Sequence record: MW630116.1
DNA: 64,000 nucleotides
DNA from: Escherichia phage vB_EcoM-ZQ3
Strand: one strand, 5' to 3'
Shown here: in pieces, positions 1 through 64,000 of the stretch
Position numbering within the stretch: position 1 is the stretch's first letter
Layout of the letters: each line of letters opens with the position of its first letter
The notes under the pieces: model-generated
The model's database searches: none
Seen by the model: the letters and a program-made list of their open reading frames with translations, nothing else
What the model was told of the DNA's origin: nothing
Translations under genes and position numbers: made by a program

Positions 1-1
1 A

Positions 2-643
2 ATTCCTTGGATGTGCGAAGAAAATACTGGTGAAATTCTTGAACATATCAAAACTTCATCTGCTTCTTTTTGTGTTGGGCACTGGGAACTGAATGGTTTT
101 TATTTCTATAAAGGAATGAAGTCTCATGGGCTTGAACCTGATTTCTTAAAGACCTATAAACAAGTCTGGTCTGGCCACTTCCACACAATCTCTGAAGCTG
201 CTAACGTCAAATATATTGGGACACCATGGACCCTTACTGCAGGTGATGAAAACGACCCGCGCGGATTCTGGGTATTTGACACCGATGTTGAACGTATGGA
301 ATTTATTCCTAATGAAACAACATGGCATCGACGAATCACTTATCCGTTTAAAGGCAAAATCAATTATTCTGATTATACTAATCTAGCCGTACGTGTTATA
401 GTATCAGAAATTGATTCAGAGTTGACTAAGTTTGAATCTGAACTTGAAAAAGTAGTTCACTCTCTTCGTATGGTTTCTAAAGTTGATAACAGTGTTGAAT
501 CTGATGACGACCAGGAAATCGAGATTAAATCACTTCAAGATATCATTAAAGAATATATTGACGCGATTCCAGATATCTCAGACGAAGACAGAGAAGCGCT
601 GGTCAAATATTCCAACGAACTTTATATTGAGGCAACACAATGA
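2..643 (+). CDS. 47: recombination endonuclease subunit gp47 (Mre11-like), C-terminal part; 5-prime end lies upstream of the window
   Basis: ORF open to window start; GHFH phosphoesterase motif; sits directly upstream of gene 46 as in T4. Confidence 0.85.
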   Translation: MPWMCEENTGEILEHIKTSSASFCVGHWELNGFYFYKGMKSHGLEPDFLKTYKQVWSGHFHTISEAANVKYIGTPWTLTAGDENDPRGFWVFDTDVERMEFIPNETTWHRRITYPFKGKINYSDYTNLAVRVIVSEIDSELTKFESELEKVVHSLRMVSKVDNSVESDDDQEIEIKSLQDIIKEYIDAIPDISDEDREALVKYSNELYIEATQ

Positions 644-897
644 CTTTAGATGAATTTAACAATGCTGGACTCAGGCTTGAAGTTGAAATGGACGTTAAAG
701 ATGATGATGGATTCGAGAACACTATCAAGTATTGGATTGAGCCATTACGCGTTGAAGGCAATGAAGTTAAAGCAGTTCATGTCTGCACCGACTGGGCTAT
801 TGAATTTAGCTTTAATATAATGGACAACGATACTCCTGGCTCTATTCTTAAAATGGCTGAAGCGTGTATTGAGGACGCGTATAATGACGAAAACTGA
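640..897 (+). CDS. hypothetical small early protein (46.x-like)
   Basis: 85-aa ORF; ATGA overlap with gene 47 stop. Confidence 0.55.
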   Translation: MTLDEFNNAGLRLEVEMDVKDDDGFENTIKYWIEPLRVEGNEVKAVHVCTDWAIEFSFNIMDNDTPGSILKMAEACIEDAYNDEN

Positions 898-1123
898 TTA
901 TGAAATCCATCGTCATGAATTTAGTATTGGTGACGGTTATATTGGTGTCGTTGAATGGACTGAGAATTACGAGGAATCAACTCCTCGTTTCTTTGGAACA
1001 ATGTATGTTACCTGTGAGTACGCACCAGGTGTTGTTATGTATGCAGAACTAGATGAATATTTTGCTGATAGAGATGACATGTTAAAATATGTAGAGGACT
1101 TCATTCGAAGAGAATACATATGA
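884..1123 (+). CDS. hypothetical small protein
   Basis: in-frame ATG at 884 within track ORF 869-1123; ends in ATGA overlap with gene 46. Confidence 0.5.
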   Translation: MTKTDYEIHRHEFSIGDGYIGVVEWTENYEESTPRFFGTMYVTCEYAPGVVMYAELDEYFADRDDMLKYVEDFIRREYI

Positions 1124-2808
1124 AATCATTTAAATTAAATCGTGTTCGTTATCAAAACATCATGTCGGTAGGTGGGAATCCTATTGACATCCAATTAGAT
1201 AAAGTCCAAAAGACATTAATCACTGGTAAAAATGGTGGTGGTAAATCTACGATGTTAGAAGCCATTACTTTCGGACTTTTCGGTAAACCATTTCGTGATG
1301 TTAAGAAAGGGCAAATCATTAATAGCACGAACAAGAAAGAGCTCTTAGTTGAGCTTTGGATGGAATTCGATGGTAAAAAATACTTCATTAAACGTGGCCA
1401 AAAGCCCAATATTTTCGAAATCTCCGTTGACGGTGTTCGTCTTGATGAATCTGCCAGCAGTCGTGACTTCCAAGAAGAATTTGAACGTAGCATCGGAATG
1501 TCATACGCGTCTTTTAAACAAATCGTTGTGCTTGGGACGGCAGGGTATACCCCTTTCATGGCTCTTAGCACCCCTGCTCGCAGAAAACTTGTCGAAGACC
1601 TTTTAGAAGTTGGCACACTCGCTGAAATGGATAAAATCAATAAGTCTCAAGTTCGAGAACTTAATTCACAGGGACAAGTTCTCGATGCCAAGAAAGATGG
1701 TGTTATCCAACAAATTAAGATTTATAACGAGAATATCGAACGTCAAAAGAAATTATCTGGTGATAATGTAGCGCGTCTACAGAATATGTATGACGACCTA
1801 GCCAAAGAAGCTCGTTCATTAAAAGCAGAAATCGAAGAAGCTAATGAGCGACTACTTAATATCGTTCTTGACGAAGACCCTACTGAGGCATTCAACAAGA
1901 TAGGACAAGAAGCATTCTTGATTAAATCTAAAATCGACTCGTATAACAAAGTTATTAAGATGTATCATGATGGTGGTACATGTCCTACTTGTGCATCGCA
2001 GTTGCACCAGGGTGATCCTATTGTCTCTAAGATTACCGATAAGCTTCATGAATGTAATCACTCATTCGAGCAACTTACATGTCACAGAGATAATCTGAGT
2101 GTCCTAGTGGACGAATATAGAGCTAATGTTAAGACTAAACAGGACCTTGCATCTGATATTCGTACCAAGAAACAAGCAATGATTGCCACTATTGATAAAG
2201 CTAAGAAAGTTAAAGCTGCAATAGAACAAGCCTCAGCTGAATTTATCGACCATGCTGATGAGATAGCTTTGCTTCAAAAAGAACTTGATAAAATCATTAA
2301 AACAAAATCTGATATCGTTCTTGAAAAATACCATCGTGGTATTATCACAGATATGTTAAAAGATTCTGGTATTAAAGGTGCTATCATTAAAAAATATGTG
2401 CCTCTGTTCAACAAGCAGATTAACCATTATCTTAAAATCATGGAAGCTGATTACGTGTTTTCTATTGACGAAGAATTCAATGAATCTATAAAATCACGTG
2501 GCCGTGAAGAGTTCAGTTATGCTTCATTTAGTCAAGGTGAAAAGGCACGTATCGATATCGCATTGTTGTTTACATGGCGAGATATTGCTGAAAAGGTCTC
2601 TGGTGTTAGAATCAATACATTAATTATGGACGAAGTCATGGATTCCGCGACTGATTCTGAAGGTATTAAAGCTATTTCAACAATTCTTAACTCTCTAACC
2701 GATGCAAACGTGTTTATAATTAGTCATAGAGACCATGACCCACAAGCTTATGGACAACATCTTCAAATGAGCAAAGTTGGACGATTTACGGTAATGACTG
2801 TTTCATAA
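1120..2808 (+). CDS. 46: recombination endonuclease ATPase subunit gp46 (Rad50/SbcC-like)
   Basis: 562 aa; Walker A GKNGGGKST, CPTC zinc hook, SQGE signature, LIMDEV Walker B; T4 gp46 size and position. Confidence 0.93.
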   Translation: MKSFKLNRVRYQNIMSVGGNPIDIQLDKVQKTLITGKNGGGKSTMLEAITFGLFGKPFRDVKKGQIINSTNKKELLVELWMEFDGKKYFIKRGQKPNIFEISVDGVRLDESASSRDFQEEFERSIGMSYASFKQIVVLGTAGYTPFMALSTPARRKLVEDLLEVGTLAEMDKINKSQVRELNSQGQVLDAKKDGVIQQIKIYNENIERQKKLSGDNVARLQNMYDDLAKEARSLKAEIEEANERLLNIVLDEDPTEAFNKIGQEAFLIKSKIDSYNKVIKMYHDGGTCPTCASQLHQGDPIVSKITDKLHECNHSFEQLTCHRDNLSVLVDEYRANVKTKQDLASDIRTKKQAMIATIDKAKKVKAAIEQASAEFIDHADEIALLQKELDKIIKTKSDIVLEKYHRGIITDMLKDSGIKGAIIKKYVPLFNKQINHYLKIMEADYVFSIDEEFNESIKSRGREEFSYASFSQGEKARIDIALLFTWRDIAEKVSGVRINTLIMDEVMDSATDSEGIKAISTILNSLTDANVFIISHRDHDPQAYGQHLQMSKVGRFTVMTVS

Positions 2809-2834
2809 ACGCTTTAACACGATGTGGTTATAAT
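2808..2834 (+). promoter_or_regulatory. putative MotA-dependent middle promoter; -10 TATAAT sits in the loop of a perfect 8-bp hairpin (2821-2843)
   Basis: Mot-box-like aacGCTTTA 2808-2816, 12-nt gap, TATAAT 2829-2834; inverted repeat gatgtggt/accacatc. Confidence 0.4.
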
Positions 2835-2850
2835 GACCACATCAAATTAA

Positions 2851-3051
2851 ATGGAGAACAACATGGAGTATTCAACTGGCCAACATCTTCTCGTTGTCCC
2901 TGAAATTAAAAAATATGTTTTGACCAATACGTTTTCAGGTGAAGAACATATTGTTACTGAACAAATGCTCAAATCTGCTTTTAAAGATGAGTATAATAAA
3001 ATAATGTCTAATCGCAATTCCGCATGGACAGTTACCGACTTCTACGAATAA
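2851..3051 (+). CDS. hypothetical small protein (alternative start 2863)
   Basis: 66-aa ORF between genes 46 and 45; RBS-like ggaga before the ATG at 2863. Confidence 0.5.
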   Translation: MENNMEYSTGQHLLVVPEIKKYVLTNTFSGEEHIVTEQMLKSAFKDEYNKIMSNRNSAWTVTDFYE

Positions 3052-3063
3052 GAGAGAAATAAT

Positions 3064-3480
3064 ATGTTTACTACTGCTAAAGGTTTCACTGCTGCTGATC
3101 TGAAAGTTACTTCTATCCGTACTGACGCTAACCCACATAACCATAATCGTGTTCGTAAAGCATGGGTCCTGCATTGTGATGACGTAAGTGCTAAAAAACT
3201 CCAATCTTTGCCACAAGAAACTCGTTTTATGATTTATGGTTTTATTGATAACGATGTATCTGATATGTGGATTCATCTGATGCGTAAGCACTATAAAGAT
3301 TCTATTGAAGCCGGCGGAAAAATCGTTCTTGATAAAGATGGTTCTGAGCGTCTGGAAGATTTCTACTGTGTTGATGCCGACGAACAGCTAATTGCAGCTG
3401 GCGAAATTGTTGCTTCTAAAATTCCAGAATATATTGAATCACTGCCTGAAGCTATTAAAAAGCAAATGGTTGCTGCATAA
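3064..3480 (+). CDS. hypothetical early protein at the position occupied by rpbA in T4
   Basis: 138-aa ORF with RBS agagag; highly-expressed-type codon usage; synteny only. Confidence 0.65.
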   Translation: MFTTAKGFTAADLKVTSIRTDANPHNHNRVRKAWVLHCDDVSAKKLQSLPQETRFMIYGFIDNDVSDMWIHLMRKHYKDSIEAGGKIVLDKDGSERLEDFYCVDADEQLIAAGEIVASKIPEYIESLPEAIKKQMVAA

Positions 3481-3522
3481 TAAATTTGTTATAAACTTTG
3501 AATTGTCTTGAAAGGAAATAAA

Positions 3523-4209
3523 ATGAAACTGTCTAAAGATACTATCGCTATTCTGAAAAACTTTGCCTCTATTAACTCCGGCATTCTGCTGAGTCAAGGT
3601 AAATTTATTATGACTCGTGCAGTTAATGGCACCACTTATGCGGAAGCAAATATCTCTGATGAAATTGATTTTGACGTAGCACTTTATGATTTGAATAGCT
3701 TCTTAAGCATTTTGAGTCTAGTGTCTGATGATGCCGAAATTTCAATGCACACCGATGGCAATATTAAAATTGCAGATACACGTTCCACGGTTTATTGGCC
3801 TGCCGCTGACAAGAGCACCATTGTTTTTCCTAATAAGCCAATTCAATTCCCAGTGGCTTCTGTGATTACTGAAATTAAAGCCGAAGACCTTCAACAATTG
3901 CTTCGAGTTTCACGTGGTCTTCAGATTGATACAATTGCTATTACAAATAAAGATGGTAAAATTGTTATCAATGGCTATAATAAAGTTGAAGATTCTGGAC
4001 TAACCCGTCCTAAGTATTCTTTGACTCTTACCGATTATGACGGTTCTAACAATTTTAACTTCGTAATCAATATGGCTAATATGAAAATCCAGCCAGGTAA
4101 CTATAAAGTAATGTTGTGGGGAGCTGGTGATAAAGTTGCAGCCAAGTTTGAAAGCCCTCAAGTAAGTTATGTTATTGCGATGGAAGCCGATTCTACTCAC
4201 GACTTCTAA
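3523..4209 (+). CDS. 45: sliding clamp gp45
   Basis: 228 aa from ATG 3523 (RBS aaaggaa); N-terminus MKLSKDT... matches recalled T4 gp45. Confidence 0.93.
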   Translation: MKLSKDTIAILKNFASINSGILLSQGKFIMTRAVNGTTYAEANISDEIDFDVALYDLNSFLSILSLVSDDAEISMHTDGNIKIADTRSTVYWPAADKSTIVFPNKPIQFPVASVITEIKAEDLQQLLRVSRGLQIDTIAITNKDGKIVINGYNKVEDSGLTRPKYSLTLTDYDGSNNFNFVINMANMKIQPGNYKVMLWGAGDKVAAKFESPQVSYVIAMEADSTHDF

Positions 4210-4212
4210 GTC

Positions 4213-4239
4213 AAAGCTTTACGTTTAATGTAGTACTAT
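4213..4239 (+). promoter_or_regulatory. putative MotA-dependent middle promoter upstream of gene 44, followed by a GGAGGA-gaaa-TCCTCC hairpin (4243-4258)
   Basis: aaaGCTTTA box, 12-nt gap, tactat -10. Confidence 0.4.
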
Positions 4240-4284
4240 TATGGAGGAGAAATCCTCCAGTTTAATGATAATGAGGAAAATTAC

Positions 4285-5247
4285 ATGATTACTATCAATT
4301 CCAAAGAACACATTCTAGAACAGAAATATCGTCCTTCTTCCATTGACGAATGTATTCTGCCTGCGTATGACCATGAAACATTCAAGTCTTTAGTATCTAA
4401 AGGAAAACTTCCTCATATTATTTTGCACTCTCCTTCTCCTGGCACAGGTAAAACAACAGTAGCAAAAGCATTATGTAATGATATCAATGCCGAAATGATG
4501 TTTGTCAACGGTTCTGATTGTAAGATTGATTTTGTGCGTGGTCCGTTAACCGCATTCGCTCGTTCAGTCTCAATGGAAGGCAAGCCTAAAGTTATTGTTA
4601 TTGATGAATTTGACCGTAGTGGCCTCGCCGAATCACAACGTCACCTTCGTACGTTTATGGAAGAATTCTCTAGTAACTGCTCTATTGTTATTACTGCTAA
4701 CAACATCGATGGAATTATTGAACCATTACGTAGTCGTTGTCGAGTTATCGAATTCGGACGTCCAACCGAAGAAGATAAAATCTCGATGATGAAGAAAATG
4801 ATTCATCGTATGGTTGAAATCTGTAAGAACGAAAATATCGAAATCGCTGATATGAAAGTTGTTGCAGCTCTTGTTAAAAAGAACTTCCCGGACTTTCGTC
4901 GCACAATCGGTCAATTAGACCAGTACTCGTCTAAAGGTGTTCTTGATGCGGGTATTTTGTCTATCGTAACTAATGACCGTGGCACAGTCTCTGATGTTAT
5001 CGAAGCAATGAAGAACAAAGATATCAAACAGCTTCGTGCATTAGCTCCAAAATATGCCGCAGATTATTCATGGTTCATCGATAAATTAGTTTCAGAATGT
5101 TATGACCAAGTTGCACCTGGTAAAAGTATTATTTCGCTTTATGAAATTGCAGGCGAAAACAATAAGTTTCATGGATTAGCAAGTAATATTGAATTACATG
5201 TTATGTATATGCTTCTTCAACTGACCTGCGAACTGACTTGGAAATAA
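4285..5247 (+). CDS. 44: clamp loader large subunit gp44 (AAA+)
   Basis: 320 aa; Walker A GTGKTT, Walker [12 protein letters not shown] motif. Confidence 0.95.
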
Positions 5248-5248
5248 T

Positions 5249-5812
5249 ATGAACTTATTCGATGATGACGTCCAGCTTAACGAGCACCAAATTGCATGGA
5301 AGTCTAATGACGCTGATGCGATTCAAAAATGTGCTGATATGTTTAAAGAAAAACCTGAGAATGAATTCTTTAAAATCATTAATGCTATTAATGAAAAGAA
5401 ATCTATGTCAATTGCTCAGGTTGACTACTCAAAATTTATGGTTGAGAACTCATTATCCCAGTTCCCAGAATGTATGCCAGCTGTTTACATGATGAACTTA
5501 GTCGGTTCTGAATTAAGTGATGAAGCGCACTTCAACTATATGATGGCGGCAATTCCGCGTGGTCGTCGATTCTCTAAATGGGCTAAACTAGTCGAAGACA
5601 CTTCAGAGTTACTAGTTATCAAACTGTTGATGAAACATTACACAATCAACATGAATGATGCTACCGAGTATAAGCGGCTCCTTGAAAAAAATAACAAGTT
5701 GCCAATAGTCCTTAAAGAACTGAAGGCCATGGTCACTGATGAGTTTCTCAAAGAAGTTACAAAAAATGTGAAAGAACAAAAACAATTTAAAAAATTAGCA
5801 TTGGAATGGTAA
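5249..5812 (+). CDS. 62: clamp loader small subunit gp62
   Basis: 187 aa, same size as T4 gp62, directly after gene 44. Confidence 0.88.
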
Positions 5813-5814
5813 AA

Positions 5815-6183
5815 ATGATTGAAATTAAATTGAAGAACCCTGAAGATTTTCTAAAAGTCAAAGAGACTTTGACCCGTATGGGCATCGCTAATAACAAGGA
5901 TAAAGTCCTTTACCAGTCTTGTCATATCCTCCAAAAGCAAGGTAAGTACTATATCGTCCACTTTAAAGAAATGCTGCGTATGGACGGACGTCAGGTTGAT
6001 ATTGATGGTGAAGACTATCAGCGACGTGATTCGATTGCTCAGTTGCTTGAAGACTGGGGATTGATTGTTATTGAAGACTCTGCTCGTGAAGATCTGTTTG
6101 GCCTGACTAATAACTTCCGTGTTATCTCTTTTAAACAGAAAGATGACTGGACTTTGAAAGCAAAATATACAATTGGTAATTAA
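5815..6183 (+). CDS. regA: translational repressor RegA
   Basis: 122 aa from ATG 5815 (MIEIKLK...), matches recalled T4 RegA; TAA/ATG adjacency with gene 62. Confidence 0.88.
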   Translation: MIEIKLKNPEDFLKVKETLTRMGIANNKDKVLYQSCHILQKQGKYYIVHFKEMLRMDGRQVDIDGEDYQRRDSIAQLLEDWGLIVIEDSAREDLFGLTNNFRVISFKQKDDWTLKAKYTIGN

Positions 6184-6235
6184 AGCAATGGGACTTCGGT
6201 CCCATTTGGAGTATAATAAGTTCATCAACAAACAA

Positions 6236-6264
6236 AAGACAATAACTCGTCTAAAGGAAATTAA
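6236..6264 (+). promoter_or_regulatory. putative gp43 translational operator (small hairpin with AAUAACUC loop plus SD)
   Basis: gac-aataactc-gtc then aagga SD before the gene 43 ATG; resembles the recalled T4/RB69 gene 43 operator. Confidence 0.4.
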
Positions 6265-8976
6265 ATGAAAGAATTTTACTTAACGGTTGAACAGATTGGT
6301 GATTCAATTTTTGAACGTTACATCGATTCTAACGGCCGTGAACGTACTCGTGAAGTAGAATATAAACCATCACTGTTTGCTCATTGTCCAGAAAGTCAGG
6401 CTACGAAATATTTCGATATCTACGGTAAGCCGTGTACTCGTAAGTTGTTCGCCAATATGCGTGATGCCTCACAATGGATTAAACGCATGGAAGATATCGG
6501 ACTTGAAGCACTTGGCATGGACGATTTCAAATTGGCGTATTTGTCTGACACTTATAACTATGAAATCAAATACGACCATACAAAAATTCGTGTGGCTAAC
6601 TTCGACATCGAAGTAACATCTCCAGATGGGTTCCCTGAGCCGTCACAAGCAAAACATCCGATTGATGCTATCACCCATTATGACTCAATTGATGACAGGT
6701 TTTATGTATTTGACCTTTTGAATTCTCCATATGGTAATGTAGAAGAATGGTCTATTGAAATCGCTGCTAAGCTTCAAGAACAAGGCGGTGATGAAGTTCC
6801 ATCCGAAATTATCGACAAAATCATTTATATGCCGTTCGATAACGAAAAAGAATTGTTGATGGAATATCTCAACTTCTGGCAACAGAAAACTCCTGTCATT
6901 TTGACTGGATGGAACGTTGAGTCATTTGATATTCCATATGTGTATAACCGAATCAAGAATATTTTTGGCGAATCTACTGCGAAACGTTTATCACCACATC
7001 GCAAAACTCGTGTTAAAGTTATCGAAAACATGTATGGTTCTCGTGAAATCATTACATTGTTCGGTATCTCTGTTCTTGATTACATTGATCTTTACAAAAA
7101 ATTCTCTTTTACCAATCAACCGTCGTATTCTCTGGATTACATTTCAGAATTTGAATTGAACGTTGGTAAACTGAAATATGACGGCCCTATTTCTAAGCTT
7201 CGTGAAAGCAATCACCAACGATATATTTCTTATAACATTATCGACGTATATCGTGTATTGCAAATTGATGCTAAGCGTCAGTTCATCAACTTGAGTTTGG
7301 ACATGGGTTATTATGCTAAAATTCAGATTCAATCTGTGTTTAGCCCAATTAAAACATGGGATGCTATTATTTTTAATAGCCTTAAAGAGCAGAACAAGGT
7401 GATTCCACAAGGTCGTTCTCACCCGGTTCAACCTTATCCAGGCGCTTTTGTTAAGGAACCTATTCCAAATCGATACAAATATGTAATGAGTTTCGACCTT
7501 ACATCCCTGTATCCAAGTATTATTCGCCAAGTGAATATTAGCCCAGAAACAATAGCAGGAACGTTTAAAGTAGCTCCATTGCATGATTATATTAACGCTG
7601 TTGCTGAACGTCCTTCTGATGTGTACAGTTGTTCTCCTAACGGCATGATGTATTATAAAGACCGTGATGGTGTAGTTCCAACTGAAATCACTAAGGTCTT
7701 TAATCAACGTAAAGAACATAAAGGTTACATGCTTGCAGCTCAACGTAATGGTGAAATAATTAAAGAGGCATTGCATAATCCTAATCTTTCTGTTGACGAA
7801 CCATTAGATGTTGATTATCGTTTCGACTTCAGTGATGAGATTAAAGAAAAGATTAAAAAGTTGTCTGCTAAATCTCTTAATGAAATGTTGTTTAGAGCTC
7901 AACGTACTGAAGTTGCAGGTATGACTGCCCAAATTAACCGTAAATTGCTTATCAACTCACTTTATGGTGCACTTGGCAACGTTTGGTTCCGTTATTATGA
8001 TTTGCGTAATGCTACTGCAATCACAACATTTGGTCAAATGGCTTTACAGTGGATTGAACGTAAAGTTAATGAATATCTGAATGAAGTTTGTGGCACAGAA
8101 GGTGAAGCTTTCGTTCTTTATGGTGATACAGACTCTATTTACGTATCTGCTGATAAAATTATCGATAAGGTTGGTGAATCTAAATTCCGTGATACCAACC
8201 ATTGGGTAGACTTCTTAGATAAGTTTGCACGTGAACGTATGGAACCAGCTATTGATAGAGGTTTCCGTGAAATGTGTGAATACATGAACAATAAACAACA
8301 CTTAATGTTCATGGACCGAGAAGCTATCGCTGGGCCTCCACTCGGTTCTAAAGGTATTGGTGGATTCTGGACTGGTAAGAAACGTTATGCATTAAACGTG
8401 TGGGATATGGAAGGTACTCGTTACGCTGAGCCTAAACTCAAAATCATGGGTCTAGAGACTCAGAAATCTTCGACTCCTAAAGCAGTACAGAAAGCTCTTA
8501 AAGAATGTATTCGTCGTATGCTTCAAGAAGGTGAAGAATCATTACAAGAATATTTTAAAGAGTTTGAAAAAGAATTCCGTCAATTGAATTATATTAGCAT
8601 CGCGTCGGTATCTTCTGCGAATAACATTGCTAAATATGATGTAGGTGGATTCCCTGGTCCCAAATGCCCGTTCCATATTCGTGGAATTCTGACGTATAAC
8701 CGTGCTATCAAAGGTAATATCGATGCACCGCAAGTTGTAGAAGGTGAAAAAGTATATGTTCTGCCTTTACGTGAAGGAAACCCATTCGGTGATAAATGTA
8801 TCGCATGGCCTTCTGGTACTGAAATCACAGATTTAATTAAAGACGATGTACTTCACTGGATGGACTACACTGTTCTCCTTGAGAAGACATTTATTAAACC
8901 ACTTGAAGGATTCACATCAGCAGCGAAACTCGATTATGAGAAGAAAGCATCTCTGTTCGATATGTTCGATTTTTGA
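6265..8976 (+). CDS. 43: DNA polymerase gp43 (family B, with 3-prime to 5-prime exonuclease)
   Basis: 903 aa; exo motifs FDIE/YNIIDVY, pol motifs SLYPS, KILLNSLYG-like, YGDTDS; sequence matches my recollection of RB69 gp43. Confidence 0.97.
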   Translation: MKEFYLTVEQIGDSIFERYIDSNGRERTREVEYKPSLFAHCPESQATKYFDIYGKPCTRKLFANMRDASQWIKRMEDIGLEALGMDDFKLAYLSDTYNYEIKYDHTKIRVANFDIEVTSPDGFPEPSQAKHPIDAITHYDSIDDRFYVFDLLNSPYGNVEEWSIEIAAKLQEQGGDEVPSEIIDKIIYMPFDNEKELLMEYLNFWQQKTPVILTGWNVESFDIPYVYNRIKNIFGESTAKRLSPHRKTRVKVIENMYGSREIITLFGISVLDYIDLYKKFSFTNQPSYSLDYISEFELNVGKLKYDGPISKLRESNHQRYISYNIIDVYRVLQIDAKRQFINLSLDMGYYAKIQIQSVFSPIKTWDAIIFNSLKEQNKVIPQGRSHPVQPYPGAFVKEPIPNRYKYVMSFDLTSLYPSIIRQVNISPETIAGTFKVAPLHDYINAVAERPSDVYSCSPNGMMYYKDRDGVVPTEITKVFNQRKEHKGYMLAAQRNGEIIKEALHNPNLSVDEPLDVDYRFDFSDEIKEKIKKLSAKSLNEMLFRAQRTEVAGMTAQINRKLLINSLYGALGNVWFRYYDLRNATAITTFGQMALQWIERKVNEYLNEVCGTEGEAFVLYGDTDSIYVSADKIIDKVGESKFRDTNHWVDFLDKFARERMEPAIDRGFREMCEYMNNKQHLMFMDREAIAGPPLGSKGIGGFWTGKKRYALNVWDMEGTRYAEPKLKIMGLETQKSSTPKAVQKALKECIRRMLQEGEESLQEYFKEFEKEFRQLNYISIASVSSANNIAKYDVGGFPGPKCPFHIRGILTYNRAIKGNIDAPQVVEGEKVYVLPLREGNPFGDKCIAWPSGTEITDLIKDDVLHWMDYTVLLEKTFIKPLEGFTSAAKLDYEKKASLFDMFDF

Positions 8977-9016
8977 TATAATGTCATGGACGGTAAACTA
9001 ATTAAATGAGAGAAAT

Positions 9017-9652
9017 ATGAAAACTACTCCTATTACTATCGCTATTGACGCAATCATAAAACAAGCTTCTTCTTTGGCCGCTATGGCCAAAGTAATTAGT
9101 CAAAACCCTGCTCGTTATAATGCTATTCTAGAAACTCTTCGACGCCCAGGACTTAGTAATTATGAAAGCCGAGTAATTATTACAGGTGTTGGTAAGAATG
9201 CTAATATTGCAACTAAAGCTTCTGAGACATTTGCTTCACTCGGTATCCCGAGTATGTACTTGAACACTGGGCATTATTCTCACGGTGATGCAGGATTCAT
9301 TGCGCCTAATGATGTGTTGATTCATATTAGTCGTTCTGGTAAAACTGAAGAAATGATAGGCGTGGCTAAGCATCTTAAAATGATTCGTCCGAACGTCAAA
9401 CAGATTCTGTTGCATTGTAACCCGGACATTCCACAAGAATACGAAGCTCTTTTTGATTATACGTTCTGTACAGGCATCGCAGTAGAGGTTGATGAGAATT
9501 CTCTGGCTCCGACCATGTCCACTACATTGTTGTTAGCGCTTATCGATACGTTTGCTATCAACCTTTCGTCTGAACGTGGATTTACCTCTAATGACTTCCT
9601 TAAGTTCCACCCTGGCGGTGCACTAGGTGCCATGTTACGAGGCGAACAATGA
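9017..9652 (+). CDS. SIS-domain sugar-phosphate isomerase, KdsD/GutQ-like D-arabinose-5-phosphate isomerase (no CBS domains)
   Basis: VGKNANIATKASETFASLGIPS...HGD...ISRSGKT and LAPTMSTT...FHPGGALG closely parallel the KdsD SIS core, including conserved Lys and His. Confidence 0.8.
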   Translation: MKTTPITIAIDAIIKQASSLAAMAKVISQNPARYNAILETLRRPGLSNYESRVIITGVGKNANIATKASETFASLGIPSMYLNTGHYSHGDAGFIAPNDVLIHISRSGKTEEMIGVAKHLKMIRPNVKQILLHCNPDIPQEYEALFDYTFCTGIAVEVDENSLAPTMSTTLLLALIDTFAINLSSERGFTSNDFLKFHPGGALGAMLRGEQ

Positions 9653-9792
9653 AAGCAATAACAATAGGACTTTTACTATTGATGCTTGTCATGACTATCT
9701 ACTGGAGCTTAACGGCTCCAGTAATGATTCCGACTCTTATAATCGGATGGATTATGATTGGACTACAAGCAAAGTATGAATGCTTTAACTAG
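9649..9792 (+). CDS. possible 47-aa small membrane protein
   Basis: ATGA overlap with upstream stop; hydrophobic sequence; below the track size cutoff. Confidence 0.35.
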   Translation: MKAITIGLLLLMLVMTIYWSLTAPVMIPTLIIGWIMIGLQAKYECFN

Positions 9793-9833
9793 AATAGTGT
9801 ACAATACTCCTACTTACCAATGAGGACCACAAC

Positions 9834-11522
9834 ATGAAAAAAGCTGTTATTCTTGGTGCTGGACTGGCAACTCGTTTGTATCCAATAACGCATCATATTC
9901 CTAAGGTGCTTGTTAACTATAAACAAGACACTATTCTGAGCAATTTGTATACAATTTATTCTGACCTTGGCGCAGACGAAATTATTGTAGTAGTTCATTC
10001 AAAATTTGCTGAAACTGTTCGAGCTTATTGTGAGCAAGAAGGGTTCAATGTGACTATTCGTACAGTTGATGAAGCGTATGGTTCTGCTTATGCTCTTGCT
10101 AAATTACACAAAGATTTAAACGGCCATAATGTAATTGTTAACTGGTGTGATATTATTCCTGATTTTGGTTCGTGGTCTTGGAATGTTAACGCAATCTATG
10201 TTAAGGGTGACGAATGTCGATATAATTTCGACGGTGAAAATATCACTAATGTAGGTTCAACAGGTGGTAATGTTGTAGGAATTTATCAGTTCAAAGACTG
10301 GGAATTCTATATGGGTTCTACTGATGAGGAAATTCATGAATACTGCAAAGGACGTGATTTCGTAGAATTCCTTTACGGCAGCGCATTCAATAAATCAGAG
10401 CTTATGAATATCATCGACCTTGGTGATATGCCTAAACTTGAAAAAGCTCATGAAGTTCGTGAACTTAATCGTAGTTTTAATGCAGTTGAAATTGGCGAAG
10501 AAACGGTAACAAAGATTGCTTTAACAGAACAGGGCGTTGCACTTCAAAAAGATGAAGTCAATTGGTATAAGAAAGTTAAATCAGATTCAGTTCCACGGAT
10601 TGTAAGTTATCATCCTGGCGGCCACTTTATTATGGAACGTATTAAAGGTAAGCCGGCATTTGAATATATTAAATCCAAATCAAGTCTTGCTCGTCCACAA
10701 ATTGTTGATGCAATTTTAGATGCACTGAAATTCAGCACAGACACTTATTTTGTAAGTCCTGAAACTGTTCGTCGTGATTTCACTAAAGAGTTCTATACGA
10801 AAGTTATTGATCGTTGTGAAAGTATTCAACCATTGATTGATTCATTTGGTAAAATCACACATGTGAACTACACTAAGATTGGGCGTCTGAAGCCAATGCT
10901 GAAACAAGCTTTAGAACACCTTATTCGTTATCATAACCGTTCTCAGGGACAGTACTCTGTTATTCATGGTGACCCGAACTTCAGTAATACTATGATTACT
11001 GATAATGGTGAAGTCAAGTTTATCGACCCTCGTGGATATTTTGGTGAAACCAAGATTTATGGGCCAAAATTGTATGATGAAGCTAAAGTGCTTTATGCTG
11101 TTTCAGGTTATGATGAATTCAACGCTAATCCGACTTGGGGACAGTTTACTATTGATGAAACAACTTGTAATGTGACTATTAACATCAATCCGTTAGTTTA
11201 CAAATATGGAAAGATGAGTTCGTTTAACGAGTATCATCATTTGGCAGTGGCAATTATCTGGATTGCATTGGGTGGTTATTTCAAGAATAATCCACTTAAA
11301 GCGGTAGCCGCATATTATAAAGGTATGGAACTTCTGACTAAGCAATTACGTAACATGGGCCGTGTACTTCAGGACGGCTCTATTAGTTATGACGTAGCAG
11401 AACCTGTAACGGCTACTCTGATTACAAAAAATCCTGGTAAATGGGTACTAACTGATAAAGAAACTGGTGTTTCTTATCGTCCAATCGGTGGCGATATCAC
11501 TCATCAATGGGAACGAATCTAA
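9834..11522 (+). CDS. bifunctional sugar kinase / sugar-1-phosphate nucleotidyltransferase
   Basis: N-terminus AVILGAGLATRLYPIT (RmlA/GlmU-type NTase motif); C-terminal HGDPNFSNTMIT and KFIDPRG (APH/choline-kinase-like Brenner motif). Confidence 0.8.
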   Translation: MKKAVILGAGLATRLYPITHHIPKVLVNYKQDTILSNLYTIYSDLGADEIIVVVHSKFAETVRAYCEQEGFNVTIRTVDEAYGSAYALAKLHKDLNGHNVIVNWCDIIPDFGSWSWNVNAIYVKGDECRYNFDGENITNVGSTGGNVVGIYQFKDWEFYMGSTDEEIHEYCKGRDFVEFLYGSAFNKSELMNIIDLGDMPKLEKAHEVRELNRSFNAVEIGEETVTKIALTEQGVALQKDEVNWYKKVKSDSVPRIVSYHPGGHFIMERIKGKPAFEYIKSKSSLARPQIVDAILDALKFSTDTYFVSPETVRRDFTKEFYTKVIDRCESIQPLIDSFGKITHVNYTKIGRLKPMLKQALEHLIRYHNRSQGQYSVIHGDPNFSNTMITDNGEVKFIDPRGYFGETKIYGPKLYDEAKVLYAVSGYDEFNANPTWGQFTIDETTCNVTININPLVYKYGKMSSFNEYHHLAVAIIWIALGGYFKNNPLKAVAAYYKGMELLTKQLRNMGRVLQDGSISYDVAEPVTATLITKNPGKWVLTDKETGVSYRPIGGDITHQWERI

Positions 11523-11908
11523 TGCACCGTGTAGAAAACATGCTTAATCTTTGTTTTGATGTCGATGATTGTATAACAGAGTGGAATAACAATCGTGATT
11601 ACGTGAACTTCAAACCAGACGTCGAAATGGTGTCTGCCATTAATGCCCTGTATGATGCAGGGCATACCATAACGCTTTACACTGCTCGCGGTATGAAGTC
11701 AGTCGGTCCTGGTCGTATAGCAATTGACATTCTCCCAAGTCTGATTCAGAACTTGGCAAACATTGGATTGAAGTACCATAATTTGCTAACACATAAACCA
11801 GTATATGATTGGATTATCGACGATAAAGCTATGCGTCCTGACGAATTCAAAGCTCTTATGAATAAAGGCGAATTCGAAACATTTAAATCATATAAACCGA
11901 ATCTATAA
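11522..11908 (+). CDS. small HAD-superfamily phosphatase
   Basis: TAATG overlap; candidate HAD motifs FDVDD (I), LYTARG (II), K in THKPVYD (III), IIDDK (IV). Confidence 0.65.
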   Translation: MHRVENMLNLCFDVDDCITEWNNNRDYVNFKPDVEMVSAINALYDAGHTITLYTARGMKSVGPGRIAIDILPSLIQNLANIGLKYHNLLTHKPVYDWIIDDKAMRPDEFKALMNKGEFETFKSYKPNL

Positions 11909-11964
11909 TAATTTAAGTAAGACCTGCAAAAACCATCGCGTCAATTAACGTGAGATGCAAAAAA

Positions 11965-13125
11965 ATGAATACCTTTAAAATCGGAACGAATTTTGATTTA
12001 GCTCTTCTTGATAAAATCGTAGAGCTCAATAAAACTTATCCTAATAGCTTGATAAATGAAGTATACGGCTCTACAAGAGAAATGGCTTTTGTAGCAGCCA
12101 GACCTGATTTTAGGCTTCCTGACGTTGACAAAAAGATGTTAGAAGATTATGTTAAACGTTGTAACGAATTAGGTATTTGCTTTAACTATACACTCAACAC
12201 GATAAATCCTGGTTCAAAAAGAGAACTAGTTGAGTGGAAGAAGAAAGCTATTCAGGATTATGTTCAGTATCTTTGGTCAATAGGCGTATGGCGTATTACT
12301 ATCGCTAACCCTGTTGTTATGGAAATTGTTCGTGAAGTCAATAAAGACATTGAGATTGAAGTTTCAACAATTCTACATGTTGATGCTGTAACTCAAATCA
12401 AATACTTGCATGACCAGTATAATATCAAAAAGGTCTGCTGTGGAATTCATAAGAACCGTTCAGTTTCTTTCCTGAAGCGTGCAGCAGAGTTTTGCAATAA
12501 GAACAATATAATATTTGAAGTTCTCGTAAATGAATTCTGTTCTAATGCCGGTAAAGGGTATACAACACATTGTAGCTATCGTGACTCTTGCTATATTTTC
12601 CATAGCACAGATGTTACAGTAGATGATGCTAAATCCTTAAATGGATATCCAATGCAACACTGCATTAAAGCTCGTGATACAGACCCATTTAACTGGTTGA
12701 GAACTCGTTTTGTTCGTCCTCAAGATTTGAAACTTTATAATGATATTGGTATCACTCAATTCAAAGTTTCAGGACGTACAGGTAGCACAGACTACATTTT
12801 GAAAGTTCTTGAAGCTTATGCTTCTGAAAAATTTGAAGGTAATTTGTTGGAATTGTGGAAGCCTTTAGAGACCATTTTCACTCTTGAAAATGAGACCGAG
12901 TTTTCACATACGGTAAATATTGAAACCTCTTTGTTAGATGGCTTTTTAGAAAAAAGGTGGTTCAAACATCCAGATTTCGATTGTGCTAATGAAATCTGCG
13001 GGACGACGTGTACATATTGTGAAAGATATTATAAACGTCAGTTATCTAAAAATGGGTTATCAGAAAACTCTATATCTATTATTGATATAACTAACTCTGA
13101 CGACGCTTTGAGGTACCCAGAATGA
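11965..13125 (+). CDS. Cys-rich enzyme of uncertain family (possibly peptidase-U32-like Fe-S TIM-barrel protein)
   Basis: 386 aa from ATG 11965; cysteine clusters EFCSNAGKGYTTHCSYRDSC and C-terminal CANEICGTTCTYC; QFKVSGR resembles the U32 KIEGR-type motif; assignment tentative. Confidence 0.75.
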   Translation: MNTFKIGTNFDLALLDKIVELNKTYPNSLINEVYGSTREMAFVAARPDFRLPDVDKKMLEDYVKRCNELGICFNYTLNTINPGSKRELVEWKKKAIQDYVQYLWSIGVWRITIANPVVMEIVREVNKDIEIEVSTILHVDAVTQIKYLHDQYNIKKVCCGIHKNRSVSFLKRAAEFCNKNNIIFEVLVNEFCSNAGKGYTTHCSYRDSCYIFHSTDVTVDDAKSLNGYPMQHCIKARDTDPFNWLRTRFVRPQDLKLYNDIGITQFKVSGRTGSTDYILKVLEAYASEKFEGNLLELWKPLETIFTLENETEFSHTVNIETSLLDGFLEKRWFKHPDFDCANEICGTTCTYCERYYKRQLSKNGLSENSISIIDITNSDDALRYPE

Positions 13126-13283
13126 TTTCTAGAAAAACTTTTAACCACCAACTTAATGAAGAGATTTTGACTACGAAAATTAACAGCAACGAACAAATTC
13201 TTAAAAAGGCCCTGATGGGCCTGTTTGAAACTAAAGCGGCTAAAGTGATTAAAGAAACCTGTTCAACTAGAATACTATGCTGA
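13122..13283 (+). CDS. possible 53-aa small protein
   Basis: ATGA overlap with upstream stop; no homology recognised. Confidence 0.3.
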   Translation: MISRKTFNHQLNEEILTTKINSNEQILKKALMGLFETKAAKVIKETCSTRILC

Positions 13284-13359
13284 TGCATTTCTTCATAGTG
13301 TTCTTGGAAGTATCGATGCTGAAGCTTTACGTTATATCAACATTGTCAAGAAATTCAAA

Positions 13360-13385
13360 TAAGCTTTACGAATTGAGTATATAAT
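13360..13385 (+). promoter_or_regulatory. putative MotA-dependent middle promoter
   Basis: taaGCTTTA box, 11-nt gap, TATAAT 13380-13385; aagctttacg also at 13322. Confidence 0.45.
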
Positions 13386-13404
13386 AAATTGTATTGAGGT
13401 AAAC

Positions 13405-14121
13405 ATGGGAAAACATAACACAATGAAATATATCAAAGCCGCAGATTTTCAAACCGCATTTAAAGCAGTCAATCGTGAAATTTTAGAAAACCCGGAATTC
13501 GTAACTGATTCTCGTATTGGACGTTGTAATGAAATTGGGTCTATGACAGTAGTTGTTGATACCCCTTCATCATTCAAAATGACCGACCCACGTATTAATC
13601 GCATCTCTTATGAATATGCTGAAGATTTCTGGAAGTTTATGATTTCTGGTGGTACCAACGCAGAAGAAGCGTTTAAGGCATATCCTAATGTCGCTAAATT
13701 TATTTCTAAACCAAAATCAGATGTTTTGCCTGCAAACTTCAACACTTTCTATGGTCCACGAATTGCGGCCCAGTTACCAGCTCTTCTAAAAGAACTTAAA
13801 GAGAAGCCTAACTCTCGAAGAGTTGTGTTCCAAATTCTAGAAAGTTCTGATCAGGCTTTGCTTGATTCAGACGAAACGCTTGAATATCCATGTACTGACT
13901 CAGTGACTTATTATATTCGTGATGGTAAGCTTTATACCCACTGTCATATGCGTTCTCAGAACTGTGCTGTTGTTATGCAGTTGGATTTTTATCTCCAAGG
14001 AAAATTACTTCATTATATCGCTAACGAATGCGGTGTAGAAGTTGGTGATTATACTCATACCATGGTAAGTGCCCATGTGTTTGAACGTGATTTTGATTAT
14101 GTTAAAGGATTCCTTGACTAA
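13405..14121 (+). CDS. thymidylate-synthase-fold pyrimidine-modifying enzyme, divergent dCMP hydroxymethylase (gene 42)-like
   Basis: 238 aa; NSRRVVFQI, YPCTDSVTYYIRDGKL and SAHVFERDF parallel the T4 gp42/TS motifs SRRGIMIY, FMCTNTVQYLIRDKKI, SLHVYSRHF. Confidence 0.8.
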   Translation: MGKHNTMKYIKAADFQTAFKAVNREILENPEFVTDSRIGRCNEIGSMTVVVDTPSSFKMTDPRINRISYEYAEDFWKFMISGGTNAEEAFKAYPNVAKFISKPKSDVLPANFNTFYGPRIAAQLPALLKELKEKPNSRRVVFQILESSDQALLDSDETLEYPCTDSVTYYIRDGKLYTHCHMRSQNCAVVMQLDFYLQGKLLHYIANECGVEVGDYTHTMVSAHVFERDFDYVKGFLD

Positions 14122-15020
14122 TGGCTATTTTCCGCGTACCTATCTTGAGTATGCGGTCTTATGAAACTGGACAGTATGCTATCCTTAAGGATGGCAACTT
14201 CCAACTTCATTTGCACCGTGCTAATCCGGGTGATGTGATTACATATCCACGTAATGCATCTGATATTAAAGAATGCGAACGTCTTTTTCCAGAATTTAAG
14301 TTTGTTCCATTATGGTATAAAGATAACGCGTATAACACTCGTAAATATTTCTGGTCTGAAAATGAATTTGTGGTTGATTCATTAATTGCTTATTATGATT
14401 GTGATTTTCTAATCACAGATATCACTGGATATGACGGTGCTTTTGATGTGGAATTCAATTTCAATATCACTGCAGACCCTAATAAACCACGTTTTTATAT
14501 TGACGAATTCTTAAAAACCGATATGTTGTCGGTTAATCGTTCACTTCAAACTACTGTGTTGAATAAACGTCAAAAGGAAGTGCTGGTTAACGCTGGTGCC
14601 GATGGTAATAAGATTATCGTAACCCAGAAAGTTATACGTCCTTCCATCATGCAGCGTCTTGTAGGTGATTTGGCTCCTATTCATCTAGATGGTATTTTTC
14701 ATCCATTTCGAATTAGTGACCCGTGCTATCGTTTTGAACAAGTGGTTGAATGTGCAATTCAATTAGGCCAACCGCTTTATATAACCGATCCAAATAATAG
14801 CTTCGACAGAAATAAGTATCCTGAAGAAGCGCTGATTCGAATTTTTAAACCAACTAAAACCGAGTACTATCAAATTCTTAAAGGACGTCCAAAGATTCAA
14901 TATTTCGAAAATCCTGAAGAAGTATTCCATCCAGGTCTTGGTGAGTTCATCTACTTTAATGCTTTAATTTCTTCGCCGTATAATATACCTAAATACGAAG
15001 ATGTCGTAATCGAGGAATAA
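14121..15020 (+). CDS. hypothetical protein (299 aa), function unknown
   Basis: TAATG overlap with the TS-like gene; no recognised motifs. Confidence 0.75.
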   Translation: MAIFRVPILSMRSYETGQYAILKDGNFQLHLHRANPGDVITYPRNASDIKECERLFPEFKFVPLWYKDNAYNTRKYFWSENEFVVDSLIAYYDCDFLITDITGYDGAFDVEFNFNITADPNKPRFYIDEFLKTDMLSVNRSLQTTVLNKRQKEVLVNAGADGNKIIVTQKVIRPSIMQRLVGDLAPIHLDGIFHPFRISDPCYRFEQVVECAIQLGQPLYITDPNNSFDRNKYPEEALIRIFKPTKTEYYQILKGRPKIQYFENPEEVFHPGLGEFIYFNALISSPYNIPKYEDVVIEE

Positions 15021-15021
15021 A

Positions 15022-15570
15022 ATGGCTAAAATTATTTTAGTAGATGGCCCGGATAATGCCGGTAAAACAACTTTCATTAATGACATAATGGAAATTAGTG
15101 AAAGATATGTAAAGATTGATTTCCCTAAACGAACAGTTGACGGACGTTTCGATGTTAAGTCTCGAAATGAAGTTGGCTGTTTCGAAACGATGTTGAATTA
15201 TTTAGACCCTACTAAGATTTATCTGTTAGATCGTGGATATATTAGTAACTGGGTTTACGGACGTATTCGACAAGATGCGGACTCGGTTCTTGACGTTTAT
15301 GAACAGGATTATGTTCGTCTTTGCCAAAACCATGATGTGTTCACAATTATTTTAACACGTAACGAAATGACTGAAAGTTTTGAAGACGACCTTATTACTT
15401 TGTCTTCATTCGGTTTTAATACAGTAATTTCATATTTTGAAGAGTTTGCAATCCATAACGAAATCCAAACGTATCAATTACTTAATCATGATGGTGCTAA
15501 CAAAGTTATAGGATTTAATGCAAGCGAACGTAATAATTTGATTACAGAAATTATCAAATGGGCTCGTTAA
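15022..15570 (+). CDS. P-loop kinase (nucleotide/nucleoside kinase-like)
   Basis: Walker A GPDNAGKTT near N-terminus; LDRGYISNWVYG resembles dNK/TMK-type motif. Confidence 0.8.
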   Translation: MAKIILVDGPDNAGKTTFINDIMEISERYVKIDFPKRTVDGRFDVKSRNEVGCFETMLNYLDPTKIYLLDRGYISNWVYGRIRQDADSVLDVYEQDYVRLCQNHDVFTIILTRNEMTESFEDDLITLSSFGFNTVISYFEEFAIHNEIQTYQLLNHDGANKVIGFNASERNNLITEIIKWAR

Positions 15571-15590
15571 GAGCCTGTTTAAAGTTTTAA
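15561..15590 (+). terminator. possible weak terminator hairpin spanning the kinase stop codon
   Basis: ggctc-gttaa-gagcc followed by T-rich tract. Confidence 0.35.
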
Positions 15591-15616
15591 ATGCTGTATA
15601 ACCCTTAGTATATAAT
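15589..15616 (+). promoter_or_regulatory. possible middle promoter upstream of uvsX
   Basis: aaaTGCTgtA box-like, TATAAT at 15611-15616. Confidence 0.35.
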
Positions 15617-15669
15617 CGTCTTATCTTTTAAACATGAGTAAAATATAATGATGCCTATGGAAAAATACA

Positions 15670-16842
15670 ATGTCTGATTTAAAATCTCGTCTGATTAAAG
15701 CTTCTACTTCTAAAATGACTGCAGACTTGACTAAGTCTAAGTTGTTTAATAATCGCGATGAAGTCCCTACTCGTATTCCGATGTTGAATATTGCATTAGG
15801 TGGTGCACTGAATGCTGGGTTGCAATCAGGCTTAACTATTTTTGCTGCTCCTTCTAAACACTTTAAAACGTTGTTTGGACTGACCATGGTTGCAGCATAT
15901 ATGAAGAAATATAAAGATGCAATTTGTTTGTTCTATGATTCAGAATTTGGTGCTTCAGAATCTTATTTTCGTTCGATGGGTGTTGATTTAGACCGTGTAG
16001 TTCATACTCCGATTCAATCTGTCGAACAACTTAAAGTTGATATGACTAATCAGCTTGACGCGATTGAACGCGGTGATAAAGTTATTATCTTTATCGATTC
16101 AATTGGTAATACTGCATCTAAGAAAGAAACCGAAGATGCGTTGAACGAGAAAGTTGTAGGTGATATGTCTCGTGCTAAGGCACTTAAATCTCTGTTCCGC
16201 ATTGTGACTCCTTATCTGACTATTAAAGATATTCCGTGTGTTGCAATCAACCATACAGCAATGGAAATTGGCGGACTATATCCTAAAGAGATTATGGGTG
16301 GTGGTACAGGTATTCTTTACTCTGCTAACACTGTATTCTTTATCTCTAAACGTCAGGTTAAAGAAGGTACAGAATTGACCGGTTATGACTTCACGTTGAA
16401 AGCAGAAAAATCTCGTACAGTTAAAGAGAAATCTACTTTCCCAATCACAGTCAATTTCGATGGCGGTATCGACCCATTCAGTGGCTTGTTAGAAATGGCA
16501 ACTGAAATTGGTTTTGTAGTTAAGCCTAAAGCCGGGTGGTATGCTCGAGAATTCCTTGACGAAGAAACAGGCGAAATGATTCGTGAAGAGAAATCATGGC
16601 GTGCTAAAGCTACTGATTGTGTAGAATTCTGGGGACCGTTGTTTAAACACAAACCTTTCCGAGATGCAATTGAAACTAAATATAAACTAGGTGCTATCTC
16701 TTCTATTAAAGAAGTCGATGACGCTGTTAACGACCTTATTAATTGCAAAGCAACAACTAAAGTTCCGGTTAAAACTTCTGATGCTCCGTCTGCAGCAGAT
16801 ATAGAAAACGACCTTGACGAAATGGAAGATTTCGATGAATAA
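15670..16842 (+). CDS. uvsX: RecA-like recombinase UvsX
   Basis: 390 aa; RecA-fold ATPase; T4 UvsX size and position. Confidence 0.93.
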   Translation: MSDLKSRLIKASTSKMTADLTKSKLFNNRDEVPTRIPMLNIALGGALNAGLQSGLTIFAAPSKHFKTLFGLTMVAAYMKKYKDAICLFYDSEFGASESYFRSMGVDLDRVVHTPIQSVEQLKVDMTNQLDAIERGDKVIIFIDSIGNTASKKETEDALNEKVVGDMSRAKALKSLFRIVTPYLTIKDIPCVAINHTAMEIGGLYPKEIMGGGTGILYSANTVFFISKRQVKEGTELTGYDFTLKAEKSRTVKEKSTFPITVNFDGGIDPFSGLLEMATEIGFVVKPKAGWYAREFLDEETGEMIREEKSWRAKATDCVEFWGPLFKHKPFRDAIETKYKLGAISSIKEVDDAVNDLINCKATTKVPVKTSDAPSAADIENDLDEMEDFDE

Positions 16843-17176
16843 TCTCGATGATTTAAATCTAGAAATCGTTGATGAATCCCCTTCTTCGGAAGGGGAAGAC
16901 ATTCGCAAAGAACGAGTGTTTAATGAATCTCTTAAAATTGTCCGTTCAGCAATGGAAAATGTCATTCAAGAGATTCTGATTACGCTTGAAGATGGTTCTC
17001 ATCATATAGTCTATATTACAAAACTAGACTGGGTTGATGGTAAAATCGTAATGGACTTTGCAGTTCTTGACCAGGACAGAAAAGCAGAACTTGCACCACA
17101 TGTTGAAAAATGTGTTACAATGCAAGTACAACAAGCTTTTAATGAACGGGCCAAGAAAAAATTTAGATTCTTTTAA
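16814..17176 (+). CDS. 40: gp40-like protein
   Basis: 120 aa between uvsX and 41 (synteny and size). Confidence 0.7.
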   Translation: MTKWKISMNNLDDLNLEIVDESPSSEGEDIRKERVFNESLKIVRSAMENVIQEILITLEDGSHHIVYITKLDWVDGKIVMDFAVLDQDRKAELAPHVEKCVTMQVQQAFNERAKKKFRFF

Positions 17177-17185
17177 GGAGTTATC

Positions 17186-18628
17186 GTGGTAGAAATTATT
17201 TTGTCTCATCTAGTATACGACCAGGCTTATTTTTCTAAGGTCTGGCCTTATATGGATTCTGAGTATTTTGAGCGTGGACCGGCAAAAAATGTCTTTAAAA
17301 TTATAAAGAGCCACGTTAACGAATATAATGCAATGCCGTCTATCAATGCATTAAAGGTGGCTTTAGATAACAGTTCTTTAACTGAAGCCGAATATAAAGG
17401 AACTTCAGACCTAATTGAAAAATTGGCTGATACTCCTGAAGACCACGAATGGTTGGTTAAAGAAACTGAGAAATATGTCCAGCAAAAAGCGATGTATAAT
17501 GCTACATCCAAAATCATTGAGATTCAGTCTAATGCTGAACTACCTCCAGAACAACGTAACAAGAAAATGCCTGATGTAGGAGCTATTCCTGATATTATGC
17601 GTCAAGCACTTTCAATTTCGTTTGATAGTTATGTTGGACACGACTGGATGGAAGACTACGAAGCACGCTGGCTTTCTTATCTGAACAAAGCACGTAAGGT
17701 CCCGTTCAAATTAAACATTCTGAATAAAATCACTAAAGGTGGTGCTGAAACCGGTACACTGAATGTTTTAATGGCTGGTGTTAACGTTGGTAAATCTTTA
17801 GGCCTTTGTTCACTTGCTGCAGATTATCTTCAAACAGGTCATAATGTTCTTTATATTTCTATGGAAATGGCTGAAGAAGTTTGTGCTAAGCGTATAGATG
17901 CAAACATGCTTGACGTATCACTTGATGATATCGATGATGGTAACGTATCTTATGCTGAATATAAAGCCAAGATGGAAAAATGGCGTTCAAAATCCACATT
18001 AGGACGTTTAGTAGTTAAACAGTATCCTACTGGCGGAGCTAATGCTAATACATTCCGTGCATTGCTTAATGAATTGAAACTCAAGAAGAACTTTGTGCCA
18101 TCTGTAATCATGGTTGATTACTTAGGTATTTGTGGGTCTTGTCGTATCAGAGTTTACACTGAAAATAGTTACACATTAGTTAAAGCTATCGCAGAAGAAC
18201 TTCGTGCATTAGCAGTAGAATCTGAAACAGTTCTATGGACTGCAGCTCAAGTAGGACGTGCAGCATGGGATGCTTCGGATATGAACATGAGCGATATTGC
18301 AGAATCAGCAGGTTTACCAGCAACGGCAGATTTCATGTTGGCCGTAATTGAAACCGAAGAACTTGCACAAGCTGAACAACAACTTATCAAACAAATCAAA
18401 TCACGATACGGTGATAAGAATAAGTGGAATAAATTCCTGATGGGTGTACGTAAAGGCAACCAGAAATGGATTGAGATTGAGCAAGAAGGCATGAACACAC
18501 CTAACACAGTAAATGAAAACGCAGGTGCTCAGATGCGTCAGGCAGAGGTGAATCGTACGGAACGCGTAGGTAGAGCCAAAGCAACACGGGCTGACCTAGA
18601 TAGCTTAGCTAATGAGTTAAAATTTTAA
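17186..18628 (+). CDS. 41: replicative DNA helicase gp41 (DnaB-like)
   Basis: GTG start; 480 aa; Walker A GVNVGKS; N-terminus VEIILSHLVYDQAYFSKVWPYMDSEYFE matches recalled T4 gp41. Confidence 0.95.
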   Translation: MVEIILSHLVYDQAYFSKVWPYMDSEYFERGPAKNVFKIIKSHVNEYNAMPSINALKVALDNSSLTEAEYKGTSDLIEKLADTPEDHEWLVKETEKYVQQKAMYNATSKIIEIQSNAELPPEQRNKKMPDVGAIPDIMRQALSISFDSYVGHDWMEDYEARWLSYLNKARKVPFKLNILNKITKGGAETGTLNVLMAGVNVGKSLGLCSLAADYLQTGHNVLYISMEMAEEVCAKRIDANMLDVSLDDIDDGNVSYAEYKAKMEKWRSKSTLGRLVVKQYPTGGANANTFRALLNELKLKKNFVPSVIMVDYLGICGSCRIRVYTENSYTLVKAIAEELRALAVESETVLWTAAQVGRAAWDASDMNMSDIAESAGLPATADFMLAVIETEELAQAEQQLIKQIKSRYGDKNKWNKFLMGVRKGNQKWIEIEQEGMNTPNTVNENAGAQMRQAEVNRTERVGRAKATRADLDSLANELKF

Positions 18629-18634
18629 TAAAAA

Positions 18635-18655
18635 GGAGACTTCGGTCTCCTTTCG
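18635..18655 (+). terminator. hairpin terminator after gene 41
   Basis: ggagac-ttcg-gtctcc then T-containing tract. Confidence 0.5.
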
Positions 18656-18716
18656 GGGTTTACATCTTCCTCTAGGCATGATATGATGTACTTACACCGA
18701 CCAAGAGGAGAACAAA

Positions 18717-19034
18717 ATGAAAACCATCGATTGTAAAGCAGAATTTAAGATTTTTTATCACGGTTCAAGTAGTTCAGCTAACATCGAAAACATGCTTTGT
18801 CCTCCTGAAGAAACAGGAGTTCTGTCTGAAACTGGACGTAAGAAAAACTTGGATCGTGTATTCTTTACTGAAGATATCGGTTTAGCAAAGATTTATGCAG
18901 GACGAGCAGCACGCTCTTATGGAGGTGAACCACGTCTCTATCGAGTAATTTCTCCGGTAGACGTAGTTCAAATGAATGATACTAAAGGTGCTACAGTTTA
19001 TCACGCTGAATGGGCATTTTGCGAGGAAATATGA
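18717..19034 (+). CDS. hypothetical protein
   Basis: 105-aa ORF with RBS agaggag. Confidence 0.6.
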   Translation: MKTIDCKAEFKIFYHGSSSSANIENMLCPPEETGVLSETGRKKNLDRVFFTEDIGLAKIYAGRAARSYGGEPRLYRVISPVDVVQMNDTKGATVYHAEWAFCEEI

Positions 19035-19219
19035 ACAAATTAACTAAAGTTACTTTTATCGGTTGGTTTAAAAGCGGTGAGATGTTCACTAAAGATATCA
19101 TGTTATCAGGTGATCGCGAAGAAATCGAGTGGGTTACGGTACAACTTGCTGAAGTGAACAACGCATTAGTTAAAGCATTTGTTAATGACGAGAAAGTTTT
19201 CGAGGCAGATTTTCAATAA
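19031..19219 (+). CDS. dmd: Dmd antitoxin-like protein (inhibitor of RnlA/LsoA toxins)
   Basis: 62 aa; FIGWFKSGEMFTKDIM...AEVNNALVKAF resembles recalled T4 Dmd. Confidence 0.8.
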   Translation: MNKLTKVTFIGWFKSGEMFTKDIMLSGDREEIEWVTVQLAEVNNALVKAFVNDEKVFEADFQ

Positions 19220-19232
19220 TTTTAAAATAACT

Positions 19233-19262
19233 GTTTACAAGCCCCACATACTGTGTTACTAT
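19233..19262 (+). promoter_or_regulatory. T4-type early promoter
   Basis: GTTTAC 19233-19238, 18-nt spacer, TACTAT. Confidence 0.45.
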
Positions 19263-19290
19263 CTTTCTATCAACTACAGAGGAAATTGAA

Positions 19291-19659
19291 ATGAAAAAAT
19301 TAATCGCTTTAGCAATGGTATTTGGATTAACCGGATGTGGTGCCCACGGCTTTATCCCTAATAACGTTGGCCAACTGATTTACAATCCGAATGTTAAACA
19401 ATATGAACAACCTAAAGTTGAAGTGGAAGACCCGGTTACTGTAGGTAATCGAATGATTCAAGCTGATGCTCATGCTCAACGTTATCGTGATTCTGATACC
19501 GTAGCTATGTCAAAAGAACAGCGCGTTAAAGAACATTGCTTACAGGCTACTGAAATCGCATTCATTCGCTATGTTGAAACAACCGGTAAAGAGCCTACCC
19601 AGAAACAAATCGCGAATAACTACGTCCGGTGTATTGAACGTTTAAACAAATTTAATTAA
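19291..19659 (+). CDS. lipoprotein
   Basis: signal peptide with lipobox LTGC (MKKLIALAMVFGLTGC). Confidence 0.75.
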   Translation: MKKLIALAMVFGLTGCGAHGFIPNNVGQLIYNPNVKQYEQPKVEVEDPVTVGNRMIQADAHAQRYRDSDTVAMSKEQRVKEHCLQATEIAFIRYVETTGKEPTQKQIANNYVRCIERLNKFN

Positions 19660-19720
19660 TTGGTTTACGCCAAAGTTAAAACAAGATATTATAAACATAA
19701 CAAATCAAGAGGAAATTAAC

Positions 19721-19969
19721 ATGGAATTATTCGTAGCTAGTTCAGTAGCTGTTTTAATCGCAGGTATTGGTTCAATCATCATTTACATGTTGCCTTGGGT
19801 AATCGCACTTATTCGTGGCACAAAAAACACAACAGCAATCTTCTTTGTATCTTTACTCTTTAACTGGACGATGATTGGTTGGATTGGAACTTTAATTTGG
19901 TCTATCGTTGCCGAAAAGAAATCTGCTCAGCAGCCTCAACAAGTAATTATTATTCGCGAAAAAGAATAA
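19721..19969 (+). CDS. small inner-membrane protein, superinfection-immunity (Imm)-like
   Basis: 82 aa, two hydrophobic segments; LPWVIALIRG...WTMIGWIGTLIWSI resembles the Imm superinfection-immunity family pattern as I recall it. Confidence 0.6.
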   Translation: MELFVASSVAVLIAGIGSIIIYMLPWVIALIRGTKNTTAIFFVSLLFNWTMIGWIGTLIWSIVAEKKSAQQPQQVIIIREKE

Positions 19970-19973
19970 ACTT

Positions 19974-20003
19974 GTTTACATTATAGATGGACTATAGTAT
20001 AGT
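19974..20003 (+). promoter_or_regulatory. T4-type early promoter
   Basis: GTTTAC, 18-nt spacer, TATAGT, then conserved cctatcaa leader. Confidence 0.45.
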
Positions 20004-20034
20004 AGTCTCCTATCAAATCAACTAAGGAGTTAAA

Positions 20035-20328
20035 ATGAAAAAGTTATCATTGGCAGCAATCTTACTTGCAGTATCATGTGCACCGGCTCCAGTTACAGCA
20101 GGTTATGATAAAGACCTATGTGAGTGGTCAATGACTGCAAATCAAGAAGATGTTGAACAACAAATCTTCTCTGATATCATGAACATCACTAAACGAGACC
20201 GTCCTAATATGGTTAATAAAGTTGTTGAACAACTTAAGTCTGGTGGTATCATGCAGTACAATTATGTTTTGTATTGTGACCCTAATTTCGATAACAAAGA
20301 TATCGTAACCGAAATCACAGGTGAATAA
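20035..20328 (+). CDS. sp: Spackle (periplasmic superinfection-exclusion protein, lysozyme inhibitor)
   Basis: 97 aa with signal peptide; GYDKDLCEWSMTA...QYNYVLYCD matches recalled T4 Sp. Confidence 0.88.
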   Translation: MKKLSLAAILLAVSCAPAPVTAGYDKDLCEWSMTANQEDVEQQIFSDIMNITKRDRPNMVNKVVEQLKSGGIMQYNYVLYCDPNFDNKDIVTEITGE

Positions 20329-20329
20329 T

Positions 20330-20980
20330 ATGATTTATTATATGCACAAAAATGCGCCATTTAAATATGGTAAATTTCCTAATGCACAATGTTATAATAT
20401 AACGCCGAATGAAAATAATAACGGATACCATATTGGTGTAATTTTTGTAATTGTTAAAGATAACGAAATCGTTGCCTGGGCAGATTTTAAAGGTACAACA
20501 TATGATGTTAATCCGGTGCCTTTCACATATTACAATATAATGGATTTGGCATATGATTATAATTGGTTTAATCATGACGCGTTGGCTCATATTGAAGGTG
20601 TAGGATTTGACATCTCATATTCTAGCTATTCATTATGCCCTATGAGCCGAGCTCACGGTAAAGATGCATCATATCTTTCATTTCGGAAACGTGTAAACTT
20701 CAAACGTAGTACAGAGTATGTCGGTGGACTCTTTGTTAAAGATAATAAAATAACCCGTATTAGTTATCCTTTAAGTGTAGGTCAAAAAGATGTTGTTGTT
20801 GATTTAGACTTAACCGAAAATAACATTAATCATATTGCTTCTGTATATTTTGATATTGATGAAAAAATTGTAGTGTGTGGATACGAATTACCGCCTGAAG
20901 AAAAGGCTGAAACAATTGAAGTCGAATTAGAAATTTCTGTTGATGACCAAATATTTAATGCATTTATGAATCGAGGTTAA
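20330..20980 (+). CDS. hypothetical protein in a low-GC segment
   Basis: 216 aa from ATG 20330; AT-rich coding sequence. Confidence 0.6.
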   Translation: MIYYMHKNAPFKYGKFPNAQCYNITPNENNNGYHIGVIFVIVKDNEIVAWADFKGTTYDVNPVPFTYYNIMDLAYDYNWFNHDALAHIEGVGFDISYSSYSLCPMSRAHGKDASYLSFRKRVNFKRSTEYVGGLFVKDNKITRISYPLSVGQKDVVVDLDLTENNINHIASVYFDIDEKIVVCGYELPPEEKAETIEVELEISVDDQIFNAFMNRG

Positions 20981-20981
20981 A

Positions 20982-21179
20982 ATGAATACTGCAATTTGCA
21001 CTGGTTCTAAAATTAGTGTTTTTACAAGTTTTGAAGATTATGAAGTTGTTTCAAAACACCAATACCATATTAGCGTAAAAGCTAATGATGGTGTAATTTG
21101 GAATATTCCACAGTATGAAGGCACTACATATGAAGTCACAGATATAAATGGTGACAAAGCAATCTTTGTAATTGATTAA
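20982..21179 (+). CDS. hypothetical small protein
   Basis: 65 aa; RBS gagg. Confidence 0.5.
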   Translation: MNTAICTGSKISVFTSFEDYEVVSKHQYHISVKANDGVIWNIPQYEGTTYEVTDINGDKAIFVID

Positions 21180-21198
21180 ATATACTCAGGAGGTACCT

Positions 21199-21666
21199 AT
21201 GGGTATTATTAACACTGCAATAGATTCTGTTTATGCATATAAGTTTATTCGACTAATGCAAAAACCTTTTACCGAATGGAAAGCATACGAAGCCAAAATC
21301 ATCGATGACCGTGGAAGTGTTCTTAAACGTCCTTCTACTCCAGAAGAGAAAGCTGCGTATACACCTTTTCATGCTTCAGTTCGTTCAATGAAGCGAATGA
21401 TGAGCACTGTTCCAGGTCTTAATGGAATGGCCTCAATGATGTCTGCCTGGAGTGCTGTAGCTTCACGCTATAACATTACGGAAGAACAACAGAAAGAAAT
21501 ATTTAAAGAACTCCCTTTATTTGAGGATATGGTTGCTGGTGATTCAGGTGGCAGCCCTCAAGCTATTGCATCAGGAACAACTACAGGTGCAGTAGTAAAT
21601 AAAGGTCCAGAACAAATTCCTTCCAAGAAAAGAAAGCGAATTAAAGTAAATATTAATAAGTTGTGA
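21199..21666 (+). CDS. hypothetical protein
   Basis: ATG 21199 preceded by aggagg; basic C-terminal tail. Confidence 0.6.
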   Translation: MGIINTAIDSVYAYKFIRLMQKPFTEWKAYEAKIIDDRGSVLKRPSTPEEKAAYTPFHASVRSMKRMMSTVPGLNGMASMMSAWSAVASRYNITEEQQKEIFKELPLFEDMVAGDSGGSPQAIASGTTTGAVVNKGPEQIPSKKRKRIKVNINKL

Positions 21667-21707
21667 TAAGATGGCCCCTTATTAATTTAAGGCCTCTGGA
21701 GAATACT

Positions 21708-22730
21708 ATGGCTGAATGGATAGATAATGAATTTGCTTATCGCGCGTTTTCTCACCTACCTCGTTTTAGACAAATCAATAATTCAAGCACATTTAAATTA
21801 ACATTTCGATGTCCAGTTTGTGGCGACTCCCAGACAGATGCAATGAAAGCTCGCGGATGGTATTATGGCGGTACTCCTGGTAATGTACATTGTTATAATT
21901 GCCAATACCACAATACAATTTCCGGATACTTAAAAGAGTATGATGAAGAGCTTTATCGCGAATATCTAATGGAAGTTCGTAAAGAAAAAGCTAGAATGGA
22001 ACCAAAGATTGAAAAGGTTCCTGAAGCTAAGCCGGAGCCAGAGAAAAAGACTATAAATTCTTTGCCGTCTTGTTCTCGCCTGGACAAGCTGCCTGAAGAG
22101 CATCCTATTGTGAAATATGTTAAGTCTAGATGCATTCCTAAAGAATCATGGAATAGACTATGGTTCACATTAGAATGGCCTAAATTGGTCAACAAGATTC
22201 AACCTGGTACGTATAAGAAAGAGATTCCAGAACCACGTTTGGTGATTCCTATTTTTAATAAAGACGGGAAGGCTGAGTCATTCCAAGGACGTGCACTTCG
22301 TAAAGATGCTCCTCAGAAATATATCACTATTAAAGCGTTTGAGTCTGCAACAAAAATTTATGGTGTTGAACGTGTTAAGGAAGGAGACGTCTGGGTAATG
22401 GAAGGCCCTATTGATAGTTTATTCATACCCAATGCAATCGCTATTACAGGCGGCTCAATAGATTTAGATGTGGTACCATTTAAAGAACGTCGGGTATGGG
22501 TAATGGATAATGAACCTAGGCACCCGGATACTATAGCTCGCATGAAGCGATTAGTTGACGCAGGCGAACGTGTCATGTTCTGGGACCGAGCTCCATGGAG
22601 ATCAAAGGATGTGAATGATATGGTAATGAAAGAAAATGCAACACCACAAGAAATTTTAGAATATATGAAACAGAATATTTCAAGTGGGTTGCATGCTAAA
22701 ATGAGATTATCTCGTTATTCTAAGATTTAA
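21708..22730 (+). CDS. 61: DNA primase gp61
   Basis: zinc ribbon CPVCGDS...HCYNC; toprim MEGPIDS and VMDNE; ATG 21708 with ggag RBS. Confidence 0.9.
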   Translation: MAEWIDNEFAYRAFSHLPRFRQINNSSTFKLTFRCPVCGDSQTDAMKARGWYYGGTPGNVHCYNCQYHNTISGYLKEYDEELYREYLMEVRKEKARMEPKIEKVPEAKPEPEKKTINSLPSCSRLDKLPEEHPIVKYVKSRCIPKESWNRLWFTLEWPKLVNKIQPGTYKKEIPEPRLVIPIFNKDGKAESFQGRALRKDAPQKYITIKAFESATKIYGVERVKEGDVWVMEGPIDSLFIPNAIAITGGSIDLDVVPFKERRVWVMDNEPRHPDTIARMKRLVDAGERVMFWDRAPWRSKDVNDMVMKENATPQEILEYMKQNISSGLHAKMRLSRYSKI

Positions 22731-22924
22731 ACAAGCCCTATAATAGCAAAGGCCAAATCAACTACAGTATCCAATGGAACAGAAGGAACAATAACACCAT
22801 GGGCAACTAACAATGGCGCAATCACGAAGTTCCACGAAATAATGCCACCTACAACTATTGCAGCGATAGCAGTTTTCTTTTTATTGCCTTTAATAGCGTT
22901 GATTAACGATGGAAGTTTAAACAT
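22727..22924 (-). CDS. small membrane protein (65 aa) encoded antisense to the flanking early genes
   Basis: strong RBS aaggag 5 nt upstream of ATG on the - strand; hydrophobic two-segment sequence. Confidence 0.55.
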   Translation of the reverse strand: MFKLPSLINAIKGNKKKTAIAAIVVGGIISWNFVIAPLLVAHGVIVPSVPLDTVVDLAFAIIGLV

Positions 22925-23014
22925 AATATCTCCTTAGTTACCTTATTATTTATTACGCTTTATAAAATTAATGTTAGAATTAACTTCTCTTATACTGAAT
23001 TGAAAGGAAAAATA

Positions 23015-23536
23015 ATGGCACACTTTAACGAATGTTCACAACTTATTTCTGGTGTTGATAAAGCAGAAGAAGCTTATTTTAATGCTCTGATTCACGAAGA
23101 TAAAGACCCACTGCAGGTAATGCTTGATATGCAGAAATCTTTACAGGTTCGTCTGGCAAATGACAAGCCTGAACATAACAAACATCCTGATGAATTGGCT
23201 ACTGCTGGTGATGTTGTTGATTGGCTGCGTAATCAGAAAGATTATATTGATGATGAATTCCGTGAACTGCTGACTTCACTTGGTGGTATGAGCAATGGTG
23301 AAAAGGCCGCTAGCTCTGTATGGAAGCCGTGGAAGGCCCAGCATGCTGAATATCGAAATCGTCGTATCGATGAACTGTCTCCTGAAGACCAGCTTGAAAT
23401 TAAATTCGAGATGATTGATATTCTGCATTTCGTTCTAAATATGTTCCAAGGTCTAGGACTTTCTGCTGAAGAAATCTTCAAACTGTATTACCTGAAAAAC
23501 CAACACAACTTTGAACGCCAGGATAATGGTTACTAA
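23015..23536 (+). CDS. 56: dCTP pyrophosphatase gp56 (MazG-like)
   Basis: starts MAHFNEC; DPLQVMLDMQ, ETAGDVV, EIKFE and FKLYYLKN match recalled T4 gp56. Confidence 0.9.
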   Translation: MAHFNECSQLISGVDKAEEAYFNALIHEDKDPLQVMLDMQKSLQVRLANDKPEHNKHPDELATAGDVVDWLRNQKDYIDDEFRELLTSLGGMSNGEKAASSVWKPWKAQHAEYRNRRIDELSPEDQLEIKFEMIDILHFVLNMFQGLGLSAEEIFKLYYLKNQHNFERQDNGY

Positions 23537-23542
23537 TTAAGT

Positions 23543-23550
23543 TATAAATA
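23543..23550 (+). promoter_or_regulatory. late promoter TATAAATA upstream of soc
   Basis: exact TATAAATA about 32 nt before the soc ATG. Confidence 0.6.
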
Positions 23551-23581
23551 CACCTGTAATTAAACAACAAAGGAGTTAATT

Positions 23582-23818
23582 ATGGGTGGTTATGTAAACA
23601 TCAAAACCTTTACGCATCCTGCAGGTGAAGGCAAAGAAGTTAAAGGTATGGAAGTTTCTGTACCGTTTGAGATTTATTCAAACGAACATCGGATTGCAGA
23701 TTCTCATTATCAGACTTTCCCGTCTGAAAAAGCTGCTTATACAACGGTAGTAACTGATGCTGCTGACTGGAAGACCAAGAACGCAGCAATGTTCACGCCT
23801 ACACCAGTAAGCGGTTAA
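23582..23818 (+). CDS. soc: small outer capsid protein Soc
   Basis: 78 aa; GYVNIKTF...HYQTFPSEKAAY matches recalled T4 Soc. Confidence 0.9.
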   Translation: MGGYVNIKTFTHPAGEGKEVKGMEVSVPFEIYSNEHRIADSHYQTFPSEKAAYTTVVTDAADWKTKNAAMFTPTPVSG

Positions 23819-23826
23819 ATAATTTA

Positions 23827-23855
23827 AGGAATCCTTCGGGATTCCTTTTTTTTTG
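23827..23855 (+). terminator. rho-independent terminator
   Basis: aggaatcc-ttcg-ggattcct followed by T9. Confidence 0.8.
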
Positions 23856-23863
23856 TTTCTACA

Positions 23864-23893
23864 GTTTACAACCACTAAAAACTGTGTTAAGAT
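23864..23893 (+). promoter_or_regulatory. T4-type early promoter
   Basis: GTTTAC, 18-nt spacer, TAAGAT. Confidence 0.45.
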
Positions 23894-23921
23894 ATTCTTA
23901 CTTACTCAAGAGGAGAACAAT

Positions 23922-24149
23922 ATGTTAAATCGTTGGATTAAACCTAATAACACATTAGGTGCTTTGATTGCTCAAGAAGTTTCGTTGAAATACGGTCTTG
24001 GATATTACGATGATGTAGTCGTACACTCATTCATGATGGATGGCGAAGACGTCAAATTTAATGCCGAAATCCGCTGGGATGACGGCGGTGTTCGTTTTGT
24101 TCGAGGAACAATTAATGCTTACGATGCTGAAGAAGTTGTTTGCTGTTAA
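23922..24149 (+). CDS. hypothetical small protein
   Basis: 75 aa from ATG 23922 with RBS gaggag. Confidence 0.5.
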   Translation: MLNRWIKPNNTLGALIAQEVSLKYGLGYYDDVVVHSFMMDGEDVKFNAEIRWDDGGVRFVRGTINAYDAEEVVCC

Positions 24150-24162
24150 ACCAGGCGAAGGT

Positions 24163-24363
24163 ATGATGCCTATTCCTGATACACACGAAAAAAGTTGGGA
24201 ATACATCGGCGACGGAATGATGGAAGAAGTTGTTCGTCCAAAAACAAAACAGGTTAATGCTTCAAGCTCTTCCGATTATAATCATTCATACGTATCGTCT
24301 TGGCCTGGTGATTCTGGGTCAAGTTATTCTGATTGTGGTTCAAGCTCATGGAGCTGTGAATGA
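24163..24363 (+). CDS. hypothetical small Ser-rich protein
   Basis: ATG 24163; start choice uncertain. Confidence 0.4.
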   Translation: MMPIPDTHEKSWEYIGDGMMEEVVRPKTKQVNASSSSDYNHSYVSSWPGDSGSSYSDCGSSSWSCE

Positions 24364-24539
24364 GCAAAATAGTAAAATGGTTTAAAAGCTGGAATGATGG
24401 AGTCGAACCAGAAGATTGGCTGGATGTTCTTGAAGAGAATATGGCTAAAGAATTCCAGAAACACGAAGAGAAGCTCATCGAAGATGAAGGCGAACGTATC
24501 GTAAAACTTTATATGGGTGAACCATCGAGGAAATTATAA
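24360..24539 (+). CDS. possible 59-aa protein
   Basis: ATGA overlap upstream and TAATG overlap downstream; below track size cutoff. Confidence 0.4.
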   Translation: MSKIVKWFKSWNDGVEPEDWLDVLEENMAKEFQKHEEKLIEDEGERIVKLYMGEPSRKL

Positions 24540-25003
24540 TGGATGCTATGTTATTTAAAATGTATTTGCTTGAAGCCAAATCGTTTAAACATATACCAGT
24601 AGAAGATAAGACTCCACTAGAAATAGCTATTCTCATTAACAAAAGTCTAAATAATCCGCAATATATCGTAGAAGAATTCTGTAAATTGCAGATTCCTAAA
24701 GGTTACAAAATTCGTGTAGAGCGAGTTGGAGCTATTACTCATTCTAAAAATTCTCCGTTTAGTCTTGAAGAAGGCATAAAGGACTTAGGTTATGAATCTA
24801 CGGAAAATGCAGTTTATGTGAATCCTGAAAAGCGTTTAGACTTGTTTGAAAAGCGAGACCATAAGTATTTTGCTAAAAAATACTTTATTACGTCATTAGC
24901 AGATTTAACACATTTGCAACGAGCTATTTGGAAATTTTTTAAGACAAAAGGTGTAGCGCTAGAAACATTCTCTGAACCTGCTAGTTTTTATCTCGGTGAA
25001 TAA
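24539..25003 (+). CDS. hypothetical protein
   Basis: 154-aa ORF. Confidence 0.6.
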   Translation: MDAMLFKMYLLEAKSFKHIPVEDKTPLEIAILINKSLNNPQYIVEEFCKLQIPKGYKIRVERVGAITHSKNSPFSLEEGIKDLGYESTENAVYVNPEKRLDLFEKRDHKYFAKKYFITSLADLTHLQRAIWKFFKTKGVALETFSEPASFYLGE

Positions 25004-25004
25004 T

Positions 25005-25184
25005 ATGGACTTGATGAGTATGTTTGATGAGCCCGAAGTTGAGGCTCCTAAAGTGCATCGTAGTGAACTTGTTGATGAACTAGATAGTATTATACAACGA
25101 CATGGCTTTAGTTTACCTGTTGAAGCCCTGAAAGACCTTGCCTCTTATTATGACGACCCTCCACCATGGAGTCCTTGGAAATGA
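25005..25184 (+). CDS. hypothetical small acidic protein
   Basis: ATG 25005 adjacent to upstream TAA. Confidence 0.45.
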   Translation: MDLMSMFDEPEVEAPKVHRSELVDELDSIIQRHGFSLPVEALKDLASYYDDPPPWSPWK

Positions 25185-25345
25185 AAGAGAAATTTAAAGA
25201 GAAATTCTTACTAGAAATCAAGGAAAAAGACTTTGAGACATGGTATCGAATGGTGAAAGGGTTGACATTGCTTTTTAAAGCATCCTTATTCATGTTAGAA
25301 CAACCTGGTCCTGATGGACCTTTAGTAGGAAAACTTAAAAAGTAG
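25181..25345 (+). CDS. possible 54-aa protein
   Basis: ATGA overlap; below track size cutoff. Confidence 0.35.
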   Translation: MKEKFKEKFLLEIKEKDFETWYRMVKGLTLLFKASLFMLEQPGPDGPLVGKLKK

Positions 25346-25373
25346 TTTACATTCCCTCCTCTCGTGTTATGAT
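25345..25373 (+). promoter_or_regulatory. T4-type early promoter
   Basis: GTTTAC, 17-nt spacer, TATGAT. Confidence 0.45.
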
Positions 25374-25474
25374 AGGCTTATCTTTAAATGGAGGTCTATC
25401 ATGACATGTCAATCTGAACTTCAAGAACGCGAATACCTAACAAAATCATTCATTTGAAAATGTTGAATTTTTAG

Positions 25475-25506
25475 TGTACAAACTCTACTGACGATGATAC
25501 TATACT
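25475..25506 (+). promoter_or_regulatory. T4-type early promoter
   Basis: GTGTAC then TACTAT/TATACT region. Confidence 0.4.
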
Positions 25507-25531
25507 TTTATCAACCACAGGAGAAACCTAA

Positions 25532-26089
25532 ATGTTTATGCCGTATAATGAATGTGAAATTGAAGAAATGGTTCGTCGTGCTCAAAACCCCGAATATCAA
25601 GATGTATTGCAGTACGAAATTGATAGTCAATTCAGCGACATTGAACAAAGTGTACTGTGGCAGTGTATGGAAAACAAGCCTGATAGCATCCAACAAGATT
25701 TAAGTGCAATTGTTCGTAGAAATTGGACGTCTTCTGTTCCTGAGACAATGTATCGTGGAATCTCTAAGAAAACTATGGCCACACTCGATGATAAAGGCAT
25801 TGGTAGTATTATTAAATTTGACAGAGTAATGAGCTTCAGTCCGGTGTTTGGTGTAGCACGTAACTTCGCTTCATATAATTTTTATGGAACATTTAATATG
25901 TTCTGCATCAAAGATGCACCATCTTGCGAGTTCAATGGAGCTTTCCCTGAAGCGACAAGACGGTCTAATGCTAGACTTATATCTGACGAATGTGAATTTA
26001 TGCTCCCTATAGGGACTACACTGCGTGTAGATTCTATTATTCAGGATGGACGTTATACAATCTGGAATCTGTCTATTGTCAGTTACTGA
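25532..26089 (+). CDS. ADP-ribosyltransferase (ModA/ModB family)
   Basis: R-S-E triad: MYRGIS, MSFSPV (S-x-S), DECEFMLP (E-x-E); position between soc and srd. Confidence 0.8.
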   Translation: MFMPYNECEIEEMVRRAQNPEYQDVLQYEIDSQFSDIEQSVLWQCMENKPDSIQQDLSAIVRRNWTSSVPETMYRGISKKTMATLDDKGIGSIIKFDRVMSFSPVFGVARNFASYNFYGTFNMFCIKDAPSCEFNGAFPEATRRSNARLISDECEFMLPIGTTLRVDSIIQDGRYTIWNLSIVSY

Positions 26090-26163
26090 CTGAATTGGAA
26101 TAACCGGATGGAACTCAGAACCATTATAACACATAAAAAATTAAAGCATTTTATGAAAAAAGA

Positions 26164-26192
26164 GTGTACACTACCTGAGGGCATGATATTAT
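26164..26192 (+). promoter_or_regulatory. T4-type early promoter
   Basis: GTGTAC, 17-nt spacer, TATTAT. Confidence 0.45.
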
Positions 26193-26242
26193 AAGCTTAT
26201 CAGCTAAATGACCTTAACGTCCGTAAGACAGAGGAAAATATT

Positions 26243-26989
26243 ATGTTATCAAATAATAAAATTAACAAAATCAATCGTCGTCTTGACCACACCAGAGCTT
26301 CTGCGAAGAGACGCTCTAAGGATTTTAACTTAGACTTTAATTACCTTAAAAACATTCTTGATCAAAAGGTCTGCGCTTACTCAGGTGAATCTTTCAATAA
26401 CTCTGTTGAAGGTGAGAAATTATCCTTAGAACGTTTTAATAACGATATCGGCTACATTAAAGGTAATGTTATCCCGGTTAAGAAAAAATATAACACGGCT
26501 CGTTCTGATTTAACATTAGAAGAACTTATTGAAAAACGTGATGCCATTGCAAGACGTATCGCTAATCCTTCTGCCCGTAAAGTAGAGAAACTTAATCTCG
26601 ACGAGAAGAAATGGGCCCAAATTAAAAAGGTTTATGGTACTATTTTAAAAATCCGAGCAAAACGTGAAAACCGTGTTAAGCATATGGCGAACATGATGAA
26701 AAATCAACCTTTATCTAACGAATCTAAACTTAGAATTGTTGCTTTGAAAGCACGCATTAATGGCTCACATCAAGCAGAAGGCCATGAACTTACTAAACTC
26801 AACGTTCTTCTTAAAGGCTCTGACTGGAAAACTAAAACTAAATTAACTGACGCTGAATCGCTTTTCGATACATATGATAAAGTTATCCAAGGTCTGCAAC
26901 GTTTTGAAAAGATTGGTTTCATTGGTAAATTAAAATTGAAACGTGGCTTACCACTTAGCGCATCATTATTCCAACTGATTAAAGGTTAA
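26243..26989 (+). CDS. srd: Srd-like protein
   Basis: 248 aa directly upstream of dda (size and synteny). Confidence 0.7.
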   Translation: MLSNNKINKINRRLDHTRASAKRRSKDFNLDFNYLKNILDQKVCAYSGESFNNSVEGEKLSLERFNNDIGYIKGNVIPVKKKYNTARSDLTLEELIEKRDAIARRIANPSARKVEKLNLDEKKWAQIKKVYGTILKIRAKRENRVKHMANMMKNQPLSNESKLRIVALKARINGSHQAEGHELTKLNVLLKGSDWKTKTKLTDAESLFDTYDKVIQGLQRFEKIGFIGKLKLKRGLPLSASLFQLIKG

Positions 26990-26991
26990 TT

Positions 26992-27303
26992 ATGGTTTAT
27001 GTATATGCAATAGTTTATCGAGATATGGAAGGATTTACTGTCCCGGTTCCACTTGATGAGCATCGTCCTGCAGTATTTTTTAGAAAAGATATTGCAGATA
27101 AAGTTTTCGATACTTTGAAAACACAGTATAAAACAGATTTAAAAATGGGAGTTCTAAGAATGGTCGAAACTCCGCGTAAGTTCTGGTTTAATAAGCTTGA
27201 AATGAAACGCATTAAACTAGATGCGGAGACGCAAAAATTGTATCAACGAATCCTGGACACAGGCCGTATTGTTAGTATTCCAATTGCAGGGACTTTACGA
27301 TGA
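26992..27303 (+). CDS. hypothetical protein (dda.1 position)
   Basis: 103 aa; ATGA overlap with dda. Confidence 0.65.
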   Translation: MVYVYAIVYRDMEGFTVPVPLDEHRPAVFFRKDIADKVFDTLKTQYKTDLKMGVLRMVETPRKFWFNKLEMKRIKLDAETQKLYQRILDTGRIVSIPIAGTLR

Positions 27304-28613
27304 CATTTGATGATTTGACTGAAGGCCAGAAAAACGCCTTCAACGTTGTTATGAACGCTATTAAAGAAAAGAAACATCACGTAACTATTAATGGGCCTGC
27401 TGGTACAGGTAAAACAACCCTTACTAGATTCATCGTTGAAGCCCTTATTTCTTCTGGAGAATCAGGTATTATTTTAGCAGCCCCTACACACGCCGCTAAA
27501 AAGGTTCTAAGCAAACTTGCAGGTCAAGAAGCATCGACTATTCATAGCATTCTTAAAATCAACCCAACTACATACGAAGAAAACGTATTGTTTGAACAGA
27601 AAAAGGTTCCCGACTTAGCCTTGTGTCGTGTACTGTTATTTGATGAAGCGTCAATGTGCGACCGTTCTCTGTTTAAAATAATGTTAGCTAGTATCCCTAA
27701 ATGGTGCACAGTAATTGGAATCGGCGACCGATGTCAAATTCGACCGGTAGACCCAGGCGAATCAACTGCGTATCTAAGTCCTTTCTTCACTCACAAAGAC
27801 TTCGTGCAATGCAACCTTACAGAAGTTAAACGTAGTAATGCACCAATTATTGATGTTGCGACTGATATTCGTAATGGCAAATGGATTTACGATAAAGTAG
27901 TTGATGGACACGGTGTTCATGGATATACAGACCTTAAATCGTATATGATGAACTATTTTAACGTCGTTAAAACTCCTGAAGACCTTTTCGAAAATCGAAT
28001 GATGGCATTCACAAATAAGTCGGTGGACAAGTTAAATTCAATTATTCGCCGAAAACTTCTTGAAACAGAAAAACCATTTATTAAAGACGAAGTCATTGTT
28101 CTACAAGAGCCGTTTACTAAGACATATAAGCTAGATGGTAAAAATATGACCGAAATGCTTTTCAATAACGGCCAATTCGTTCGTATTCGAGATGCTGTAG
28201 AAACGTCTACATTCGTTAAAGCACATGGTGTTTCAGGCGAATATATGATACGATACTGGAATCTTACAGTAGAAACATATGGGGATGATGAAGAATACAT
28301 CCGCGAAGATATAAAGGTTATTTCTTCTGAAGAAGAGCTTTATAAATTCAATTTGTTTTTGGCTAAGACCGCAGAAACATACAAATTTTGGAATAAAGGT
28401 GGTAAAGCTCCATGGAGCGAATTCTGGGATGCTAAACGTATGTTCACTAAGGTGAAGGCACTACCAGTATCGACCTTCCATAAGGCCCAGGGTATGTCTG
28501 TTGACACGGCCTTTGTTTATACACCGTGTATCCATTACGCCGATTCAGAATTAGCTAAACAGTTATTGTATGTCGGCACAACTCGTGGTCGGTTTGACGT
28601 CCATTTTATTTGA
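27300..28613 (+). CDS. dda: SF1 DNA helicase Dda
   Basis: 437 aa; Walker A GPAGTGKTT; N-terminus matches recalled T4 Dda. Confidence 0.95.
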   Translation: MTFDDLTEGQKNAFNVVMNAIKEKKHHVTINGPAGTGKTTLTRFIVEALISSGESGIILAAPTHAAKKVLSKLAGQEASTIHSILKINPTTYEENVLFEQKKVPDLALCRVLLFDEASMCDRSLFKIMLASIPKWCTVIGIGDRCQIRPVDPGESTAYLSPFFTHKDFVQCNLTEVKRSNAPIIDVATDIRNGKWIYDKVVDGHGVHGYTDLKSYMMNYFNVVKTPEDLFENRMMAFTNKSVDKLNSIIRRKLLETEKPFIKDEVIVLQEPFTKTYKLDGKNMTEMLFNNGQFVRIRDAVETSTFVKAHGVSGEYMIRYWNLTVETYGDDEEYIREDIKVISSEEELYKFNLFLAKTAETYKFWNKGGKAPWSEFWDAKRMFTKVKALPVSTFHKAQGMSVDTAFVYTPCIHYADSELAKQLLYVGTTRGRFDVHFI

Positions 28614-28622
28614 GAGAAAATT

Positions 28623-29300
28623 ATGAGCACTGATGTTATTATAGATTTTGAAACATTCGGCAATACATCAAAAGCGGCTGTTATTGACCTTGCGGTTATT
28701 GCATATAATTCCGACCCTGAAGTTGTTGAATCATTTGAAGAACTTGTTCAACGAGGTAAGCGAATTAAATTTAATTTAGCTTCTCAGAAAGGGAAGCGAG
28801 TTTTCGCTAAATCCACTATGAAATGGTGGAAAGAACAATCGGCTGAAGCACGTAAAAACTTGGCTCCGTCTGAAGACGATGTCACTACGCTTGAAGGCAT
28901 TAAAATCTTTTTAGATTATTGCCGAGCTAATAAAGTTGACCAATGGAAATCACAGATGTGGTGCCGTGGTATGAGCTTTGACTTCCCGATATTGGTCGAT
29001 TTGATTCGTGACCTCTATCGTGATGAAGGTGTTCCTGAACCAGAGATTGATACTGATAAATTAGAACCGGTTAAATTCTGGGCTCAACGTGATATTCGTA
29101 CGGCAATCGAAGCTTACTCGTTGACACGAGGATTAAGTATGTGTCCATTACCGATGGGTACGCTAAAAGGATTCGTTGCCCATGATAGTATTCATGATTG
29201 TGCTAAAGATATTTTGATGTTAAAATATGCTCAGCGTTATGCGCTTGGCCTTGAAGATGTCCCTGAGAATCCTGACCCGTTAAGTGTAAAACAGCGATAA
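28623..29300 (+). CDS. dexA: exonuclease A (DEDD family)
   Basis: 225 aa; DFETFG exonuclease motif; position after dda. Confidence 0.85.
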   Translation: MSTDVIIDFETFGNTSKAAVIDLAVIAYNSDPEVVESFEELVQRGKRIKFNLASQKGKRVFAKSTMKWWKEQSAEARKNLAPSEDDVTTLEGIKIFLDYCRANKVDQWKSQMWCRGMSFDFPILVDLIRDLYRDEGVPEPEIDTDKLEPVKFWAQRDIRTAIEAYSLTRGLSMCPLPMGTLKGFVAHDSIHDCAKDILMLKYAQRYALGLEDVPENPDPLSVKQR

Positions 29301-29305
29301 AATCA

Positions 29306-29335
29306 GTTTACAACCAAGGATGGTTGGAGTATAAT
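29306..29335 (+). promoter_or_regulatory. T4-type early promoter
   Basis: GTTTAC, 18-nt spacer, TATAAT. Confidence 0.5.
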
Positions 29336-29366
29336 CTTTCTATCTTAACCAAACAGGAAAAACATT

Positions 29367-29861
29367 ATGAATATCAATACTATGGCTACTTACATCCTGA
29401 AAGACGAAAAACAAATCAACTGGTACGGTGCTTCAGTGCGAGCTTATGAAAAGTTTTGTGAAATTTTAGGTGCCACTCAAGGTAATAGTTTCACTATTGT
29501 TAACTTCATCAAACAAGTTGAAGGCCCTTGGTTATTCTTAGAAATTAAAAATTCATATGGTACAATTTCTACTACCGCCCTTCCAAGCACCGACTTTGAA
29601 CTGTTGATTGAAGAAGCACCTGTTAAAGATGGTCTCCACTTTGATATGGATATCGCTTGTATGTACGGTACTCTGATTAAGCCTATTGAGCCTACTGATT
29701 TGTTGTGTAAAGCTGTTTCAATTCGACGACCATTCGCTGGACCGGTAAGTGGCTGGGTAACTGACCAGTGGATTGAAGATGGGGTTGAACTTCTGAACGT
29801 TGTTCATGCCGGTGATTTTAGTGTGGTTCCACGTAGTGCAGTAGTTAATATTCTAAATTAA
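29367..29861 (+). CDS. early protein, paralog family member 1
   Basis: C-terminus SGWVTDQWIEDGVELLNVVHAGDFSVVP shared with the next two ORFs. Confidence 0.75.
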   Translation: MNINTMATYILKDEKQINWYGASVRAYEKFCEILGATQGNSFTIVNFIKQVEGPWLFLEIKNSYGTISTTALPSTDFELLIEEAPVKDGLHFDMDIACMYGTLIKPIEPTDLLCKAVSIRRPFAGPVSGWVTDQWIEDGVELLNVVHAGDFSVVPRSAVVNILN

Positions 29862-29864
29862 TGT

Positions 29865-29893
29865 TTTACATCCAAGGATGGATGGAGTATAAT
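29865..29893 (+). promoter_or_regulatory. T4-type early promoter (near-duplicate of 29306-29335)
   Basis: TTTTAC, 17-nt spacer, TATAAT; spacer ccaaggatggatggag nearly identical to the upstream copy. Confidence 0.5.
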
Positions 29894-29922
29894 GAATTCA
29901 ATTTAACAAAGAGAGAAAAATT

Positions 29923-30378
29923 ATGATTACTATTGGTGAAATTAAGCGTGTATCAACTGCATCCCGGTCTAAAGCCACAGGTCGTCTGGTTGAAGTGGTA
30001 GGACTTCGCACAAATGGCATGGGACGCATTAAAGAAGTTAAAGTTCGAATCATTCCTAGTTTTGGACGTCAGGATACTCAGCACGCTTACGTAAGTCCTA
30101 AATTCTTGGAAACTCCTGTGAGCGCTCATTTTGCTTCTACTGAACCTAATGCACAGTTCAAATGGGCCTTGTGTAAAGGTGTTGAATTCCAGACTGATAA
30201 AGAATTTGACTTCATCGATGAATACGGTTATCCAAGCAAAACTGATACTATGTGTGGCTTCATTAGTGACCAATGGGTTGAAGATGGTGAAAAGTTATAC
30301 AATATCGTATTCTTAGGTGACTTCCGAGTTGTTAAAGAATCTGAAATCACTCGTTATGTGTCTCCTCGTAAAGCTTAA
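29923..30378 (+). CDS. early protein, paralog family member 2
   Basis: ASRSK..G.LVEV, FKW.L and FISDQWVEDG.KLYNIVF motifs shared with member 3. Confidence 0.75.
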   Translation: MITIGEIKRVSTASRSKATGRLVEVVGLRTNGMGRIKEVKVRIIPSFGRQDTQHAYVSPKFLETPVSAHFASTEPNAQFKWALCKGVEFQTDKEFDFIDEYGYPSKTDTMCGFISDQWVEDGEKLYNIVFLGDFRVVKESEITRYVSPRKA

Positions 30379-30387
30379 GGAATTATT

Positions 30388-30807
30388 ATGAATATTGTAA
30401 ATCTCTCTACAGGTGATTACGTATATGTATCTGTTGCTTCTCGCTCTAAAGTTGCCGGGAAGTTGGTTGAAGTTCTTTCTGTGAGTGATCCGGTTTTTGG
30501 TCGTAACCAAGTTAAAGTTCGTGACGCCGATGGTAACATTGGTTACGTTAAAAGCCAGTTCATCGAGCCAGAAGAACGCGCGTTCAAATGGAAACTGGGC
30601 AGATCAGTTTTAGTTGTAAAAGACTACGAGTTCACCATTGCCGCTGCGACAGATGGAACACCGTGGACAACGAATCAAGTTGCTGGTTTTATTTCGGACC
30701 AATGGGTAGAAGATGGTGTTAAGCTTTATAACATTGTTTTCGCTGGGCAGTTCATGGTAGTTCCTGAGTTCCAAATCAAAAAATATTGTCCAGCATCTTT
30801 TGCATAA
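30388..30807 (+). CDS. early protein, paralog family member 3
   Basis: same motifs as member 2. Confidence 0.75.
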   Translation: MNIVNLSTGDYVYVSVASRSKVAGKLVEVLSVSDPVFGRNQVKVRDADGNIGYVKSQFIEPEERAFKWKLGRSVLVVKDYEFTIAAATDGTPWTTNQVAGFISDQWVEDGVKLYNIVFAGQFMVVPEFQIKKYCPASFA

Positions 30808-30811
30808 AGTT

Positions 30812-30840
30812 GTTTACTTCTCCTCCGGTTTTGATATTAT
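30812..30840 (+). promoter_or_regulatory. T4-type early promoter
   Basis: GTTTAC, 17-nt spacer, TATTAT. Confidence 0.45.
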
Positions 30841-30866
30841 AACCATATCAACCAGAGGAGAATAAT

Positions 30867-31391
30867 ATGTTAGTTTACCGCGTAGAACGTAGTTTTTGTA
30901 CTCAACGTGAATCATTACCAGGAATTGCTATCGAAGATGGTAAAGCCGTCAGAATTTGGGAAACCTCTTGGAATAAAGAACCTCGTTCGCCGTATGGTTG
31001 GTCGGGCACCGACAACTCTGAAGAAACATGGGAGTTCCTTGATAAGCATGGAATACTCTCAGGTAACTTCTACCATCACGGCGACAACTATAATGTCCCT
31101 AATCGTCCTACAGTAAATGAAGACAAACTCCTTGAACAAAATATCTTAAGATACTATAGAATTGAGCACACATTTGAATTGAGTGAAGATTGGGCCCAAG
31201 GGTTCTATTTTGGATTTGAAAGTGTTGACGCGGTTTATGCATGGTTTGATGACCAGGTGGATGTTGAACTCTTGAAAGCTAAAGGATACTACATCGCGGT
31301 CTATGAAGCACCTGATTTCATCCTCGGAAGTTGTCAATTAATGTTTAGACGTTCATTGGCAGAACAAGTTGATTTTATTTTGCTAAAATGA
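30867..31391 (+). CDS. hypothetical protein
   Basis: 174 aa with RBS gaggag. Confidence 0.65.
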   Translation: MLVYRVERSFCTQRESLPGIAIEDGKAVRIWETSWNKEPRSPYGWSGTDNSEETWEFLDKHGILSGNFYHHGDNYNVPNRPTVNEDKLLEQNILRYYRIEHTFELSEDWAQGFYFGFESVDAVYAWFDDQVDVELLKAKGYYIAVYEAPDFILGSCQLMFRRSLAEQVDFILLK

Positions 31392-31392
31392 T

Positions 31393-31422
31393 GTACAACA
31401 ACTATGGTCTATGATACTATAG
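31393..31422 (+). promoter_or_regulatory. T4-type early promoter
   Basis: TGTACA then gatactatagacctatcaaaac leader. Confidence 0.4.
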
Positions 31423-31448
31423 ACCTATCAAAACAAGAGGAGAATATT

Positions 31449-31676
31449 ATGAAACGTCAAATCATTAAAAACGTAACTACTGATTCAAACATCGATGAGT
31501 TTGAAGATGTTCTGTTTAATCCTGATTTAGTTGTTGTACAGAAAAACTGGACCGAATTTTTATGCTACACTGAAGTGGTTTACGTTTACGAAAAACTCGG
31601 CGATGAAATGCCTATCTATGGTATCTTCCGTGAAATCACTGAAAACGGTACAACTTATTGGAAGGAAACTTACTAA
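31449..31676 (+). CDS. hypothetical small protein
   Basis: 75 aa from ATG 31449 after RBS gaggag. Confidence 0.55.
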
Positions 31677-32089
31677 TGGCTAATAAATTCCGCGTTAACT
31701 CATGGTACCAATTTATAGATAAACGTGCCCAAGAAGAGTTTATTAAAGACCACACTGATAATGGGATTTATGCACGACGTCTTGGCATGGAACCATTTAA
31801 AGTATTAGATGTTGACCATCTTGGTCGTCCTACTAAAATTGTGACATCTACTGGCACGGTTGGATACGCAACAGGTGGTGATATCCTTGATGAAAACTTT
31901 ATCTGGCTCTCCACGAATGAAGCAGAGTTCTTTGACGAAGTTGAAAATCCATATCAAGCGTCCGAAGAGCAAGATTCTGGTGAACTTGAAGAATTGTCTG
32001 AATTTCCGGTGATGACGATTACTATCGAAAATAACGACCAGGCATGGTCTTTGTATCAAATGTTGAAAGCTCACTTTAAGGAACAATAA
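31676..32089 (+). CDS. hypothetical acidic protein
   Basis: TAATG overlap; 137 aa. Confidence 0.6.
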
Positions 32090-32268
32090 TGCCGTTATAC
32101 GACTATAAATGTCAATCTGAAGATTGTGGTCATGAATATGAAAAAATTAAAAGGATTTCTGAACGAGAAAACGATGTTTGCCCTGAATGTCATCGTCTGT
32201 CTACTCGTCGGGTTTCTGCTCCTAAACATGTGAACGGTGGTTTTTACGACTTACTTAAGAAGGGTTAA
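32089..32268 (+). CDS. small zinc-ribbon protein (FmdB-like, CxxC...CxxC)
   Basis: 59 aa, [15 protein letters not shown]...CPECH; TAATG overlap; below track size cutoff. Confidence 0.55.
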   Translation: MPLYDYKCQSEDCGHEYEKIKRISERENDVCPECHRLSTRRVSAPKHVNGGFYDLLKKG

Positions 32269-32270
32269 TT

Positions 32271-32696
32271 ATGGCTTTTAAAGGTTTTGAAGTTGGTAAG
32301 AAATATCGTATTATCAAAGGACAGGAAGATAATTTCTTGAGAATTCTTAATACGACTGGTAAACGTCTTAATACTAATCTGCATACTACTTTATTGTCCA
32401 AAGATTTTATTGTGGAAGAGATGATTGGTTACGGCGTTTCTGTGATTGCTGTAGAAGCCGTAGGCGATTATGGCCGAACTATTCATAGTATGCAAGGTGA
32501 TATTCTGCTTTATGGTGCAGAATTTAAATTCTTTGAAGAAGTTCCGGAACCAGATACAGCTGTCGATTTCAAAAAAGGCTCTATAGAATTTGTTGATGGT
32601 TCGGTGATCGTATCAGGCGATGTGGTCATTACAGTTAAAAGTGAACAAGGGCGTTTGGCTGCAATTGATGCACTTCAGAAAATTAAATTTAAATAA
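32271..32696 (+). CDS. hypothetical early protein (141 aa, same size and position as T4 goF)
   Basis: synteny immediately upstream of gene 39. Confidence 0.65.
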   Translation: MAFKGFEVGKKYRIIKGQEDNFLRILNTTGKRLNTNLHTTLLSKDFIVEEMIGYGVSVIAVEAVGDYGRTIHSMQGDILLYGAEFKFFEEVPEPDTAVDFKKGSIEFVDGSVIVSGDVVITVKSEQGRLAAIDALQKIKFK

Positions 32697-32714
32697 GGGC
32701 TTCGGCCCTTTTTG
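32697..32714 (+). terminator. rho-independent terminator
   Basis: gggc-ttcg-gccc followed by T5. Confidence 0.75.
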
Positions 32715-32737
32715 CTTTAGATTTCGGATGATAGAAT
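32711..32737 (+). promoter_or_regulatory. MotA-dependent middle promoter upstream of gene 39
   Basis: perfect Mot box TTTGCTTTA 32711-32719, 12-nt gap, TAGAAT -10. Confidence 0.55.
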
Positions 32738-32759
32738 ACCTTCATAACGAGGAGACAAC

Positions 32760-34577
32760 ATGATTAAAAATGAAATTAAGGTATTGTCAGATGTAGAACA
32801 TATTAAGAAACGCAGTGGCATGTATATTGGTTCTTCGGCCAAAGAAGCCCACGAGCGTTTTTTGTTTGGTAAATATCAACAAGTTGAATATGTTCCTGGT
32901 CTGGTTAAATTAATCGATGAGATTATTGACAACTCGGTTGATGAAGCTATTCGTACATCATTTAAGTTTGCAAATAAAATTGATGTGCAAATTAAAAATA
33001 ATCAAGTTTCGGTGGAAGATAACGGACGTGGTATTCCTCAAGGTTTAGTTACCGACCAAACAGGTGAACAAATTCCTGGGCCTGTAGCAGCCTGGACTAT
33101 TCCAAAGGCTGGTGGTAACTTTGGCGATGACTCTGAACGCAAGACTGGTGGTATGAACGGCGTCGGGAGTAGTTTAACTAATATCTTCTCTACGTTGTTT
33201 ACAGGCATCACGTCAGATGGCGAAAATGAAATCACTGTTAACTGTTCAAACGGAATGGAAAACAAATCATGGTCTTCTAAGAAATCTAAAGGTAAAGGCA
33301 CTAAAGTAATCTTCACTCCTGATTTCACTTCATTTGAAGAGCATAATTTATCTCAAATTTATTTAGATATTACTTTAGACCGACTTCAAACATTGGCAGT
33401 CGTTTATCCTGATATCAAGTTCACATTTAATGGTAAAAAGGTTGATGGTAATTTTAAACGATTTGCTAAACAATTTGGTGAAGATAACATCATTCAAGAA
33501 AATGATAAAGTCTCTATAGCATTCACAACATCACCAGATGGCTTCCGTCATTTAACTTATGTGAATAACATCCATACTAAAAATGGTGGTCATCATGTTG
33601 AATGTGTAATGGATGATATCTGCGAACATCTTTTGCCCGGCATTAAAAAGAAATATAAGGGTATTGAAGTCACTAAAGCTCGTGTTAAAGAATGCCTCAC
33701 AATGTTGATGTTTATTAGAGACATGAGCAACATGCGTTTTGATTCTCAGACTAAAGAACGTTTAACGTCAACGTATGGTGATATTCGTAATCATATCCAA
33801 TTAGATGCTAAGAAAATTGCTCAGGCACTTCTTAAAAACGAAGCCTTGATTATGCCTATTGTTGAAGCAGCATTAGCTCGTAAATTGGCGGCAGAAAAGG
33901 CTGCAGAAACTAAAGCAGCTAAAAAGGCAACTAAAGCTAAGGTTCATAAGCATATTAAAGCTAACCAATGTGGTAAAGATGCAGATACGACATTGTTTTT
34001 AACAGAAGGTGATTCGGCAATTGGTTATCTCATTGATGTTCGTGACCGTGAACTACACGGCGGATTCCCATTACGTGGTAAGGTGATGAATAGCTGGGGT
34101 ATGTCATATGCTGATATGATGAAGAACAAAGAGCTCTTTGATATCTGTGCTATCACAGGTCTTATTCTTGGTGAAAAGGCAGAGAATACAAACTATCGTA
34201 ATATTGCAATTATGACCGATGCCGATCATGACGGTCTTGGAAGTATTTATCCGGCTTTGCTTGCTTTCTTTAGTAATTGGCCTGAATTGTTTGAACAAGG
34301 ACGTATTCGCTTTGTTAAAACGCCTGTAATTATTGCACAAATTGGCAAAACTCAAAAATGGTTTTATACTGTAGCTGAGTATGAAGAAGCTAAAGATACA
34401 CTGCCTAAGCATAGTATTCGATACATCAAGGGATTAGGCTCCCTTGAAAAGTCAGAATATCGTGAAATGATTCAGAACCCTGTGTACGACGTAGTTAAAC
34501 TTCCTGAAAATTGGAAAGAACTCTTTGAAATGTTGATGGGTGATGATTCAGAACTTCGTAAAGAATGGATGTCCTAA
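32760..34577 (+). CDS. 39: DNA topoisomerase II large subunit, GyrB-like ATPase; uninterrupted (covers both T4 gp39 and gp60 segments)
   Basis: 605 aa; GHKL ATPase N-terminus; toprim region; single continuous ORF. Confidence 0.92.
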   Translation: MIKNEIKVLSDVEHIKKRSGMYIGSSAKEAHERFLFGKYQQVEYVPGLVKLIDEIIDNSVDEAIRTSFKFANKIDVQIKNNQVSVEDNGRGIPQGLVTDQTGEQIPGPVAAWTIPKAGGNFGDDSERKTGGMNGVGSSLTNIFSTLFTGITSDGENEITVNCSNGMENKSWSSKKSKGKGTKVIFTPDFTSFEEHNLSQIYLDITLDRLQTLAVVYPDIKFTFNGKKVDGNFKRFAKQFGEDNIIQENDKVSIAFTTSPDGFRHLTYVNNIHTKNGGHHVECVMDDICEHLLPGIKKKYKGIEVTKARVKECLTMLMFIRDMSNMRFDSQTKERLTSTYGDIRNHIQLDAKKIAQALLKNEALIMPIVEAALARKLAAEKAAETKAAKKATKAKVHKHIKANQCGKDADTTLFLTEGDSAIGYLIDVRDRELHGGFPLRGKVMNSWGMSYADMMKNKELFDICAITGLILGEKAENTNYRNIAIMTDADHDGLGSIYPALLAFFSNWPELFEQGRIRFVKTPVIIAQIGKTQKWFYTVAEYEEAKDTLPKHSIRYIKGLGSLEKSEYREMIQNPVYDVVKLPENWKELFEMLMGDDSELRKEWMS

Positions 34578-34604
34578 GCTCCTTCGGGAGCTTCATTTTA
34601 ATTT
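34577..34604 (+). terminator. terminator hairpin after gene 39
   Basis: agctcc-ttcg-ggagct then T-rich tract. Confidence 0.55.
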
Positions 34605-34619
34605 TAATAAGGCTTAATT

Positions 34620-35720
34620 ATGAAAGTTATGTTTATCCCATCTCGTGCAGTCCCATTTAATCCTGACCGTGTACAAGGTGGTCTTGAAGCAGTACATTTA
34701 AATGTGTTGAAATATCTTGTGTCCATCGGTGCTGATATTGATTATATCGGTTTTGATAATGACACATTTGGTGATTGGAAGGTTAATCATCATCCTGTTG
34801 GTCATCTGACTAAATTCAGTCTAGGTATGAGTTATACTATGGCTCGTAAGATTGTTGAACTAGCCGGCATCCATGAATACGATTTTGTTGTTACTATGGA
34901 AACGACTAAACTAACCGTTCAGGCAATTAAAGACGCAGGTCTCTCTAAAGTTCATAAGAATTTTATGGCAACACCATTTGAACCGGTATCTCGTGGCATT
35001 GTTCAAATTTGGGACCAGACTATTCAAATTCATAAGAATGGTGGTAAGAGTTATGCTCCTACTAAAGCCTTCCGTGAATTTGAACGCAAATATTGTTATA
35101 TGACTTCAGGTCTGACTGACAAAATTGATTACGATTATTGGCGAGCAAATCCGTTGTTTGAAGCCGAAGATTATCCGGTTATTTGTTTGAATGAGAAACC
35201 TGAAGTTCTTCCGGCGACTGATCTGATTATTAGTGCACAACGTTATGACACTAAAATGCGTCGTACTGATGTTGCTCTTGAAGCGATTAAAGCACTAGGC
35301 GAAAATGGTGTAGGATACTGTCCTAGTAAATGGGCACCACCGGCTAAGTATCCTGTTATTATTGATGCTCCACACAGTGAAATCATGGAACGTCTTAAAA
35401 CAGCTAAAGCACTTATCAATACGTGTCCTGACACGGGTACGGTAGAGAATAGTTCTATTGAAGCCATCTCTAAAGGTGTCCCTGTGATTCAGTTAGTTTT
35501 TAAGGATTATCCGCACGCGACATTCGAATATGACCCAGATACTGTGCGTGTAGAAATTGATTCCTCTACTCCTAAGAAAGAAGTAGTTGCGCTTTACACA
35601 AAAGCGGTATTAGAATTCACTGACACATACGAAGCTCGAGTTAAACGTGCTGAAGCAGTATGGAAGAAGTATAACCGAGATGCGGTTGTTGCGATGTGGG
35701 ATAAAATCTTCACAGCGTAA
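34620..35720 (+). CDS. putative GT-B-fold glycosyltransferase (candidate DNA sugar transferase)
   Basis: N-terminal GGLEAVHLNVLKYL; C-terminal GTVENSSIEAISKGVPVI resembles the GT4-type EX7E/donor-binding segment. Confidence 0.7.
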   Translation: MKVMFIPSRAVPFNPDRVQGGLEAVHLNVLKYLVSIGADIDYIGFDNDTFGDWKVNHHPVGHLTKFSLGMSYTMARKIVELAGIHEYDFVVTMETTKLTVQAIKDAGLSKVHKNFMATPFEPVSRGIVQIWDQTIQIHKNGGKSYAPTKAFREFERKYCYMTSGLTDKIDYDYWRANPLFEAEDYPVICLNEKPEVLPATDLIISAQRYDTKMRRTDVALEAIKALGENGVGYCPSKWAPPAKYPVIIDAPHSEIMERLKTAKALINTCPDTGTVENSSIEAISKGVPVIQLVFKDYPHATFEYDPDTVRVEIDSSTPKKEVVALYTKAVLEFTDTYEARVKRAEAVWKKYNRDAVVAMWDKIFTA

Positions 35721-35812
35721 ATCCTGAATCGCCTGAGGCACTATTACACATAAGATGATAGATTATATGGTCTTTAGTAATAGTGCCCTAGGAATCTACT
35801 GAAGAGAATATT

Positions 35813-36013
35813 ATGAGAACATATAACGTGGACTTGGAACTTTTTGATAAAGCAGTGCTCCGGGAATTCCGGCTTATCCAAAGATTTTTTGATATCGAGT
35901 CAGCAGAGTCCTTTAAAGAACGCTTTAAAGAAATTCGATATAAAATACAAACCGATACAGCTACTAAAGAAGAACTTCTTGAAGTAGCAGAAATTTTTAA
36001 ACGTAACTTGTGA
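35813..36013 (+). CDS. hypothetical small protein (rIIA.1 position)
   Basis: 66 aa upstream of rIIA. Confidence 0.55.
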   Translation: MRTYNVDLELFDKAVLREFRLIQRFFDIESAESFKERFKEIRYKIQTDTATKEELLEVAEIFKRNL

Positions 36014-36025
36014 TGAGAGAAAAAT

Positions 36026-38239
36026 ATGATTATTGAAACGGCTAAAGAAACGATTATTGGTTCAGGCGGTAAGAGCACAGCATTCACTATTCAAGGCAAT
36101 AGCAAAGTTTATAAGATTTTGTCTAATGACCTTTATACAAACAAAGAATTGGCTTGTGTACGTGAATTAATCACAAACTGTATTGATGGACAAATTCTTA
36201 ATGGTTGCACTGATAAGTTTATTGTTCAGGCTCCAGGTCGTTTAGACCCACGTTTTGTAGTTCGAGACTTTGGTCCTGGTATGAGTGATTTCACCATTAG
36301 AGGTAATGACGAAGAGCCAGGAATCTATAACTCATATTTTGCTTCAACTAAAACATCGAGTAACGATTTCATTGGTGGATTCGGACTCGGCTCTAAAGCT
36401 CCGCTAGCATATACCGATACATTTAACCTTACGTCTTATCACAACGGTGAAGTTCGTGGTTACGTAATCTACCAAGATGACACAGGTCCACAAATTAAGC
36501 CGACCTTTGTAGATAAGATGGGTCCTGATGACCGTACGGGTGTAGAAGTAGTTGTACCGGTTAACCCGGAAGATTTTGAAAAGTTCGCATCCGAAATTGC
36601 ATATGTTATGCGTCCTCTAGGTGATATTGCAGAAGTTCGTGGTGTTAAAGATATTAAATACTTCCCTGAATTTGACGATGTATATTTGGCCAAGGAAGCT
36701 CCATGGGGTGAACGCGGTAATATCATGGCTGTTTACGGTGGTATTGTATATCCAATCGGAAGTGTTATTAAAGAACAAACATGGATGATGACTCGATGCA
36801 CCACAGCTTATATTAAATTCCCTATGGGTGAACTAGACGTAGCTCCGTCTCGTGAAGCATTGTCATTTGATAAACGTACAGTAGCAAATATCCATAAACG
36901 CGTTGCAGAAATTGATGCAAAATTATTTGCTGAAGATTCTAAGAAATGGATTGATTGTAAATACCCGCGTCATGTATTCCGTGAAATTGATTCTCTTGGT
37001 TATACCGCTCGTAAATACATGGAAAAGGCTGGGTCTAATATTGAATCACTGAAATACTCTAAAGAACAACTAACTTATTCTGAGTTGTACAAACGTTTTA
37101 AAATGGGGCCTGAGTGGTGTAATCTTGGCGTCGTATATGATATCGTTGAATCCCCTCGTCTTCGTCGTATTCGTGAAAGTGGTAGCTCATCATCGACCAT
37201 TTCAATTAACAGCCTGATTGGCATTAACATTAAAAATGTTGAAATCGTTATTGACGACGTTAAGGGACGCGTTCCATTAATGCGAGCTCTTAATTCAATT
37301 GAAATGTCTAAAGACGAGGTTAAATTAACTGGTAAAGTTCCACGCGGTTTTGGTAAAAGTGTACTATTCGTTGACCCTACAGACGAAGATGCAATGAAAC
37401 TTCTGGAACGCCTTAAAGTTATCTTTGATGGCGACAACATTAACATGTACAAGACTTCAGAGCTTTTACAAATCGTTAAGCCATGGATTGAAGTCAGGAA
37501 ACGGACTAATGAGCCTCGTCCTAAATCGCCAAGTGCTCATCGATTCTTTAAGAATGAAAACGACGTTTGGGTATCAGAAGATCTCTTTATTCCAGCGAGT
37601 GAAGCAGATGAAATCCAAGGTTATGCTATAGTTCGTAATCGTTCTAATGCTGAATGTCTTGACGCAGATAAAGGTTGGTTGAACTATGACTCCAATTTCT
37701 TGACCCGTATTGCTGATTTGTCAGGTATTAAAGAGTTCACTGTAGTTCGTCCACAGATTGCTAAGAAAGTTCGTAAACTTGGTGAAGTAGAATGCTTGTT
37801 CGAAAAATCAATTAATGACTATATTACGCTAATCGATAAAGTGGATTATGATGAGTATGTATCACCAAGTCGTAGAGCACAGCCTTATTTGAATCATATT
37901 ACTCGTAATGAAGAGCTTAACTTCCTTAGTAAGTATTTTAGCTCTAAAAACAAAGAAATCAGTAAAGATTTTGCAAAACTCTCAACAGTAAATAATCGTT
38001 GGGGATGGAATCGATTCGCAGGTGCTGAAAACAGAGATCTGAACAGGAAGTTAGAATTGTGTGCTAAAATTTTCGATAAGCTTAAAGATAATGCTTACGA
38101 TAATGATGATAAAATGGTTATTGAATTCGAAACCAATTATCATATTGTGTCAGAATACATGGGACGACGTGGTACTCTTTCTAAAGAACAGGTCGCTCAA
38201 ATCGTTAAATTCATGAAGGCCGTGGAAGCGGCCAAATAA
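36026..38239 (+). CDS. rIIA: rIIA protein (GHKL ATPase-like N-terminal domain)
   Basis: 737 aa; ELITNCIDGQ and GGFGLGSK motifs; followed by rIIB. Confidence 0.9.
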   Translation: MIIETAKETIIGSGGKSTAFTIQGNSKVYKILSNDLYTNKELACVRELITNCIDGQILNGCTDKFIVQAPGRLDPRFVVRDFGPGMSDFTIRGNDEEPGIYNSYFASTKTSSNDFIGGFGLGSKAPLAYTDTFNLTSYHNGEVRGYVIYQDDTGPQIKPTFVDKMGPDDRTGVEVVVPVNPEDFEKFASEIAYVMRPLGDIAEVRGVKDIKYFPEFDDVYLAKEAPWGERGNIMAVYGGIVYPIGSVIKEQTWMMTRCTTAYIKFPMGELDVAPSREALSFDKRTVANIHKRVAEIDAKLFAEDSKKWIDCKYPRHVFREIDSLGYTARKYMEKAGSNIESLKYSKEQLTYSELYKRFKMGPEWCNLGVVYDIVESPRLRRIRESGSSSSTISINSLIGINIKNVEIVIDDVKGRVPLMRALNSIEMSKDEVKLTGKVPRGFGKSVLFVDPTDEDAMKLLERLKVIFDGDNINMYKTSELLQIVKPWIEVRKRTNEPRPKSPSAHRFFKNENDVWVSEDLFIPASEADEIQGYAIVRNRSNAECLDADKGWLNYDSNFLTRIADLSGIKEFTVVRPQIAKKVRKLGEVECLFEKSINDYITLIDKVDYDEYVSPSRRAQPYLNHITRNEELNFLSKYFSSKNKEISKDFAKLSTVNNRWGWNRFAGAENRDLNRKLELCAKIFDKLKDNAYDNDDKMVIEFETNYHIVSEYMGRRGTLSKEQVAQIVKFMKAVEAAK

Positions 38240-38248
38240 GGAAACATT

Positions 38249-39196
38249 ATGTACAATATCAAATGCTTGTCCCAAGAAGAACAGTTAGAAGCTTACGGCC
38301 TGGTTGAATCAGGCAAATGGACTCGTAAAGAAATTGCCGATTACTTCGACATTTCAACAGATACTCTTCGTAAGATTGTTAAGAATTTTAAAGCAGAAGG
38401 CGTTGTCCCTGAAGCAAACGATGCCTCTTATGTAATCGAAGAAGTTCCAGAAAATGATGAACCTATTATCGGCGGACATCGTCCTGAAATCGTATGGAAC
38501 GCGTCATCTAAATTTATTTCAATTATTGAAGGACGCGTAGCATACAATGCGACCCCATCAAGTCATGCAAATTTTGAAGAAATTAAAGCTAATCTGGTCG
38601 CAGGAAACCTTAGTAAAGCTGTCGAACTTATTAACATCAAGAAAGCTATTAGTAAGTTTGTTGATGGTAATGTTACTATTGAAGGTGGTAGTTTATTTTA
38701 TCAAGGTATAGAAATTCGTTCAGGACTGGTTAATCGTATTATTGATTCCATGGAAAAAGGCGAAGACTTTAAATTCTATCTGCCGTTCCTTGAAAACCTG
38801 TTAGAAAACCCGAGCGAAAAAGCTGTACAACGTTTATTCGACTTCTTGGTTGCAAATGATATTGAAATCACTGAAGATGGGTATTTCTATGCGTGGAAAG
38901 TAGTTCGTAAGGACTATTTAGACTGCTATAGTGGCACATTTGATAACTCCCCAGGTAAAGTTGTTTCAATGCCTCGTACTCGAGTTAACGACGATGATAC
39001 TCAAACCTGTTCTCGCGGTCTCCACGTTTGTGCTAAATCTTATATTCGCCACTTTGGTTCAAGCTCAGATAAAGTTGTTAAGGTTAAAGTTCATCCACGT
39101 GATGTTGTATCCATCCCGGTTGACTATGGTGATGCTAAGATGCGTACTTGTCGTTATGAAGTAATTTCAGACGTTACTGAATTATTTGCAGAATAA
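38249..39196 (+). CDS. rIIB: rIIB protein
   Basis: 315 aa directly after rIIA. Confidence 0.88.
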   Translation: MYNIKCLSQEEQLEAYGLVESGKWTRKEIADYFDISTDTLRKIVKNFKAEGVVPEANDASYVIEEVPENDEPIIGGHRPEIVWNASSKFISIIEGRVAYNATPSSHANFEEIKANLVAGNLSKAVELINIKKAISKFVDGNVTIEGGSLFYQGIEIRSGLVNRIIDSMEKGEDFKFYLPFLENLLENPSEKAVQRLFDFLVANDIEITEDGYFYAWKVVRKDYLDCYSGTFDNSPGKVVSMPRTRVNDDDTQTCSRGLHVCAKSYIRHFGSSSDKVVKVKVHPRDVVSIPVDYGDAKMRTCRYEVISDVTELFAE

Positions 39197-39201
39197 TAAT
39201 T

Positions 39202-39226
39202 GGGGACTTCGGTCCCCTTTTTTTCT
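39202..39226 (+). terminator. rho-independent terminator
   Basis: ggggac-ttcg-gtcccc followed by T9. Confidence 0.8.
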
Positions 39227-39238
39227 TTAGGGGTAATT

Positions 39239-39526
39239 ATGATTCATCCATTTGACGTATCAGAATCCAAAATTGCTAATCTTCGTGGTCATCATAAGTG
39301 TAAATCGGTTTATTGTGCTAAATTGGTAAAACACCCAGGTGATGCACACTATGGCTGGTTAGAATGCGACGAAGTTGTTAATGAAATTCCACCTGTAGAT
39401 GCTGAATATCTTGAAGAAGGTGACCGCATTTATTTTGGCGAACTACACATCAGAGGTATCTATGGTAAAGACGAACTTGGGATTGTTGAGACTGAAGAGT
39501 CTTCCGACATTTATCCTGTCGAATGA
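39239..39526 (+). CDS. hypothetical small protein
   Basis: 95 aa from ATG 39239 just after the terminator. Confidence 0.55.
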   Translation: MIHPFDVSESKIANLRGHHKCKSVYCAKLVKHPGDAHYGWLECDEVVNEIPPVDAEYLEEGDRIYFGELHIRGIYGKDELGIVETEESSDIYPVE

Positions 39527-39542
39527 GTTTTTGACTAGTGAA

Positions 39543-40019
39543 ATGAAGGTGAAGATTGCTGACACTGCTCGATATTCGTTGAGCCAAAATCCAGACCAAA
39601 ACAAAGAAGATGTAGTTCGACGTTGTAAGGTTGCAGTCTTTGCAGAGTATGTAGTAGCAAATTGGCTAGACGGATATGTTAATAAAGGTATTGAAGACGT
39701 AGAAGACCCGTACACGTATGCATGGGACGTGTTAGCCCATCCCAAGTATTGTGGAATTCGTGTAGAAGTCAAGACACACCAGATAGATTCTAAATGGATT
39801 TCTGTTACCACAGGATACAGTGGTGATTATCCAGGTGGCAACGGAATCAACATAGGGCCCTTCTTGAACCATCGAGTCGCAGATTGCATTATTATATTAG
39901 ATGTCAAAGAAACCTCACCTGACGTCTTCTCTTATTCTATAAAGTTCGTGGGAGACCATGAAGACCTAAAGAAAATCGTCCGCAAGAGCAACTACAACGG
40001 GTGGTATCTTCATCTTTAA
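39543..40019 (+). CDS. putative PD-(D/E)xK-type nuclease (possibly the denB/endonuclease IV equivalent)
   Basis: 158 aa; candidate D...EVK triad (AWDV ... RVEVK); sits near ndd and rIIB. Confidence 0.5.
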   Translation: MKVKIADTARYSLSQNPDQNKEDVVRRCKVAVFAEYVVANWLDGYVNKGIEDVEDPYTYAWDVLAHPKYCGIRVEVKTHQIDSKWISVTTGYSGDYPGGNGINIGPFLNHRVADCIIILDVKETSPDVFSYSIKFVGDHEDLKKIVRKSNYNGWYLHL

Positions 40020-40031
40020 TTTCATAAAAGT

Positions 40032-40062
40032 GTTTACAACTAAGTAGGTCTATGATATAGTA
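40032..40062 (+). promoter_or_regulatory. T4-type early promoter
   Basis: GTTTAC then tatgatatagtagtcctatc. Confidence 0.4.
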
Positions 40063-40087
40063 GTCCTATCTAAAAGAGGATAACATC

Positions 40088-40279
40088 ATGAAATTTAAAT
40101 TTTTCTACGCAAAACATAAAGTGACCGGTGAGTTTGTTTCAATGTACAACACCGCAGATGACGAAGGGATGATTTATACTCATTTAGGTCTATCTCATTG
40201 GGACTCAGACGTGCCTTATATGTCATCTGAAGCCGAAATAACTCGTTTAGTTAATGGACATATGAACGACCCATTTTAG
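40088..40279 (+). CDS. hypothetical small protein
   Basis: 63 aa with RBS agagga. Confidence 0.5.
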   Translation: MKFKFFYAKHKVTGEFVSMYNTADDEGMIYTHLGLSHWDSDVPYMSSEAEITRLVNGHMNDPF

Positions 40280-40544
40280 TGTTATTCTTTCTAAAGACCT
40301 TAAAGAGGTTATCAACAAAGGATATATGGAACTCGCGGAAGTTGAGATATGAGCTCTAAAATGTGGATAGGAATATGGTTGCTTAGTATCCCTATGATTT
40401 GTATAGTATTTTCAATTGTATTGAGGTACTTATGAAAAATGCACTTATTATTGTACTAAGAACAATTTGTGATACGGGTTTTTACATCGCATGTTCGTTC
40501 ACTGGAACATGGTTGGCTTTAACATATTTTAATGTAATTTAATT

Positions 40545-40574
40545 GTTTACAACAAGGTAGGATTATGGTATAGT
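40545..40574 (+). promoter_or_regulatory. T4-type early promoter
   Basis: GTTTAC, 18-nt spacer, TATAGT. Confidence 0.45.
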
Positions 40575-40602
40575 AGTCCTACTGAAACATGAGGAACACA
40601 AA

Positions 40603-40803
40603 ATGGCTAAGCTTTTTAAAGATGTTGAAATTGGTGAAAAATTTGTTCTGAATAATGGTCAGCAGCTTATTCGTGTAGCTTCTATCGCCGGACAAACTCA
40701 TAACTGTATCGCCCCAACGTGTTGGACTCGATTCTTTATTGAAGATGACACTGAATGTTTAACTGTTGAAGAGCTTTTTGAACGTTCTGATATAGCCGAA
40801 TAA
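40603..40803 (+). CDS. hypothetical small protein
   Basis: 66 aa with RBS gagga. Confidence 0.5.
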   Translation: MAKLFKDVEIGEKFVLNNGQQLIRVASIAGQTHNCIAPTCWTRFFIEDDTECLTVEELFERSDIAE

Positions 40804-40805
40804 AA

Positions 40806-40835
40806 TTGTACAAACTCTTGAGAGCAGAGTATAAT
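40806..40835 (+). promoter_or_regulatory. T4-type early promoter with palindrome around the -10
   Basis: TTGTAC, 18-nt spacer, TATAAT; gagagca...tgctctc inverted repeat. Confidence 0.45.
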
Positions 40836-40879
40836 GCTCTCATGGATTACAAAAACATTAATCAATTGAGGAAATTAGC

Positions 40880-41326
40880 ATGTCCAAATATTTAACTCGT
40901 AAAGACCTTCTGGCAGTTGGCGGTGAAGTTGTTGCAGTAGTTCGTAATGGTGAATACGGTTCTGAAGTTTCTAAAGAGTTTCGTTCTCGTGAAGGTTTTT
41001 ACTTCTTTGTTAAAGGTTCATCTGACTGGCGTCAAGTAGCAGCACGATTCTTTGTAGGACGTCAACGTTCTAAACAAGGGTTGGATGCAATTCTTTCTCA
41101 CATTCGTCAAGGCCGTTCGCAACTAGCCCGTACTATGGGCACTAACAATATTGAATATGATGTAATCTTTGTCGCAGCTAAGAACATGAAACCCCTGACT
41201 ACTGGTTATGGTAAAGGACAATTGGCTCTGGCATTCACTCGCAATCATACATCAGAATATCAAACACTCACTGAAATGAACCGTCTTCTGGCAGATAATT
41301 TCAAATTCGTTCTGCAGAGTTACTAA
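40880..41326 (+). CDS. ndd: nucleoid disruption protein Ndd
   Basis: 148 aa; [38 protein letters not shown] matches recalled T4 Ndd. Confidence 0.85.
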
Positions 41327-41378
41327 TTTATACGGGCCTATTAAGTTAGGCCTTTAATTTATTTTTGAGGTAATTAAA

Positions 41379-41528
41379 ATGGTAGCATGGATTATTGCAT
41401 TGCTGTGTTGGTCGTTTTTATTCGTTAACACTTTAGTTACAGGCGAAACAACAGTATTTCAACAGGCTGTGTCACAAGGTACCTTAGCGGTCTTAGCTCT
41501 TCTTAACGTATTAAAAGGCGAGCAATGA
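41379..41528 (+). CDS. possible 49-aa hydrophobic peptide
   Basis: RBS gagg; ATGA overlap with the next small ORF. Confidence 0.4.
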   Translation: MVAWIIALLCWSFLFVNTLVTGETTVFQQAVSQGTLAVLALLNVLKGEQ

Positions 41529-41665
41529 TTAAGAAAATCTTAGCAGGAGCCTTCGGGCTCTTGTTTTTGCTTACGGTTCTGTACTACGGTGTGATGTTTG
41601 GGCTAATCCAAGTAGTGCTTTTCATTTCAGATGTTATAATGGTTATTCGTTCATTAATATGGTGA
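41525..41665 (+). CDS. possible 46-aa membrane peptide
   Basis: hydrophobic; ends 5 nt before the gene 52 ATG. Confidence 0.4.
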   Translation: MIKKILAGAFGLLFLLTVLYYGVMFGLIQVVLFISDVIMVIRSLIW

Positions 41666-41669
41666 AAAT

Positions 41670-42995
41670 ATGCAATTGAATTCTCGTAATCTAAAAAGTA
41701 TTATTGATAACGAAGCCTTAGCATATGCGATGTACACCGTTGAAAACCGTGCAATCCCAAACATGATTGATGGATTTAAGCCGGTTCAACGTTTTGTGGT
41801 TCATCGTGCGTTAGATTTGGCTCGTGGTAATAAAGAAAAATTTCATAAACTTGCGTCAATTGCAGGAGGTGTTGCAGATTTAGGTTATCACCATGGTGAA
41901 TCTTCTGCACAAGATGCAGGTGCATTGATGGCTAACACATGGAACAACAACTATCCACTGTTAGATGGCCAAGGCAACTTTGGTTCTCGAACAGTCCAAA
42001 AAGCTGCAGCATCTCGTTATATTTTTGCTCGTGTAAGTAAAAATTTCTATAACGTATATAAAGATACTGAATATGCTCCAGCTCATGAAGATAAAGAACA
42101 CATTCCACCAAAATTCTATCTTCCTATTATTCCGACAGTTCTTTTGAATGGCGTCTCTGGTATTGCAACCGGTTACGCAACAAATATTCTGCCTCATAGT
42201 TTTAAATCAGTCAAAAAGGCTGTATTACAAGCTCTTCAAGGTAAAAATGTCACTAAGCCAAAAGTTGAATTCCCGGAATTCCGTGGTGAAGTACATGAAG
42301 TTGATGGGCGTTATGAGATTCACGGAACATATAAGTTCACATCTCGCACTCAAATGCAGATAACTGAAATCCCATATAAATTCGACCGTGAAACGTATGT
42401 GAGTAAGGTTCTTGACCCGTTGGAAGACAAAGGTCTAATCTCATGGGAAGATGATTGTGGTGAACACGGCTTTGGGTTTAAGGTGAAGTTCCGTAAAGAG
42501 TACTCGCTTCCTGATGATGAAGAGCTACGTCATGAAAAAATCATGAAAGATTTTAGTCTCATCGAACGTCGTTCACAAAACATCACAGTGATTAATGAAA
42601 AGGGTAAATTAGCAGTCTACGATAACGTAGTGGACTTAATCAAAGATTTTGTTGAAGTCCGTAAGACTTACGTTCAGAAACGTATTGACAACAAAATCCT
42701 TGAATCTGAAAAAGCATTTAAACTGGCTTTTGCTAAGGCACACTTCATCAAAAAAGTTATCAGTGGTGAAATTGTGATTCAGGGCAAGACTCGTAAAGCT
42801 TTGACTGAAGAGCTAGCACAAATCGAAATGTATAAAGAACATGTCGATAAACTGGTAGGTCTTAACATCTTCCATATCACTTCCGACGAAGCACGTAAAC
42901 TAGCAGAAGAAGCTAAAGCTAAGAAAGAAGAAAATGAGTATTGGAAGTCTACTGATGTTGTGACAGAGTACACTAAAGACTTGGAGGCACTTTGA
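41670..42995 (+). CDS. 52: DNA topoisomerase II medium subunit gp52 (GyrA/ParC-like)
   Basis: 441 aa; AYAMYTVENRAIPNMIDGFKPVQR N-terminal motif. Confidence 0.93.
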   Translation: MQLNSRNLKSIIDNEALAYAMYTVENRAIPNMIDGFKPVQRFVVHRALDLARGNKEKFHKLASIAGGVADLGYHHGESSAQDAGALMANTWNNNYPLLDGQGNFGSRTVQKAAASRYIFARVSKNFYNVYKDTEYAPAHEDKEHIPPKFYLPIIPTVLLNGVSGIATGYATNILPHSFKSVKKAVLQALQGKNVTKPKVEFPEFRGEVHEVDGRYEIHGTYKFTSRTQMQITEIPYKFDRETYVSKVLDPLEDKGLISWEDDCGEHGFGFKVKFRKEYSLPDDEELRHEKIMKDFSLIERRSQNITVINEKGKLAVYDNVVDLIKDFVEVRKTYVQKRIDNKILESEKAFKLAFAKAHFIKKVISGEIVIQGKTRKALTEELAQIEMYKEHVDKLVGLNIFHITSDEARKLAEEAKAKKEENEYWKSTDVVTEYTKDLEAL

Positions 42996-43071
42996 GTGCC
43001 ATAGCCTTAGGATTTCTCGGTGCAATAGCTGCACTAGTGATTTGGCTGTATTGGTTGGACAAACATGATTA

Positions 43072-43092
43072 GGGAGCTTCGGCTCCCTTTTG
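43072..43092 (+). terminator. rho-independent terminator
   Basis: gggagc-ttcg-gctccc followed by TTTTG. Confidence 0.7.
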
Positions 43093-43113
43093 TGCATTTT
43101 TCTCACAAAACAG

Positions 43114-43141
43114 TTTACACGTGCTTCAAACATGATATTAT
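43114..43141 (+). promoter_or_regulatory. T4-type early promoter
   Basis: GTTTAC ... TATTAT; leader nearly identical to 43435-43500. Confidence 0.5.
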
Positions 43142-43180
43142 AGACCTATCAAAACAAAACAACCAAATTGGAGAAATAAA

Positions 43181-43396
43181 ATGTCTAAAATGAAATTAAC
43201 CCAAAACACAACTACTCGTTTTGGTAAAGTTAAACCTGGTATGAATGCTCCCCGTAAAGCACTTGTTGAAGAATTAAATTTCTTAGAAGTTGAAATCAAT
43301 TCTTTAGTGGTTCGCGGTTCAAATGGACATCATTTAGAAAAGCTTCGTTCTAAAAAGGCAAAACTTATTGGCCTTATTAAAGAAATGAGTTTGTAA
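43181..43396 (+). CDS. hypothetical small basic protein
   Basis: 71 aa; shares promoter, leader and MSK start with motA. Confidence 0.6.
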   Translation: MSKMKLTQNTTTRFGKVKPGMNAPRKALVEELNFLEVEINSLVVRGSNGHHLEKLRSKKAKLIGLIKEMSL

Positions 43397-43434
43397 ATTT
43401 TACCAGGGCTTTTGGAAAAAGAGCCCAAAATAAA

Positions 43435-43463
43435 GTTTACTTTTGCTTCAAACATGATATTAT
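43435..43463 (+). promoter_or_regulatory. T4-type early promoter of motA
   Basis: GTTTAC ... TATTAT then tagacctatcaaaac leader. Confidence 0.5.
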
Positions 43464-43500
43464 AGACCTATCAAAACAAATACTAATTTGGAGAAATAAA

Positions 43501-44133
43501 ATGTCTAAAGTTACTTACATCATCAAAGCTTCTGAAAACGTTCTGAATGAAAAAACTGCTGCAATAATGGTTTATATCATTAAGAACAACTTCACCACTG
43601 CTGCCAATGTCCGTGAAGCTCTGGAAGCTGAATACAATGCATCAGTTGTTAACTCTAACATTGGTGTATTGATTAAGAAAGGTTTAGTCGAAAAATCTGG
43701 TGATGGACTTATAGCAACAGGCGAAGCAATGGATATTATCCAAAAAGCTGCAGACCTCTTTGCCCAAGAAAATGCTCCAGAACTTCTTCAGAAACGTAAC
43801 ACTAGAAAAGCACGTGGAGTTACTCCCGAAATGCATGAATTAGCAAACTTTGTTTTTGAAAATATTAAAGATAAAGTTGAAGTTAAAGAAATTGGTGAAA
43901 ACCGTAGTAACTTGGAAGTTCGATTTGCAAAACGAGTTCTAGGTATTCGTCAGATCGAAATTCGTCGAGATGGTTGTCTTAGAATATTTGCATACAACAT
44001 GTCAGAAACTGAATCAAAGCTGTTTACTTCTCTTGAAAATGATGTTAAGATTAAGATCGGTGGTAAATATACTTACATTGACTTCCCTAATGTGTCCAAA
44101 GAAATCATTACCCTTGTAACTAACGTACTGTGA
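43501..44133 (+). CDS. motA: middle-transcription activator MotA
   Basis: 210 aa; MSKVTYIIKAS...NSNIGVLIKKGLVEKSGDGL matches recalled T4 MotA. Confidence 0.9.
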   Translation: MSKVTYIIKASENVLNEKTAAIMVYIIKNNFTTAANVREALEAEYNASVVNSNIGVLIKKGLVEKSGDGLIATGEAMDIIQKAADLFAQENAPELLQKRNTRKARGVTPEMHELANFVFENIKDKVEVKEIGENRSNLEVRFAKRVLGIRQIEIRRDGCLRIFAYNMSETESKLFTSLENDVKIKIGGKYTYIDFPNVSKEIITLVTNVL

Positions 44134-44143
44134 GGAATACATA

Positions 44144-44488
44144 ATGAATAAGCTGAATATTATTAACGAACTTCGTAAATGTGCAGAACCTACTCAGGAA
44201 GGATGGGATATTTGGTACCACGGGGCTTATCTTGGAACTATAGTTAAAGTTAAAGCTGGGTTATATTTAATTATTCGCGAAAATTCTGAATTCCCTAATG
44301 GAGTAGCTCCTGGCGGTATACGTAAAAACTTTATGGCAGCTATCAGTTCATTTGTTGATGCAGCTTACGAAATCTATAAAGAAGATTATAAAGAATATCA
44401 GCAGTCACAACCGGTTATTCGTTCGATTGGTGTAAATAAACAAGCACAAAAATCTATTTGGCAACGTATTAAGGAATGGTTTAAATGA
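44144..44488 (+). CDS. hypothetical protein
   Basis: 114-aa ORF with RBS gagga. Confidence 0.6.
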
Positions 44489-44946
44489 AATCATTTAAAG
44501 AACGTTTAGAGCTATTAGATTTGGCCTTGTCTCGTGAGACCCCTGAAAGTCTAGCAGAAAAATTCCAGTCCTACGGTTATAATTATTCTGCTGATGATAT
44601 AATGAATGAAGTTCCTGAAATCTGTTGGCAAACGTGCTATTGGAATAATGACCAAAAAGTTCAACGTGTTATAGTATGTGCAGCTAATAGGTTTAAATTG
44701 AAGAGTGGTGGAACTCTGGTTATTCCTGGAGTTCGTCATTACTCTAAAGATATGGCTGAAGTACTTGATATAGTTGGTCCTCAATTAGTCTCGCAACAAG
44801 TTTGTGGTGACGACCAAGGCTTTATCGACCAATACTCTAATTACTGGACTCGTGAAGAAGCAATGATTATTGCAACGTATGCTGGACAGGTACGTATTGA
44901 ACGTGGCGGAAGTGAGAAAGAACTTTATTCAGAGGACCTTTATTAA
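44485..44946 (+). CDS. hypothetical protein
   Basis: 153 aa; ATGA overlap. Confidence 0.6.
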
Positions 44947-45227
44947 TGAATATTAAACAACTCCAGAAAGATGCTATTGAATCACGCATCCAAGATATCA
45001 AACGTCTTAATCATATGATGGAAGAAAACTATGGTATGTATGCTAATCAGCCTGGTTGGGACGCTTTAGACCATCCTTATTTGGTTAATTTATGTAAAGG
45101 TGATACGTTAGCAATTATTCGTGATGGGTTAAAACCTTTCTTACGCGACATGTATATTAAAATGAACGAAGAAATTATTAGCTCGTTGCAATATCAATTA
45201 AGGAAATTAGATGATGAGAATAATTGA
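44946..45227 (+). CDS. hypothetical small protein
   Basis: 93 aa; TAATG overlap. Confidence 0.55.
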   Translation: MNIKQLQKDAIESRIQDIKRLNHMMEENYGMYANQPGWDALDHPYLVNLCKGDTLAIIRDGLKPFLRDMYIKMNEEIISSLQYQLRKLDDENN

Positions 45228-45429
45228 TTCTAAAGCAGATTATTTTAATTCTGTTAATGATAAGAATAAAGCTTTAATTCGCCACTTTATTACTGAGATG
45301 GGATACACTGACTCTAAAGATTTGAAAGAGCACATTATCGAATGTTCTGTGGCTAAAAAGTTTTCTTTTACCGATAAATGTTTAAACGAGGTTATAAAGC
45401 ATTATGAACAATCTTGTAGCAAAACATAA
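45211..45429 (+). CDS. hypothetical small protein
   Basis: 72-aa ORF. Confidence 0.5.
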   Translation: MMRIIDSKADYFNSVNDKNKALIRHFITEMGYTDSKDLKEHIIECSVAKKFSFTDKCLNEVIKHYEQSCSKT

Positions 45430-45512
45430 TTTCAATAAGGCTTCTGTTCATAAGGACAAGAAGAAATCAGAACTTCAATCTAAACGTAAACAAAAACATA
45501 AGGGTAAAGACT

Positions 45513-45812
45513 ATGCTTATTAAAATCAAAGAAAATCCTGCAACTGAACTTGTTATTCGATGCGAAGAACTTGCAGAGCTTTATCAGGTTAACCGAGAAG
45601 TATATCGTAGTGTTGTTGCAGATATGGCAGACGAAGTATGTTCTCGTATTCCTTTTAGTGTTGATTTCAATCACATGAAGCCTGGTGAAATCACTATCGT
45701 CTTTGGTTCTGACTATACTGAAGAACGGGCTCTTAATGCCCTAGAATATGAAATGTCGTTCTTCGACATACAGGACTATATTGATAGTTATAAGGAACGT
45801 TATGAGTCATAA
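45513..45812 (+). CDS. hypothetical small acidic protein
   Basis: 99-aa ORF. Confidence 0.55.
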   Translation: MLIKIKENPATELVIRCEELAELYQVNREVYRSVVADMADEVCSRIPFSVDFNHMKPGEITIVFGSDYTEERALNALEYEMSFFDIQDYIDSYKERYES

Positions 45813-45963
45813 TCTTCAGAACGTAGTAGAGGCCGAACGTGAGCGTGAGGCTTTAGTCTATAATGAACTATTAGTTCCGTTCTTGGCCTTACACTCGTAC
45901 GAACAGGAAGACTACACCAATTACGTTAAAAGCGTAGAAAAAGCCATTTACAATCAACACTGA
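45802..45963 (+). CDS. possible 53-aa protein
   Basis: ATGA overlap with the previous ORF. Confidence 0.4.
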   Translation: MSHNLQNVVEAEREREALVYNELLVPFLALHSYEQEDYTNYVKSVEKAIYNQH

Positions 45964-46009
45964 TAATGGTACTATATCCATATCAACTAAGTGGAATGAA
46001 TAAAACGTT

Positions 46010-46282
46010 ATGAATAAAGACATTGAAATCGTACGTGAAATTATTACTATTGCTTCTATTTTGATTAAATTCTCTAGGGAAGATATTGTTGAAGACCGAG
46101 CAAGTTTCATCGGATTCTTGAATGAGATTGGAATTAAAAAAGATGGTCGGCAGCTAAATCAGAATTCGTTCAGAAAACTAATTACAAATTTAACTGCCGA
46201 AGAAAAGAAAACACTGATTAGTGAATTCAATGAAGGTTTTGAAAATATTTATCGTCATTTAGCGATGTATTCTAACAACTAA
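46010..46282 (+). CDS. asiA: anti-sigma-70 factor AsiA
   Basis: 90 aa; VREIITIASILIKFSREDIVE...LNQNSFRK matches recalled T4 AsiA. Confidence 0.9.
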   Translation: MNKDIEIVREIITIASILIKFSREDIVEDRASFIGFLNEIGIKKDGRQLNQNSFRKLITNLTAEEKKTLISEFNEGFENIYRHLAMYSNN

Positions 46283-46942
46283 TTATTTGGCCCTTCCTAG
46301 TATTCGGATTGCTTGGTTGCATATAGCCGCTAAGCGATCTTCCTCAAGTATATTACTCCCCTTATACCAATACATCGTCACAGTTCCAGCATAGATGTTA
46401 TCCAAATTAAAGTATGGGCAACTATACATATAAGAAAGTTCGGCGGTCTTAGATTTTGTAGGCAAAAATGCAAATTCTGATTTAGATGAGAAATGACGGC
46501 CACTTAAATGAATTATATATTCATTGGCCGTTTTATCCACAGGGAATCCGCCAAGGGACTTTTCAGAAATTGTGCTAGGTAGTTTGCCTTCGTAAGCTAT
46601 AAGGTCGACGAAATAATTTAAGTTTTTAGGTCTGAAAGAATACACAGCACTAAAATCTGCACCAGATGAGATATGAACTATTTGCAGTTGTTCTAGAGCC
46701 GCAGATTCAAAACGTAAAGCTCGTTCTTTTTGGATTATTTCAGTATAAGTATCATACTTAGCTCTTACATAATAATCCAGCAAAATACTTCCTTTGTACC
46801 ATATTAGTGCCATTAGGAACAAAAGAATAATTACCGCTACTCGAGACATTAAAACCTTTCCAGTAGCGTTATCTTTGAAAATACGATCTAGCAACCCAAA
46901 TAGAATATCACTAGGCGAAGATGATACTTTTGGTGTTGCCAT
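46283..46942 (-). CDS. t: holin t
   Basis: 219 aa; SPSDILFGLLDRIFKDNATGKVL... matches recalled T4 holin. Confidence 0.93.
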   Translation of the reverse strand: MATPKVSSSPSDILFGLLDRIFKDNATGKVLMSRVAVIILLFLMALIWYKGSILLDYYVRAKYDTYTEIIQKERALRFESAALEQLQIVHISSGADFSAVYSFRPKNLNYFVDLIAYEGKLPSTISEKSLGGFPVDKTANEYIIHLSGRHFSSKSEFAFLPTKSKTAELSYMYSCPYFNLDNIYAGTVTMYWYKGSNILEEDRLAAICNQAIRILGRAK

Positions 46943-46951
46943 AATACCTCC

Positions 46952-47503
46952 TTACTTAAAGATATTTATAATCGCTTTGACAATAGATTTGTTTTCAAGG
47001 TCAGGGAATTTAGGGAATTCACCGCCGAGATGTTCATGTTTTTCTAAAAGGGCAAAGAATTTTTTGAGCTCTTTAAATTTTCGTTTTTCTTCTCTATTAG
47101 CAACCTCTGCGTCAATAAGAGAACTTAAAACACTGAATAATTTATAGAGTTCATGAATTTTCTTATCACGTTGAACTACGCATTTATACGCTTCATCTTC
47201 CTTCCACCCGGCGTCGGTCCAAATGTCAAATTCACCAGGTTCTTCTGTAGTAACATTTTGAAGAGCGCCCGGAGTGTCAATAACAATTTTTTGCTTATCA
47301 TAAGTCCATACTGTTTTTCCACGATGGTCTTCAACATATACCCATTCTTGTTCGCGTTCATCAAATACAACAGCATAGCCTTCTTTAGGGTCTAAAGGTT
47401 TTTTAACTGTTGAATGAGCAGGAAGACCAAGACCTTTAATCAGTTTGTAATTTTCTTCTTTGTAAAATTCTTTTGTGTCAAAATAATAATGATAGATTTT
47501 CAT
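46952..47503 (-). CDS. 38: gp38 (long tail fiber assembly protein)
   Basis: 183 aa; MKIYHYYFDTKEFYKEENYK...EKHEHLGGEFP matches recalled T4 gp38. Confidence 0.9.
   Translation of the reverse strand: MKIYHYYFDTKEFYKEENYKLIKGLGLPAHSTVKKPLDPKEGYAVVFDEREQEWVYVEDHRGKTVWTYDKQKIVIDTPGALQNVTTEEPGEFDIWTDAGWKEDEAYKCVVQRDKKIHELYKLFSVLSSLIDAEVANREEKRKFKELKKFFALLEKHEHLGGEFPKFPDLENKSIVKAIINIFK
46963..46970 (-). promoter_or_regulatory. late promoter TATAAATA for t (inside the 3-prime end of gene 38)
   Basis: + strand tatttata, 21 nt upstream of the t start. Confidence 0.55.
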
Positions 47504-47510
47504 ATTTAGA

Positions 47511-47526
47511 AGGGGCCGAAGCCCCT
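47511..47526 (-). other. hairpin between gene 37 stop and gene 38 start
   Basis: aggggc-cgaa-gcccct; no strong U-tract. Confidence 0.35.
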
Positions 47527-47530
47527 CTCC

Positions 47531-50500
47531 TTATGCTAAACGAACGATATAGTTAAAAGCAATGTTTTTAACCGTGTTTTCTGTATTACCTGTACTATTT
47601 ACAGTGATAGTATGACCATGCGAACCAATAGCTACCGTGTGAGTATGAGCACCTATACCAACCGAATGGCTATGAGCACCAATACCAACGGTGTGGGCAT
47701 GGTTACCGGTCGTGTTGGTTACACCAGACCAGTTTCTTGAAGCGTTGAAGTTGACAGGGATACCATTAACAAAGTTATTACCAGTATACCCTCTAGAGCC
47801 TGCCTGACCACCGAGGTAGAATGCACCACTTGCTGTGTAGAAGCTACTGTTGTCACTTCTAAAGTAACCAAATGAACCAGAGATTTCCATATTACCTCTG
47901 TTGTGGTTATGGTTGCCAGTAGTGTTGGTTGTCTTAGTACCATAGTCGAAGCTACTTGTTGTCTTAGTACCATAATCAAAACTTGACGTGGTTTTAGTAC
48001 CCAAGTCAGTACTCGAAGCAGATGCGCTATGGTTATGAGCCTTAACACCGTCTGCTTCTGTACTTAATACAGCACGCCCGGATGGTTTACCTTTAATAGT
48101 TTGACCACGCATATCCGGAATAGTACCGGTAGGATATGCTATAGCGAGCTTAGGATAAGCTGAAGTATCAAAAGTCTGACCTTCCATTATGGCATAACCT
48201 TCAGGAGGTGTATCAGTAGGCCAAGGAATCGGAGCTCCAATAGGATAACTTGAAACAATATCAGTTTTAAGTGATTCAATCGTACTGTTTAAGTTAGCAA
48301 AATTACCAGAACCACCCGTAATATTGCCGTCAGTTCCTAAAGTTGTGTTGCCTACAATAATTTTACCAGGTAAGCGGAAGTCACCGGTGCGACGGAATTC
48401 CCAACTTATATCGGTGCCACCCGTACTAGTGCCTTGGTGGTAATGAACACGGAAATCTCCTTGATTAATTAATGTCCCAATAGAATAAGTGCTATCACCT
48501 TGCACATAACGCTGTTTAACAATAGGAATATATTCAGAAGTAGCAGTACGCTCTATATTCATATAAATCGGAGCTCTGACGTTTACGTCGTTCTGAGATG
48601 CAAATGAACCGCACCCTGCTGGACGAACGCCGTCAGAAGCCTGAATATCTATATAAGCGTTTTGCCCTAATTGCATATTATAATTAGGACTTATGCGAGA
48701 ATTAGAAGTCAAAACAACAAGTTTACTATCATTATCAACAGTAACCATATTGCCGCCTAACCCATCATCACCTAATGTAACAGAATGACGCATTTGCACC
48801 ATACCATTATGAAGAGCAATACTTAACGGGCGAAGATTACCTATTTCGCCATTTTCTCCTTGGTCTTTAAGAGTAGGAATAATGTGCAATGCTGTTTCTG
48901 AACGACGGAAAATAGCACCATATTCAGCGTTCCAAATTCTTAGTGCGTTTGCTGTTCCGCCAAATTTAGCTTGTCCATTTACAGTCAATCCATTATTTGC
49001 AACTAAGCTTGATTCGGTTGTAATAGAACCAGAAGCAACAATACTACCTGAAGTTAATAAACCGCCATTAACTCGAAATTGAATAGGTCCGACAGTAGAA
49101 CCCGATCCAGGAGCAACTCGCTGAGAATAAAAATGGTAACCTTGCCCATCTGATACTTCAAAAACTGTTTCACGACTACGATCACCAGATGCGTTAAATG
49201 AATTACCCCACGCTTTAACAGTTACATAGCTTTTATTCTGCCCAGCACGAGTACCGCCTTCCCACAAAATTTGCTTAGTGCCATCAACTGTAGTAGTTGG
49301 AGCGAATGTTAGCCCAGCAGTAGAATTATTAGCTGCTAAATATACACCATTATATATTGAAAGCTGCTTAACAGATGTAATACCGCCATCAGCATAAAAC
49401 ATCACATTATTTGCACCGGTTACCAATTTCAAAATACCCGGGTTAATTTCCATACCTTGTTGGGTATTGATATTCATCTGACCTGTACCGCGGAAATAGT
49501 GGTTCATTTTACCGCCAGCATTGTACCCGATATGGGTTTGACCGTCTCCAGCATTGTTATTATCAGCTTGTGTTTGAACTGATAAAAGAGCGGCGTTGGT
49601 TCCAGGCATAATCCAAGTTGTGCCTTGGTCCTCGGAACGACCAAATATACCTTTACGAGTACTACGGAAACTGTCAGGAGTAATAGAAGCGACAGATTTA
49701 CCTGAACCAACTAAATCATAAACACCGGTTTTTTTGTATGATAAACCCGTCCCGTTATCGCCTAGAGCTAAATAAGCACCGAATCCTAAAGCGCCACCGT
49801 TACCGTAATCGCTTGACGGATATCCTTCAGTCACGGTCCCAATGGCTACACTATTGCGGACGATCATTCGGCCGTCATTACGAATACCATATAGTTTAAA
49901 TAATGGTGTATTACCAGTCCACCAAGAAACTTCATCAGCCAGGCCAGTTTGAGCTGTACAAATTTCATGGTAAATAGTTCCGCCCGATTTAGCACGAACT
50001 TTACGAAGATAGTTTACACCATTTGTTTCTCCGGTTCCAGGATAAACATAGTTAACCAAAGATTGAGAATCATATTGCCCAAAGGCTTTAGAATCATGAT
50101 TAATTAAATTAACACTAATAGATGGTGTACTAATAGAAGTTAAAGCAGTTAATTTGCGTGCCTGGAAAATACCGCCATCAGTAGAAATGAAATGAAATTC
50201 TGAATTTTGAGCCCCTGCTGCGGTTCCTTGGCGAACACGCATTGTAATTACGCCTTCATTTTCAGACTGCGGTTTTGAATATAAAACACCTCTCTCTGAT
50301 CCATCTGTATTTTCAAACCAAAGATGGGCATTGGAAGTATCATTTGTTGCTCTTGTGTAAAATGACCCTCGCATAGATCTAAAAACTAAGGCGGATACGC
50401 CTTCAGTAGAACCAATAGGTCCATTTACGGTCATTCCGCCGGTTTGTACATAATCGCCGTTTAATTTCAAAAGACCATTGATAGTTACATTTCCATCAAC

Positions 50501-50671
50501 TTGGCCGCCTTTAGCAAAACCCAGATCAATGATATTTCCTGAATCGTCTTTAGTAAAAATTGTTCTATCTTTTAAGTTTATAGCCAATTCACCTTCGGCT
50601 AATACTGAAGCAGCAGGACGTGCACCTGCAGTTTTGCTTCTTTTAAATTGTATTTGTTTTAAAGTAGCCAT
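47531..50671 (-). CDS. 37: long tail fiber distal subunit gp37
   Basis: 1046 aa; C-terminal HxH repeats ([25 protein letters not shown]) typical of the T4 gp37 tip. Confidence 0.93.
47928..48017 (-). repeat. three in-frame tandem repeats of about 30 bp inside gene 37
   Basis: encodes (F)DYGTKTTSS three times; + strand gtcttagtacca... repeated. Confidence 0.7.
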
Positions 50672-50679
50672 AAGTCCTC

Positions 50680-51345
50680 TTAATAATAGCCGAAATCTTG
50701 AACAGAATCTTTAATTACAATCTGGTCGAAACGAGGAACATGATTAGCCTCAGACGCCGGATTCTGTGAGAAAAAGTTTGGTGCTGTTAAAGTACCAGCC
50801 ATGGTATCGCCAGAACGCAATACACGGGAATTTGCGTTATCTGTAACAATATTTATTCGTCCATCAACGTAATCTTTTCTTGTGAGATCATTCGCTGCTA
50901 TAGGAGCAGTAGCGTTAGAACGGACAGGTCCAGTTGCATAAACCCCGCCCTTAGTGCTGATATCACCGGTACGAGTGTTAATAACCACAGTACGTAATGC
51001 AGAACCTTGAGAAGATTTAAATCCAATGCCATACCATGAAACAATATCAATGTTTGTCATATCATATGTTGCAGCATCACCGTTGCCCGGGAAAATACCA
51101 CTTTGATTTGTGTTATTTACGGCATAAGGTATTTGCACACCATTATTAAATGTTACTCGAGAGGCATACGTACCACCATTAGCTTTAGAAACGAAATCGT
51201 TATCAGCAGCTTGTGGTTTATTATATTCTGAATAGAGTTTAAACGTTTTATACAGGACGTCATCACCTGCTGGCATTAAAGGGAAATTACCTTGATGCCA
51301 TATAACGGCACCACCAGTTGTACTACCAGCTTTTAAATCGGCCAT
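50680..51345 (-). CDS. 36: long tail fiber subunit gp36
   Basis: 221 aa, same size and position as T4 gp36. Confidence 0.9.
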
Positions 51346-51369
51346 AGTTGTCTCCTTATATGTATACCA

Positions 51370-51377
51370 TATTTATA
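51370..51377 (-). promoter_or_regulatory. late promoter TATAAATA for gene 36
   Basis: + strand tatttata, 25 nt upstream of the gene 36 start. Confidence 0.55.
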
Positions 51378-51402
51378 CAAAAATGGGAGACCGAAGTCTC
51401 CC
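51378..51402 (-). terminator. terminator hairpin after gene 35
   Basis: gggagac-ttcg-gtctccc on the - strand followed by ATTTTT. Confidence 0.55.
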
Positions 51403-51407
51403 TAAAT

Positions 51408-52535
51408 TTATTCTGATGCTTCTTTAAATTCTTGTCCAAATACCTTACCAGTATCAGTTGAAGATTGAGTAGGTAATGTCATTATGTCTGGAGCACTTAA
51501 AGATTCTGAAACATAATTTACACGAATACCATTTATACCAAACTCAGCAGGTTTTGAAACGCTTCCATTACATGACACTTCAGTGAATATAACGTTTCTT
51601 AATCCACCTTGCCCGACTGGAGCTGTACGATAACAATAAATCGTGAACCCGTCAGCACCAGCAGGAATTTCTATGTAGTCTTCATATATCTTCCATTCAC
51701 CTGCAGCCCCATCAAAGTTTATATCCTTAAATGAAATAGGTGAAGTAGAAGGAGATTTAAAGAAACGAATAGAAAGTCGTGTCGTCCCTTGTGCTAACAA
51801 ATCAGCATCGGCCATTAGTTGGAATTTCATATAAAGGAAATCTCCAGGCTTCAATTTATACCCAGCGAGAGGTGTAATAAGGGACGTTGTAGGCATCCTT
51901 TTAATTTCATTATTAGTACCTCCAACAGCAGATAAAAATGTGTCTGTCGATTCGTACGTACGACTAGGGAAGCCGGTAGCACCAATATCATCGATCGTGT
52001 CGTACACAACATCAAGTGGTGTACTATAGTCGGTTGAAGTTTTCTTATTACTATACTTAATATGTTCTAGTGCTATAGCATTCTTACCAGAAATATAAAA
52101 TGCTGAATAAGAAATGTCCACTATATTTAAAACTTGTTGAGCTAATGGAATAACAGAACTCCCAGCTTTAGTAAACCATGCGAGAACTTCGGGTGGAAAG
52201 TTTGTTTTAGCATTAGTAACAAGAGCAAATATAAAATTTGAAGCGTATGTGTCCATGTAAGTAACGAATGCGCTTGACGTGGCGTCGTTTTCAGTAGAGA
52301 AATTATATGTCTTAGATTCAACTACTGCACCTGTTGTAGGATTTATTACACGAACGTTTAATCCAACGGAAAAAACCTGGGACCCAAGTGGATTATCTTG
52401 GAACTTAATATAAGCAGGAGATGTTGATAGCGGGCAAGAGCCCGCTATGCTTAATTTAAATCGTACTGAATTGCTTTCCGATAAAAATGGCGTTTGGACG
52501 TATCCTTGTCCGAACTTAGCCATAAATTTTTCCAT
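51408..52535 (-). CDS. 35: long tail fiber hinge protein gp35
   Basis: 375 aa, size and synteny. Confidence 0.9.
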   Translation of the reverse strand: MEKFMAKFGQGYVQTPFLSESNSVRFKLSIAGSCPLSTSPAYIKFQDNPLGSQVFSVGLNVRVINPTTGAVVESKTYNFSTENDATSSAFVTYMDTYASNFIFALVTNAKTNFPPEVLAWFTKAGSSVIPLAQQVLNIVDISYSAFYISGKNAIALEHIKYSNKKTSTDYSTPLDVVYDTIDDIGATGFPSRTYESTDTFLSAVGGTNNEIKRMPTTSLITPLAGYKLKPGDFLYMKFQLMADADLLAQGTTRLSIRFFKSPSTSPISFKDINFDGAAGEWKIYEDYIEIPAGADGFTIYCYRTAPVGQGGLRNVIFTEVSCNGSVSKPAEFGINGIRVNYVSESLSAPDIMTLPTQSSTDTGKVFGQEFKEASE

Positions 52536-52543
52536 AATACCTC

Positions 52544-55500
52544 TTATTCAATCCACTCGAATTTAACAGATTTATTCACAGGATCTGGAATAATGCGGAC
52601 ATTACCAATCCTTAAGAAATCCCTTATTGTCAAGTTTCCGATTGTTGCATTATCAGAAGGTAAAGCGCCAATATCAGAAGGTTGAGGAGGGTTTCCACCA
52701 TCAAATACCTGAACAAAACTCGACCAAGAATTTTTAGTTTTCTGCCATGTACGTGTCCAACGGGTTGTACGTGCTTCTGGAGTTGTTGGATAAGTAATCC
52801 AATCTTGGTAAAGCGAATCAAGTGTGTTACCAAACTGAGTCAGTGTACCAGGAGATTTAACTTCTTCGCCACGTTCTAAGTATGGAAGTCCAGTCACTTC
52901 ATTAGTTTTTTCAACCATTTTAAAATAACCCGGGAACTGGTTATAAGTGGCTGAATCGTTAATATCTATTGACCAGAATCCGACTGTATCAGCAGTAGGA
53001 GCACGAGTGTATAAATCAGCAGTTTTAGAACCATGAGAACGAATTCTCGAGTTAACAGTTAAACCACCTGAATTTATAGTAGCACCTTTGGCAATGATTA
53101 AGCCTTCACCAATCGTTACTTGGCCGGATGCATTATTAATAGCTAAAGGACGTAATCCATTAAATCCGCCAGTCTGATCACCTGATGCAGTAAGCATAAA
53201 ATAGGTATTAACAGCATCATTACGAATAAAGAATCCGTAATTACCACTAATTGCTCTGAATGCGTTTGCACTATAGGTTATAAATTCACCCTGTGCTGTC
53301 ACCGAACGTCCAAATGTTGCCGCACCATTAGCATTCAATGTTCCGGATGCATTAACATTAATCGGCCGAACTGTACCGTTGATGCTGAAAGTAATATTAC
53401 CAAGGTTATCCCGTTGTGAATAAAAGTGGTTAGATGTTTCATCACCAACTTCAAATATCGTAGCACGAGATGTATCAGAACCGCCGGCGAATTGGTTACC
53501 CCATACACGGATATTCATCGCCTGAGCAGGGTTGTTTCCAGTTTGTGGACCTTTTTCAAATATTAAGCGAGTTGAAGCACCTGTATTAGAAATAGTTAAT
53601 GTACTATTAGCAGATACCGAACCACCAAACGTAGCCGTACTAGATGATACAAGAGGGGCACTCAGATTCGTTTGTTGGGTTAAGGTTAGTGAACCATTAA
53701 CCGTCTGTGCAATGTCCCTACGAATGAACTGAGATGAATCTAGGCCATCTAATAAATTTGCGTCAGCAGCTTTTGCTTTTAATGGCAAGTAATTTGCCAA
53801 TACACGGTTTAATTCATACGGTGATACTGCATAGCTATTTTTCTCGTATAGCTCTAAGTTTTGTGTAGAACCGACTGTATCATTACCAACGAATGTAATA
53901 GAACCGGATGAAGTTTTAACGAATCCGCGAATTGCTGTAGTAGCAGCCCATGTTGGTTCACTCTGCACAATCCATTTTAAATTCTTAGGAGATACAGCAG
54001 TGTTCGCTGACGTTCCAGTCACAGTTTCAGACTGGGTTGCAACCTTGATTACACCTTCAGACGTTTCAGTGGACTTAGTCCCTAAAAGCTTTTTAGGAGT
54101 AATAAGAACATCATCTAAAGTTCCTGCATTAGATTCTGCCTGGGTCGCTACGCGAAGTGTACCACGTTGTGTTTCATTTGCTTTAGAAATATCAAGAGTA
54201 TAATGGTTCCACAAGGTTCCTTCTTCAATAAGTCCGGAATCAGAATTAACACTGGTACGGTCAGAAGAATCAAAATGAGTTTTAATTTTCAGTGGAGTTG
54301 AGATACGAGTATCATCAGTTCCAGTATCAAATTCAACTTGCGTAGCAATTTCGGCTATGCCGGATAATCCTTCCGTAGCTTTCCTATCATTTAACGTCTT
54401 AGGCGTTACTGCACGTGTATAATCAGTCCCAGCATTAGTTTCTGTTTGCGTAGCAATTTCAATTAAACCAATACGTCCATCAGTAGAAGTTTTCTTATGT
54501 AGTGTTTCAGGAGTTACTACAGCGTGAGAATAACCTGCTTGTGATTGACCAGCAATTACTTCACTATCAACAGCTAAAATTACTGCACCTTGTTGAGCAT
54601 ACGTTGCTTTATATTGGTCAAGGGCTTTAGGAGAAATAGTTAAATTATTTACGGTTTTATTATAAACGTTAGTGCCTGCGGCCCCACGAGTTTCGGCAGG
54701 AGTAGCAGAAGTAGTTGATACATATTTAACTATACCAGATAGTGTTTCAGAACCCTGACGTGCCTGCAATTTCTTAGGTGTAATAATCGTTGTGTCATCA
54801 AGACCAGCATCGGTTTCAGTCTGAGTAGCAATTTCGGCAAGACCGCGACGAGTTTCAGTTGCTGTACGCTCATTTAGTTTTTTAGGCGTAACAATAGTAT
54901 CGTCCACAAATGATGCTGTGGAATTCTGGTTAACTTGTGCTGTTGTAGCAATTTTAGCGATACCACGTCGAGCTTCAGTTGCTGTACGATTTGCCAACGT
55001 TTCAGGAGTAATAGCAACTTCTTTAGCTGGAGTATTCTCTAAATCAACATTTGCTTGCGCTTGAGTAGCAAGAGCAATAACACCTAAACGAGCTCGTGTA
55101 GCATCAGTTCCAGCATCAACACGTTCTACCGTAGGGACGTTTTGTTGAACAACCCAATAACGTGTACCAGCAACGGTGTCTTCGATATACGATAATTCTA
55201 ATACAGGAACATATGAAGTAGTGCCATTGAATTCTAGTTCAGTAACAGAGACCCATTGAGCATCAGGTGGATATTCAGAACGTTTAGGGAACTGAAGCAA
55301 CGCAACAGAAGAAGCAATTGTATCACCTTCGGCAGCTTTAATTTTTACTGTTTGGCCTTTACGCATGTAGTTCATTGAAATTTTAACAGTGTCACCACTC
55401 AAAATTCCAGTAGGCAGCGTAAGATTAATAGTTCCGGTTGTAGCGTTATTTGTGCCAAAAATAAGAACTTCTTCATTTGGACGAATATTTGAATCAGCAC

Positions 55501-56419
55501 GGATAATACGAAGACGCGATTTCTGGCCGCCTTCCCATATACGCCATAAACTATTTGAAGCATCAAAAACAAAAAACGCGTCAGAGTCATTTCTGCCTTC
55601 GGCAATATGAGTCCCGACTTCACCAATAGACGTTGTATCATCAAATGTTTTAACAATTGTATGATACAGCGGGTTTAATTTATCTAAATCGACTAGGCTG
55701 ATTATATCACCATTGTTAGCATTACGTGGAAGTGTAATGTTGATTGGTGCTGCACTAGTAAAACGACGAATGATAAAATCATTTGCTTGTGCTTGATATG
55801 GCGCCGCAGGTGTAACAGTGATTGATTCTTTACCATAATCAATGATATACATCTGCCACAAACGATTACTAAACACAAACAATAGTTGTGAACGTGGGCG
55901 CGTCATTAAAACTGTACGAACTTGTTCACCTCTAAAGTTTAAAATACTCTGCACAGACGCGTTAATCTGTACTTTAACTGTCCCGGTTCTTCCACCAATA
56001 TCAGCCAAAACAACAGTATCACCATCAACCGGTGCACTTGGCAACGTGAAAACCATATCATTGCCGGCACCAGTGTTAACCGAAATCGATTCACCTGAAG
56101 AAAGTTGATAAGTCCCAGAAGCGACAGTTATCCATTGTGCATCAGTACGAACTGCACGCCATTGTAAAAGGTTAAATGCCCCGGAAGGAGACACGATATC
56201 ATTTATTGCTTGATATAATCGGTTGTCATAAAGAACAACAAATCCTTTGTTATATCCACGCGTAGAATCATATACTTGAACGGTGTTTTCTTGTACCAGG
56301 AAGTCAACGTTTACGCCATCAGTACCTACTGTACGGTCGGCTAATGCTACGTTAACAATCTTGTCGCCACCGGCGTCCAGACCGTCTTCGGCTCTGAACT
56401 TACGTTTGATGTCGGCCAT
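52544..56419 (-). CDS. 34: long tail fiber proximal subunit gp34
   Basis: 1291 aa; internal repeats of the R.ATE.RRG.A.IAT..E type. Confidence 0.93.
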   Translation of the reverse strand: MADIKRKFRAEDGLDAGGDKIVNVALADRTVGTDGVNVDFLVQENTVQVYDSTRGYNKGFVVLYDNRLYQAINDIVSPSGAFNLLQWRAVRTDAQWITVASGTYQLSSGESISVNTGAGNDMVFTLPSAPVDGDTVVLADIGGRTGTVKVQINASVQSILNFRGEQVRTVLMTRPRSQLLFVFSNRLWQMYIIDYGKESITVTPAAPYQAQANDFIIRRFTSAAPINITLPRNANNGDIISLVDLDKLNPLYHTIVKTFDDTTSIGEVGTHIAEGRNDSDAFFVFDASNSLWRIWEGGQKSRLRIIRADSNIRPNEEVLIFGTNNATTGTINLTLPTGILSGDTVKISMNYMRKGQTVKIKAAEGDTIASSVALLQFPKRSEYPPDAQWVSVTELEFNGTTSYVPVLELSYIEDTVAGTRYWVVQQNVPTVERVDAGTDATRARLGVIALATQAQANVDLENTPAKEVAITPETLANRTATEARRGIAKIATTAQVNQNSTASFVDDTIVTPKKLNERTATETRRGLAEIATQTETDAGLDDTTIITPKKLQARQGSETLSGIVKYVSTTSATPAETRGAAGTNVYNKTVNNLTISPKALDQYKATYAQQGAVILAVDSEVIAGQSQAGYSHAVVTPETLHKKTSTDGRIGLIEIATQTETNAGTDYTRAVTPKTLNDRKATEGLSGIAEIATQVEFDTGTDDTRISTPLKIKTHFDSSDRTSVNSDSGLIEEGTLWNHYTLDISKANETQRGTLRVATQAESNAGTLDDVLITPKKLLGTKSTETSEGVIKVATQSETVTGTSANTAVSPKNLKWIVQSEPTWAATTAIRGFVKTSSGSITFVGNDTVGSTQNLELYEKNSYAVSPYELNRVLANYLPLKAKAADANLLDGLDSSQFIRRDIAQTVNGSLTLTQQTNLSAPLVSSSTATFGGSVSANSTLTISNTGASTRLIFEKGPQTGNNPAQAMNIRVWGNQFAGGSDTSRATIFEVGDETSNHFYSQRDNLGNITFSINGTVRPINVNASGTLNANGAATFGRSVTAQGEFITYSANAFRAISGNYGFFIRNDAVNTYFMLTASGDQTGGFNGLRPLAINNASGQVTIGEGLIIAKGATINSGGLTVNSRIRSHGSKTADLYTRAPTADTVGFWSIDINDSATYNQFPGYFKMVEKTNEVTGLPYLERGEEVKSPGTLTQFGNTLDSLYQDWITYPTTPEARTTRWTRTWQKTKNSWSSFVQVFDGGNPPQPSDIGALPSDNATIGNLTIRDFLRIGNVRIIPDPVNKSVKFEWIE

Positions 56420-56449
56420 TCGTTTTTCCTTTATTGTTTCAATAATACT

Positions 56450-56457
56450 TATTTATA
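56450..56457 (-). promoter_or_regulatory. late promoter TATAAATA for gene 34
   Basis: + strand tatttata, 31 nt upstream of the gene 34 start. Confidence 0.55.
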
Positions 56458-56460
56458 CCA

Positions 56461-56490
56461 GTTTACGCTTTCAAATGAGTGTGTTACTAT
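56461..56490 (+). promoter_or_regulatory. T4-type early promoter for rnh
   Basis: GTTTAC, 18-nt spacer, TACTAT. Confidence 0.45.
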
Positions 56491-56522
56491 AGACAAGTTG
56501 ACTAACTGAACAAGAGGTTCAT

Positions 56523-57440
56523 ATGGATTTAGAAATGATGTTGGATGAAGATTACAAAGAAGGTATTGCACTTGCCGACTTTAGTAACATTGCATTGGCC
56601 GCCGCATTAAACAACTTTGAAGACGGCGATAAAATTACTGTTCCGATGGTTCGCCATGTAATCTTGAATTCAATTCGTAAAAACGTGGTGATGTTCCGTA
56701 AGCAAGGCTATACAAAATTTGTATTGTGTATGGATAATGCTACTTCAGGTTATTGGCGTCGTGACTTTGCTTACTATTACAAGAAAAATCGTAAAACCGA
56801 TCGTGAAGCTTCAAAGTGGGATTGGGAAGGATATTTTACTGCACTCCATCAAGTTGTTGATGAGATTAAGAAATACATGCCATACGTTGTAATGGATATT
56901 GACAAGTATGAAGCGGATGACCATATCGGTGTATTAACTAAATATTTGTCATTAGCTGGTCATAAGGTATGTATTGTTGCATCAGATGGTGACTTTACAC
57001 AATTACACAAATATCCTAACGTTAAACAGTGGTCGCCACCACAGAAAAAATGGGTTAAAATTAAGAACGGTTCTGCTGAAATTGATTGCATGACTAAAAT
57101 TCTTAAAGGTGACCGTAAAGATGGCGTTGCATCTGTTCGAGTTCGTGGTGACTTCTGGTTTACTCGAGTTGATGGTGAACGAACTCCGAGCATGAAAACA
57201 ACGATTATTGAAGCAATTGCCAATGACCGTTCTCAAGCCGAAGTATTATTAAGTGCAGAAGAATATAAACGGTATCAAGAAAATTTGGTTCTCATTGATT
57301 TTGATTATATCCCTGATAATATTGCTTCAACCATTATAGAGTATTATAACTCATATAAACCACAACCTAAAGGCAAGATTTATTCATACTTTGTAAAATC
57401 TGGTCTTTCTAAATTAACAAGTGTAATTAATGAATTCTGA
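56523..57440 (+). CDS. rnh: RNase H (5-prime to 3-prime exonuclease, FEN-1 family)
   Basis: 305 aa, same size as T4 RNase H; position between 34 and dsbA/33. Confidence 0.9.
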   Translation: MDLEMMLDEDYKEGIALADFSNIALAAALNNFEDGDKITVPMVRHVILNSIRKNVVMFRKQGYTKFVLCMDNATSGYWRRDFAYYYKKNRKTDREASKWDWEGYFTALHQVVDEIKKYMPYVVMDIDKYEADDHIGVLTKYLSLAGHKVCIVASDGDFTQLHKYPNVKQWSPPQKKWVKIKNGSAEIDCMTKILKGDRKDGVASVRVRGDFWFTRVDGERTPSMKTTIIEAIANDRSQAEVLLSAEEYKRYQENLVLIDFDYIPDNIASTIIEYYNSYKPQPKGKIYSYFVKSGLSKLTSVINEF

Positions 57441-57447
57441 GGTAAAC

Positions 57448-57717
57448 ATGGCTAAGAAAGAAGCAGTTGAATTTAATCAAGATGTGCATGGTGAAGAACT
57501 GGCTAAACTAGTCAAGGAAGCTTCCGATAACAAACTTAAAATTTCTGGTTATAATGAACTGATTAAAGACATTCGTACTCGTGCTAAAGAAGAGCTTGGT
57601 GTCGATGGAAAAATGTTTAATCGTTTGTTAGCTCTTTATCATAAAGACGCTCGTGACCAATTTGAAGCTGAAAACGAAGAGGTAGTCGAGCTTTATGACA
57701 CAGTTTTCACTAAGTGA
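57448..57717 (+). CDS. dsbA: dsDNA-binding protein DsbA
   Basis: 89 aa from ATG 57448 (RBS gagg), size matches T4 DsbA. Confidence 0.7.
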   Translation: MAKKEAVEFNQDVHGEELAKLVKEASDNKLKISGYNELIKDIRTRAKEELGVDGKMFNRLLALYHKDARDQFEAENEEVVELYDTVFTK

Positions 57718-58033
57718 TATTAAACCGGTTGATGAGGCCGGTTTATCTGAACAAGAATTAGCAGTAAAACACGATAAAGATGATATCGCTAAATTGCTTG
57801 ACCGACAAGAAAACGGATTCATTATCGAATCCATGGTTGAACAATTTGGTATGTCTTATTTAGAAGCAACAACTGCTTTCTTGGAAGAAAATTCTATTCC
57901 AGAAACACAATTTGCTAAATTTATTCCTACAGGAATTGTTGAAAAAATTACAAGCGAAGCAATTGACGAAAACATGCTTCGCCCATCAGTTGCTCGTGGT
58001 GAAAAAACTAATACGTTAGATTTCTTATTATGA
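57695..58033 (+). CDS. 33: late transcription co-activator gp33
   Basis: 112 aa, size and synteny. Confidence 0.8.
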   Translation: MTQFSLSDIKPVDEAGLSEQELAVKHDKDDIAKLLDRQENGFIIESMVEQFGMSYLEATTAFLEENSIPETQFAKFIPTGIVEKITSEAIDENMLRPSVARGEKTNTLDFLL

Positions 58034-58683
58034 TTAAAATACGCATGCCTCCTGATGGAGAACGTTATATTAACGGAAAATCGGTATACAAACTATACTT
58101 GATGTGCAAACAACATTTTAATGGTCGGTATGACGTAATCAAATATAACTGGTGCATGCGTGTTTCGGATAATGCGTATCAAAAACGCCGAGATAAATAT
58201 TTCTTTGAAAAGCTAGCAGAGAAATATAAATTGAAGGAACTCACCTTGATATTCATCAGTAACTTAGTTGCTAACCAAGATGCATGGATTGGTGAGATAT
58301 CAGACGCTGATGCATTAGTTTTCTATAGGGAATATATTGGACGTCTCAAACAAGCCAAGGAGACGTTTGCTGAAGATGTACGTAACATCTACTATTTCAG
58401 TAAGAAAGTTGAAGTTAGCGCGCTTCAAGAGATATTTGATTATAATAACAACGTTCAGTCGAGCTACATATTCAAATTGCTACAAAGCAATATAATTTCA
58501 TTTGAGACTTTCTTATTGTTGGACTCATTTTTGAATATTATAGATAAGCACGACGAACTTACTGACAATTTAGTCTGGCAAAATTATTCTACCAAATTAA
58601 AGGCATATCGAAAAATACTCCAAATCGATGGAAATGCTGCTAAGAAATTGTTCATAGAAACAATCAAATCATGTAAGTATTAA
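58030..58683 (+). CDS. 59: helicase loader gp59
   Basis: 217 aa, size and synteny. Confidence 0.88.
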   Translation: MIKIRMPPDGERYINGKSVYKLYLMCKQHFNGRYDVIKYNWCMRVSDNAYQKRRDKYFFEKLAEKYKLKELTLIFISNLVANQDAWIGEISDADALVFYREYIGRLKQAKETFAEDVRNIYYFSKKVEVSALQEIFDYNNNVQSSYIFKLLQSNIISFETFLLLDSFLNIIDKHDELTDNLVWQNYSTKLKAYRKILQIDGNAAKKLFIETIKSCKY

Positions 58684-58707
58684 GCTTTATTTCTTGTGTG
58701 TTAAAAT
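58681..58707 (+). promoter_or_regulatory. putative MotA-dependent middle promoter for gene 32
   Basis: taaGCTTTA, 12-nt gap, TAAAAT; a TATAAATA at 58713-58720 may be an additional late promoter. Confidence 0.4.
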
Positions 58708-58730
58708 TACTTTATAAATAAATCATACCA

Positions 58731-58797
58731 GCTACGAGGTATAAGTGTCGTAGCAACCAACTGTAAAATTTAATTAATCTAAATAAAGGCAAATAAA
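58731..58797 (+). promoter_or_regulatory. gene 32 autoregulatory leader (structured element plus A/U-rich unstructured tract)
   Basis: gctacga...tcgtagc stem followed by aatttaattaatctaaataaaggcaaataaa before the ATG. Confidence 0.5.
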
Positions 58798-59700
58798 ATG
58801 TTTAAACGTAAAAGTACCGCAGACCTCGCAGCTCAGATGGCTAAACTGAATGGTAACAAAGGTTTCTCTTCAGAAGATAAAGGTGAATGGAAGCTGAAAC
58901 TCGATGCGTCCGGTAATGGTCAAGCGGTAATTCGTTTCCTGCCGGCAAAAACAGATGACGCACTTCCGTTTGCAATTCTTGTTAACCACGGGTTCAAGAA
59001 AAATGGTAAATGGTATATTGAAACCTGTTCATCTACACACGGCGATTACGACTCTTGTCCGGTATGTCAGTACATTAGTAAAAATGACCTGTACAATACA
59101 AACAAAACAGAATATTCTCAACTGAAACGTAAAACTTCTTATTGGGCTAATATCCTGGTTGTTAAAGACCCACAAGCTCCAGATAATGAAGGTAAAGTAT
59201 TCAAATACCGTTTCGGTAAAAAGATTTGGGACAAAATCAATGCAATGATTGCAGTCGATACTGAAATGGGTGAAACTCCTGTTGATGTAACTTGCCCATG
59301 GGAAGGTGCTAACTTTGTGCTGAAAGTTAAACAGGTTTCTGGTTTCAGTAACTATGACGAATCTAAATTCCTGAATCAATCTGCGATTCCAAACATTGAT
59401 GATGAATCTTTCCAGAAAGAATTGTTCGAACAAATGGTTGACCTTTCTGAAATGACTTCTAAAGATAAGTTCAAATCGTTTGAAGAATTGAATACTAAAT
59501 TTACTCAAGTTCTTGGTACTGCCGTTCTTGGTGGTGCAGCAGCTGCCGCAGCTTCTGTTGCAGATAAAGTTGCTTCTGACCTCGACGATTTTGATAAAGA
59601 CATGGAAGCCTTTAGTTCTGCAAAAACTGAAGATGACTTCATGAGCTCTACCTCATCCTCTGATGATGGCGACCTCGATGACCTGTTAGCTGGTCTATAA
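58798..59700 (+). CDS. 32: ssDNA-binding protein gp32
   Basis: 300 aa; [36 protein letters not shown] matches recalled T4 gp32; acidic C-terminus. Confidence 0.95.
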
Positions 59701-59706
59701 TAAATT

Positions 59707-59729
59707 GGGAGACTTCGGTCTCCCTTTTG
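59707..59729 (+). terminator. rho-independent terminator
   Basis: gggagac-ttcg-gtctccc followed by TTTT. Confidence 0.8.
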
Positions 59730-59756
59730 AGTATCTGTAAATTGCCAAAAAAGATG

Positions 59757-59784
59757 TTTACTTCTTCCCTAGATGTGATATTAT
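59757..59784 (+). promoter_or_regulatory. T4-type early promoter
   Basis: GTTTAC ... TATTAT then tagttctatcaac leader. Confidence 0.45.
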
Positions 59785-59813
59785 AGTTCTATCAACAACA
59801 TGAGGAAATCAAA

Positions 59814-60218
59814 ATGGAAATCGGAAAATCTTATATCATTAACCCTTTGTTTAAAGACGACTTTGTTCAAGAAGCACCACACAATAACGCTAAGATGTTA
59901 AAATTGATTGAACTCCACGGGCCTAGTTTTGTTGTAAACGGAATGGAACCTGATTATGATGGCGATACGCCAAACGTAGTAAGTGTAACTATGGAAGATG
60001 GTACTGTATGTTCTGCCGGTGGTGAAATTGAAACTTATTTTGAGATTTATCCTGACGAGTTCAAATACTTTATTGAGTACTTTACTGAGGTAACTTTAGA
60101 AAAGCCTCAACCTACTAACGAAGGTATAACTTTAGGTGTAACAAAAATCCATTGTATCGTAGATGAAACCAACGTCGACGAAATCATCAAACTTTTGCAA
60201 AAAACTTTTAAAAAGTAG
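59814..60218 (+). CDS. hypothetical protein
   Basis: 134 aa with RBS gagga. Confidence 0.6.
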   Translation: MEIGKSYIINPLFKDDFVQEAPHNNAKMLKLIELHGPSFVVNGMEPDYDGDTPNVVSVTMEDGTVCSAGGEIETYFEIYPDEFKYFIEYFTEVTLEKPQPTNEGITLGVTKIHCIVDETNVDEIIKLLQKTFKK

Positions 60219-60247
60219 TGTACAATCAGATAGGGTTATGTTATAGT
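60218..60247 (+). promoter_or_regulatory. T4-type early promoter
   Basis: GTGTAC, 18-nt spacer, TATAGT. Confidence 0.45.
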
Positions 60248-60279
60248 AGTCCTATCAAATAAAAGTGAAGGAGAATAAA

Positions 60280-60528
60280 ATGAGATTGCAACGCCAGAGC
60301 ATCAAAGATTCGGAAGTTAGAGGTAAATGGTACTTCAACATTGTCGGTAAAGACGCTGAACTCCTTGAACAAGCCGAAGAAGCTTTACGTGAAATGGGTT
60401 GGAACGAAGAATGCGATGGATGTCCACTCTACGAAGATGGTGAAAGTGCAGGATTCTGGATTTATCATTCTGACGTCGATCAGTTTAAAGCTGATTGGAA
60501 AGTTGTTAAGAAAAATCTGAGGAAATAA
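60280..60528 (+). CDS. hypothetical small protein
   Basis: 82 aa from ATG 60280 (RBS gaaggaga). Confidence 0.55.
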   Translation: MRLQRQSIKDSEVRGKWYFNIVGKDAELLEQAEEALREMGWNEECDGCPLYEDGESAGFWIYHSDVDQFKADWKVVKKNLRK

Positions 60529-60530
60529 TT

Positions 60531-60779
60531 ATGAATGTTGTTGTTGAATACTCTCAAGGCGCTGATGTCGGATATGAAGTTTATACTTCAGTTAATTTAG
60601 ACCATCCGGATTTGGCCGAATTCATTGGCGACGCATTTGATTTGTCTGGGCGATACACAACAAAACCTCGCGTTTGTGTTATAACATTTGACCCGACCGA
60701 CGGCTGTCAAATCCAGACTGATTTGGTTTCTTCTAAATCACAAATCCAAAAAGTTATTAAAGGACTTAAAAATGCTTAA
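60531..60779 (+). CDS. hypothetical small protein
   Basis: 82 aa; overlaps the frd start by 8 nt. Confidence 0.55.
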   Translation: MNVVVEYSQGADVGYEVYTSVNLDHPDLAEFIGDAFDLSGRYTTKPRVCVITFDPTDGCQIQTDLVSSKSQIQKVIKGLKNA

Positions 60780-61359
60780 ATTAGTATTCGCATGTGCTCC
60801 GACTAAAACAGTTGATGATAAGCTGGAATATGCTTTTGGATTAGGTGATGGACTTCCATGGAAGCATATCAAACAAGATATGAGTAACTTTGTTGCTCGC
60901 ACTAAAAACACTGTAATGGTTATGGGTGCTAAGACTTTTGCATCATTACCTCGTCTACTACCAGATCGCACTCATGTGGTTGTCACTGATATGGCCAGAA
61001 AACTGCCTAGGACTAAAACCAACGAACTTGCACGGTTCTATATCACCCAATCTGAATTTATTACCTTGGTAACAGGTGGTGAAATTAACCTGTTTAGACC
61101 TGCAACTGACGTACCGTTTAAACTTTCTACTGAACATGTTAATGTCTCGGTTATTGGTGGTCCTGCTTTATTAAAACAAGCACTGCCTTATGCCGATGAA
61201 ATCGTGATGACTAAAATCATTAAGAAATGTCGTGTTAATTCCGATGTTCAACTTGATAAAGATTTCGTCCAAGATATTATGCTTCAACGTTCTATGGTAG
61301 AATCTCATTACTACAGAATCGATGAACTCACCGAAATTACTGAGAGCGTTTATAAATGA
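60772..61359 (+). CDS. frd: dihydrofolate reductase
   Basis: 195 aa from ATG 60772; FGLGDGLPW and VMGAKTF motifs match recalled T4 Frd. Confidence 0.88.
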   Translation: MLKLVFACAPTKTVDDKLEYAFGLGDGLPWKHIKQDMSNFVARTKNTVMVMGAKTFASLPRLLPDRTHVVVTDMARKLPRTKTNELARFYITQSEFITLVTGGEINLFRPATDVPFKLSTEHVNVSVIGGPALLKQALPYADEIVMTKIIKKCRVNSDVQLDKDFVQDIMLQRSMVESHYYRIDELTEITESVYK

Positions 61360-62216
61360 AACAATACCAATACCTAATTAAAGATATCTTAGAAAATGGC
61401 TACGAAACAGACGACCGTACAGGTACCGGCACTATTGCCCTGTTCGGAACTAAATTACGTTGGGATCTGACTAAAGGATTCCCTGCGGTAACAACTAAGA
61501 AATTAGCATGGAAAGCTTGTATTGCCGAGTTACTGTGGTTCATGTCCGGTTCTACTAATGTTAACGAATTACGTCTTCGTACCCATGGTAGTCTAATTGA
61601 AGGTAAAACTATTTGGGACGATAATTACGAAAATCAGGCAAAAGACCTTGGGTACCATAGCGGTGAACTTGGTCCTATATATGGTAAACAATGGCGTGAT
61701 TTCGGCGGTGTAGACCAATTAGTTGAAACAATCGACCGTATTAAAAAATTACCAACTGATCGTCGTCAAATTGTTTCTGCCTGGAATCCAGCTGAAATAA
61801 ATCAAATGGCACTTCCTCCTTGCCATATGTTCTACCAGTTCAATGTGCGTAATGGTCATCTTGATTTACAATGGTATCAACGCAGTGTAGATGTTTTCTT
61901 GGGCCTGCCGTTCAACATTGCCTCGTACGCTGCCTTGACGCATATTGTAGCGAAGATGTGTAACCTTATCCCAGGTGATTTAGTGTTCTCAGGCGGCAAC
62001 ACGCATATCTACAGCAATCATGTAGAACAATGCAAAGAAGTTCTTCGTCGTGAACCTAAAGAGTTGTGTGAATTAGTTATTAACGGATTACCATACAAAT
62101 TTAGACATCTATCAACCGAAGAACAAATCGAATATGTATTAAAACTTCGTCCTAAAGACTTTATTCTTAAAAATTACGAATCACATCCAGCTATCAAAGC
62201 TAAAATGGCGGTATAA
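61356..62216 (+). CDS. td: thymidylate synthase, uninterrupted
   Basis: 286 aa continuous ORF; PPCHMFYQF active-site motif; ATGA overlap with frd. Confidence 0.93.
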   Translation: MKQYQYLIKDILENGYETDDRTGTGTIALFGTKLRWDLTKGFPAVTTKKLAWKACIAELLWFMSGSTNVNELRLRTHGSLIEGKTIWDDNYENQAKDLGYHSGELGPIYGKQWRDFGGVDQLVETIDRIKKLPTDRRQIVSAWNPAEINQMALPPCHMFYQFNVRNGHLDLQWYQRSVDVFLGLPFNIASYAALTHIVAKMCNLIPGDLVFSGGNTHIYSNHVEQCKEVLRREPKELCELVINGLPYKFRHLSTEEQIEYVLKLRPKDFILKNYESHPAIKAKMAV

Positions 62217-62217
62217 A

Positions 62218-62472
62218 ATGATTTTACGTTTTATTAATTCATATGGCACCACAATTTTTGAAATGAAAAATCCTACAGAACTAGATATCCCTTCGCCAAA
62301 TAGTGAAATCACAGTTAAAGGTGAACGATTCATTTGCTATTCACATGAACGAATTTATGACTATCGTGAATTTTGTGGTGGTTACGGTATAGAAAAAGAA
62401 CCGTTGGTTTATTTCGATATCACAGTCTTGACACCTAAAGAATACGAAGAAATTATTGCTGAGGATAATTAA
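62218..62472 (+). CDS. hypothetical small protein
   Basis: 84-aa ORF between td and nrdA. Confidence 0.55.
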   Translation: MILRFINSYGTTIFEMKNPTELDIPSPNSEITVKGERFICYSHERIYDYREFCGGYGIEKEPLVYFDITVLTPKEYEEIIAEDN

Positions 62473-62496
62473 CGCTTCAGTTTAAAAGTGTATAAT
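62471..62496 (+). promoter_or_regulatory. putative MotA-dependent middle promoter for nrdA, followed by a leader hairpin (62502-62523)
   Basis: aacGCTTCA box, 11-nt gap, TATAAT 62491-62496. Confidence 0.4.
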
Positions 62497-62559
62497 AAAT
62501 TAACGGGATAAATACTATCCCGTTTGGAGTAATGTCTATCAACCTATACTGAGGACTAT

Positions 62560-63984
62560 ATGCAAGTAACTAAGAGCAGTGGTGTATCCCAAAATTTTGA
62601 TGCACAGAAAATTATTCAAGTCTTAACTTGGCAATGTGAAGGAACACAAATTGACCCATATGAATTGTACGAAGAAATTAAGACCCATCTTGTTGACGGG
62701 ATGAGCACCAAAGATATCCAGAAGATTTGTATTAAAGTTGCAGCTAACTCGATTTCTGTCGAAGAACCTGATTATCAGTATGTCGCCGCCAAAGGGCTAA
62801 TGTTTGCACTCCGTAAAGATGTATACGGACAGTTTGAACCGCCTGCTTTTATCGACCATATTTCTTATTGTGTTAATGAAGGCAAATACGACCCTGAGCT
62901 GTTGTCTCAATATTCAGCAGAAGAAATCATTTATCTCGATTCACAGATTAAACATGAACGAGACTTTGACCTGACTTATGCTGGTGCTATGCAGCTTAAA
63001 GAAAAATATCTAGTTAAAGATAAAACAACTGGGAAGATTTATGAAACTCCACAGTTTGCTATCATGGCTATTGGTATGGCCTTACATCAAGACGAAACTC
63101 ATGACCGTTTGAAACATATTATTCGTTTTTATGATGCCGTTTCTACTCATCAAGTTTCATTGCCTACCCCAATTATGGCAGGTGCTCGTACTCCGACTCG
63201 CCAGTTCTCTAGTTGTGTAGTTATTGAAGCAGGTGATTCGTTAAAATCTATTAACAAAACTTCAGCATCAATTATTGAATATATTTCTAAACGAGCTGGT
63301 ATCGGTATCAACGTTGGTATGCTTCGTGCAGAAGGTTCTAAGATTGGTATGGGTGAAGTTCGACATACAGGTGTTATTCCATTCTGGAAACATTTCCAAA
63401 CTGCAGTAAAATCTTGTTCTCAAGGTGGTATTCGCGGTGGTGCTGCTACAGCGTATTATCCGATGTGGCACTTAGAAGTAGAGAACCTATTAGTTCTGAA
63501 AAATAACAAAGGTGTGGATGAAAACCGTATTCGACATATGGACTACGGAATTCAGATTAATGACCTTATGATGGAACGCCTTGGTAAAAATGATTATATT
63601 ACTTTATTTAGCCCTCACGAAATGTCAGGCGAACTATACTACTCGTTCTTTGAAGATCAAGATAAATTCCGTGAGCTTTATGAGAAAGCTGAAAAAGACC
63701 CGGCAATCAGAAAGAAAAGAATCAAAGCACTAGAACTCTTTGAATTGTTCATGACTGAACGTTCTGGCACTGCTCGAATTTATCCACAGTTTGTTGATAA
63801 CACGAATAACTACACTCCATTTATTCGTGAAAAAGCTCCAATTCGTCAGAGTAACTTATGTTGTGAAATCGCTATTCCAACTAATGATGTGAATAGCCAA
63901 CAAACCCGTTTAATCAAAATTAAGAAGTCGGATGTAGCTAAGTTTTATGAAGCTAATCCTGGCGGTATAATTCAAAGCAAATAA
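62560..63984 (+). CDS. nrdA: ribonucleotide reductase large subunit NrdA, N-terminal 474 codons; frame stops shortly after the catalytic NLCCEI motif
   Basis: ATP-cone N-terminus; NLCCEI active-site motif about 34 codons before the stop; a full class Ia alpha subunit is about 750 aa. Confidence 0.8.
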   Translation: MQVTKSSGVSQNFDAQKIIQVLTWQCEGTQIDPYELYEEIKTHLVDGMSTKDIQKICIKVAANSISVEEPDYQYVAAKGLMFALRKDVYGQFEPPAFIDHISYCVNEGKYDPELLSQYSAEEIIYLDSQIKHERDFDLTYAGAMQLKEKYLVKDKTTGKIYETPQFAIMAIGMALHQDETHDRLKHIIRFYDAVSTHQVSLPTPIMAGARTPTRQFSSCVVIEAGDSLKSINKTSASIIEYISKRAGIGINVGMLRAEGSKIGMGEVRHTGVIPFWKHFQTAVKSCSQGGIRGGAATAYYPMWHLEVENLLVLKNNKGVDENRIRHMDYGIQINDLMMERLGKNDYITLFSPHEMSGELYYSFFEDQDKFRELYEKAEKDPAIRKKRIKALELFELFMTERSGTARIYPQFVDNTNNYTPFIREKAPIRQSNLCCEIAIPTNDVNSQQTRLIKIKKSDVAKFYEANPGGIIQSK

Positions 63985-64000
63985 AGTACACAGACCGTTA

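Follow-up and report, generated by a model that had tools for sequence, protein, structure and literature searches.

In T4, the genes at this position follow the order 43 - imm.1 - imm - 42 - beta-gt - segA - uvsX. At the equivalent slot of Escherichia phage vB_EcoM-ZQ3 (MW630116.1), of which a window of 64,000 nucleotides was analyzed, positions 9017-15570 contain seven genes and two small ORFs, all in + orientation and bounded by gene 43 and uvsX. The question raised by this cassette is which modified base and which sugar its genes provide. The initial annotation described it as a self-contained module for a hydroxymethyl-pyrimidine and an activated pentose, possibly the biosynthetic locus for the arabinosylated hydroxymethylcytosine (hmC) of RB69-like phages.

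Gene content and identity of the cassette

The seven ORFs were found at the coordinates given before, all on the + strand, and profile and structure searches gave significant family or structure support for each of them. The families are, in order, SIS, NTP_transferase with an APH-like kinase, HAD, Peptidase_U32, Thymidylat_synt, GT-B and a thymidylate-kinase-like P-loop. The flanking genes are colinear with and similar to those of T4, as had been noted, with identities of 62% (gp43), 68% (UvsX), 81% (gp40), 86% (gp41) and 79% (RegA). BLASTP detected no similarity to beta-gt in the cassette, in line with the initial annotation, and neither an alpha-gt nor a beta-gt homolog, which would mark a T4-type glucosyl-hmC system, was found. 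Within this non-T4 cassette, the genes for the TS-fold enzyme and the 299-aa protein keep the relative positions of T4 42 and beta-gt. They are thus positional counterparts and not wholly foreign. Homologs of imm and imm.1 are retained and were relocated to 19297-19966.

The whole block shows 98.5% DNA identity to coliphage HY126. In 154 phage records it recurs at 95-99% identity (at least 80% of the block is covered in 151), and it is therefore not a chance feature; the cassette occurs in more than 150 RB69-like phages. Gene content and gene order between 43 and uvsX are those of the RB69/HY126 Afh system: the HY126 proteins are 98-100% identical to those described here, the signature residues of the TS homolog are shared, and no substantive difference from this cassette was found. 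Judging by these sequence comparisons, the cassette is very probably the arabinosyl-5-hydroxycytosine (ara-5hoC, 'Afh') DNA-hypermodification locus of the RB69/HY126-like Mosigvirus, and there is essentially no evidence against this identity.

The finding is not new, as the ara-5hoC gene set is known from publications of 2018 and 2025-2026. Sources for the arabinosyl-5-hydroxycytosine pathway of RB69 and HY126 include He et al. (Nat Chem Biol 2026) and Mahler et al. (Cell Host Microbe 2025). The pathway is described in PMC13326640 and PMC13390438, and for RB69 (gp45-gp55, gp3) and HY126 (Afh) by Lee et al. (NAR 2026). Virion DNA with mono- or di-arabinosyl-5-hydroxycytosine in place of C has been described for RB69, HY126, Bas46/47 and NP (PMC13326640, PMC13390438). 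The initial annotation was right about a hypermodification locus of RB69-like phages and very probably wrong about the base, which would be 5-hydroxycytosine and not hmC. The module is also not self-contained, as a second transferase gene (34620-35720) and a dCTPase gene (23015-23536), both on the + strand, are located outside the cassette.

Genes for the modified base and the sugar

The TS-fold gene (13405-14121; RB69 gp48 equivalent) encodes a divergent thymidylate-synthase-fold enzyme, as proposed before: the protein matches Thymidylat_synt and is 98% identical over 238 aa to the HY126 enzyme in PDB 9IQC/9IR2 (E 8e-161). The signature L143E, D169N and N177D (E. coli ThyA numbering) is completely present and the catalytic Cys is kept, with Cys162 (catalytic) in LEYPC (L143E), N186 in RSQN (D169N) and D194 in QLD (N177D), whereas T4 gp42 has RSND..RND at the matching sites. 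The Asp at ThyA position 169, characteristic of the gp42-type folate-dependent hydroxymethylase, is replaced by Asn. For the TS-fold enzyme of this pathway, activity, 18O2 labelling and a bound flavin were reported, and the added oxygen was found to come from O2 (PMC13326640). By its residues and its identity to the HY126 enzyme, the product of 13405-14121 is assigned as a flavin- and O2-dependent 5-hydroxy-dCMP synthase and not as a hydroxymethylase.

The first reading takes the enzyme for a divergent dCMP hydroxymethylase and arabinosyl-5-hydroxymethylcytosine for the product of the cassette. It is consistent with the TS fold, the 25% identity to T4 gp42 and the gene-42 position, and corresponds to the assignment in the original report (Thomas et al. 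2018). It is nevertheless extremely improbable: the D169N signature separates the enzyme from gp42, the 98% identical HY126 enzyme was crystallised with flavin, and an ether link to 5-hydroxycytosine has been shown by 18O2 labelling, NMR and co-injection with a standard of 5hodC (PMC13326640). A later paper termed the hmC assignment erroneous (PMC13390438), and the reading has already been refuted for RB69 and HY126.

The gp56-type dCTPase (23015-23536) is 88% identical to JS98 gp56 over 173 aa. Its predicted role is the supply of dCMP and the removal of dCTP, after the T4 paradigm and RB69 gp28 (PMC13326640 Table 1). The T4 system (gp56, gp42, gp1 kinase, alpha- and beta-glucosyltransferases) uses the same genomic slot and the same logic of dCTPase, TS-fold modification of dCMP at C5, kinase, incorporation by the polymerase and GT-B decoration of a hydroxyl. 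In T4, however, gp42 adds a hydroxymethyl using methylene-tetrahydrofolate, whereas the enzyme here would add a hydroxyl using flavin and O2 (D169N). The T4 sugar is derived from host UDP-glucose, in contrast to arabinofuranose from a phage-made donor. The T4 beta-gt has no sequence similarity to the cassette proteins by BLASTP, and the U32 gene is extra relative to the T4 system.

For the sugar, the SIS gene (9017-9652; RB69 gp55 equivalent) encodes a protein of 211 aa, 100% identical to its HY126 counterpart, which matches Pfam SIS (1.7e-10), PHROG 5670 'arabinose 5-phosphate isomerase' (2e-116) and, over the SIS part of the profile only, NCBIfam KpsF/GutQ (2e-32) and KdsD (1e-30). The KdsD-type profile was matched at positions 2-153 of 268 only, with scores under the equivalog cutoffs. 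The description as KdsD-like holds for the SIS catalytic domain, shared with KdsD/GutQ, but not for the tandem CBS pair: KdsD has 328 aa including this pair, whereas the phage protein stops after SIS. Most likely it works like an arabinose-5-phosphate isomerase, though it is not a full-length KdsD.

The following fusion gene (9834-11522; equivalent of HY126 AfhE and RB69 gp52:53) encodes 562 aa with 99.5% identity to AfhE (PHROG 4098, 3e-294). Matches to Pfam NTP_transferase at residues 3-99 (9e-10) and to APH, fructosamine-kinase and EcKL at residues 238-410 confirm the kinase/NTase fusion in one ORF and assign it as an N-terminal sugar-1-P nucleotidyltransferase with a C-terminal kinase. The bifunctional kinase/nucleotidyltransferase function of AfhE was reported in PMC13326640. 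The N-terminal domain shares its fold with MurU/GlmU-type sugar-1-P nucleotidyltransferases, and the enzyme differs from these in that an APH-like anomeric kinase is part of the same chain. The ORFs of 562 aa and 299 aa are unbroken here; both are split in the RB69 GenBank record, where the split of the fusion ORF is a sequencing error.

The HAD-type phosphatase gene (HY126 AfhF and RB69 gp51 equivalent) extends to 11908 and likely starts with the ATG at 11522 rather than at 11507, the start of the mechanical ORF. Residues 5-133 are identical to PDB 9IQW (E 8e-88) and the protein matches the capsule biosynthesis phosphatase TIGR01689 of NCBIfam (4e-13), which agrees with the earlier phosphatase assignment. 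AfhF strips the 5-phosphate from Araf-1,5-P2 (PMC13326640). The UDP-arabinofuranose branch (SIS, AfhE and AfhF equivalents, 99-100% identical to the HY126 proteins) is present, and the predicted production of an activated pentose was correct in this respect.

The 299-aa protein (14121-15020; RB69 gp46:47 equivalent), listed before as an unknown, can be assigned: it has a GT-B glycosyltransferase fold (GT4-like) and is the putative base-proximal arabinosyltransferase (GT1). The second transferase (GT2, 34620-35720; RB69 gp3/ORF003c equivalent) matches PHROG 8302 and, over its full length (residues 1-366), PDB 9IQZ/9IR0 'phage HY126 glycosyltransferase' (E 2.9e-249). Its gene is located between topoisomerase gene 39 and rIIA, as in PMC13390438; one gene for a putative GT-B arabinosyltransferase was found in the cassette and one between 39 and rIIA. 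The P-loop kinase (15022-15570; RB69 gp45 equivalent) was confirmed as thymidylate-kinase-like, with the Walker A motif GPDNAGKT and a match to PHROG 761 'thymidylate kinase' (5e-45). In the metagenomic loci L038, L047, L049 and L052, a homolog of the kinase forms the C-terminal part of a fusion with the glycosyltransferase homolog, and the kinase may work together with GT1.

The hydrophobic small ORF of 47 aa at 9649-9792 (MKAITIGLLLLMLVMTIYWSLTAPVMIPTLIIGWIMIGLQAKYECFN), equivalent to RB69 orf054c and JS98 orf44, is 58% identical to the latter and is carried as an annotated CDS in HY126. The 53-aa ORF at 13122-13283, in the position of RB69 gp49, matches PHROG 8601 (2.6e-27, positions 1-50 of 79) and occupies the site of a chorismate mutase in sister genera. 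The CM_2 profile did not match this ORF, and a search across the whole window found no chorismate-mutase homolog.

The U32-family gene and its possible role

The U32 gene (RB69 gp50 equivalent) extends to 13125 and likely starts with the ATG at 11965, not with the GTG at 11950 of the mechanical ORF. Its product, noted before as a Cys-rich enzyme, is a Fe-S protein with a Peptidase_U32 domain above the Pfam gathering threshold. E190, C203 and C209 are invariant in 35 homologs and align (hhalign) to E161, C169 and C176 of RlhA; the essential residues are E162/C170/C177 in TrhP and E161/C169/C176 in RlhA (PMC6599085). Besides this Glu and the two Cys, further Cys for a 4Fe-4S site are present, with C233 in line with the third UbiU-type Cys and an ambiguous fourth ligand (C192 or another Cys). 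U32 is conserved more strongly than any other cassette protein, with 82-89% identity across genera compared to 51-72% for GT1 and 65-84% for the DNA polymerase.

U32 enzymes are described as O2-independent, prephenate-dependent hydroxylases (PMC10990095; PMC6599085), with direct in vitro hydroxylase activity demonstrated for none of them (PMC10990095). RlhA (ho5C2501, 23S rRNA), TrhP (ho5U34, tRNA) and UbiU/UbiV (anaerobic ubiquinone synthesis) share the U32 domain, the TIM-barrel and the Glu and Cys motif with the phage protein, and RlhA is implicated in pyrimidine C5 hydroxylation, exactly the chemistry expected here. However, the phage proteins form a subfamily separate from RlhA/UbiU (459 clusters at E<=1e-30, hhalign probability of 72% to RlhA, only marginal scores to UbiU) with an extra invariant C-terminal CX4CX3CX2C motif. 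The gene is phage-borne and the presumed substrate is a deoxynucleotide, whereas the known members act on RNA or quinone.

The prephenate link of these enzymes is supported for the phage protein by its gene neighbours in relatives. In sister T4-like genera, an AroQ chorismate mutase is located between U32 and the TS homolog, and Pfam CM_2 matched all eight small ORFs tested (seven from T4-like genera and one, L046, from a metagenomic phage) at 36-55 bits (cutoff 27). By tblastn, this chorismate mutase was found in 52 phage records. Fusions of DAHP synthase and chorismate mutase lie 1-2 genes upstream of U32 in the metagenomic phages L040, L043 and L045, and DAHP synthase alone adjoins it in L012 and L029. 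Chorismate mutase and the fusion both make prephenate. In the Mosigviruses, this window included, no chorismate mutase was found.

Outside the T4-like phages, a GT1 homolog was found at 19 and a thymidylate-kinase-like gene at 22 of 32 U32 loci; L032 has the order dUTPase_2 NTPase - kinase - GT1 - U32 - GT47-like - PolIII-alpha. A TS homolog occurs within 10 kb of U32 in only one of the 32 loci, with canonical ThyA residues, and a hydroxylase-type TS homolog in none within this distance, to which the scan was limited; TS homologs farther away are possible in these metagenomic phages. JS98 and Acinetobacter phage Minot, inspected directly, carry neither U32 nor chorismate mutase, and U32 is possible in at most 3 of 57 GT1-positive records of Acinetobacter phages, whose host is strictly aerobic. 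The Dhakaviruses infect E. coli, yet are without U32. The modification can thus do without U32, whose presence correlates imperfectly with the oxygen lifestyle of the host.

The essential motif, the top conservation, the prephenate-gene neighbours and the pairing with GT1 and kinase where no hydroxylase-type TS homolog is found lead us to infer that U32 may be a second, O2-independent and prephenate-dependent C5 hydroxylase, acting on a deoxycytidine nucleotide to give 5-hydroxy-dCMP. This is a tentative assignment, with chances at or slightly below even. Counted against it are the Mosigviruses without chorismate mutase, the E. coli-infecting Dhakaviruses without U32 and two labels: gp50 is named 'sugar or heterocycle reductase' in Table 1 of Lee et al. 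(2026), and a BASEL phage record reads 'putative enzyme involved in UDP-arabinose biosynthesis'. Both labels would fit a protein that makes or tailors the NDP-arabinose donor, as would the location of U32 between sugar and base genes in the window and its occurrence together with SIS and NTase/kinase in 9-11 of the 32 metagenomic loci. Such a role is unlikely, however, as DLP3, Acinetobacter phage Minot and JS98 carry GT1 and the genes for arabinose but no U32, while U32 adjoins GT1 and kinase in at least 8 loci without SIS or NTase/kinase, one of these having a UDP-galactopyranose mutase instead. The nearby chorismate mutase and DAHP synthase indicate prephenate and not pentose chemistry, and all functionally characterised U32 members are tied to the hydroxylation of aromatic carbon (PMC10990095, PMC6599085).

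Given that RlhA and TrhP work on rRNA and tRNA and UbiU-V on quinone (PMC10990095, PMC6599085), the protein might also hydroxylate a polynucleotide (cytosine in replicated DNA, host or phage RNA) or a quinone instead of dCMP. We consider this quite unlikely, because a phage with a gp56-type dCTPase needs a modified dCTP substitute for replication, so that hydroxylation must precede it. The genes around U32 encode nucleotide enzymes (dCMP deaminase, thymidylate-kinase-like kinases, dUTPase_2, NT5C, dNK), and the tight adjacency to a DNA glycosyltransferase disfavours RNA or quinone. The historical family name and GenBank labels such as 'peptidase' or 'collagenase-like protease' would suggest a true collagenase-type peptidase, or else a protein that has no part in DNA modification and is present by chance. 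This is highly improbable in view of the synteny within the modification cassette in at least 10 phage genera, the recurrence of U32 next to GT1 and kinase homologs in unrelated phages and the conserved Fe-S and hydroxylase motif; the peptidase activity of the family is widely doubted (PMC10990095, PMC6599085).

Proposed pathway

From the literature on the 98-100% identical proteins, the TS-fold enzyme would hydroxylate dCMP at C5 with flavin and O2, the kinase domain of the fusion would phosphorylate arabinofuranose-5-P at C1, the HAD phosphatase would remove the 5-phosphate and the nucleotidyltransferase domain would yield UDP-arabinofuranose. A phage dNMP kinase would, also according to the literature, convert 5ho-dCMP to the diphosphate, after which the base reaches DNA. 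By family and fold, the SIS protein would convert ribulose-5-P to arabinose-5-P, the gp56 dCTPase would supply dCMP, the 299-aa GT-B enzyme would place the first arabinose on the 5-hydroxyl and the distant GT-B enzyme (34620-35720) would add the second. As our own proposal, U32 could provide an O2-independent, prephenate-dependent back-up route to 5-hydroxy-dCMP. Such an aerobic/anaerobic pairing would mirror the host pairs TrhO/TrhP and UbiI-H-F/UbiU-V as well as NrdAB/NrdDG of T4. If this holds true, U32 would allow the phage to make 5hoC during anoxic growth of its facultatively anaerobic host.

Organization of the cassette and its surroundings

In the block between genes 43 and uvsX (9017-15570), ORF calling identified seven co-oriented ORFs and two small ORFs, with coordinates exactly as in the initial annotation. 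The flanks, described there as colinear with T4 and highly similar to it, were found to be so: gp44, gp62 and RegA are followed by gp43 (62% identity) upstream, and UvsX (68%), gp40 (81%) and gp41 (86%) were identified downstream. In T4, the order at this position is imm.1 - imm - 42 - beta-gt - segA. The GC content of the block shows no contrast with its surroundings. The block is 98.5% identical to that of Escherichia phage HY126 and is covered at 95-99% identity by 154 phage records, mostly RB69-like Mosigviruses. In Escherichia phage NRG-P0074 (PQ480333.1), the cassette match is split into two pieces over ~7.25 kb with a homing endonuclease annotated inside, which echoes segA at the same locus of T4.

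The first gene (9017-9652) was assigned by profile searches to a SIS-only arabinose-5-phosphate isomerase without the KdsD-type CBS pair, and the gene at 9834-11522 to an N-terminal sugar-1-P nucleotidyltransferase (NTase) fused to a C-terminal APH-like kinase. Between them, a very hydrophobic peptide of 47 aa (9649-9792) is encoded, which is conserved in the phages JS98 (orf44) and RB69 (orf054c) and probably forms two transmembrane helices. These genes are followed by a HAD phosphatase (11522-11908; residues 5-133 identical to PDB 9IQW), a Cys-rich protein of the Peptidase_U32 family (11965-13125; Pfam match; U32 hereafter), a thymidylate-synthase-fold protein (13405-14121; 98% identical to PDB 9IQC/9IR2/9IQU and 25% to T4 gp42; TS homolog) and a thymidylate-kinase-like P-loop protein (15022-15570; sequence and profile match). 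The 299-aa protein at 14121-15020, initially listed as unknown, is a transferase that had been overlooked; a fold search was needed to identify it as a GT-B glycosyltransferase (GT1). It has no similarity to T4 beta-gt in BLASTP, in agreement with the earlier statement that no T4-type beta-glucosyltransferase is recognisable. PDB sequence searches with GT1, U32 and the P-loop kinase returned nothing useful.

The cassette had been regarded as a self-contained module, which it is not, since further parts lie elsewhere in the window. The gene of a second GT-B arabinosyltransferase is situated between topoisomerase gene 39 and rIIA (34620-35720; full-length match to PDB 9IQZ, E 2.9e-249), and the gp56 dCTPase was identified by sequence comparison at 23015-23536. 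Homologs of imm.1 (19297-19644; 33% identity to T4) and imm (19721-19966; 64%) were both found downstream of gene 41. These superinfection-immunity genes, located between 43 and 42 in T4, are displaced and not lost. Two further adjacent ORFs of the window (29367-29861 and 29923-30378) both match Pfam motB (modifier of transcription), which suggests a tandem duplication.

A scan for sigma-70 promoters and terminators (8800-15800) was left unused because the counts were not above those of shuffled sequence. GCTT-type motifs ~12 nt upstream of TATAAT were observed in the intergenic regions 13340-13400 (before the TS homolog) and 15575-15665 (before uvsX), e.g., AAGCTTTACGAATTGAGTATATAAT. Judged by their sequence, they resemble MotA-dependent middle promoters of T4.

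Base chemistry and the coupled glycosyltransferase and kinase

RB69 DNA carries arabinose ether-linked to 5-hydroxycytosine, as determined by MS, NMR, 18O2 labelling and heterologous expression (Lee et al., NAR 2026; PMC13326640). The TS homolog of RB69, gp48, is a flavin-binding 5-hydroxy-dCMP synthase using oxygen from O2, and 5hodCMP is phosphorylated by gp159 (Lee et al., PMC13326640). In HY126, AfhE is reported as arabinose-5-P 1-kinase and UDP-arabinose pyrophosphorylase and AfhF as 5-phosphatase, as far as the study is cited in that paper (He et al., Nat Chem Biol 2026, cited in PMC13326640). The earlier assignment of the base as 5-hydroxymethylcytosine, made in 2018 (Thomas et al.), has been termed erroneous in a later paper (PMC13390438).

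The diagnostic residues of the window TS homolog are LEYPC (L143E, with the catalytic Cys), RSQN (D169N) and QLD (N177D), whereas T4 gp42 has RSND...RND in place of RSQN...QLD. Based on these residues and the published RB69/HY126 pathway, the earlier proposal of a locus for a hydroxymethyl-pyrimidine and an activated pentose was right with respect to the kind of locus and the pentose. The base has to be changed from 5-hydroxymethylcytosine to 5-hydroxycytosine. The cassette as first noted is already in the literature and its pathway is now biochemically and structurally characterised. The value of this part lies mainly in the correct annotation, together with the change of base.

The TS homolog, GT1 and kinase genes of the window follow one another directly (1-nt overlap, 1-nt spacer) and are translationally coupled. 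In four metagenomic loci (L038:2594-4411, L047:5237-7054, L049:5354-7003 and L052:5237-7054), a GT1-like protein and the P-loop kinase are encoded as one polypeptide of about 560-605 aa, arranged as the two neighbouring genes are in the window. No transfer onto 5hoC-containing DNA by single transferases was detected, and it was considered that the first arabinosylation might take place on the mononucleotide (Lee et al., PMC13326640). The GT1-kinase fusion makes arabinosylation at the mononucleotide level an alternative worth testing.

The U32 gene and its neighbours in other phages

The RB69 equivalent of the U32 protein, gp50, was labelled only "sugar or heterocycle reductase", and neither chorismate nor prephenate is mentioned in the text of that paper (Lee et al., PMC13326640). 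No connection between a phage chorismate mutase and U32 was found in the literature accessible to the search. Essentiality data for cassette genes were not found in a phage transposon mutagenesis preprint (LC53, Bas46).

Between T4-like genera, no other protein of the cassette is as strongly conserved as U32: its identity is 82-89%, whereas the TS homolog reaches 74-83%, GT1 51-72%, the kinase 37-73% and DNA polymerase 65-84%. It belongs to a small, distinct subfamily of 459 clusters (50% identity) at E<=1e-30 among 1.84 billion representatives. For the first motif Cys, MAFFT (--keeplength, against UbiU, UbiV, TrhP and RlhA) and hhalign disagree, and the hhalign result was followed; C192 or another Cys may be the fourth Fe-S ligand. 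All characterised U32 proteins are implicated in the O2-independent hydroxylation of aromatic carbon with prephenate as oxygen donor: 5-hydroxycytidine in 23S rRNA depends on RlhA, 5-hydroxyuridine in tRNA on TrhP and anaerobic ubiquinone synthesis on UbiU/V (PMC10990095, PMC6599085).

In T4-like phages of genera outside Mosigvirus, the small ORF separating U32 from the TS homolog was identified as an AroQ chorismate mutase. With 36-55 bits, each of the eight ORFs tested, seven T4-like and one from a metagenomic phage (L046), exceeded the Pfam CM_2 cutoff of 27. By tblastn, the ORF was found in 52 phage records, whose hosts include Klebsiella, Serratia, Yersinia, Enterobacter, Edwardsiella, Erwinia, Providencia, Pectobacterium, Morganella and Shewanella. 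An ORF of ~78 aa matching CM_2 is located at about 11130-11780 in each of the loci L017, L019, L021-L028 and L030 (e.g., L030:11379-11624), phages of Pectobacterium, Klebsiella, Yersinia, Edwardsiella, Serratia, Proteus and Enterobacter being among them. At this position the window has an unrelated ORF of 53 aa; its interpretation as a decayed chorismate mutase was rejected, since no similarity was found in any frame.

In three loci of metagenomic phages (L040:8411-9430, L043:7302-8354, L045:8332-9384), a gene for a DAHP-synthase/chorismate-mutase fusion precedes U32 at a distance of one or two genes, and in two others (L012:7145-7891, L029:9384-10127) a DAHP synthase alone adjoins U32. These DAHP_synth_1 proteins were also considered as KDO8P synthases, which use arabinose-5-P; the DAHP-synthase models scored about three times higher (163 vs. 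53 bits) and a chorismate mutase part is present in three of these fusion proteins, so this assignment was discarded. Shikimate-entry and prephenate-forming enzymes are unusual in phages.

The scan of viral contigs resulted in 40 U32 loci, and an iterated HMM census comprised 32 loci outside T4-like phages, including a few near-duplicates. GT1 homologs were found in 19 of the 32 loci, immediately adjoining U32 in eight, thymidylate-kinase-like proteins in 22, the NTase/kinase in 11 and the SIS isomerase in nine. A TS homolog, with canonical ThyA residues, was found in one locus only within the 10 kb examined, and others could be located farther off. The order in the locus L032 (primase - dUTPase_2 NTPase - kinase - GT1 - U32 - GT47-like - PolIII-alpha) corresponds to the T4 pathway logic with the hydroxylase slot taken by U32.

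Other neighbourhoods differ in composition. In L009 (8001-14360) and L010, which carry the same genes, the U32 homolog is 48% identical to the window protein and its neighbours are NT5C, an NMN transporter, a deoxynucleoside kinase, a nucleoside 2-deoxyribosyltransferase, a radical-SAM/SPASM protein and a second, divergent U32 paralog; both contigs also bear bacterial-looking genes (GH43/dockerin protein, glutamate-cysteine ligase). Radical-SAM/SPASM genes near U32 were found again in L008 and L014. In one metagenomic phage cluster, a TnpB/IS605 OrfB (Cas12f-like) is inserted between NTase/kinase and U32 (L039:8695-9954).

The Dhakavirus cassette of JS98 (L003:3781-8894) has neither the SIS isomerase nor U32, retains imm beside gene 43, carries an unrelated 166-aa ORF (orf43) and has the kinase upstream of the TS homolog. 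Such a cassette presumably obtains arabinose-5-P via host KdsD/GutQ.

A possible second route to 5-hydroxy-dCMP

The only demonstrated hydroxylase of the pathway requires O2, while these phages infect gut Enterobacteria. Based on family membership and gene neighbourhood, we tentatively propose that U32 hydroxylates the deoxycytidine nucleotide at C5, independently of O2 but dependent on prephenate. The cassette could then contain two independent routes to 5-hydroxy-dCMP, the published flavin/O2-dependent TS-fold enzyme and U32 taking its oxygen from prephenate, a reading for which we would claim slightly less than even probability. A substrate at the nucleotide level is assumed because a phage with a dCTPase must have its dCTP substitute before replication and because the neighbours of U32 are nucleotide enzymes.

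In phages of facultative anaerobes, U32 would provide the anaerobic route alongside the TS-fold enzyme, and the sister T4-like genera would have added their own chorismate mutase beside it. The uncultured PolIII-alpha phages would combine U32 with the DAHP-synthase/chorismate-mutase fusion and the same glycosyltransferase and kinase; the 10 kb examined contain no TS homolog of the hydroxylase type. In Mosigviruses, including this window, prephenate supply would rest on host PheA/TyrA. The pairing parallels TrhO/TrhP and UbiIHF/UbiUV of the host as well as NrdAB/NrdDG of T4.

Several points weigh against U32 as a hydroxylase: Dhakaviruses do without the gene, the chorismate mutase is absent from Mosigviruses and thus from this window, and TS homologs of the metagenomic phages could lie beyond the 10 kb viewed. 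U32 was also considered as a partner of the TS-fold enzyme in electron transfer or flavin reduction; this was rejected, as U32 accompanies GT1 and kinase homologs in loci without a TS homolog in the vicinity. A strict link between an aerobic host and the absence of U32 was upheld only in part. JS98 and Acinetobacter phage Minot, inspected directly, have neither U32 nor chorismate mutase, and U32 is possible in at most three of the 57 GT1-carrying Acinetobacter phage records. However, the E. coli Dhakaviruses lack U32 too, and phage clades are not independent samples.

With U32 as a hydroxylase, the one strongly conserved gene that lacked an explanation gains a specific hypothesis that is cheap to test and backed by independent genomic contexts. 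If true, this would account for U32 as the best-conserved cassette gene, and it would provide the first deoxynucleotide substrate of the poorly understood U32/prephenate hydroxylase family together with a convenient assay for the family. It would also mean that phages manipulate the shikimate pathway for DNA modification. U32 enzymes would then represent a second, widespread way into glycosylated hydroxy-pyrimidine DNA, flagging several hundred uncultured phage lineages as its likely carriers, which would be relevant to restriction/CRISPR evasion, phage therapy and sequencing artefacts.

What the first reader, a model, noticed from the sequence alone, without database searches (positions are those of the whole stretch)
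9017..11908. Predicted three-enzyme route from ribulose-5-P to an NDP-D-arabinose-type donor
ORF 9017-9652 retains the KdsD/GutQ SIS core, including the active-site Lys and the HPGG His, which points to ribulose-5-P to arabinose-5-P isomerisation. ORF 9834-11522 fuses an APH-like kinase to an RmlA-like sugar-1-P nucleotidyltransferase. ORF 11522-11908 is a minimal HAD phosphatase. This mirrors the logic of the ADP-heptose pathway (isomerase, kinase, phosphatase, nucleotidyltransferase) but with a pentose, and it is encoded by a virus.
Basis: inference. Interest (0 to 1): 0.8.

Follow-up and report, generated by a model that had tools for sequence, protein, structure and literature searches.

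The report
Known phage UDP-arabinose pathway for DNA

Summary
The window is an RB69-like Mosigvirus (T-even-like coliphage). ORF 9017-9652 is an arabinose-5-phosphate isomerase made of a SIS domain alone, with all five KdsD active-site residues I recall. ORF 9834-11522 is a fusion of a sugar-1-phosphate nucleotidyltransferase (N-terminal) and an APH/choline-kinase-like kinase (C-terminal). ORF 11522-11908 is a minimal HAD phosphatase.

The three proteins are 211/211, 559/562 and 128/128 identical to those of phage HY126. For HY126, AfhE (kinase plus UDP-arabinose pyrophosphorylase) and AfhF (Mg-dependent phosphatase, PDB 9IQW) were reported biochemically (He 2026, as summarised in Lee 2026, PMC13326640). 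Thomas 2018 had already proposed the genes.

The route is Ru5P -> Ara5P -> Ara-1,5-P2 -> Araf-1-P -> UDP-Araf. It feeds glycosyltransferases that arabinosylate 5-hydroxycytosine in phage DNA.

The new lead lies next door. The U32 gene (11965-13125) has 10 invariant cysteines. It is paired with a chorismate mutase in 51 related phages. In unrelated phages it sits beside homologues of the window's glycosyltransferase (14121-15020, = RB69 gp46:47, which Lee 2026 proposes as the initial arabinosyltransferase), with no ThyA homologue nearby. It may be an O2-independent, prephenate-dependent pyrimidine 5-hydroxylase.

The parts
9017..9652 (+). Arabinose-5-phosphate isomerase made of a SIS domain alone (= RB69 gp55, HY126 XAN60481): Ru5P <-> Ara5P
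   Evidence: Pfam SIS and NCBIfam KpsF/KdsD hits. Closest PDB relatives are 3ETN, 5UQI and 2XHZ. All five KdsD residues are conserved. 211/211 identical to HY126. PHROG 5670 'arabinose 5-phosphate isomerase'.
9834..10448 (+). N-terminal sugar-1-phosphate nucleotidyltransferase domain of the AfhE-type fusion protein: Araf-1-P + UTP -> UDP-Araf
10449..11522 (+). C-terminal APH/choline-kinase-like kinase domain of the same protein: Ara5P + ATP -> Ara-1,5-bisphosphate
11522..11908 (+). Minimal (capless) HAD phosphatase, AfhF: Ara-1,5-P2 -> Araf-1-P
   Evidence: Identical over the aligned 129 residues to PDB 9IQW (E 8e-88); next best is 1XPJ. NCBIfam TIGR01689 capsule phosphatase 4e-13. 128/128 identical to HY126. 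Mg-dependent phosphatase activity reported for HY126 AfhF.
11965..13125 (+). U32-family Fe-S protein (= RB69 gp50). Part of the same gene cluster but not needed for the sugar donor. Proposed here as an O2-independent pyrimidine 5-hydroxylase.
   Evidence: Pfam Peptidase_U32 6.6e-11. Model pLDDT 89; top Foldseek hit is the U32 structure 5D88. 10 invariant Cys. Chorismate mutase partner in 51 phages. Absent from the JS98 and DLP1 loci, which keep the sugar genes.
13405..14121 (+). Thymidylate-synthase homologue = flavin/O2-dependent 5-hydroxy-dCMP synthase. It makes the acceptor base.
   Evidence: Pfam Thymidylat_synt. Near-identical to PDB 9IQC/9IR2/9IQU, E 8e-161. 233/238 identical to HY126. 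Function shown for RB69 gp48 and the HY126 enzyme.
14121..15020 (+). Glycosyltransferase = RB69 gp46:47, which Lee 2026 proposes as the initial arabinosyltransferase on 5-hydroxycytosine; consumer of UDP-Araf
   Evidence: No Pfam, NCBIfam or PDB sequence hit. PHROG 3891. 296/299 identical to HY126. Role proposed in Lee 2026 from fold and synteny.
15022..15570 (+). P-loop, thymidylate-kinase-like nucleotide kinase (= RB69 gp45); role in the pathway not established
   Evidence: Weak dTMP-kinase P-loop hits. PHROG 761 thymidylate kinase. Listed as 'nucleotide kinase' in Lee 2026 Table 1.
34620..35720 (+). Second arabinosyltransferase (= RB69 gp3/ORF003c), proposed to add the second arabinose
   Evidence: 363/366 identical to RB69p003. 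Role proposed in Thomas 2018 and Lee 2026.

Best explanation
The three genes are the phage's own supply line for UDP-D-arabinofuranose.

- The SIS-only isomerase pulls ribulose-5-P from the pentose-phosphate pathway into arabinose-5-P.
- The C-terminal APH-like kinase domain of the 562-aa protein phosphorylates the anomeric hydroxyl, giving arabinofuranose-1,5-bisphosphate.
- The minimal HAD phosphatase removes the 5-phosphate.
- The N-terminal nucleotidyltransferase domain condenses Araf-1-P with UTP.

The donor is used by the arabinosyltransferases at 14121-15020 and 34620-35720. They decorate 5-hydroxycytosine, made as 5-hydroxy-dCMP by the ThyA homologue at 13405-14121, so the phage DNA carries mono- and di-arabinosylated cytosines that block restriction enzymes.

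Reported elsewhere for 99.5-100% identical proteins (as summarised in Lee 2026): the kinase, phosphatase and pyrophosphorylase activities, and the UDP nucleotide. Lee 2026 also showed that Acinetobacter phage DLP3 glycosyltransferases need UDP-Araf to extend RB69 DNA.

Inferred from sequence, fold and residues: the isomerase step.

My own inference: phosphorylating C1 while the 5-phosphate is still on keeps the sugar in the furanose ring, so no pyranose-furanose mutase is needed.
For: - Identity to the characterised HY126 proteins: 211/211, 559/562 and 128/128. The HAD is identical over the aligned 129 residues to PDB 9IQW.
- Literature: Lee 2026 sections 25-27 and their summary of He 2026; Thomas 2018.
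- Own tests: KdsD residues conserved. NTase and kinase catalytic residues invariant in 35 homologues. Both folds confirmed on a pLDDT-93 model.
- Gene fusions: proteins of about 900 aa carry HAD, SIS, NTase and kinase in one chain, and 761-aa proteins carry SIS, NTase and kinase. This ties the four activities together independently.
- Context: the genes are co-linear and translationally coupled with the 5-hydroxy-dCMP synthase and glycosyltransferase genes in Escherichia, Enterobacter and Acinetobacter phages; the Shewanella and JS98 clusters are the same but lack the isomerase.
Against: - I could not read the primary enzymology (He 2026, Mahler 2025). The biochemical claims reach me second-hand through Lee 2026.
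- Lee 2026 Table 1 labels the steps in a different order (phosphatase on Ara5P, kinase on free arabinose) from its own text.
- I found no statement that the isomerase itself was assayed.
- The isomerase is missing from the JS98 and Thanatos-2 clusters, so it is dispensable where the host KdsD/GutQ supplies Ara5P.
- Nothing was measured for this particular phage.
Confidence: 0.93

Rival explanations
1. Same enzymes, different order (a salvage-type route). The HAD phosphatase first converts Ara5P to free arabinose, the kinase then phosphorylates C1 of free arabinose, and the NTase activates it.
For: Lee 2026 Table 1 annotates RB69 gp51 as 'dephosphorylates Araf5p to Ara' and the kinase domain as 'phosphorylates Ara to Araf1p'. 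The best-known APH-fold anomeric sugar kinases act on free sugars (own knowledge: AmgK).
Against: The text of the same paper, citing enzymology on HY126, states that AfhE is an arabinose-5-phosphate kinase and that AfhF acts on the bisphosphate. Free arabinose would equilibrate mainly to the pyranose, whereas Lee 2026's in vitro extension of RB69 DNA used UDP-Araf as substrate. The last point about equilibration is inference.
Confidence: 0.04
2. The genes make a different activated sugar or use a different nucleotide (for example GDP-, CDP- or dTDP-pentose, or a xylose/ribose derivative), not UDP-Araf.
For: The NTase fold alone does not fix nucleotide or sugar: top structural neighbours use CTP, dTTP, UTP and GTP. 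The Shewanella phage Thanatos paper discusses xylose.
Against: Arabinose was identified chemically in RB69 DNA. UDP-D-arabinose pyrophosphorylase activity is reported for a 99.5% identical protein. The adjacent isomerase has the full arabinose-5-P isomerase residue set.
Confidence: 0.02
3. The genes act on the host envelope (Kdo, capsule or LPS metabolism, as the KpsF and capsule-phosphatase names suggest) rather than on phage DNA.
For: Database names: KpsF/GutQ family, 'capsule biosynthesis phosphatase' TIGR01689; 9IQW was deposited as 'Capsule biosynthesis protein'.
Against: No Kdo-8-P synthase or CMP-Kdo synthetase was found among the cluster's seven larger ORFs, which sit between DNA polymerase and UvsX with the 5-hydroxy-dCMP synthase and DNA glycosyltransferase. 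All curated NCBIfam cut-offs for those families are missed. The DNA modification accounts for the product.
Confidence: 0.01

Closest known systems
Afh pathway of Escherichia phage HY126 (AfhE, AfhF) and its RB69 (gp55, gp52:53, gp51) and Acinetobacter phage DLP3 (gp83, gp82, gp81) counterparts
   Same: Same genes in the same order, with the same neighbours. Proteins are 100%, 99.5% and 100% identical to HY126, and 99.0% (isomerase), 99.2% (HAD) and 95.6% over the 344-residue tblastn piece of the fusion protein, which is split by a frameshift in the RB69 record.
   Different: Nothing of substance. This is another Mosigvirus isolate; the fusion protein carries 3 substitutions relative to HY126 (N96D, G392C, T448S as window/HY126 residues).
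Nucleotide-heptose pathways (GmhA, HldE or HddA, GmhB, HldE or HddC)
   Different: A pentose, and a furanose product. The kinase is APH/choline-kinase-like, not PfkB (HldE) or GHMP (HddA) (own knowledge of those families). The HAD is a 128-aa capless form that misses the HAD-IIIA cut-off (14.6 vs 44.6 bits). The product goes onto DNA, not LPS or capsule.
AmgK-MurU (anomeric MurNAc kinase plus MurNAc-1-P uridylyltransferase) and LicA-LicC (choline kinase plus phosphocholine cytidylyltransferase)
   Different: Here the two are fused in one chain in NTase-kinase order. The kinase substrate is a sugar 5-phosphate, so an extra phosphatase step is needed.
KdsD/GutQ/KpsF arabinose-5-phosphate isomerases
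   Same: SIS fold and the K59/H88/E111/E152/H193 set.
   Different: No tandem CBS domains, like the single-domain enzymes 3ETN and 5UQI. It feeds a nucleotide-sugar route, not Kdo synthesis.

Membership tests
KdsD/GutQ/KpsF arabinose-5-phosphate isomerase | SIS domain | tested here: met
   Pfam SIS 41.2 bits against a cut-off of 25. Best PDB relatives are 3ETN, 5UQI and 2XHZ.
KdsD/GutQ/KpsF arabinose-5-phosphate isomerase | Active-site residues K59, H88, E111, E152, H193 (E. coli KdsD numbering; their importance is from my own knowledge of the KdsD literature) | tested here: met
   All five are invariant in alignment A3 of the window protein, E. coli KdsD and two other phage proteins.
KdsD/GutQ/KpsF arabinose-5-phosphate isomerase | C-terminal tandem CBS domains and the full-length curated score | tested here: not met
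   The protein ends 13 residues after HPGG. TIGR00393 scores 112.7 against a cut-off of 203.7, and KdsD 107 against 505. Single-domain isomerases of this kind are known (3ETN, 5UQI).
KdsD/GutQ/KpsF arabinose-5-phosphate isomerase | Ru5P <-> Ara5P activity | not testable with these tools
   Predicted in Lee 2026. I found no statement that it was assayed.
Sugar-1-phosphate nucleotidyltransferase (RmlA/MurU/LicC type) | Fold | tested here: met
Sugar-1-phosphate nucleotidyltransferase (RmlA/MurU/LicC type) | N-terminal G-x-G-x-R ... P-K nucleotide-binding signature | tested here: met
   LGAGLATRLYPITHHIPK; G10, R14, P23 and K24 are invariant in 35 homologues. Pfam NTP_transferase 38.9 bits against 21.2.
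Sugar-1-phosphate nucleotidyltransferase (RmlA/MurU/LicC type) | UDP-Araf pyrophosphorylase activity | not testable with these tools
   Reported for HY126 AfhE, 559/562 identical.
APH/choline-kinase-like (protein-kinase-like) small-molecule kinase | Fold | tested here: met
APH/choline-kinase-like (protein-kinase-like) small-molecule kinase | Catalytic residues: ATP-binding Lys and Glu, HxDxxxxN loop, metal-binding Asp | tested here: met
   K227, E241, H378-G-D380, N385 and D398 are invariant in 35 homologues.
APH/choline-kinase-like (protein-kinase-like) small-molecule kinase | Pfam APH gathering score | tested here: not met
   18.7 bits against 23.2. It is a divergent member by sequence.
HAD-superfamily phosphatase | Motifs I-IV (DxD nucleophile/acid pair, T/S, K, DD) | tested here: met
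   FDVDDC, TLYTARG, THKP and IIDDKA are read from the sequence and aligned with 1XPJ (DLDGT, ISTARN). Identical over the aligned 129 residues to the solved 9IQW.
HAD-superfamily phosphatase | Membership of GmhB-type HAD-IIIA or of the EcbF/BcbF capsule phosphatase family by curated score | tested here: not met
   TIGR01662 scores 14.6 against 44.6, and TIGR01689 scores 49.3 against 162. It works like GmhB but is not a member of that family.
ADP/GDP-heptose pathway (as a system) | Homologous kinase (PfkB or GHMP) | tested here: not met
   The kinase domain is APH-like. The resemblance is one of pathway logic, not descent.
Peptidase U32 / prephenate-dependent hydroxylases (UbiU, UbiV, TrhP, RlhA), for the neighbouring gene 11965-13125 | U32 fold and motif Glu plus Cys ligands for a 4Fe-4S cluster | tested here: inconclusive
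   Pfam U32 42.4 bits against 22.4. Top Foldseek hit is 5D88. The Glu and two of the three motif Cys align with E. coli paralogues, but the C176 equivalent is Gly. The subfamily has 10 invariant Cys, including CX4CX3CX2C. Only 16-22% identical to the E. coli enzymes.
Peptidase U32 / prephenate-dependent hydroxylases (UbiU, UbiV, TrhP, RlhA), for the neighbouring gene 11965-13125 | Dependence on prephenate | not testable with these tools
   Indirect only: an AroQ chorismate mutase gene directly follows the U32 gene in 51 phage records. It is absent or unrecognisable in this window.

The most novel reading that the evidence does not exclude
The cluster holds a second, unrecognised enzyme for making the acceptor base. 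On this reading the U32 protein next to the HAD gene (11965-13125) is an Fe-S, prephenate-dependent, O2-independent 5-hydroxylase of a pyrimidine deoxynucleotide (or of DNA). It would let the phage hydroxylate and arabinosylate its cytosines in the anoxic gut, where the flavin/O2-dependent ThyA homologue cannot work. In some phages of anaerobes it may be the only hydroxylase.

The evidence is contextual:
- A chorismate mutase partner in 51 phages; in Thanatos-2 the pair sits at a different place in the cluster.
- 79.5% identity between E. coli and Shewanella phages, higher than DNA polymerase.
- 10 invariant cysteines.
- In the JS98 (E. coli Dhakavirus) and DLP1 (Acinetobacter) loci examined, the U32 gene is absent, and no Acinetobacter phage appears in the top-10 organism list or the 60 sampled U32 hits.
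- Adjacency to homologues of the window's glycosyltransferase (14121-15020) and to dNMP-metabolism genes in unrelated phage contigs, with no ThyA homologue within 7 kb.

I could not check whether He 2026 or Mahler 2025 already address this. Lee 2026 only labels the protein 'sugar or heterocycle reductase'.
Probability: 0.4. Interest if true: 0.7.

Novelty: already known. Interest (0 to 1): 0.2.

Why it matters
The pathway matters: a virus builds a nucleotide sugar that its host lacks (Lee 2026 notes NDP-arabinose is not known in Enterobacteriaceae) so that it can hypermodify its DNA and evade restriction enzymes. But this has been proposed since 2018 and was reported enzymatically in 2026 for nearly identical proteins, so the finding adds another genome, not new biology.

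The part worth pursuing is the neighbouring U32 gene. If it is an oxygen-independent cytosine or uracil 5-hydroxylase, it would:
- extend prephenate-dependent hydroxylation from quinones and RNA to DNA precursors;
- explain how gut phages keep their DNA modified without oxygen;
- give a marker for finding new 5-hydroxypyrimidine DNA modifications in phages of anaerobes.

Tried and rejected
- I tried to read the primary papers (He 2026 Nat Chem Biol; Mahler 2025 Cell Host Microbe). Neither is held. Searching for AfhE, AfhF and HY126 found only Lee 2026.
- The promoter and terminator scan of 8800-15800 was uninformative: 22 promoter-like sites against 26 expected, and 4 terminator-like sites against 3.4.
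- I tested whether the small ORF after the U32 gene in Mosigvirus (RB69 ORF049c; frameshifted here) is a diverged chorismate mutase. A profile of seven phage chorismate mutases scores it -0.4 bits, and Pfam and NCBIfam find nothing. Rejected.
- I considered that the U32 protein is part of UDP-arabinose synthesis, as one GenBank annotation says. Rejected: the JS98 and DLP1 loci have the sugar genes without it, and its homologues sit in nucleotide-metabolism modules of phages, some with no arabinose genes.
- A strict rule that U32 occurs only in phages of facultative anaerobes holds for presence, but not for absence: E. coli Dhakaviruses lack it.
- Sequence searches of the PDB found nothing for the U32 protein or the glycosyltransferase at 14121-15020.
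- Literature searches for U32 together with phage, arabinose, chorismate mutase or prephenate found no paper linking them.
Full report
**What the window is.** The ORFs around the finding are T-even replication genes: RegA, a 903-aa DNA polymerase, UvsX. Megablast of 9000-15600 finds 151 phage genomes that cover at least 80% of it, and 154 records match at 95-99% identity. Escherichia phage HY126 is the best (98.5%), and RB69 relatives follow. The polymerase is 100% identical to that of RB69 and HY126. The window is therefore an RB69-like Mosigvirus.

**Observation.** The three ORFs are real.

ORF 9017-9652 (211 aa) hits Pfam SIS above threshold and the KpsF/GutQ and KdsD models. It lacks the CBS pair, like the single-domain isomerases 3ETN and 5UQI that are its best PDB relatives.

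ORF 9834-11522 (562 aa) is a fusion, but in the order NTase then kinase.
- NTase part: GxGxR..PK signature and Pfam NTP_transferase on residues 3-99.
- Kinase part: weak APH, fructosamine-kinase and RIO hits on residues 238-410.
- In an alignment of 35 homologues down to 27% identity, the invariant residues are the expected catalytic ones: G10, R14, P23, K24; K227, E241, H378-G-D380, N385, D398.

ORF 11522-11908 has readable HAD motifs. It is identical over the aligned 129 residues to the solved chain 9IQW, and the chain's first Met lines up with the ATG at 11522, which overlaps the upstream stop (TAATG). The mechanical ORF begins five codons earlier, at 11507.

**It is already known.**
- Thomas et al. 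2018 (PMC6024577) found arabinose in RB69 DNA. They corrected the frameshift that split this fusion gene in the RB69 record, noticed a Butyrivibrio protein that joins it to a SIS domain, and proposed ORF055c and ORF53_52c as UDP-arabinose genes.
- Lee et al. 2026 (PMC13326640) showed that the base is 5-hydroxycytosine, not hydroxymethylcytosine. It is made as 5-hydroxy-dCMP by the ThyA homologue.
- They write out the route Ru5P -> Araf5P -> Araf-1,5-P2 -> Araf-1-P -> UDP-Araf for RB69 gp55, gp52:53 and gp51. They cite He et al. 2026 for the enzymology of HY126 AfhE (arabinose-5-phosphate kinase plus UDP-arabinose pyrophosphorylase) and AfhF (Mg-dependent phosphatase).
- The window's proteins are 211/211, 559/562 and 128/128 identical to those of HY126.
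- The neighbouring ThyA homologue is near-identical to PDB 9IQC, 9IR2 and 9IQU.
- I could not open He 2026 or Mahler 2025, so the biochemical statements are second-hand.

**Mechanism, and what is shown or inferred.**
- Reported for near-identical proteins: the kinase, phosphatase and pyrophosphorylase activities and the UDP nucleotide. Lee 2026 also found that two DLP3 glycosyltransferases together add a third arabinose to RB69 DNA with UDP-Araf as substrate.
- Inferred: the isomerase step (residues and fold only).
- My own inference: phosphorylating C1 while O5 is still blocked by phosphate fixes the furanose ring. That would explain why this heptose-like order is used and why no mutase is present.
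- Lee 2026 Table 1 labels the steps in a salvage order (phosphatase first), which conflicts with its own text. I keep this as a minor rival.

**Independent support gathered here.**
- A protein search with the fusion enzyme finds about 900-aa proteins that carry HAD, SIS, NTase and kinase in one chain. One cluster has 52 member sequences and one protein comes from a eukaryotic transcriptome. It also finds a 761-aa SIS-NTase-kinase protein.
- One of these four-domain genes lies on a contig with SNF2 helicase, Ulp1-type peptidase and asparagine synthase genes. That looks more like a giant virus or a eukaryote than a bacterium.
- Across phages, the fusion gene and the HAD gene always travel together with the ThyA homologue and the glycosyltransferase. 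The isomerase is missing from the JS98 and Shewanella Thanatos-2 clusters. It is therefore an accessory booster where the host's own KdsD can supply Ara5P.

**Comparison with known systems.**
Only the SIS and HAD superfamilies and the HddC-like NTase are shared.
- The kinase is APH-like, not PfkB or GHMP.
- The HAD misses the curated cut-offs of both HAD-IIIA and the capsule phosphatase family.
- At the level of folds, the closest tandem is AmgK-MurU or LicA-LicC (the pairing of those enzymes is from my own knowledge).

**Beyond the finding: the U32 gene.** Between the HAD gene and the ThyA homologue lies a U32-family gene (11965-13125), which Lee 2026 lists only as 'sugar or heterocycle reductase'.

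U32 proteins UbiU/UbiV, TrhP and RlhA carry out O2-independent hydroxylations that need prephenate and Fe-S clusters. RlhA makes 5-hydroxycytidine in 23S rRNA (PMC10990095, PMC5727448, PMC6599085). The phage ThyA homologue, by contrast, uses flavin and O2.

Five observations link the phage U32 protein to base hydroxylation:
1. In 51 phage records from Klebsiella, Serratia, Yersinia, Enterobacter, Edwardsiella, Erwinia, Pectobacterium, Providencia, Morganella, E. coli EcS1 and Shewanella phages, a bona fide AroQ chorismate mutase lies next to the U32 gene, between it and the ThyA homologue where one follows (CM_2 2e-10 and 8e-8). In Thanatos-2 the pair sits at a different place in the cluster.
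2. Against Thanatos-2, the U32 protein is the most conserved protein of the cluster: 79.5%, compared with 71% over the aligned part of DNA polymerase, 68% for UvsX and 54% for the fusion enzyme. All 221 phage hits are at least 80% identical.
3. It is found in phages of Enterobacterales and Shewanella. No Acinetobacter phage appears in the top-10 organism list or the 60 sampled rows, although 57 Acinetobacter phages carry the sugar genes, and the DLP1 locus lacks it. E. coli Dhakaviruses also lack it.
4. The subfamily has 10 invariant cysteines, including a C-terminal CX4CX3CX2C. It keeps the U32 motif Glu and two of the three motif Cys, but the C176 equivalent is Gly. Its model matches the U32 structure 5D88.
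5. Metagenomic homologues (48-58% identical) sit in replication and deoxynucleotide modules of unrelated phage-like contigs, next to thymidylate-kinase-like, UDG-like, dCMP deaminase, dUTPase and DnaE-type polymerase genes.
   - In three contigs a homologue of this window's glycosyltransferase (14121-15020) lies close upstream of the U32 gene: directly upstream in two (L016, L018), and in L015 separated from it by SIS and NTase-kinase homologues.
   - One of them (L016) also carries a TAGT-type glycosyltransferase and a UDP-galactopyranose mutase.
   - No ThyA homologue lies within 7 kb in any of them.

In this window the chorismate mutase is absent. The ORF in its place (13122-13362) is unrelated to chorismate mutase, and is frameshifted here and in HY126 relative to the intact 79-aa RB69 ORF049c. 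This phage would therefore depend on host prephenate.

I put the probability of the hydroxylase reading at about 0.4. It is contextual and untested, and I cannot exclude that the two papers I could not read already address it.

**Verdict.** The pathway is published and was characterised in a phage whose three proteins are 99.5-100% identical. Interest is low for the finding as stated. The neighbouring U32 gene is the item worth a follow-up.

Noticed in passing
window 11965-13125 (alternative GTG start at 11950): U32-family Fe-S protein inside the arabinosylation cluster. It is paired with a chorismate mutase in 51 related phages, is more conserved than DNA polymerase against Thanatos-2, has 10 invariant Cys, and has homologues beside the same glycosyltransferase family in unrelated phages with no ThyA homologue nearby. 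It is a candidate O2-independent, prephenate-dependent pyrimidine 5-hydroxylase.
   Followed up: partly
window 13122-13362: The small gene overlapping the U32 stop (ATGA) is an intact 79-aa ORF in RB69 (ORF049c). It is frameshifted here by one extra A (53-aa ORF, with the rest in another frame) and by two extra bases in HY126 (40 aa). It occupies the slot held by chorismate mutase in other genera but shows no similarity to it. It is either decaying or affected by sequencing error.
   Followed up: partly
window 9649-9792: Conserved 47-aa, very hydrophobic ORF (MKAITIGLLLLMLVMTIYW...) overlapping the isomerase stop codon. It is identical in HY126, where it is annotated, and belongs to PHROG 3610 (unknown function). 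RB69 annotates the region as similar to the T4 42-imm intercistronic region.
   Followed up: no
proteins P0200, P0202, P0206, P0209, P0212, P0214 and P0210; locus L020 5545-8283: Single polypeptides of about 900 aa carry HAD, SIS, NTase and kinase domains in that order; P0210 (761 aa) carries SIS, NTase and kinase. One comes from a eukaryotic transcriptome, and one lies on a contig with SNF2, Ulp1-peptidase and asparagine synthase genes. This suggests the same pentose-activation route exists in giant viruses or protists.
   Followed up: partly
locus L015 3939-9804 (80-kb metagenomic contig): A phage-like contig carries, in a row, a homologue of the window's glycosyltransferase (14121-15020), a SIS isomerase, an NTase-kinase fusion (28% identical), the U32 protein (54% identical), a DAHP-synthase/KdsA-family protein and an epimerase. 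Two UDG-like genes lie nearby, and no ThyA homologue lies within 7 kb.
   Followed up: partly
loci L004 (JS98) and L006 (Thanatos-2): These phages keep the NTase-kinase, HAD, ThyA-homologue, glycosyltransferase and kinase genes but have no SIS isomerase in the cluster. The isomerase is therefore an accessory gene, presumably replaced by the host's KdsD or GutQ.
   Followed up: partly
window 34620-35720: The second arabinosyltransferase (99% identical to RB69 ORF003c/gp3) lies about 20 kb away from the cluster, between the topoisomerase large subunit and rIIA.1/rIIA.
   Followed up: yes
window 15022-15570: A P-loop, thymidylate-kinase-like protein conserved at the end of the cluster. A similar small kinase accompanies the glycosyltransferase-U32 pair in metagenomic contigs (L016, L018). 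Its substrate is unknown; RB69's gp1-type dNMP kinase lies elsewhere in the genome.
   Followed up: no
literature: PMC13326640, Table 1 versus section 27: The table labels the HAD as dephosphorylating Araf5P to free arabinose and the kinase as acting on free arabinose. The text gives the order as kinase on Ara5P, then phosphatase on the bisphosphate. The text cites enzymology, so the table looks like a leftover from an earlier version.
   Followed up: partly

Follow-up and report, generated by a model that had tools for sequence, protein, structure and literature searches.

The analysed window is a 64,000-nucleotide stretch of the genome of Escherichia phage vB_EcoM-ZQ3 (MW630116.1), a Mosigvirus with 98.6 % identity to phage HY126. 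All features of the cluster described here are located on the + strand. An open reading frame with a GTG start spans positions 11950..13125 (391 aa), while an ATG at position 11965 gives a protein of 386 aa. As the homologues begin at the identical methionine (MNTFK...), 11965 is likely the start codon. The gene (11965..13125) is a homologue of RB69 ORF050c/RB69p050 and encodes a U32-family protein under strong purifying selection, with dN/dS values of 0-0.024 inside the genus Mosigvirus and 0.02-0.07 between genera. A sequence-only reading had described this frame as a cysteine-rich protein with a QFKVSGR segment and a C-terminal C-x4-C-x3-C-x2-C cluster, all of which were recovered: the protein incorporates thirteen cysteines, with QFKVSGR at residues 265-271 and the C-terminal cluster at residues 340-352 (CANEICGTTCTYC). 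The available papers do not discuss a function of the gene, and it goes unmentioned in the Thanatos paper, the Durham-collection paper and Thomas et al. 2018. A literature search with the Afh gene names retrieved Lee et al. alone.

The DNA of phages of the RB69/HY126 type contains arabosyl-O-5-cytosine (arabinosyl-5-hydroxycytosine), which is made from 5-hydroxy-dCMP (PMC13326640). Upstream of the U32 gene the cluster encodes a SIS-domain arabinose-5-phosphate isomerase homologous to RB69 gp55 (9017..9652; Pfam SIS, 41.2 bits), a bifunctional nucleotidyltransferase/kinase with Pfam NTP_transferase and APH domains (9834..11522), homologous to AfhE/RB69 gp52:53, whose function is taken from PMC13326640, and a HAD-type phosphatase homologous to AfhF/RB69 gp51 (11507..11908). 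The U32 stop codon is overlapped (ATGA) by a small conserved gene of 53 aa (13122..13283), homologues of which are found between the U32 and chorismate mutase genes in three other loci (L021, L023 and L029). This small ORF was considered as a decayed chorismate mutase, which was rejected, as BLASTP returned no similarity and its homologues coexist with a chorismate mutase in Tegunavirus-type loci. It is followed by an intergenic gap (13284..13404), the position of the chorismate mutase gene in other genera. Within the gap, a MotA-box-like GCTTTA (13363-13368) and a TATAAT (13380-13385) are separated by 11 nt and precede the next gene, an arrangement which, given the layout of T4 middle promoters, we take to be a putative T4-type middle promoter; motA is encoded within the window (43501-44133). 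A scan of the cluster for sigma-70 promoters and terminators gave 22 sites, compared to 25.9 in shuffled sequence, and thus no excess. Downstream of the gap are a thymidylate-synthase-like (TS-like) gene (13405..14121; Pfam Thymidylat_synt, 56.9 bits), a glycosyltransferase homologous to RB69 gp46:47 and predicted to be the first DNA arabinosyltransferase (14121..15020), and a thymidylate-kinase-like nucleotide kinase homologous to RB69p045 (15022..15570), relatives of which (Pfam Thymidylate_kin, 34.7 bits) flank the glycosyltransferase-U32 pair in distant phages. The TS-like protein is a homologue of RB69 gp48, a flavin- and O2-dependent 5-hydroxy-dCMP synthase, the O2 dependence of which was shown by 18O2 labelling (PMC13326640).

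The loose resemblance to the U32 family from which the earlier assignment had been drawn is borne out by the Peptidase_U32 profile (Pfam PF01136), which matches residues 94-286 with 42.4 bits against a gathering score of 22.4 (E = 6.3e-11; profile positions 2-192 of 233). Fold comparison likewise identified a TIM barrel like that of Mk0906 (5D88), which was reached by this route only, as a PDB sequence search with the protein returned nothing at E <= 1. As had also been observed, the exact PROSITE-type signature (E-x-F-x2-G-[SA]-[LIVM]-C-x4-G-x-C-x-[LIVM]-S) is absent when searched as a regular expression. The pattern is matched by E. coli UbiU, RlhA and TrhP but not by E. coli UbiV, a bona fide family member, and is broken in the phage subfamily by an insertion (EFCSNAGKGYTT) and by C-x5-C spacing. 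The FKVSGR motif (12760..12777; residues 266-271) represents the conserved U32 'FK[IV]xGR' strand, with K267, G270 and R271 shared in the alignment between the phage family and UbiU, RlhA and TrhP of E. coli. The protein is a genuine member of the U32 family and belongs to a distinct subfamily, which comprises 113 cluster representatives at E <= 1e-30 among a total of 1180 U32-like matches. It is not an ortholog of RlhA, TrhP, UbiU or UbiV, sharing 18-20 % identity with all four; the NCBIfam UbiU equivalog gives 19.4 bits where its cut-off is 440, and the protein lacks the additional C-terminal domains seen in RlhA and TrhP. With hhalign, RlhA was the best match (probability 86 %), while the comparison to the single UbiU sequence was not informative (5.6 %). 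There is no match to the thymidylate synthase family (Pfam PF00303), the TS-like gene being a separate ORF (13405-14121), and the U32 protein can thus only be a functional analogue of the TS-type 5-hydroxy-dCMP synthases, never a member of their family.

Cysteine makes up 3.4 % of the protein (13/386 residues), compared to 1.04 % in the long ORFs of the window (binomial p = 2.6e-4). Nine cysteines (C158, C192, C203, C209, C233, C340, C345, C349 and C352) show no variation among 121 homologues with 46-100 % identity and C177 is 98 % conserved, which argues that they are selected rather than due to chance. In the core cysteine region (12517..12663; E185-C233), the invariant C192, C203, C209 and C233 are candidates for the ligands of a [4Fe-4S] cluster in the U32 domain. 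C203 and C209 align with canonical U32 Fe-S cysteines both in the MAFFT alignment and in hhalign against RlhA, the local hhalign match placing 'CYIFH' against 'CYISH' of RlhA, while the assignment of cysteines to ligands differs between the two methods and is ambiguous. The C-x4-C-x3-C-x2-C cluster (12982..13020; C340, C345, C349 and C352), invariant in the same homologues, is missing from UbiU, UbiV and TrhP in the MAFFT alignment and may form a second, subfamily-specific site for a metal or an Fe-S cluster.

Between the U32 and TS-like genes, 13/15 T4-like representatives carry a gene for chorismate mutase (Pfam CM_2, 40.9 bits; gathering score 27), and 56 GenBank phage records have it in the same position. 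Among loci with a TS-like gene, chorismate mutase is found in 13/15 of those that also encode the U32 protein and in 0/34 of those that do not. In unrelated jumbo-phage contigs the chorismate mutase gene immediately follows the U32 gene, while other contigs encode a DAHP-synthase/chorismate-mutase fusion (88.7 + 71.8 bits) near the U32 gene or a DAHP synthase no more than two genes away. The residues R11, R28, K39, S84 and Q88 of the E. coli PheA chorismate mutase are invariant in the phage enzymes. An alternative identity of the DAHP_synth_1 neighbours as KDO-8-P synthases was considered, as it would be compatible with arabinose-5-phosphate metabolism, but was rejected: scores are 131-237 bits with the NCBIfam models for DAHP synthase and 47-63 bits for KDO8PS, and five of these neighbour proteins are fused to chorismate mutase. 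UbiU/UbiV use prephenate as their oxygen donor, and RlhA and TrhP need it in order to function (PMC10990095). Together, the genomic evidence suggests that the U32 protein is functionally tied to prephenate supply. With ~63,000 cytosines per genome (168.8 kb, 37.5 % G+C), hydroxylation would be expected to consume millions of prephenate molecules per burst, and a dedicated supply is therefore plausible. In the Mosigvirus of the window, however, the phage-encoded chorismate mutase has been lost, with the HMM returning nothing at E < 1 and no remnant across the window, and this counts against a prephenate-dependent role.

The U32 and TS-like genes occur in an either-or-both pattern. Among 38 informative loci, which were located through the glycosyltransferase of the cluster and are phylogenetically non-independent, fifteen encode both, fifteen the TS-like gene only, eight the U32 gene only and none neither. 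A scan of the whole collection for the TS-like gene found 0/33 non-T4-like U32 contigs among the matches. The triad of kinase, glycosyltransferase and U32 genes recurs in loci L013 and L036 beside genes for sugars other than arabinose (TAGT, UDP-galactopyranose mutase), which ties the U32 protein to the base rather than the sugar. Elsewhere, its neighbours act at the nucleotide level and include dCMP deaminase, dUTPase/dCTP deaminase, dNK, NT5C and NMP kinases. The U32 gene is absent from 57/57 phage records of Acinetobacter, which is an aerobe, and is likewise missing from those records of Rhizobium and Agrobacterium phages that carry the TS-like gene. The loci with the U32 gene only occur in uncultured phages, several of which were binned with strict anaerobes (Oscillospiraceae, Romboutsia, Erysipelotrichales and Gastranaerophilaceae). 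However, Dhakavirus phages of E. coli lack the U32 gene, and the fit to the oxygen lifestyle of the host is thus imperfect.

We propose, with a probability of roughly 0.6, that the U32 protein hydroxylates a cytosine nucleotide at C5 in a prephenate-dependent reaction without O2, with dCMP as the most likely substrate and 5-hydroxy-dCMP as the product. The protein would then serve as the anaerobic counterpart of the adjacent TS-like flavoenzyme, forming the same product without O2. As the known synthase requires O2, such a second route would be useful to a phage of a facultative anaerobe of the gut. The pyrimidine nucleotide and prephenate would be bound by the TIM-barrel U32 domain, and the ring would undergo a two-electron oxidation, with the electrons leaving via a [4Fe-4S] cluster on C192/C203/C209/C233 and perhaps a second centre at C340/C345/C349/C352. 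Decarboxylation of prephenate, with transfer of its hydroxyl to C5 as proposed for UbiU/UbiV (PMC10990095), would yield 5-hydroxy-dCMP, phenylpyruvate and CO2. After phosphorylation, the phage polymerase would incorporate the product, which would then be arabinosylated at the DNA level. Against this proposal, the TS-like enzyme alone suffices to form 5hodC in E. coli under aerobic conditions (PMC13326640), the U32 enzymes known so far use RNA polymers or prenylphenols rather than free nucleotides, and no U32 hydroxylase has so far been reconstituted in vitro (PMC10990095). For the broader proposition we see even odds: that the subfamily comprises soluble, single-subunit, prephenate-dependent and O2-free pyrimidine-deoxynucleotide 5-hydroxylases, that these are the sole hydroxylases of many uncultured phages of strict anaerobes with glycosylated 5-hydroxypyrimidine DNA, and that the oxygen donor is secured by an encoded chorismate mutase and sometimes DAHP synthase.

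The same prephenate-dependent chemistry at C5 of cytosine might instead act on the polymer, as a post-replicative DNA modification, or on dCDP/dCTP, which we consider improbable although it fares best among the alternatives. The nucleic-acid U32 enzymes characterised to date all act on polymers (PMC5727448; PMC6599085), and the best hhalign match, RlhA, is a cytidine hydroxylase of rRNA. In L013 and L036, moreover, the U32 gene adjoins a TET-associated-type glycosyltransferase, a class which follows a DNA-level oxidase in known systems. Yet the phage encodes a dCTPase (23015-23536) and replaces its cytosine completely, so that the modified dNTP must be supplied before replication, NMP or thymidylate-type kinases accompany the U32 gene in three different contexts, and the phage protein is devoid of the additional C-terminal domains of RlhA and TrhP.

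Somewhat less probable still is a tailoring or redox function in the sugar branch, either in UDP-arabinose biosynthesis or in sugar/heterocycle reduction. Lee et al. tentatively list RB69p050 as 'Sugar or heterocycle reductase' in their Table 1, which also counts against hydroxylation of the nucleotide, and the GenBank record of phage ChristianSchoenbein has 'putative enzyme involved in UDP-arabinose biosynthesis'. The gene is indeed located between the sugar genes (arabinose-5-phosphate isomerase, AfhE and AfhF) and the base genes, and the order glycosyltransferase, isomerase, AfhE, one further gene and U32 is kept in about eleven distant loci. However, according to the account of He et al. 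given in Lee et al., AfhE and AfhF of HY126 make UDP-arabinose from arabinose 5-phosphate, while the Acinetobacter phage DLP3 and the Dhakaviruses hold the arabinose genes without the U32 gene. Conversely, at least seven loci encode the kinase, glycosyltransferase and U32 proteins without the isomerase or AfhE, some with galactofuranose genes in their place, and the linkage to chorismate mutase and DAHP synthase has no role in pentose activation.

There is only a slim chance that the protein hydroxylates host or phage RNA (tRNA ho5U34 or rRNA ho5C2501) and thereby tunes translation, its position in the cluster being coincidental. The characterised relatives RlhA and TrhP hydroxylate RNA and both require prephenate, and T4-like phages encode tRNAs of their own. 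These relatives are nevertheless distant from the phage protein, which shares only 18-20 % identity with them and is missing their C-terminal domains. The synteny with glycosyltransferase, nucleotide kinase and dNTP-pool genes is maintained across phages with only 40-55 % identity, and the distribution is complementary to that of the TS-like dCMP hydroxylase. A true collagenase-like peptidase, as annotated in many GenBank records, is very improbable, since this draws on the historical family name only ('peptidase', 'putative protease', 'collagenase-like protease'), while the conserved residues are cysteines of the kind found in Fe-S U32 proteins, the genomic context is one of nucleotide and sugar metabolism, and characterised members are linked to hydroxylation and not proteolysis.

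If the protein is an O2-free nucleotide hydroxylase, it would explain how phages with 5-hydroxycytosine DNA replicate in the anoxic gut despite the O2 requirement of the known hydroxylase, and would provide a reason for the phage-borne chorismate mutase and DAHP synthase genes. DNA precursors would join RNA and quinones as targets of U32/prephenate hydroxylation, and dCMP and prephenate as substrates could yield the first in vitro assay of a U32 hydroxylase. It would also follow that many uncultured phages of anaerobes, with U32 and glycosyltransferase genes and no TS-like gene, have hypermodified DNA, which would be relevant to restriction evasion, phage therapy and sequencing bias.

Among known systems, the E. 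coli 23S rRNA C2501 5-hydroxycytidine synthase RlhA (YdcP) belongs to the same Pfam family, has the 'CYI[SF]H' and FK[IV]xGR motifs in common with the phage protein and targets the atom predicted for the latter, C5 of cytosine. RlhA requires both prephenate and an Fe-S cluster (PMC5727448; PMC10990095). It differs in its length of 653 aa, its extra C-terminal domains and its modification of a single rRNA residue, with about 20 % identity. The phage protein of 386 aa, by contrast, carries its own C-x4-C-x3-C-x2-C cluster, a C192-bearing insertion and C-x5-C rather than C-x6-C spacing, and its predicted action is stoichiometric, on a deoxynucleotide pool. UbiU/UbiV are Fe-S U32 proteins that provide an O2-independent back-up of the flavin/O2 monooxygenases UbiI/H/F, the logic proposed here for the phage, and UbiV likewise fails the PROSITE pattern. 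They differ in forming a heterodimer that acts on a prenylated phenol, with UbiT as an accessory protein, whereas the phage has a single gene with 18 % identity. A dual pathway to one 5-hydroxypyrimidine, resembling the proposed phage pair, is formed by the tRNA U34 C5 hydroxylase TrhP (YegQ), whose U32/prephenate route is paired with the O2-dependent TrhO (PMC6599085); TrhP differs in its RNA substrate and additional C-terminal domain (18 % identity).

The phage 5-hydroxy-dCMP synthase (RB69 gp48, DLP3 gp80 and the HY126 homologue) has the same predicted product, and its gene occupies the same cluster, two genes downstream of the U32 gene in the window. Both share the nucleotide kinase and glycosyltransferase as partners. 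The synthase is, however, a thymidylate-synthase-fold flavoenzyme with an unrelated fold and cofactor and a requirement for O2, and is never accompanied by chorismate mutase where the U32 gene is absent. Mk0906 (PDB 5D88), to our knowledge the only solved U32 structure, has 14 % identity and comprises the barrel only, with no match to the C-terminal cysteine module of the phage protein and no known function. T4 carries the aerobic NrdAB and the anaerobic NrdDG ribonucleotide reductases. Although these differ in chemistry and family and serve as an analogy only, they may be viewed as a precedent for the use of both an O2-dependent and an O2-independent enzyme at one DNA-precursor step in T-even phages.

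The window belongs to a Mosigvirus, an RB69-like T-even phage with 98.6 % identity to Escherichia phage HY126 over 7 kb, and the U32 gene (the RB69p050 orthologue) is located between those for DNA polymerase gp43 and uvsX. Its ORF (11950..13125, + strand) opens with GTG, and an in-frame ATG at 11965, where the homologues also begin, gives the 386-aa protein described in the sequence-only reading. That reading also placed the gene correctly in a modification cassette. Preceding it are genes for a SIS-domain arabinose-5-P isomerase (9017-9652), a nucleotidyltransferase/kinase (AfhE homologue; 9834-11522) and a HAD phosphatase (AfhF homologue; 11507-11908), while the U32 gene itself (11965-13125, + strand) is followed by a 53-aa ORF (13122-13283), a thymidylate-synthase-like (TS-like) gene (13405-14121), a glycosyltransferase (GT; 14121-15020) and a thymidylate-kinase-like kinase (15022-15570). 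A dCTP pyrophosphatase of the gp56 type (23015-23536) and a second glycosyltransferase of the RB69 gp3 type (34620-35720, between topoisomerase and rIIA) belong to the same modification pathway.

The likeness to the U32 family, graded weak from sequence alone, proved right: a search with Pfam PF01136 scored 42.4 bits (gathering score 22.4), and PHROG 5757 matched at 2e-266. Structure prediction, also proposed earlier, gave an AlphaFold2 model (111 homologues; pLDDT 93.6, pTM 0.91) in which strands and helices alternate. Given its low identity to the E. coli hydroxylases UbiU, UbiV, RlhA and TrhP (18-20 %), a UbiU equivalog score of 19.4 bits (cut-off 440) and hhalign probabilities of 86 % for RlhA and 5.6 % for UbiU, this U32 member is placed outside every characterised subfamily. 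It is indeed Cys-rich, with 13 cysteines (3.4 %, versus 1.04 % in the long ORFs of the window; p = 2.6e-4), and both the C-terminal C-x4-C-x3-C-x2-C (residues 340-352) and the QFKVSGR segment (265-271) are present as described. The PROSITE-type pattern does not fit, as had been observed, and E. coli UbiV fails it too. Across 121 homologues (46-100 % identity) C158, C192, C203, C209, C233, C340, C345, C349 and C352 are invariant, with C203 and C209 pairing with canonical Fe-S cysteines in MAFFT and hhalign alignments, the numbering of which differs between the two. The dN/dS of the gene is 0-0.024 inside Mosigvirus and 0.02-0.07 across genera.

The DNA of RB69 contains 5-hydroxycytosine bearing one or two arabinoses (Lee et al., NAR 2026, PMC13326640), and its TS-like protein, gp48, makes 5-hydroxy-dCMP, binding flavin and taking the oxygen from O2 (PMC13326640). 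RB69p050 appears there in Table 1 only, as 'Sugar or heterocycle reductase' with 5D88 ranked as best structural match, and its function is not discussed in the text; the discussion cites RNA hydroxylation pathways (Kimura 2017, Lauhon 2019), leaving the homologue within the cluster unmentioned (PMC13326640). The Pfam U32 match of RB69 ORF050c was tabulated as early as 2006 (PMC1524935), and GenBank labels include 'peptidase', 'putative protease' and 'putative enzyme involved in UDP-arabinose biosynthesis'. The gene is thus already known and annotated as a U32 homologue.

With tblastn the U32 gene was detected in 221 phage records at identities of at least 80 %; every one of these phages is a member of the Straboviridae with a host in Enterobacterales or Shewanella. 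In the Enterobacter phage Entb_45, a 79-aa gene (locus L002:6158-6397) overlaps the stop codon of U32 at one end and the start codon of the TS-like gene at the other. Its product is a chorismate mutase of type II (Pfam CM_2, 40.9 bits; GA 27), the enzyme that forms prephenate. This gene occurs in 56 records, including Escherichia phage EcS1 and phages of Klebsiella, Serratia, Yersinia, Edwardsiella, Pectobacterium, Erwinia, Providencia, Morganella, Proteus and Shewanella. Most non-Mosigvirus genera carry a type II mutase of 75-125 aa between the U32 and TS-like genes (L002, L016-L029, L101, L116), as a rule translationally coupled with its neighbours; Mosigvirus and the Klebsiella phages SAKp28 and Clarke_MM3 lack it. 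Alignment with the mutase domain of E. coli PheA showed that R11, R28, K39, S84 and Q88, the active-site residues of that domain, are invariant in the phage mutases, and that the T4-like enzymes are ~12 residues shorter near D48-E52. UbiU/UbiV obtain their oxygen from prephenate, on which the function of RlhA and TrhP also depends (PMC10990095).

No chorismate mutase was found in the window, where its place is taken by the 53-aa ORF and a gap of 120 nt. This ORF, conserved in Mosigvirus, shares an ATGA overlap with the U32 stop codon and gave no Pfam match; weak homologues (E = 1e-4 to 2e-7) lie between U32 and the mutase in Yersinia-phage-type loci. Because other genera carry both the mutase and a homologue of this small ORF, Mosigvirus appears to have lost the enzyme, and would depend on host PheA and TyrA. 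Within the gap ahead of the TS-like gene, the stretch 13360-13400 contains aaGCTTTA, 11 nt and TATAAT, plus a GAGG Shine-Dalgarno, and resembles a T4 MotA-dependent middle promoter (motA at 43501-44133). Transcription of the TS-like, glycosyltransferase and kinase genes may consequently be separate from that of the sugar genes and U32.

Metagenomes yielded ~100 relatives of the U32 protein with 46-58 % identity, and 113 cluster representatives of the subfamily at E <= 1e-30; tblastn against the GenBank collection found no cultured phage with the distant type. Forty-eight loci, with flanks of up to 10 kb, were retrieved from IMG/VR by U32 alignment, of which 33 are not T4-like. Among the latter, six jumbo-phage contigs encode a chorismate mutase immediately downstream of U32. 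Five contigs encode, at most two genes from U32, a DAHP-synthase/chorismate-mutase fusion with the mutase C-terminal (L040:8411-9430; L042, L043, L044, L054; Pfam 88.7 + 71.8 bits), and in two a DAHP synthase alone follows U32 (L010:7145-7888; L028). The DAHP synthases adjoining U32 are of type I-beta; a KDO8P synthase identity of the fusion was rejected, the NCBIfam DAHP synthase score being much higher. Judged by these arrangements, prephenate-pathway genes have joined this subfamily at least three times, in differing architectures, and the DAHP synthase with fused mutase indicates that phages carry both the entry step of the shikimate pathway and the prephenate-forming step.

Homologues of the cluster glycosyltransferase accompany U32 in 25/39 distant loci, frequently as kinase-GT-U32, with arabinose genes in some and absent in others; judging from these neighbourhoods, U32 is constant while the sugar genes vary. 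In L013 and L036, U32 is accompanied, among others, by a TAGT-type glycosyltransferase, a dUTPase/dCTP deaminase and a UDP-galactopyranose mutase. In jumbo-phage-like contigs that encode DNA polymerase III alpha (L003:7447-9086, L011:5504-7083), U32 is immediately preceded by a dCMP deaminase gene and has no glycosyltransferase nearby; the U32 reaction there could yield a 5-hydroxyuracil nucleotide. A second conserved module (L103/L004, L109, L110, L111, L112, a Phocaeicola faecalis isolate scaffold, and L113) combines U32 with a GP88-family protein, a guanylate-kinase-domain/SAM-methyltransferase fusion (425-443 aa) and a Pfam-less protein of 264-282 aa. This suggests a nucleotide that is hydroxylated, then O-methylated and phosphorylated, comparable to the conversion of ho5U to mo5U in Bacillus tRNA. 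In the region 8001-15428 of the 86-kb contig L004, two U32-like genes, whose products possibly form a heteromer like UbiU/UbiV, are surrounded by genes for NT5C, an NMN transporter, a deoxynucleoside kinase, a radical-SAM/SPASM protein and a nucleoside 2-deoxyribosyltransferase-like protein.

In the distant loci no TS-like hydroxylase occurs within 10 kb of U32, L030 carrying an ordinary ThyA. Two scans independent of U32 were performed, the counted loci not being independent samples. Of 38 informative glycosyltransferase-anchored loci, 15 had both genes, 15 the TS-like gene only (Dhakavirus, Acinetobacter and Pseudomonas phages and two distant contigs), eight U32 only and none neither. The TS-like-anchored scan of the whole collection, which relies on two peptide patterns, gave 49 loci: 13 with U32 and chorismate mutase, two with U32 but no mutase, 34 with neither and none with the mutase without U32. 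None of the 33 non-T4-like U32 contigs was among its TS-like contigs. The either-or-both pattern, with common kinase and GT partners, would be expected of two analogous enzymes of one step, and in these loci the mutase tracks U32 rather than the TS-like gene. Many uncultured viral contigs (L117-L124, L150-L162; G+C 21 % to 57 %) encode the TS-like hydroxylase and kinase without U32, most with a glycosyltransferase, and 5-hydroxycytosine-based DNA seems far wider than the T4-like phages.

The TS-like gene occurs in 373 phage records, and U32 is absent from all those of Acinetobacter (57), Rhizobium (20) and Agrobacterium phages, the hosts of which are aerobes. When prokaryotes were sampled at one genome per species, the U32 subfamily turned up in 12 contigs, assigned to bins of Erysipelotrichales, Oscillospiraceae, Gastranaerophilaceae, Romboutsia, Tannerella, Phocaeicola, Angelakisella and others; the phage-type module is present in five of these contigs, the TS-like gene in none. 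The E. coli Dhakaviruses, with the TS-like gene and without U32, are an exception to this correlation with host oxygen. They also have the glycosyltransferase and arabinose genes, and a thymidylate-kinase-like gene fills their U32 slot (L009:5468-6004 in Escherichia phage CLB_P2).

All functional inference on the U32 protein is comparative genomics. Its most economical reading, with a probability of about 0.6, is as an Fe-S enzyme that depends on prephenate, and not on O2, to hydroxylate pyrimidines at C5. It would supply 5-hydroxy-dCMP to the DNA-modification pathway, and in the window's phage would duplicate the O2-dependent flavoenzyme for growth under anoxia; speculatively, the invariant C-terminal four-Cys motif is a candidate site of a second cluster through which electrons leave. 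With ~63,000 cytosines per genome, prephenate use would reach millions of molecules per burst, and so heavy a demand would give phages a reason to encode chorismate mutase and DAHP synthase themselves. The same chemistry acting on DNA or at another nucleotide level is a lesser possibility. A role in the sugar branch, as in one GenBank label, is rather unlikely, given that some U32 loci lack arabinose genes and that AfhE and AfhF are reported in PMC13326640 as the makers of UDP-arabinose. Hydroxylation of RNA, the activity of RlhA and TrhP, is more doubtful still, and proteolysis, despite the 'peptidase' label, is highly improbable. The U32 protein is probably an oxygen-free DNA-precursor hydroxylase with a dedicated prephenate supply, and probably the sole hydroxylase in many uncultured phages, several binned with anaerobes. 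If true, this would be a new role, oxygen-free DNA-precursor hydroxylation, for an already known kind of enzyme. The logic of the proposed pairing of U32 with the TS-like enzyme matches that of UbiU/UbiV versus UbiI/H/F and of TrhP versus TrhO, and NrdDG versus NrdAB of T4 forms a pairing of similar kind.
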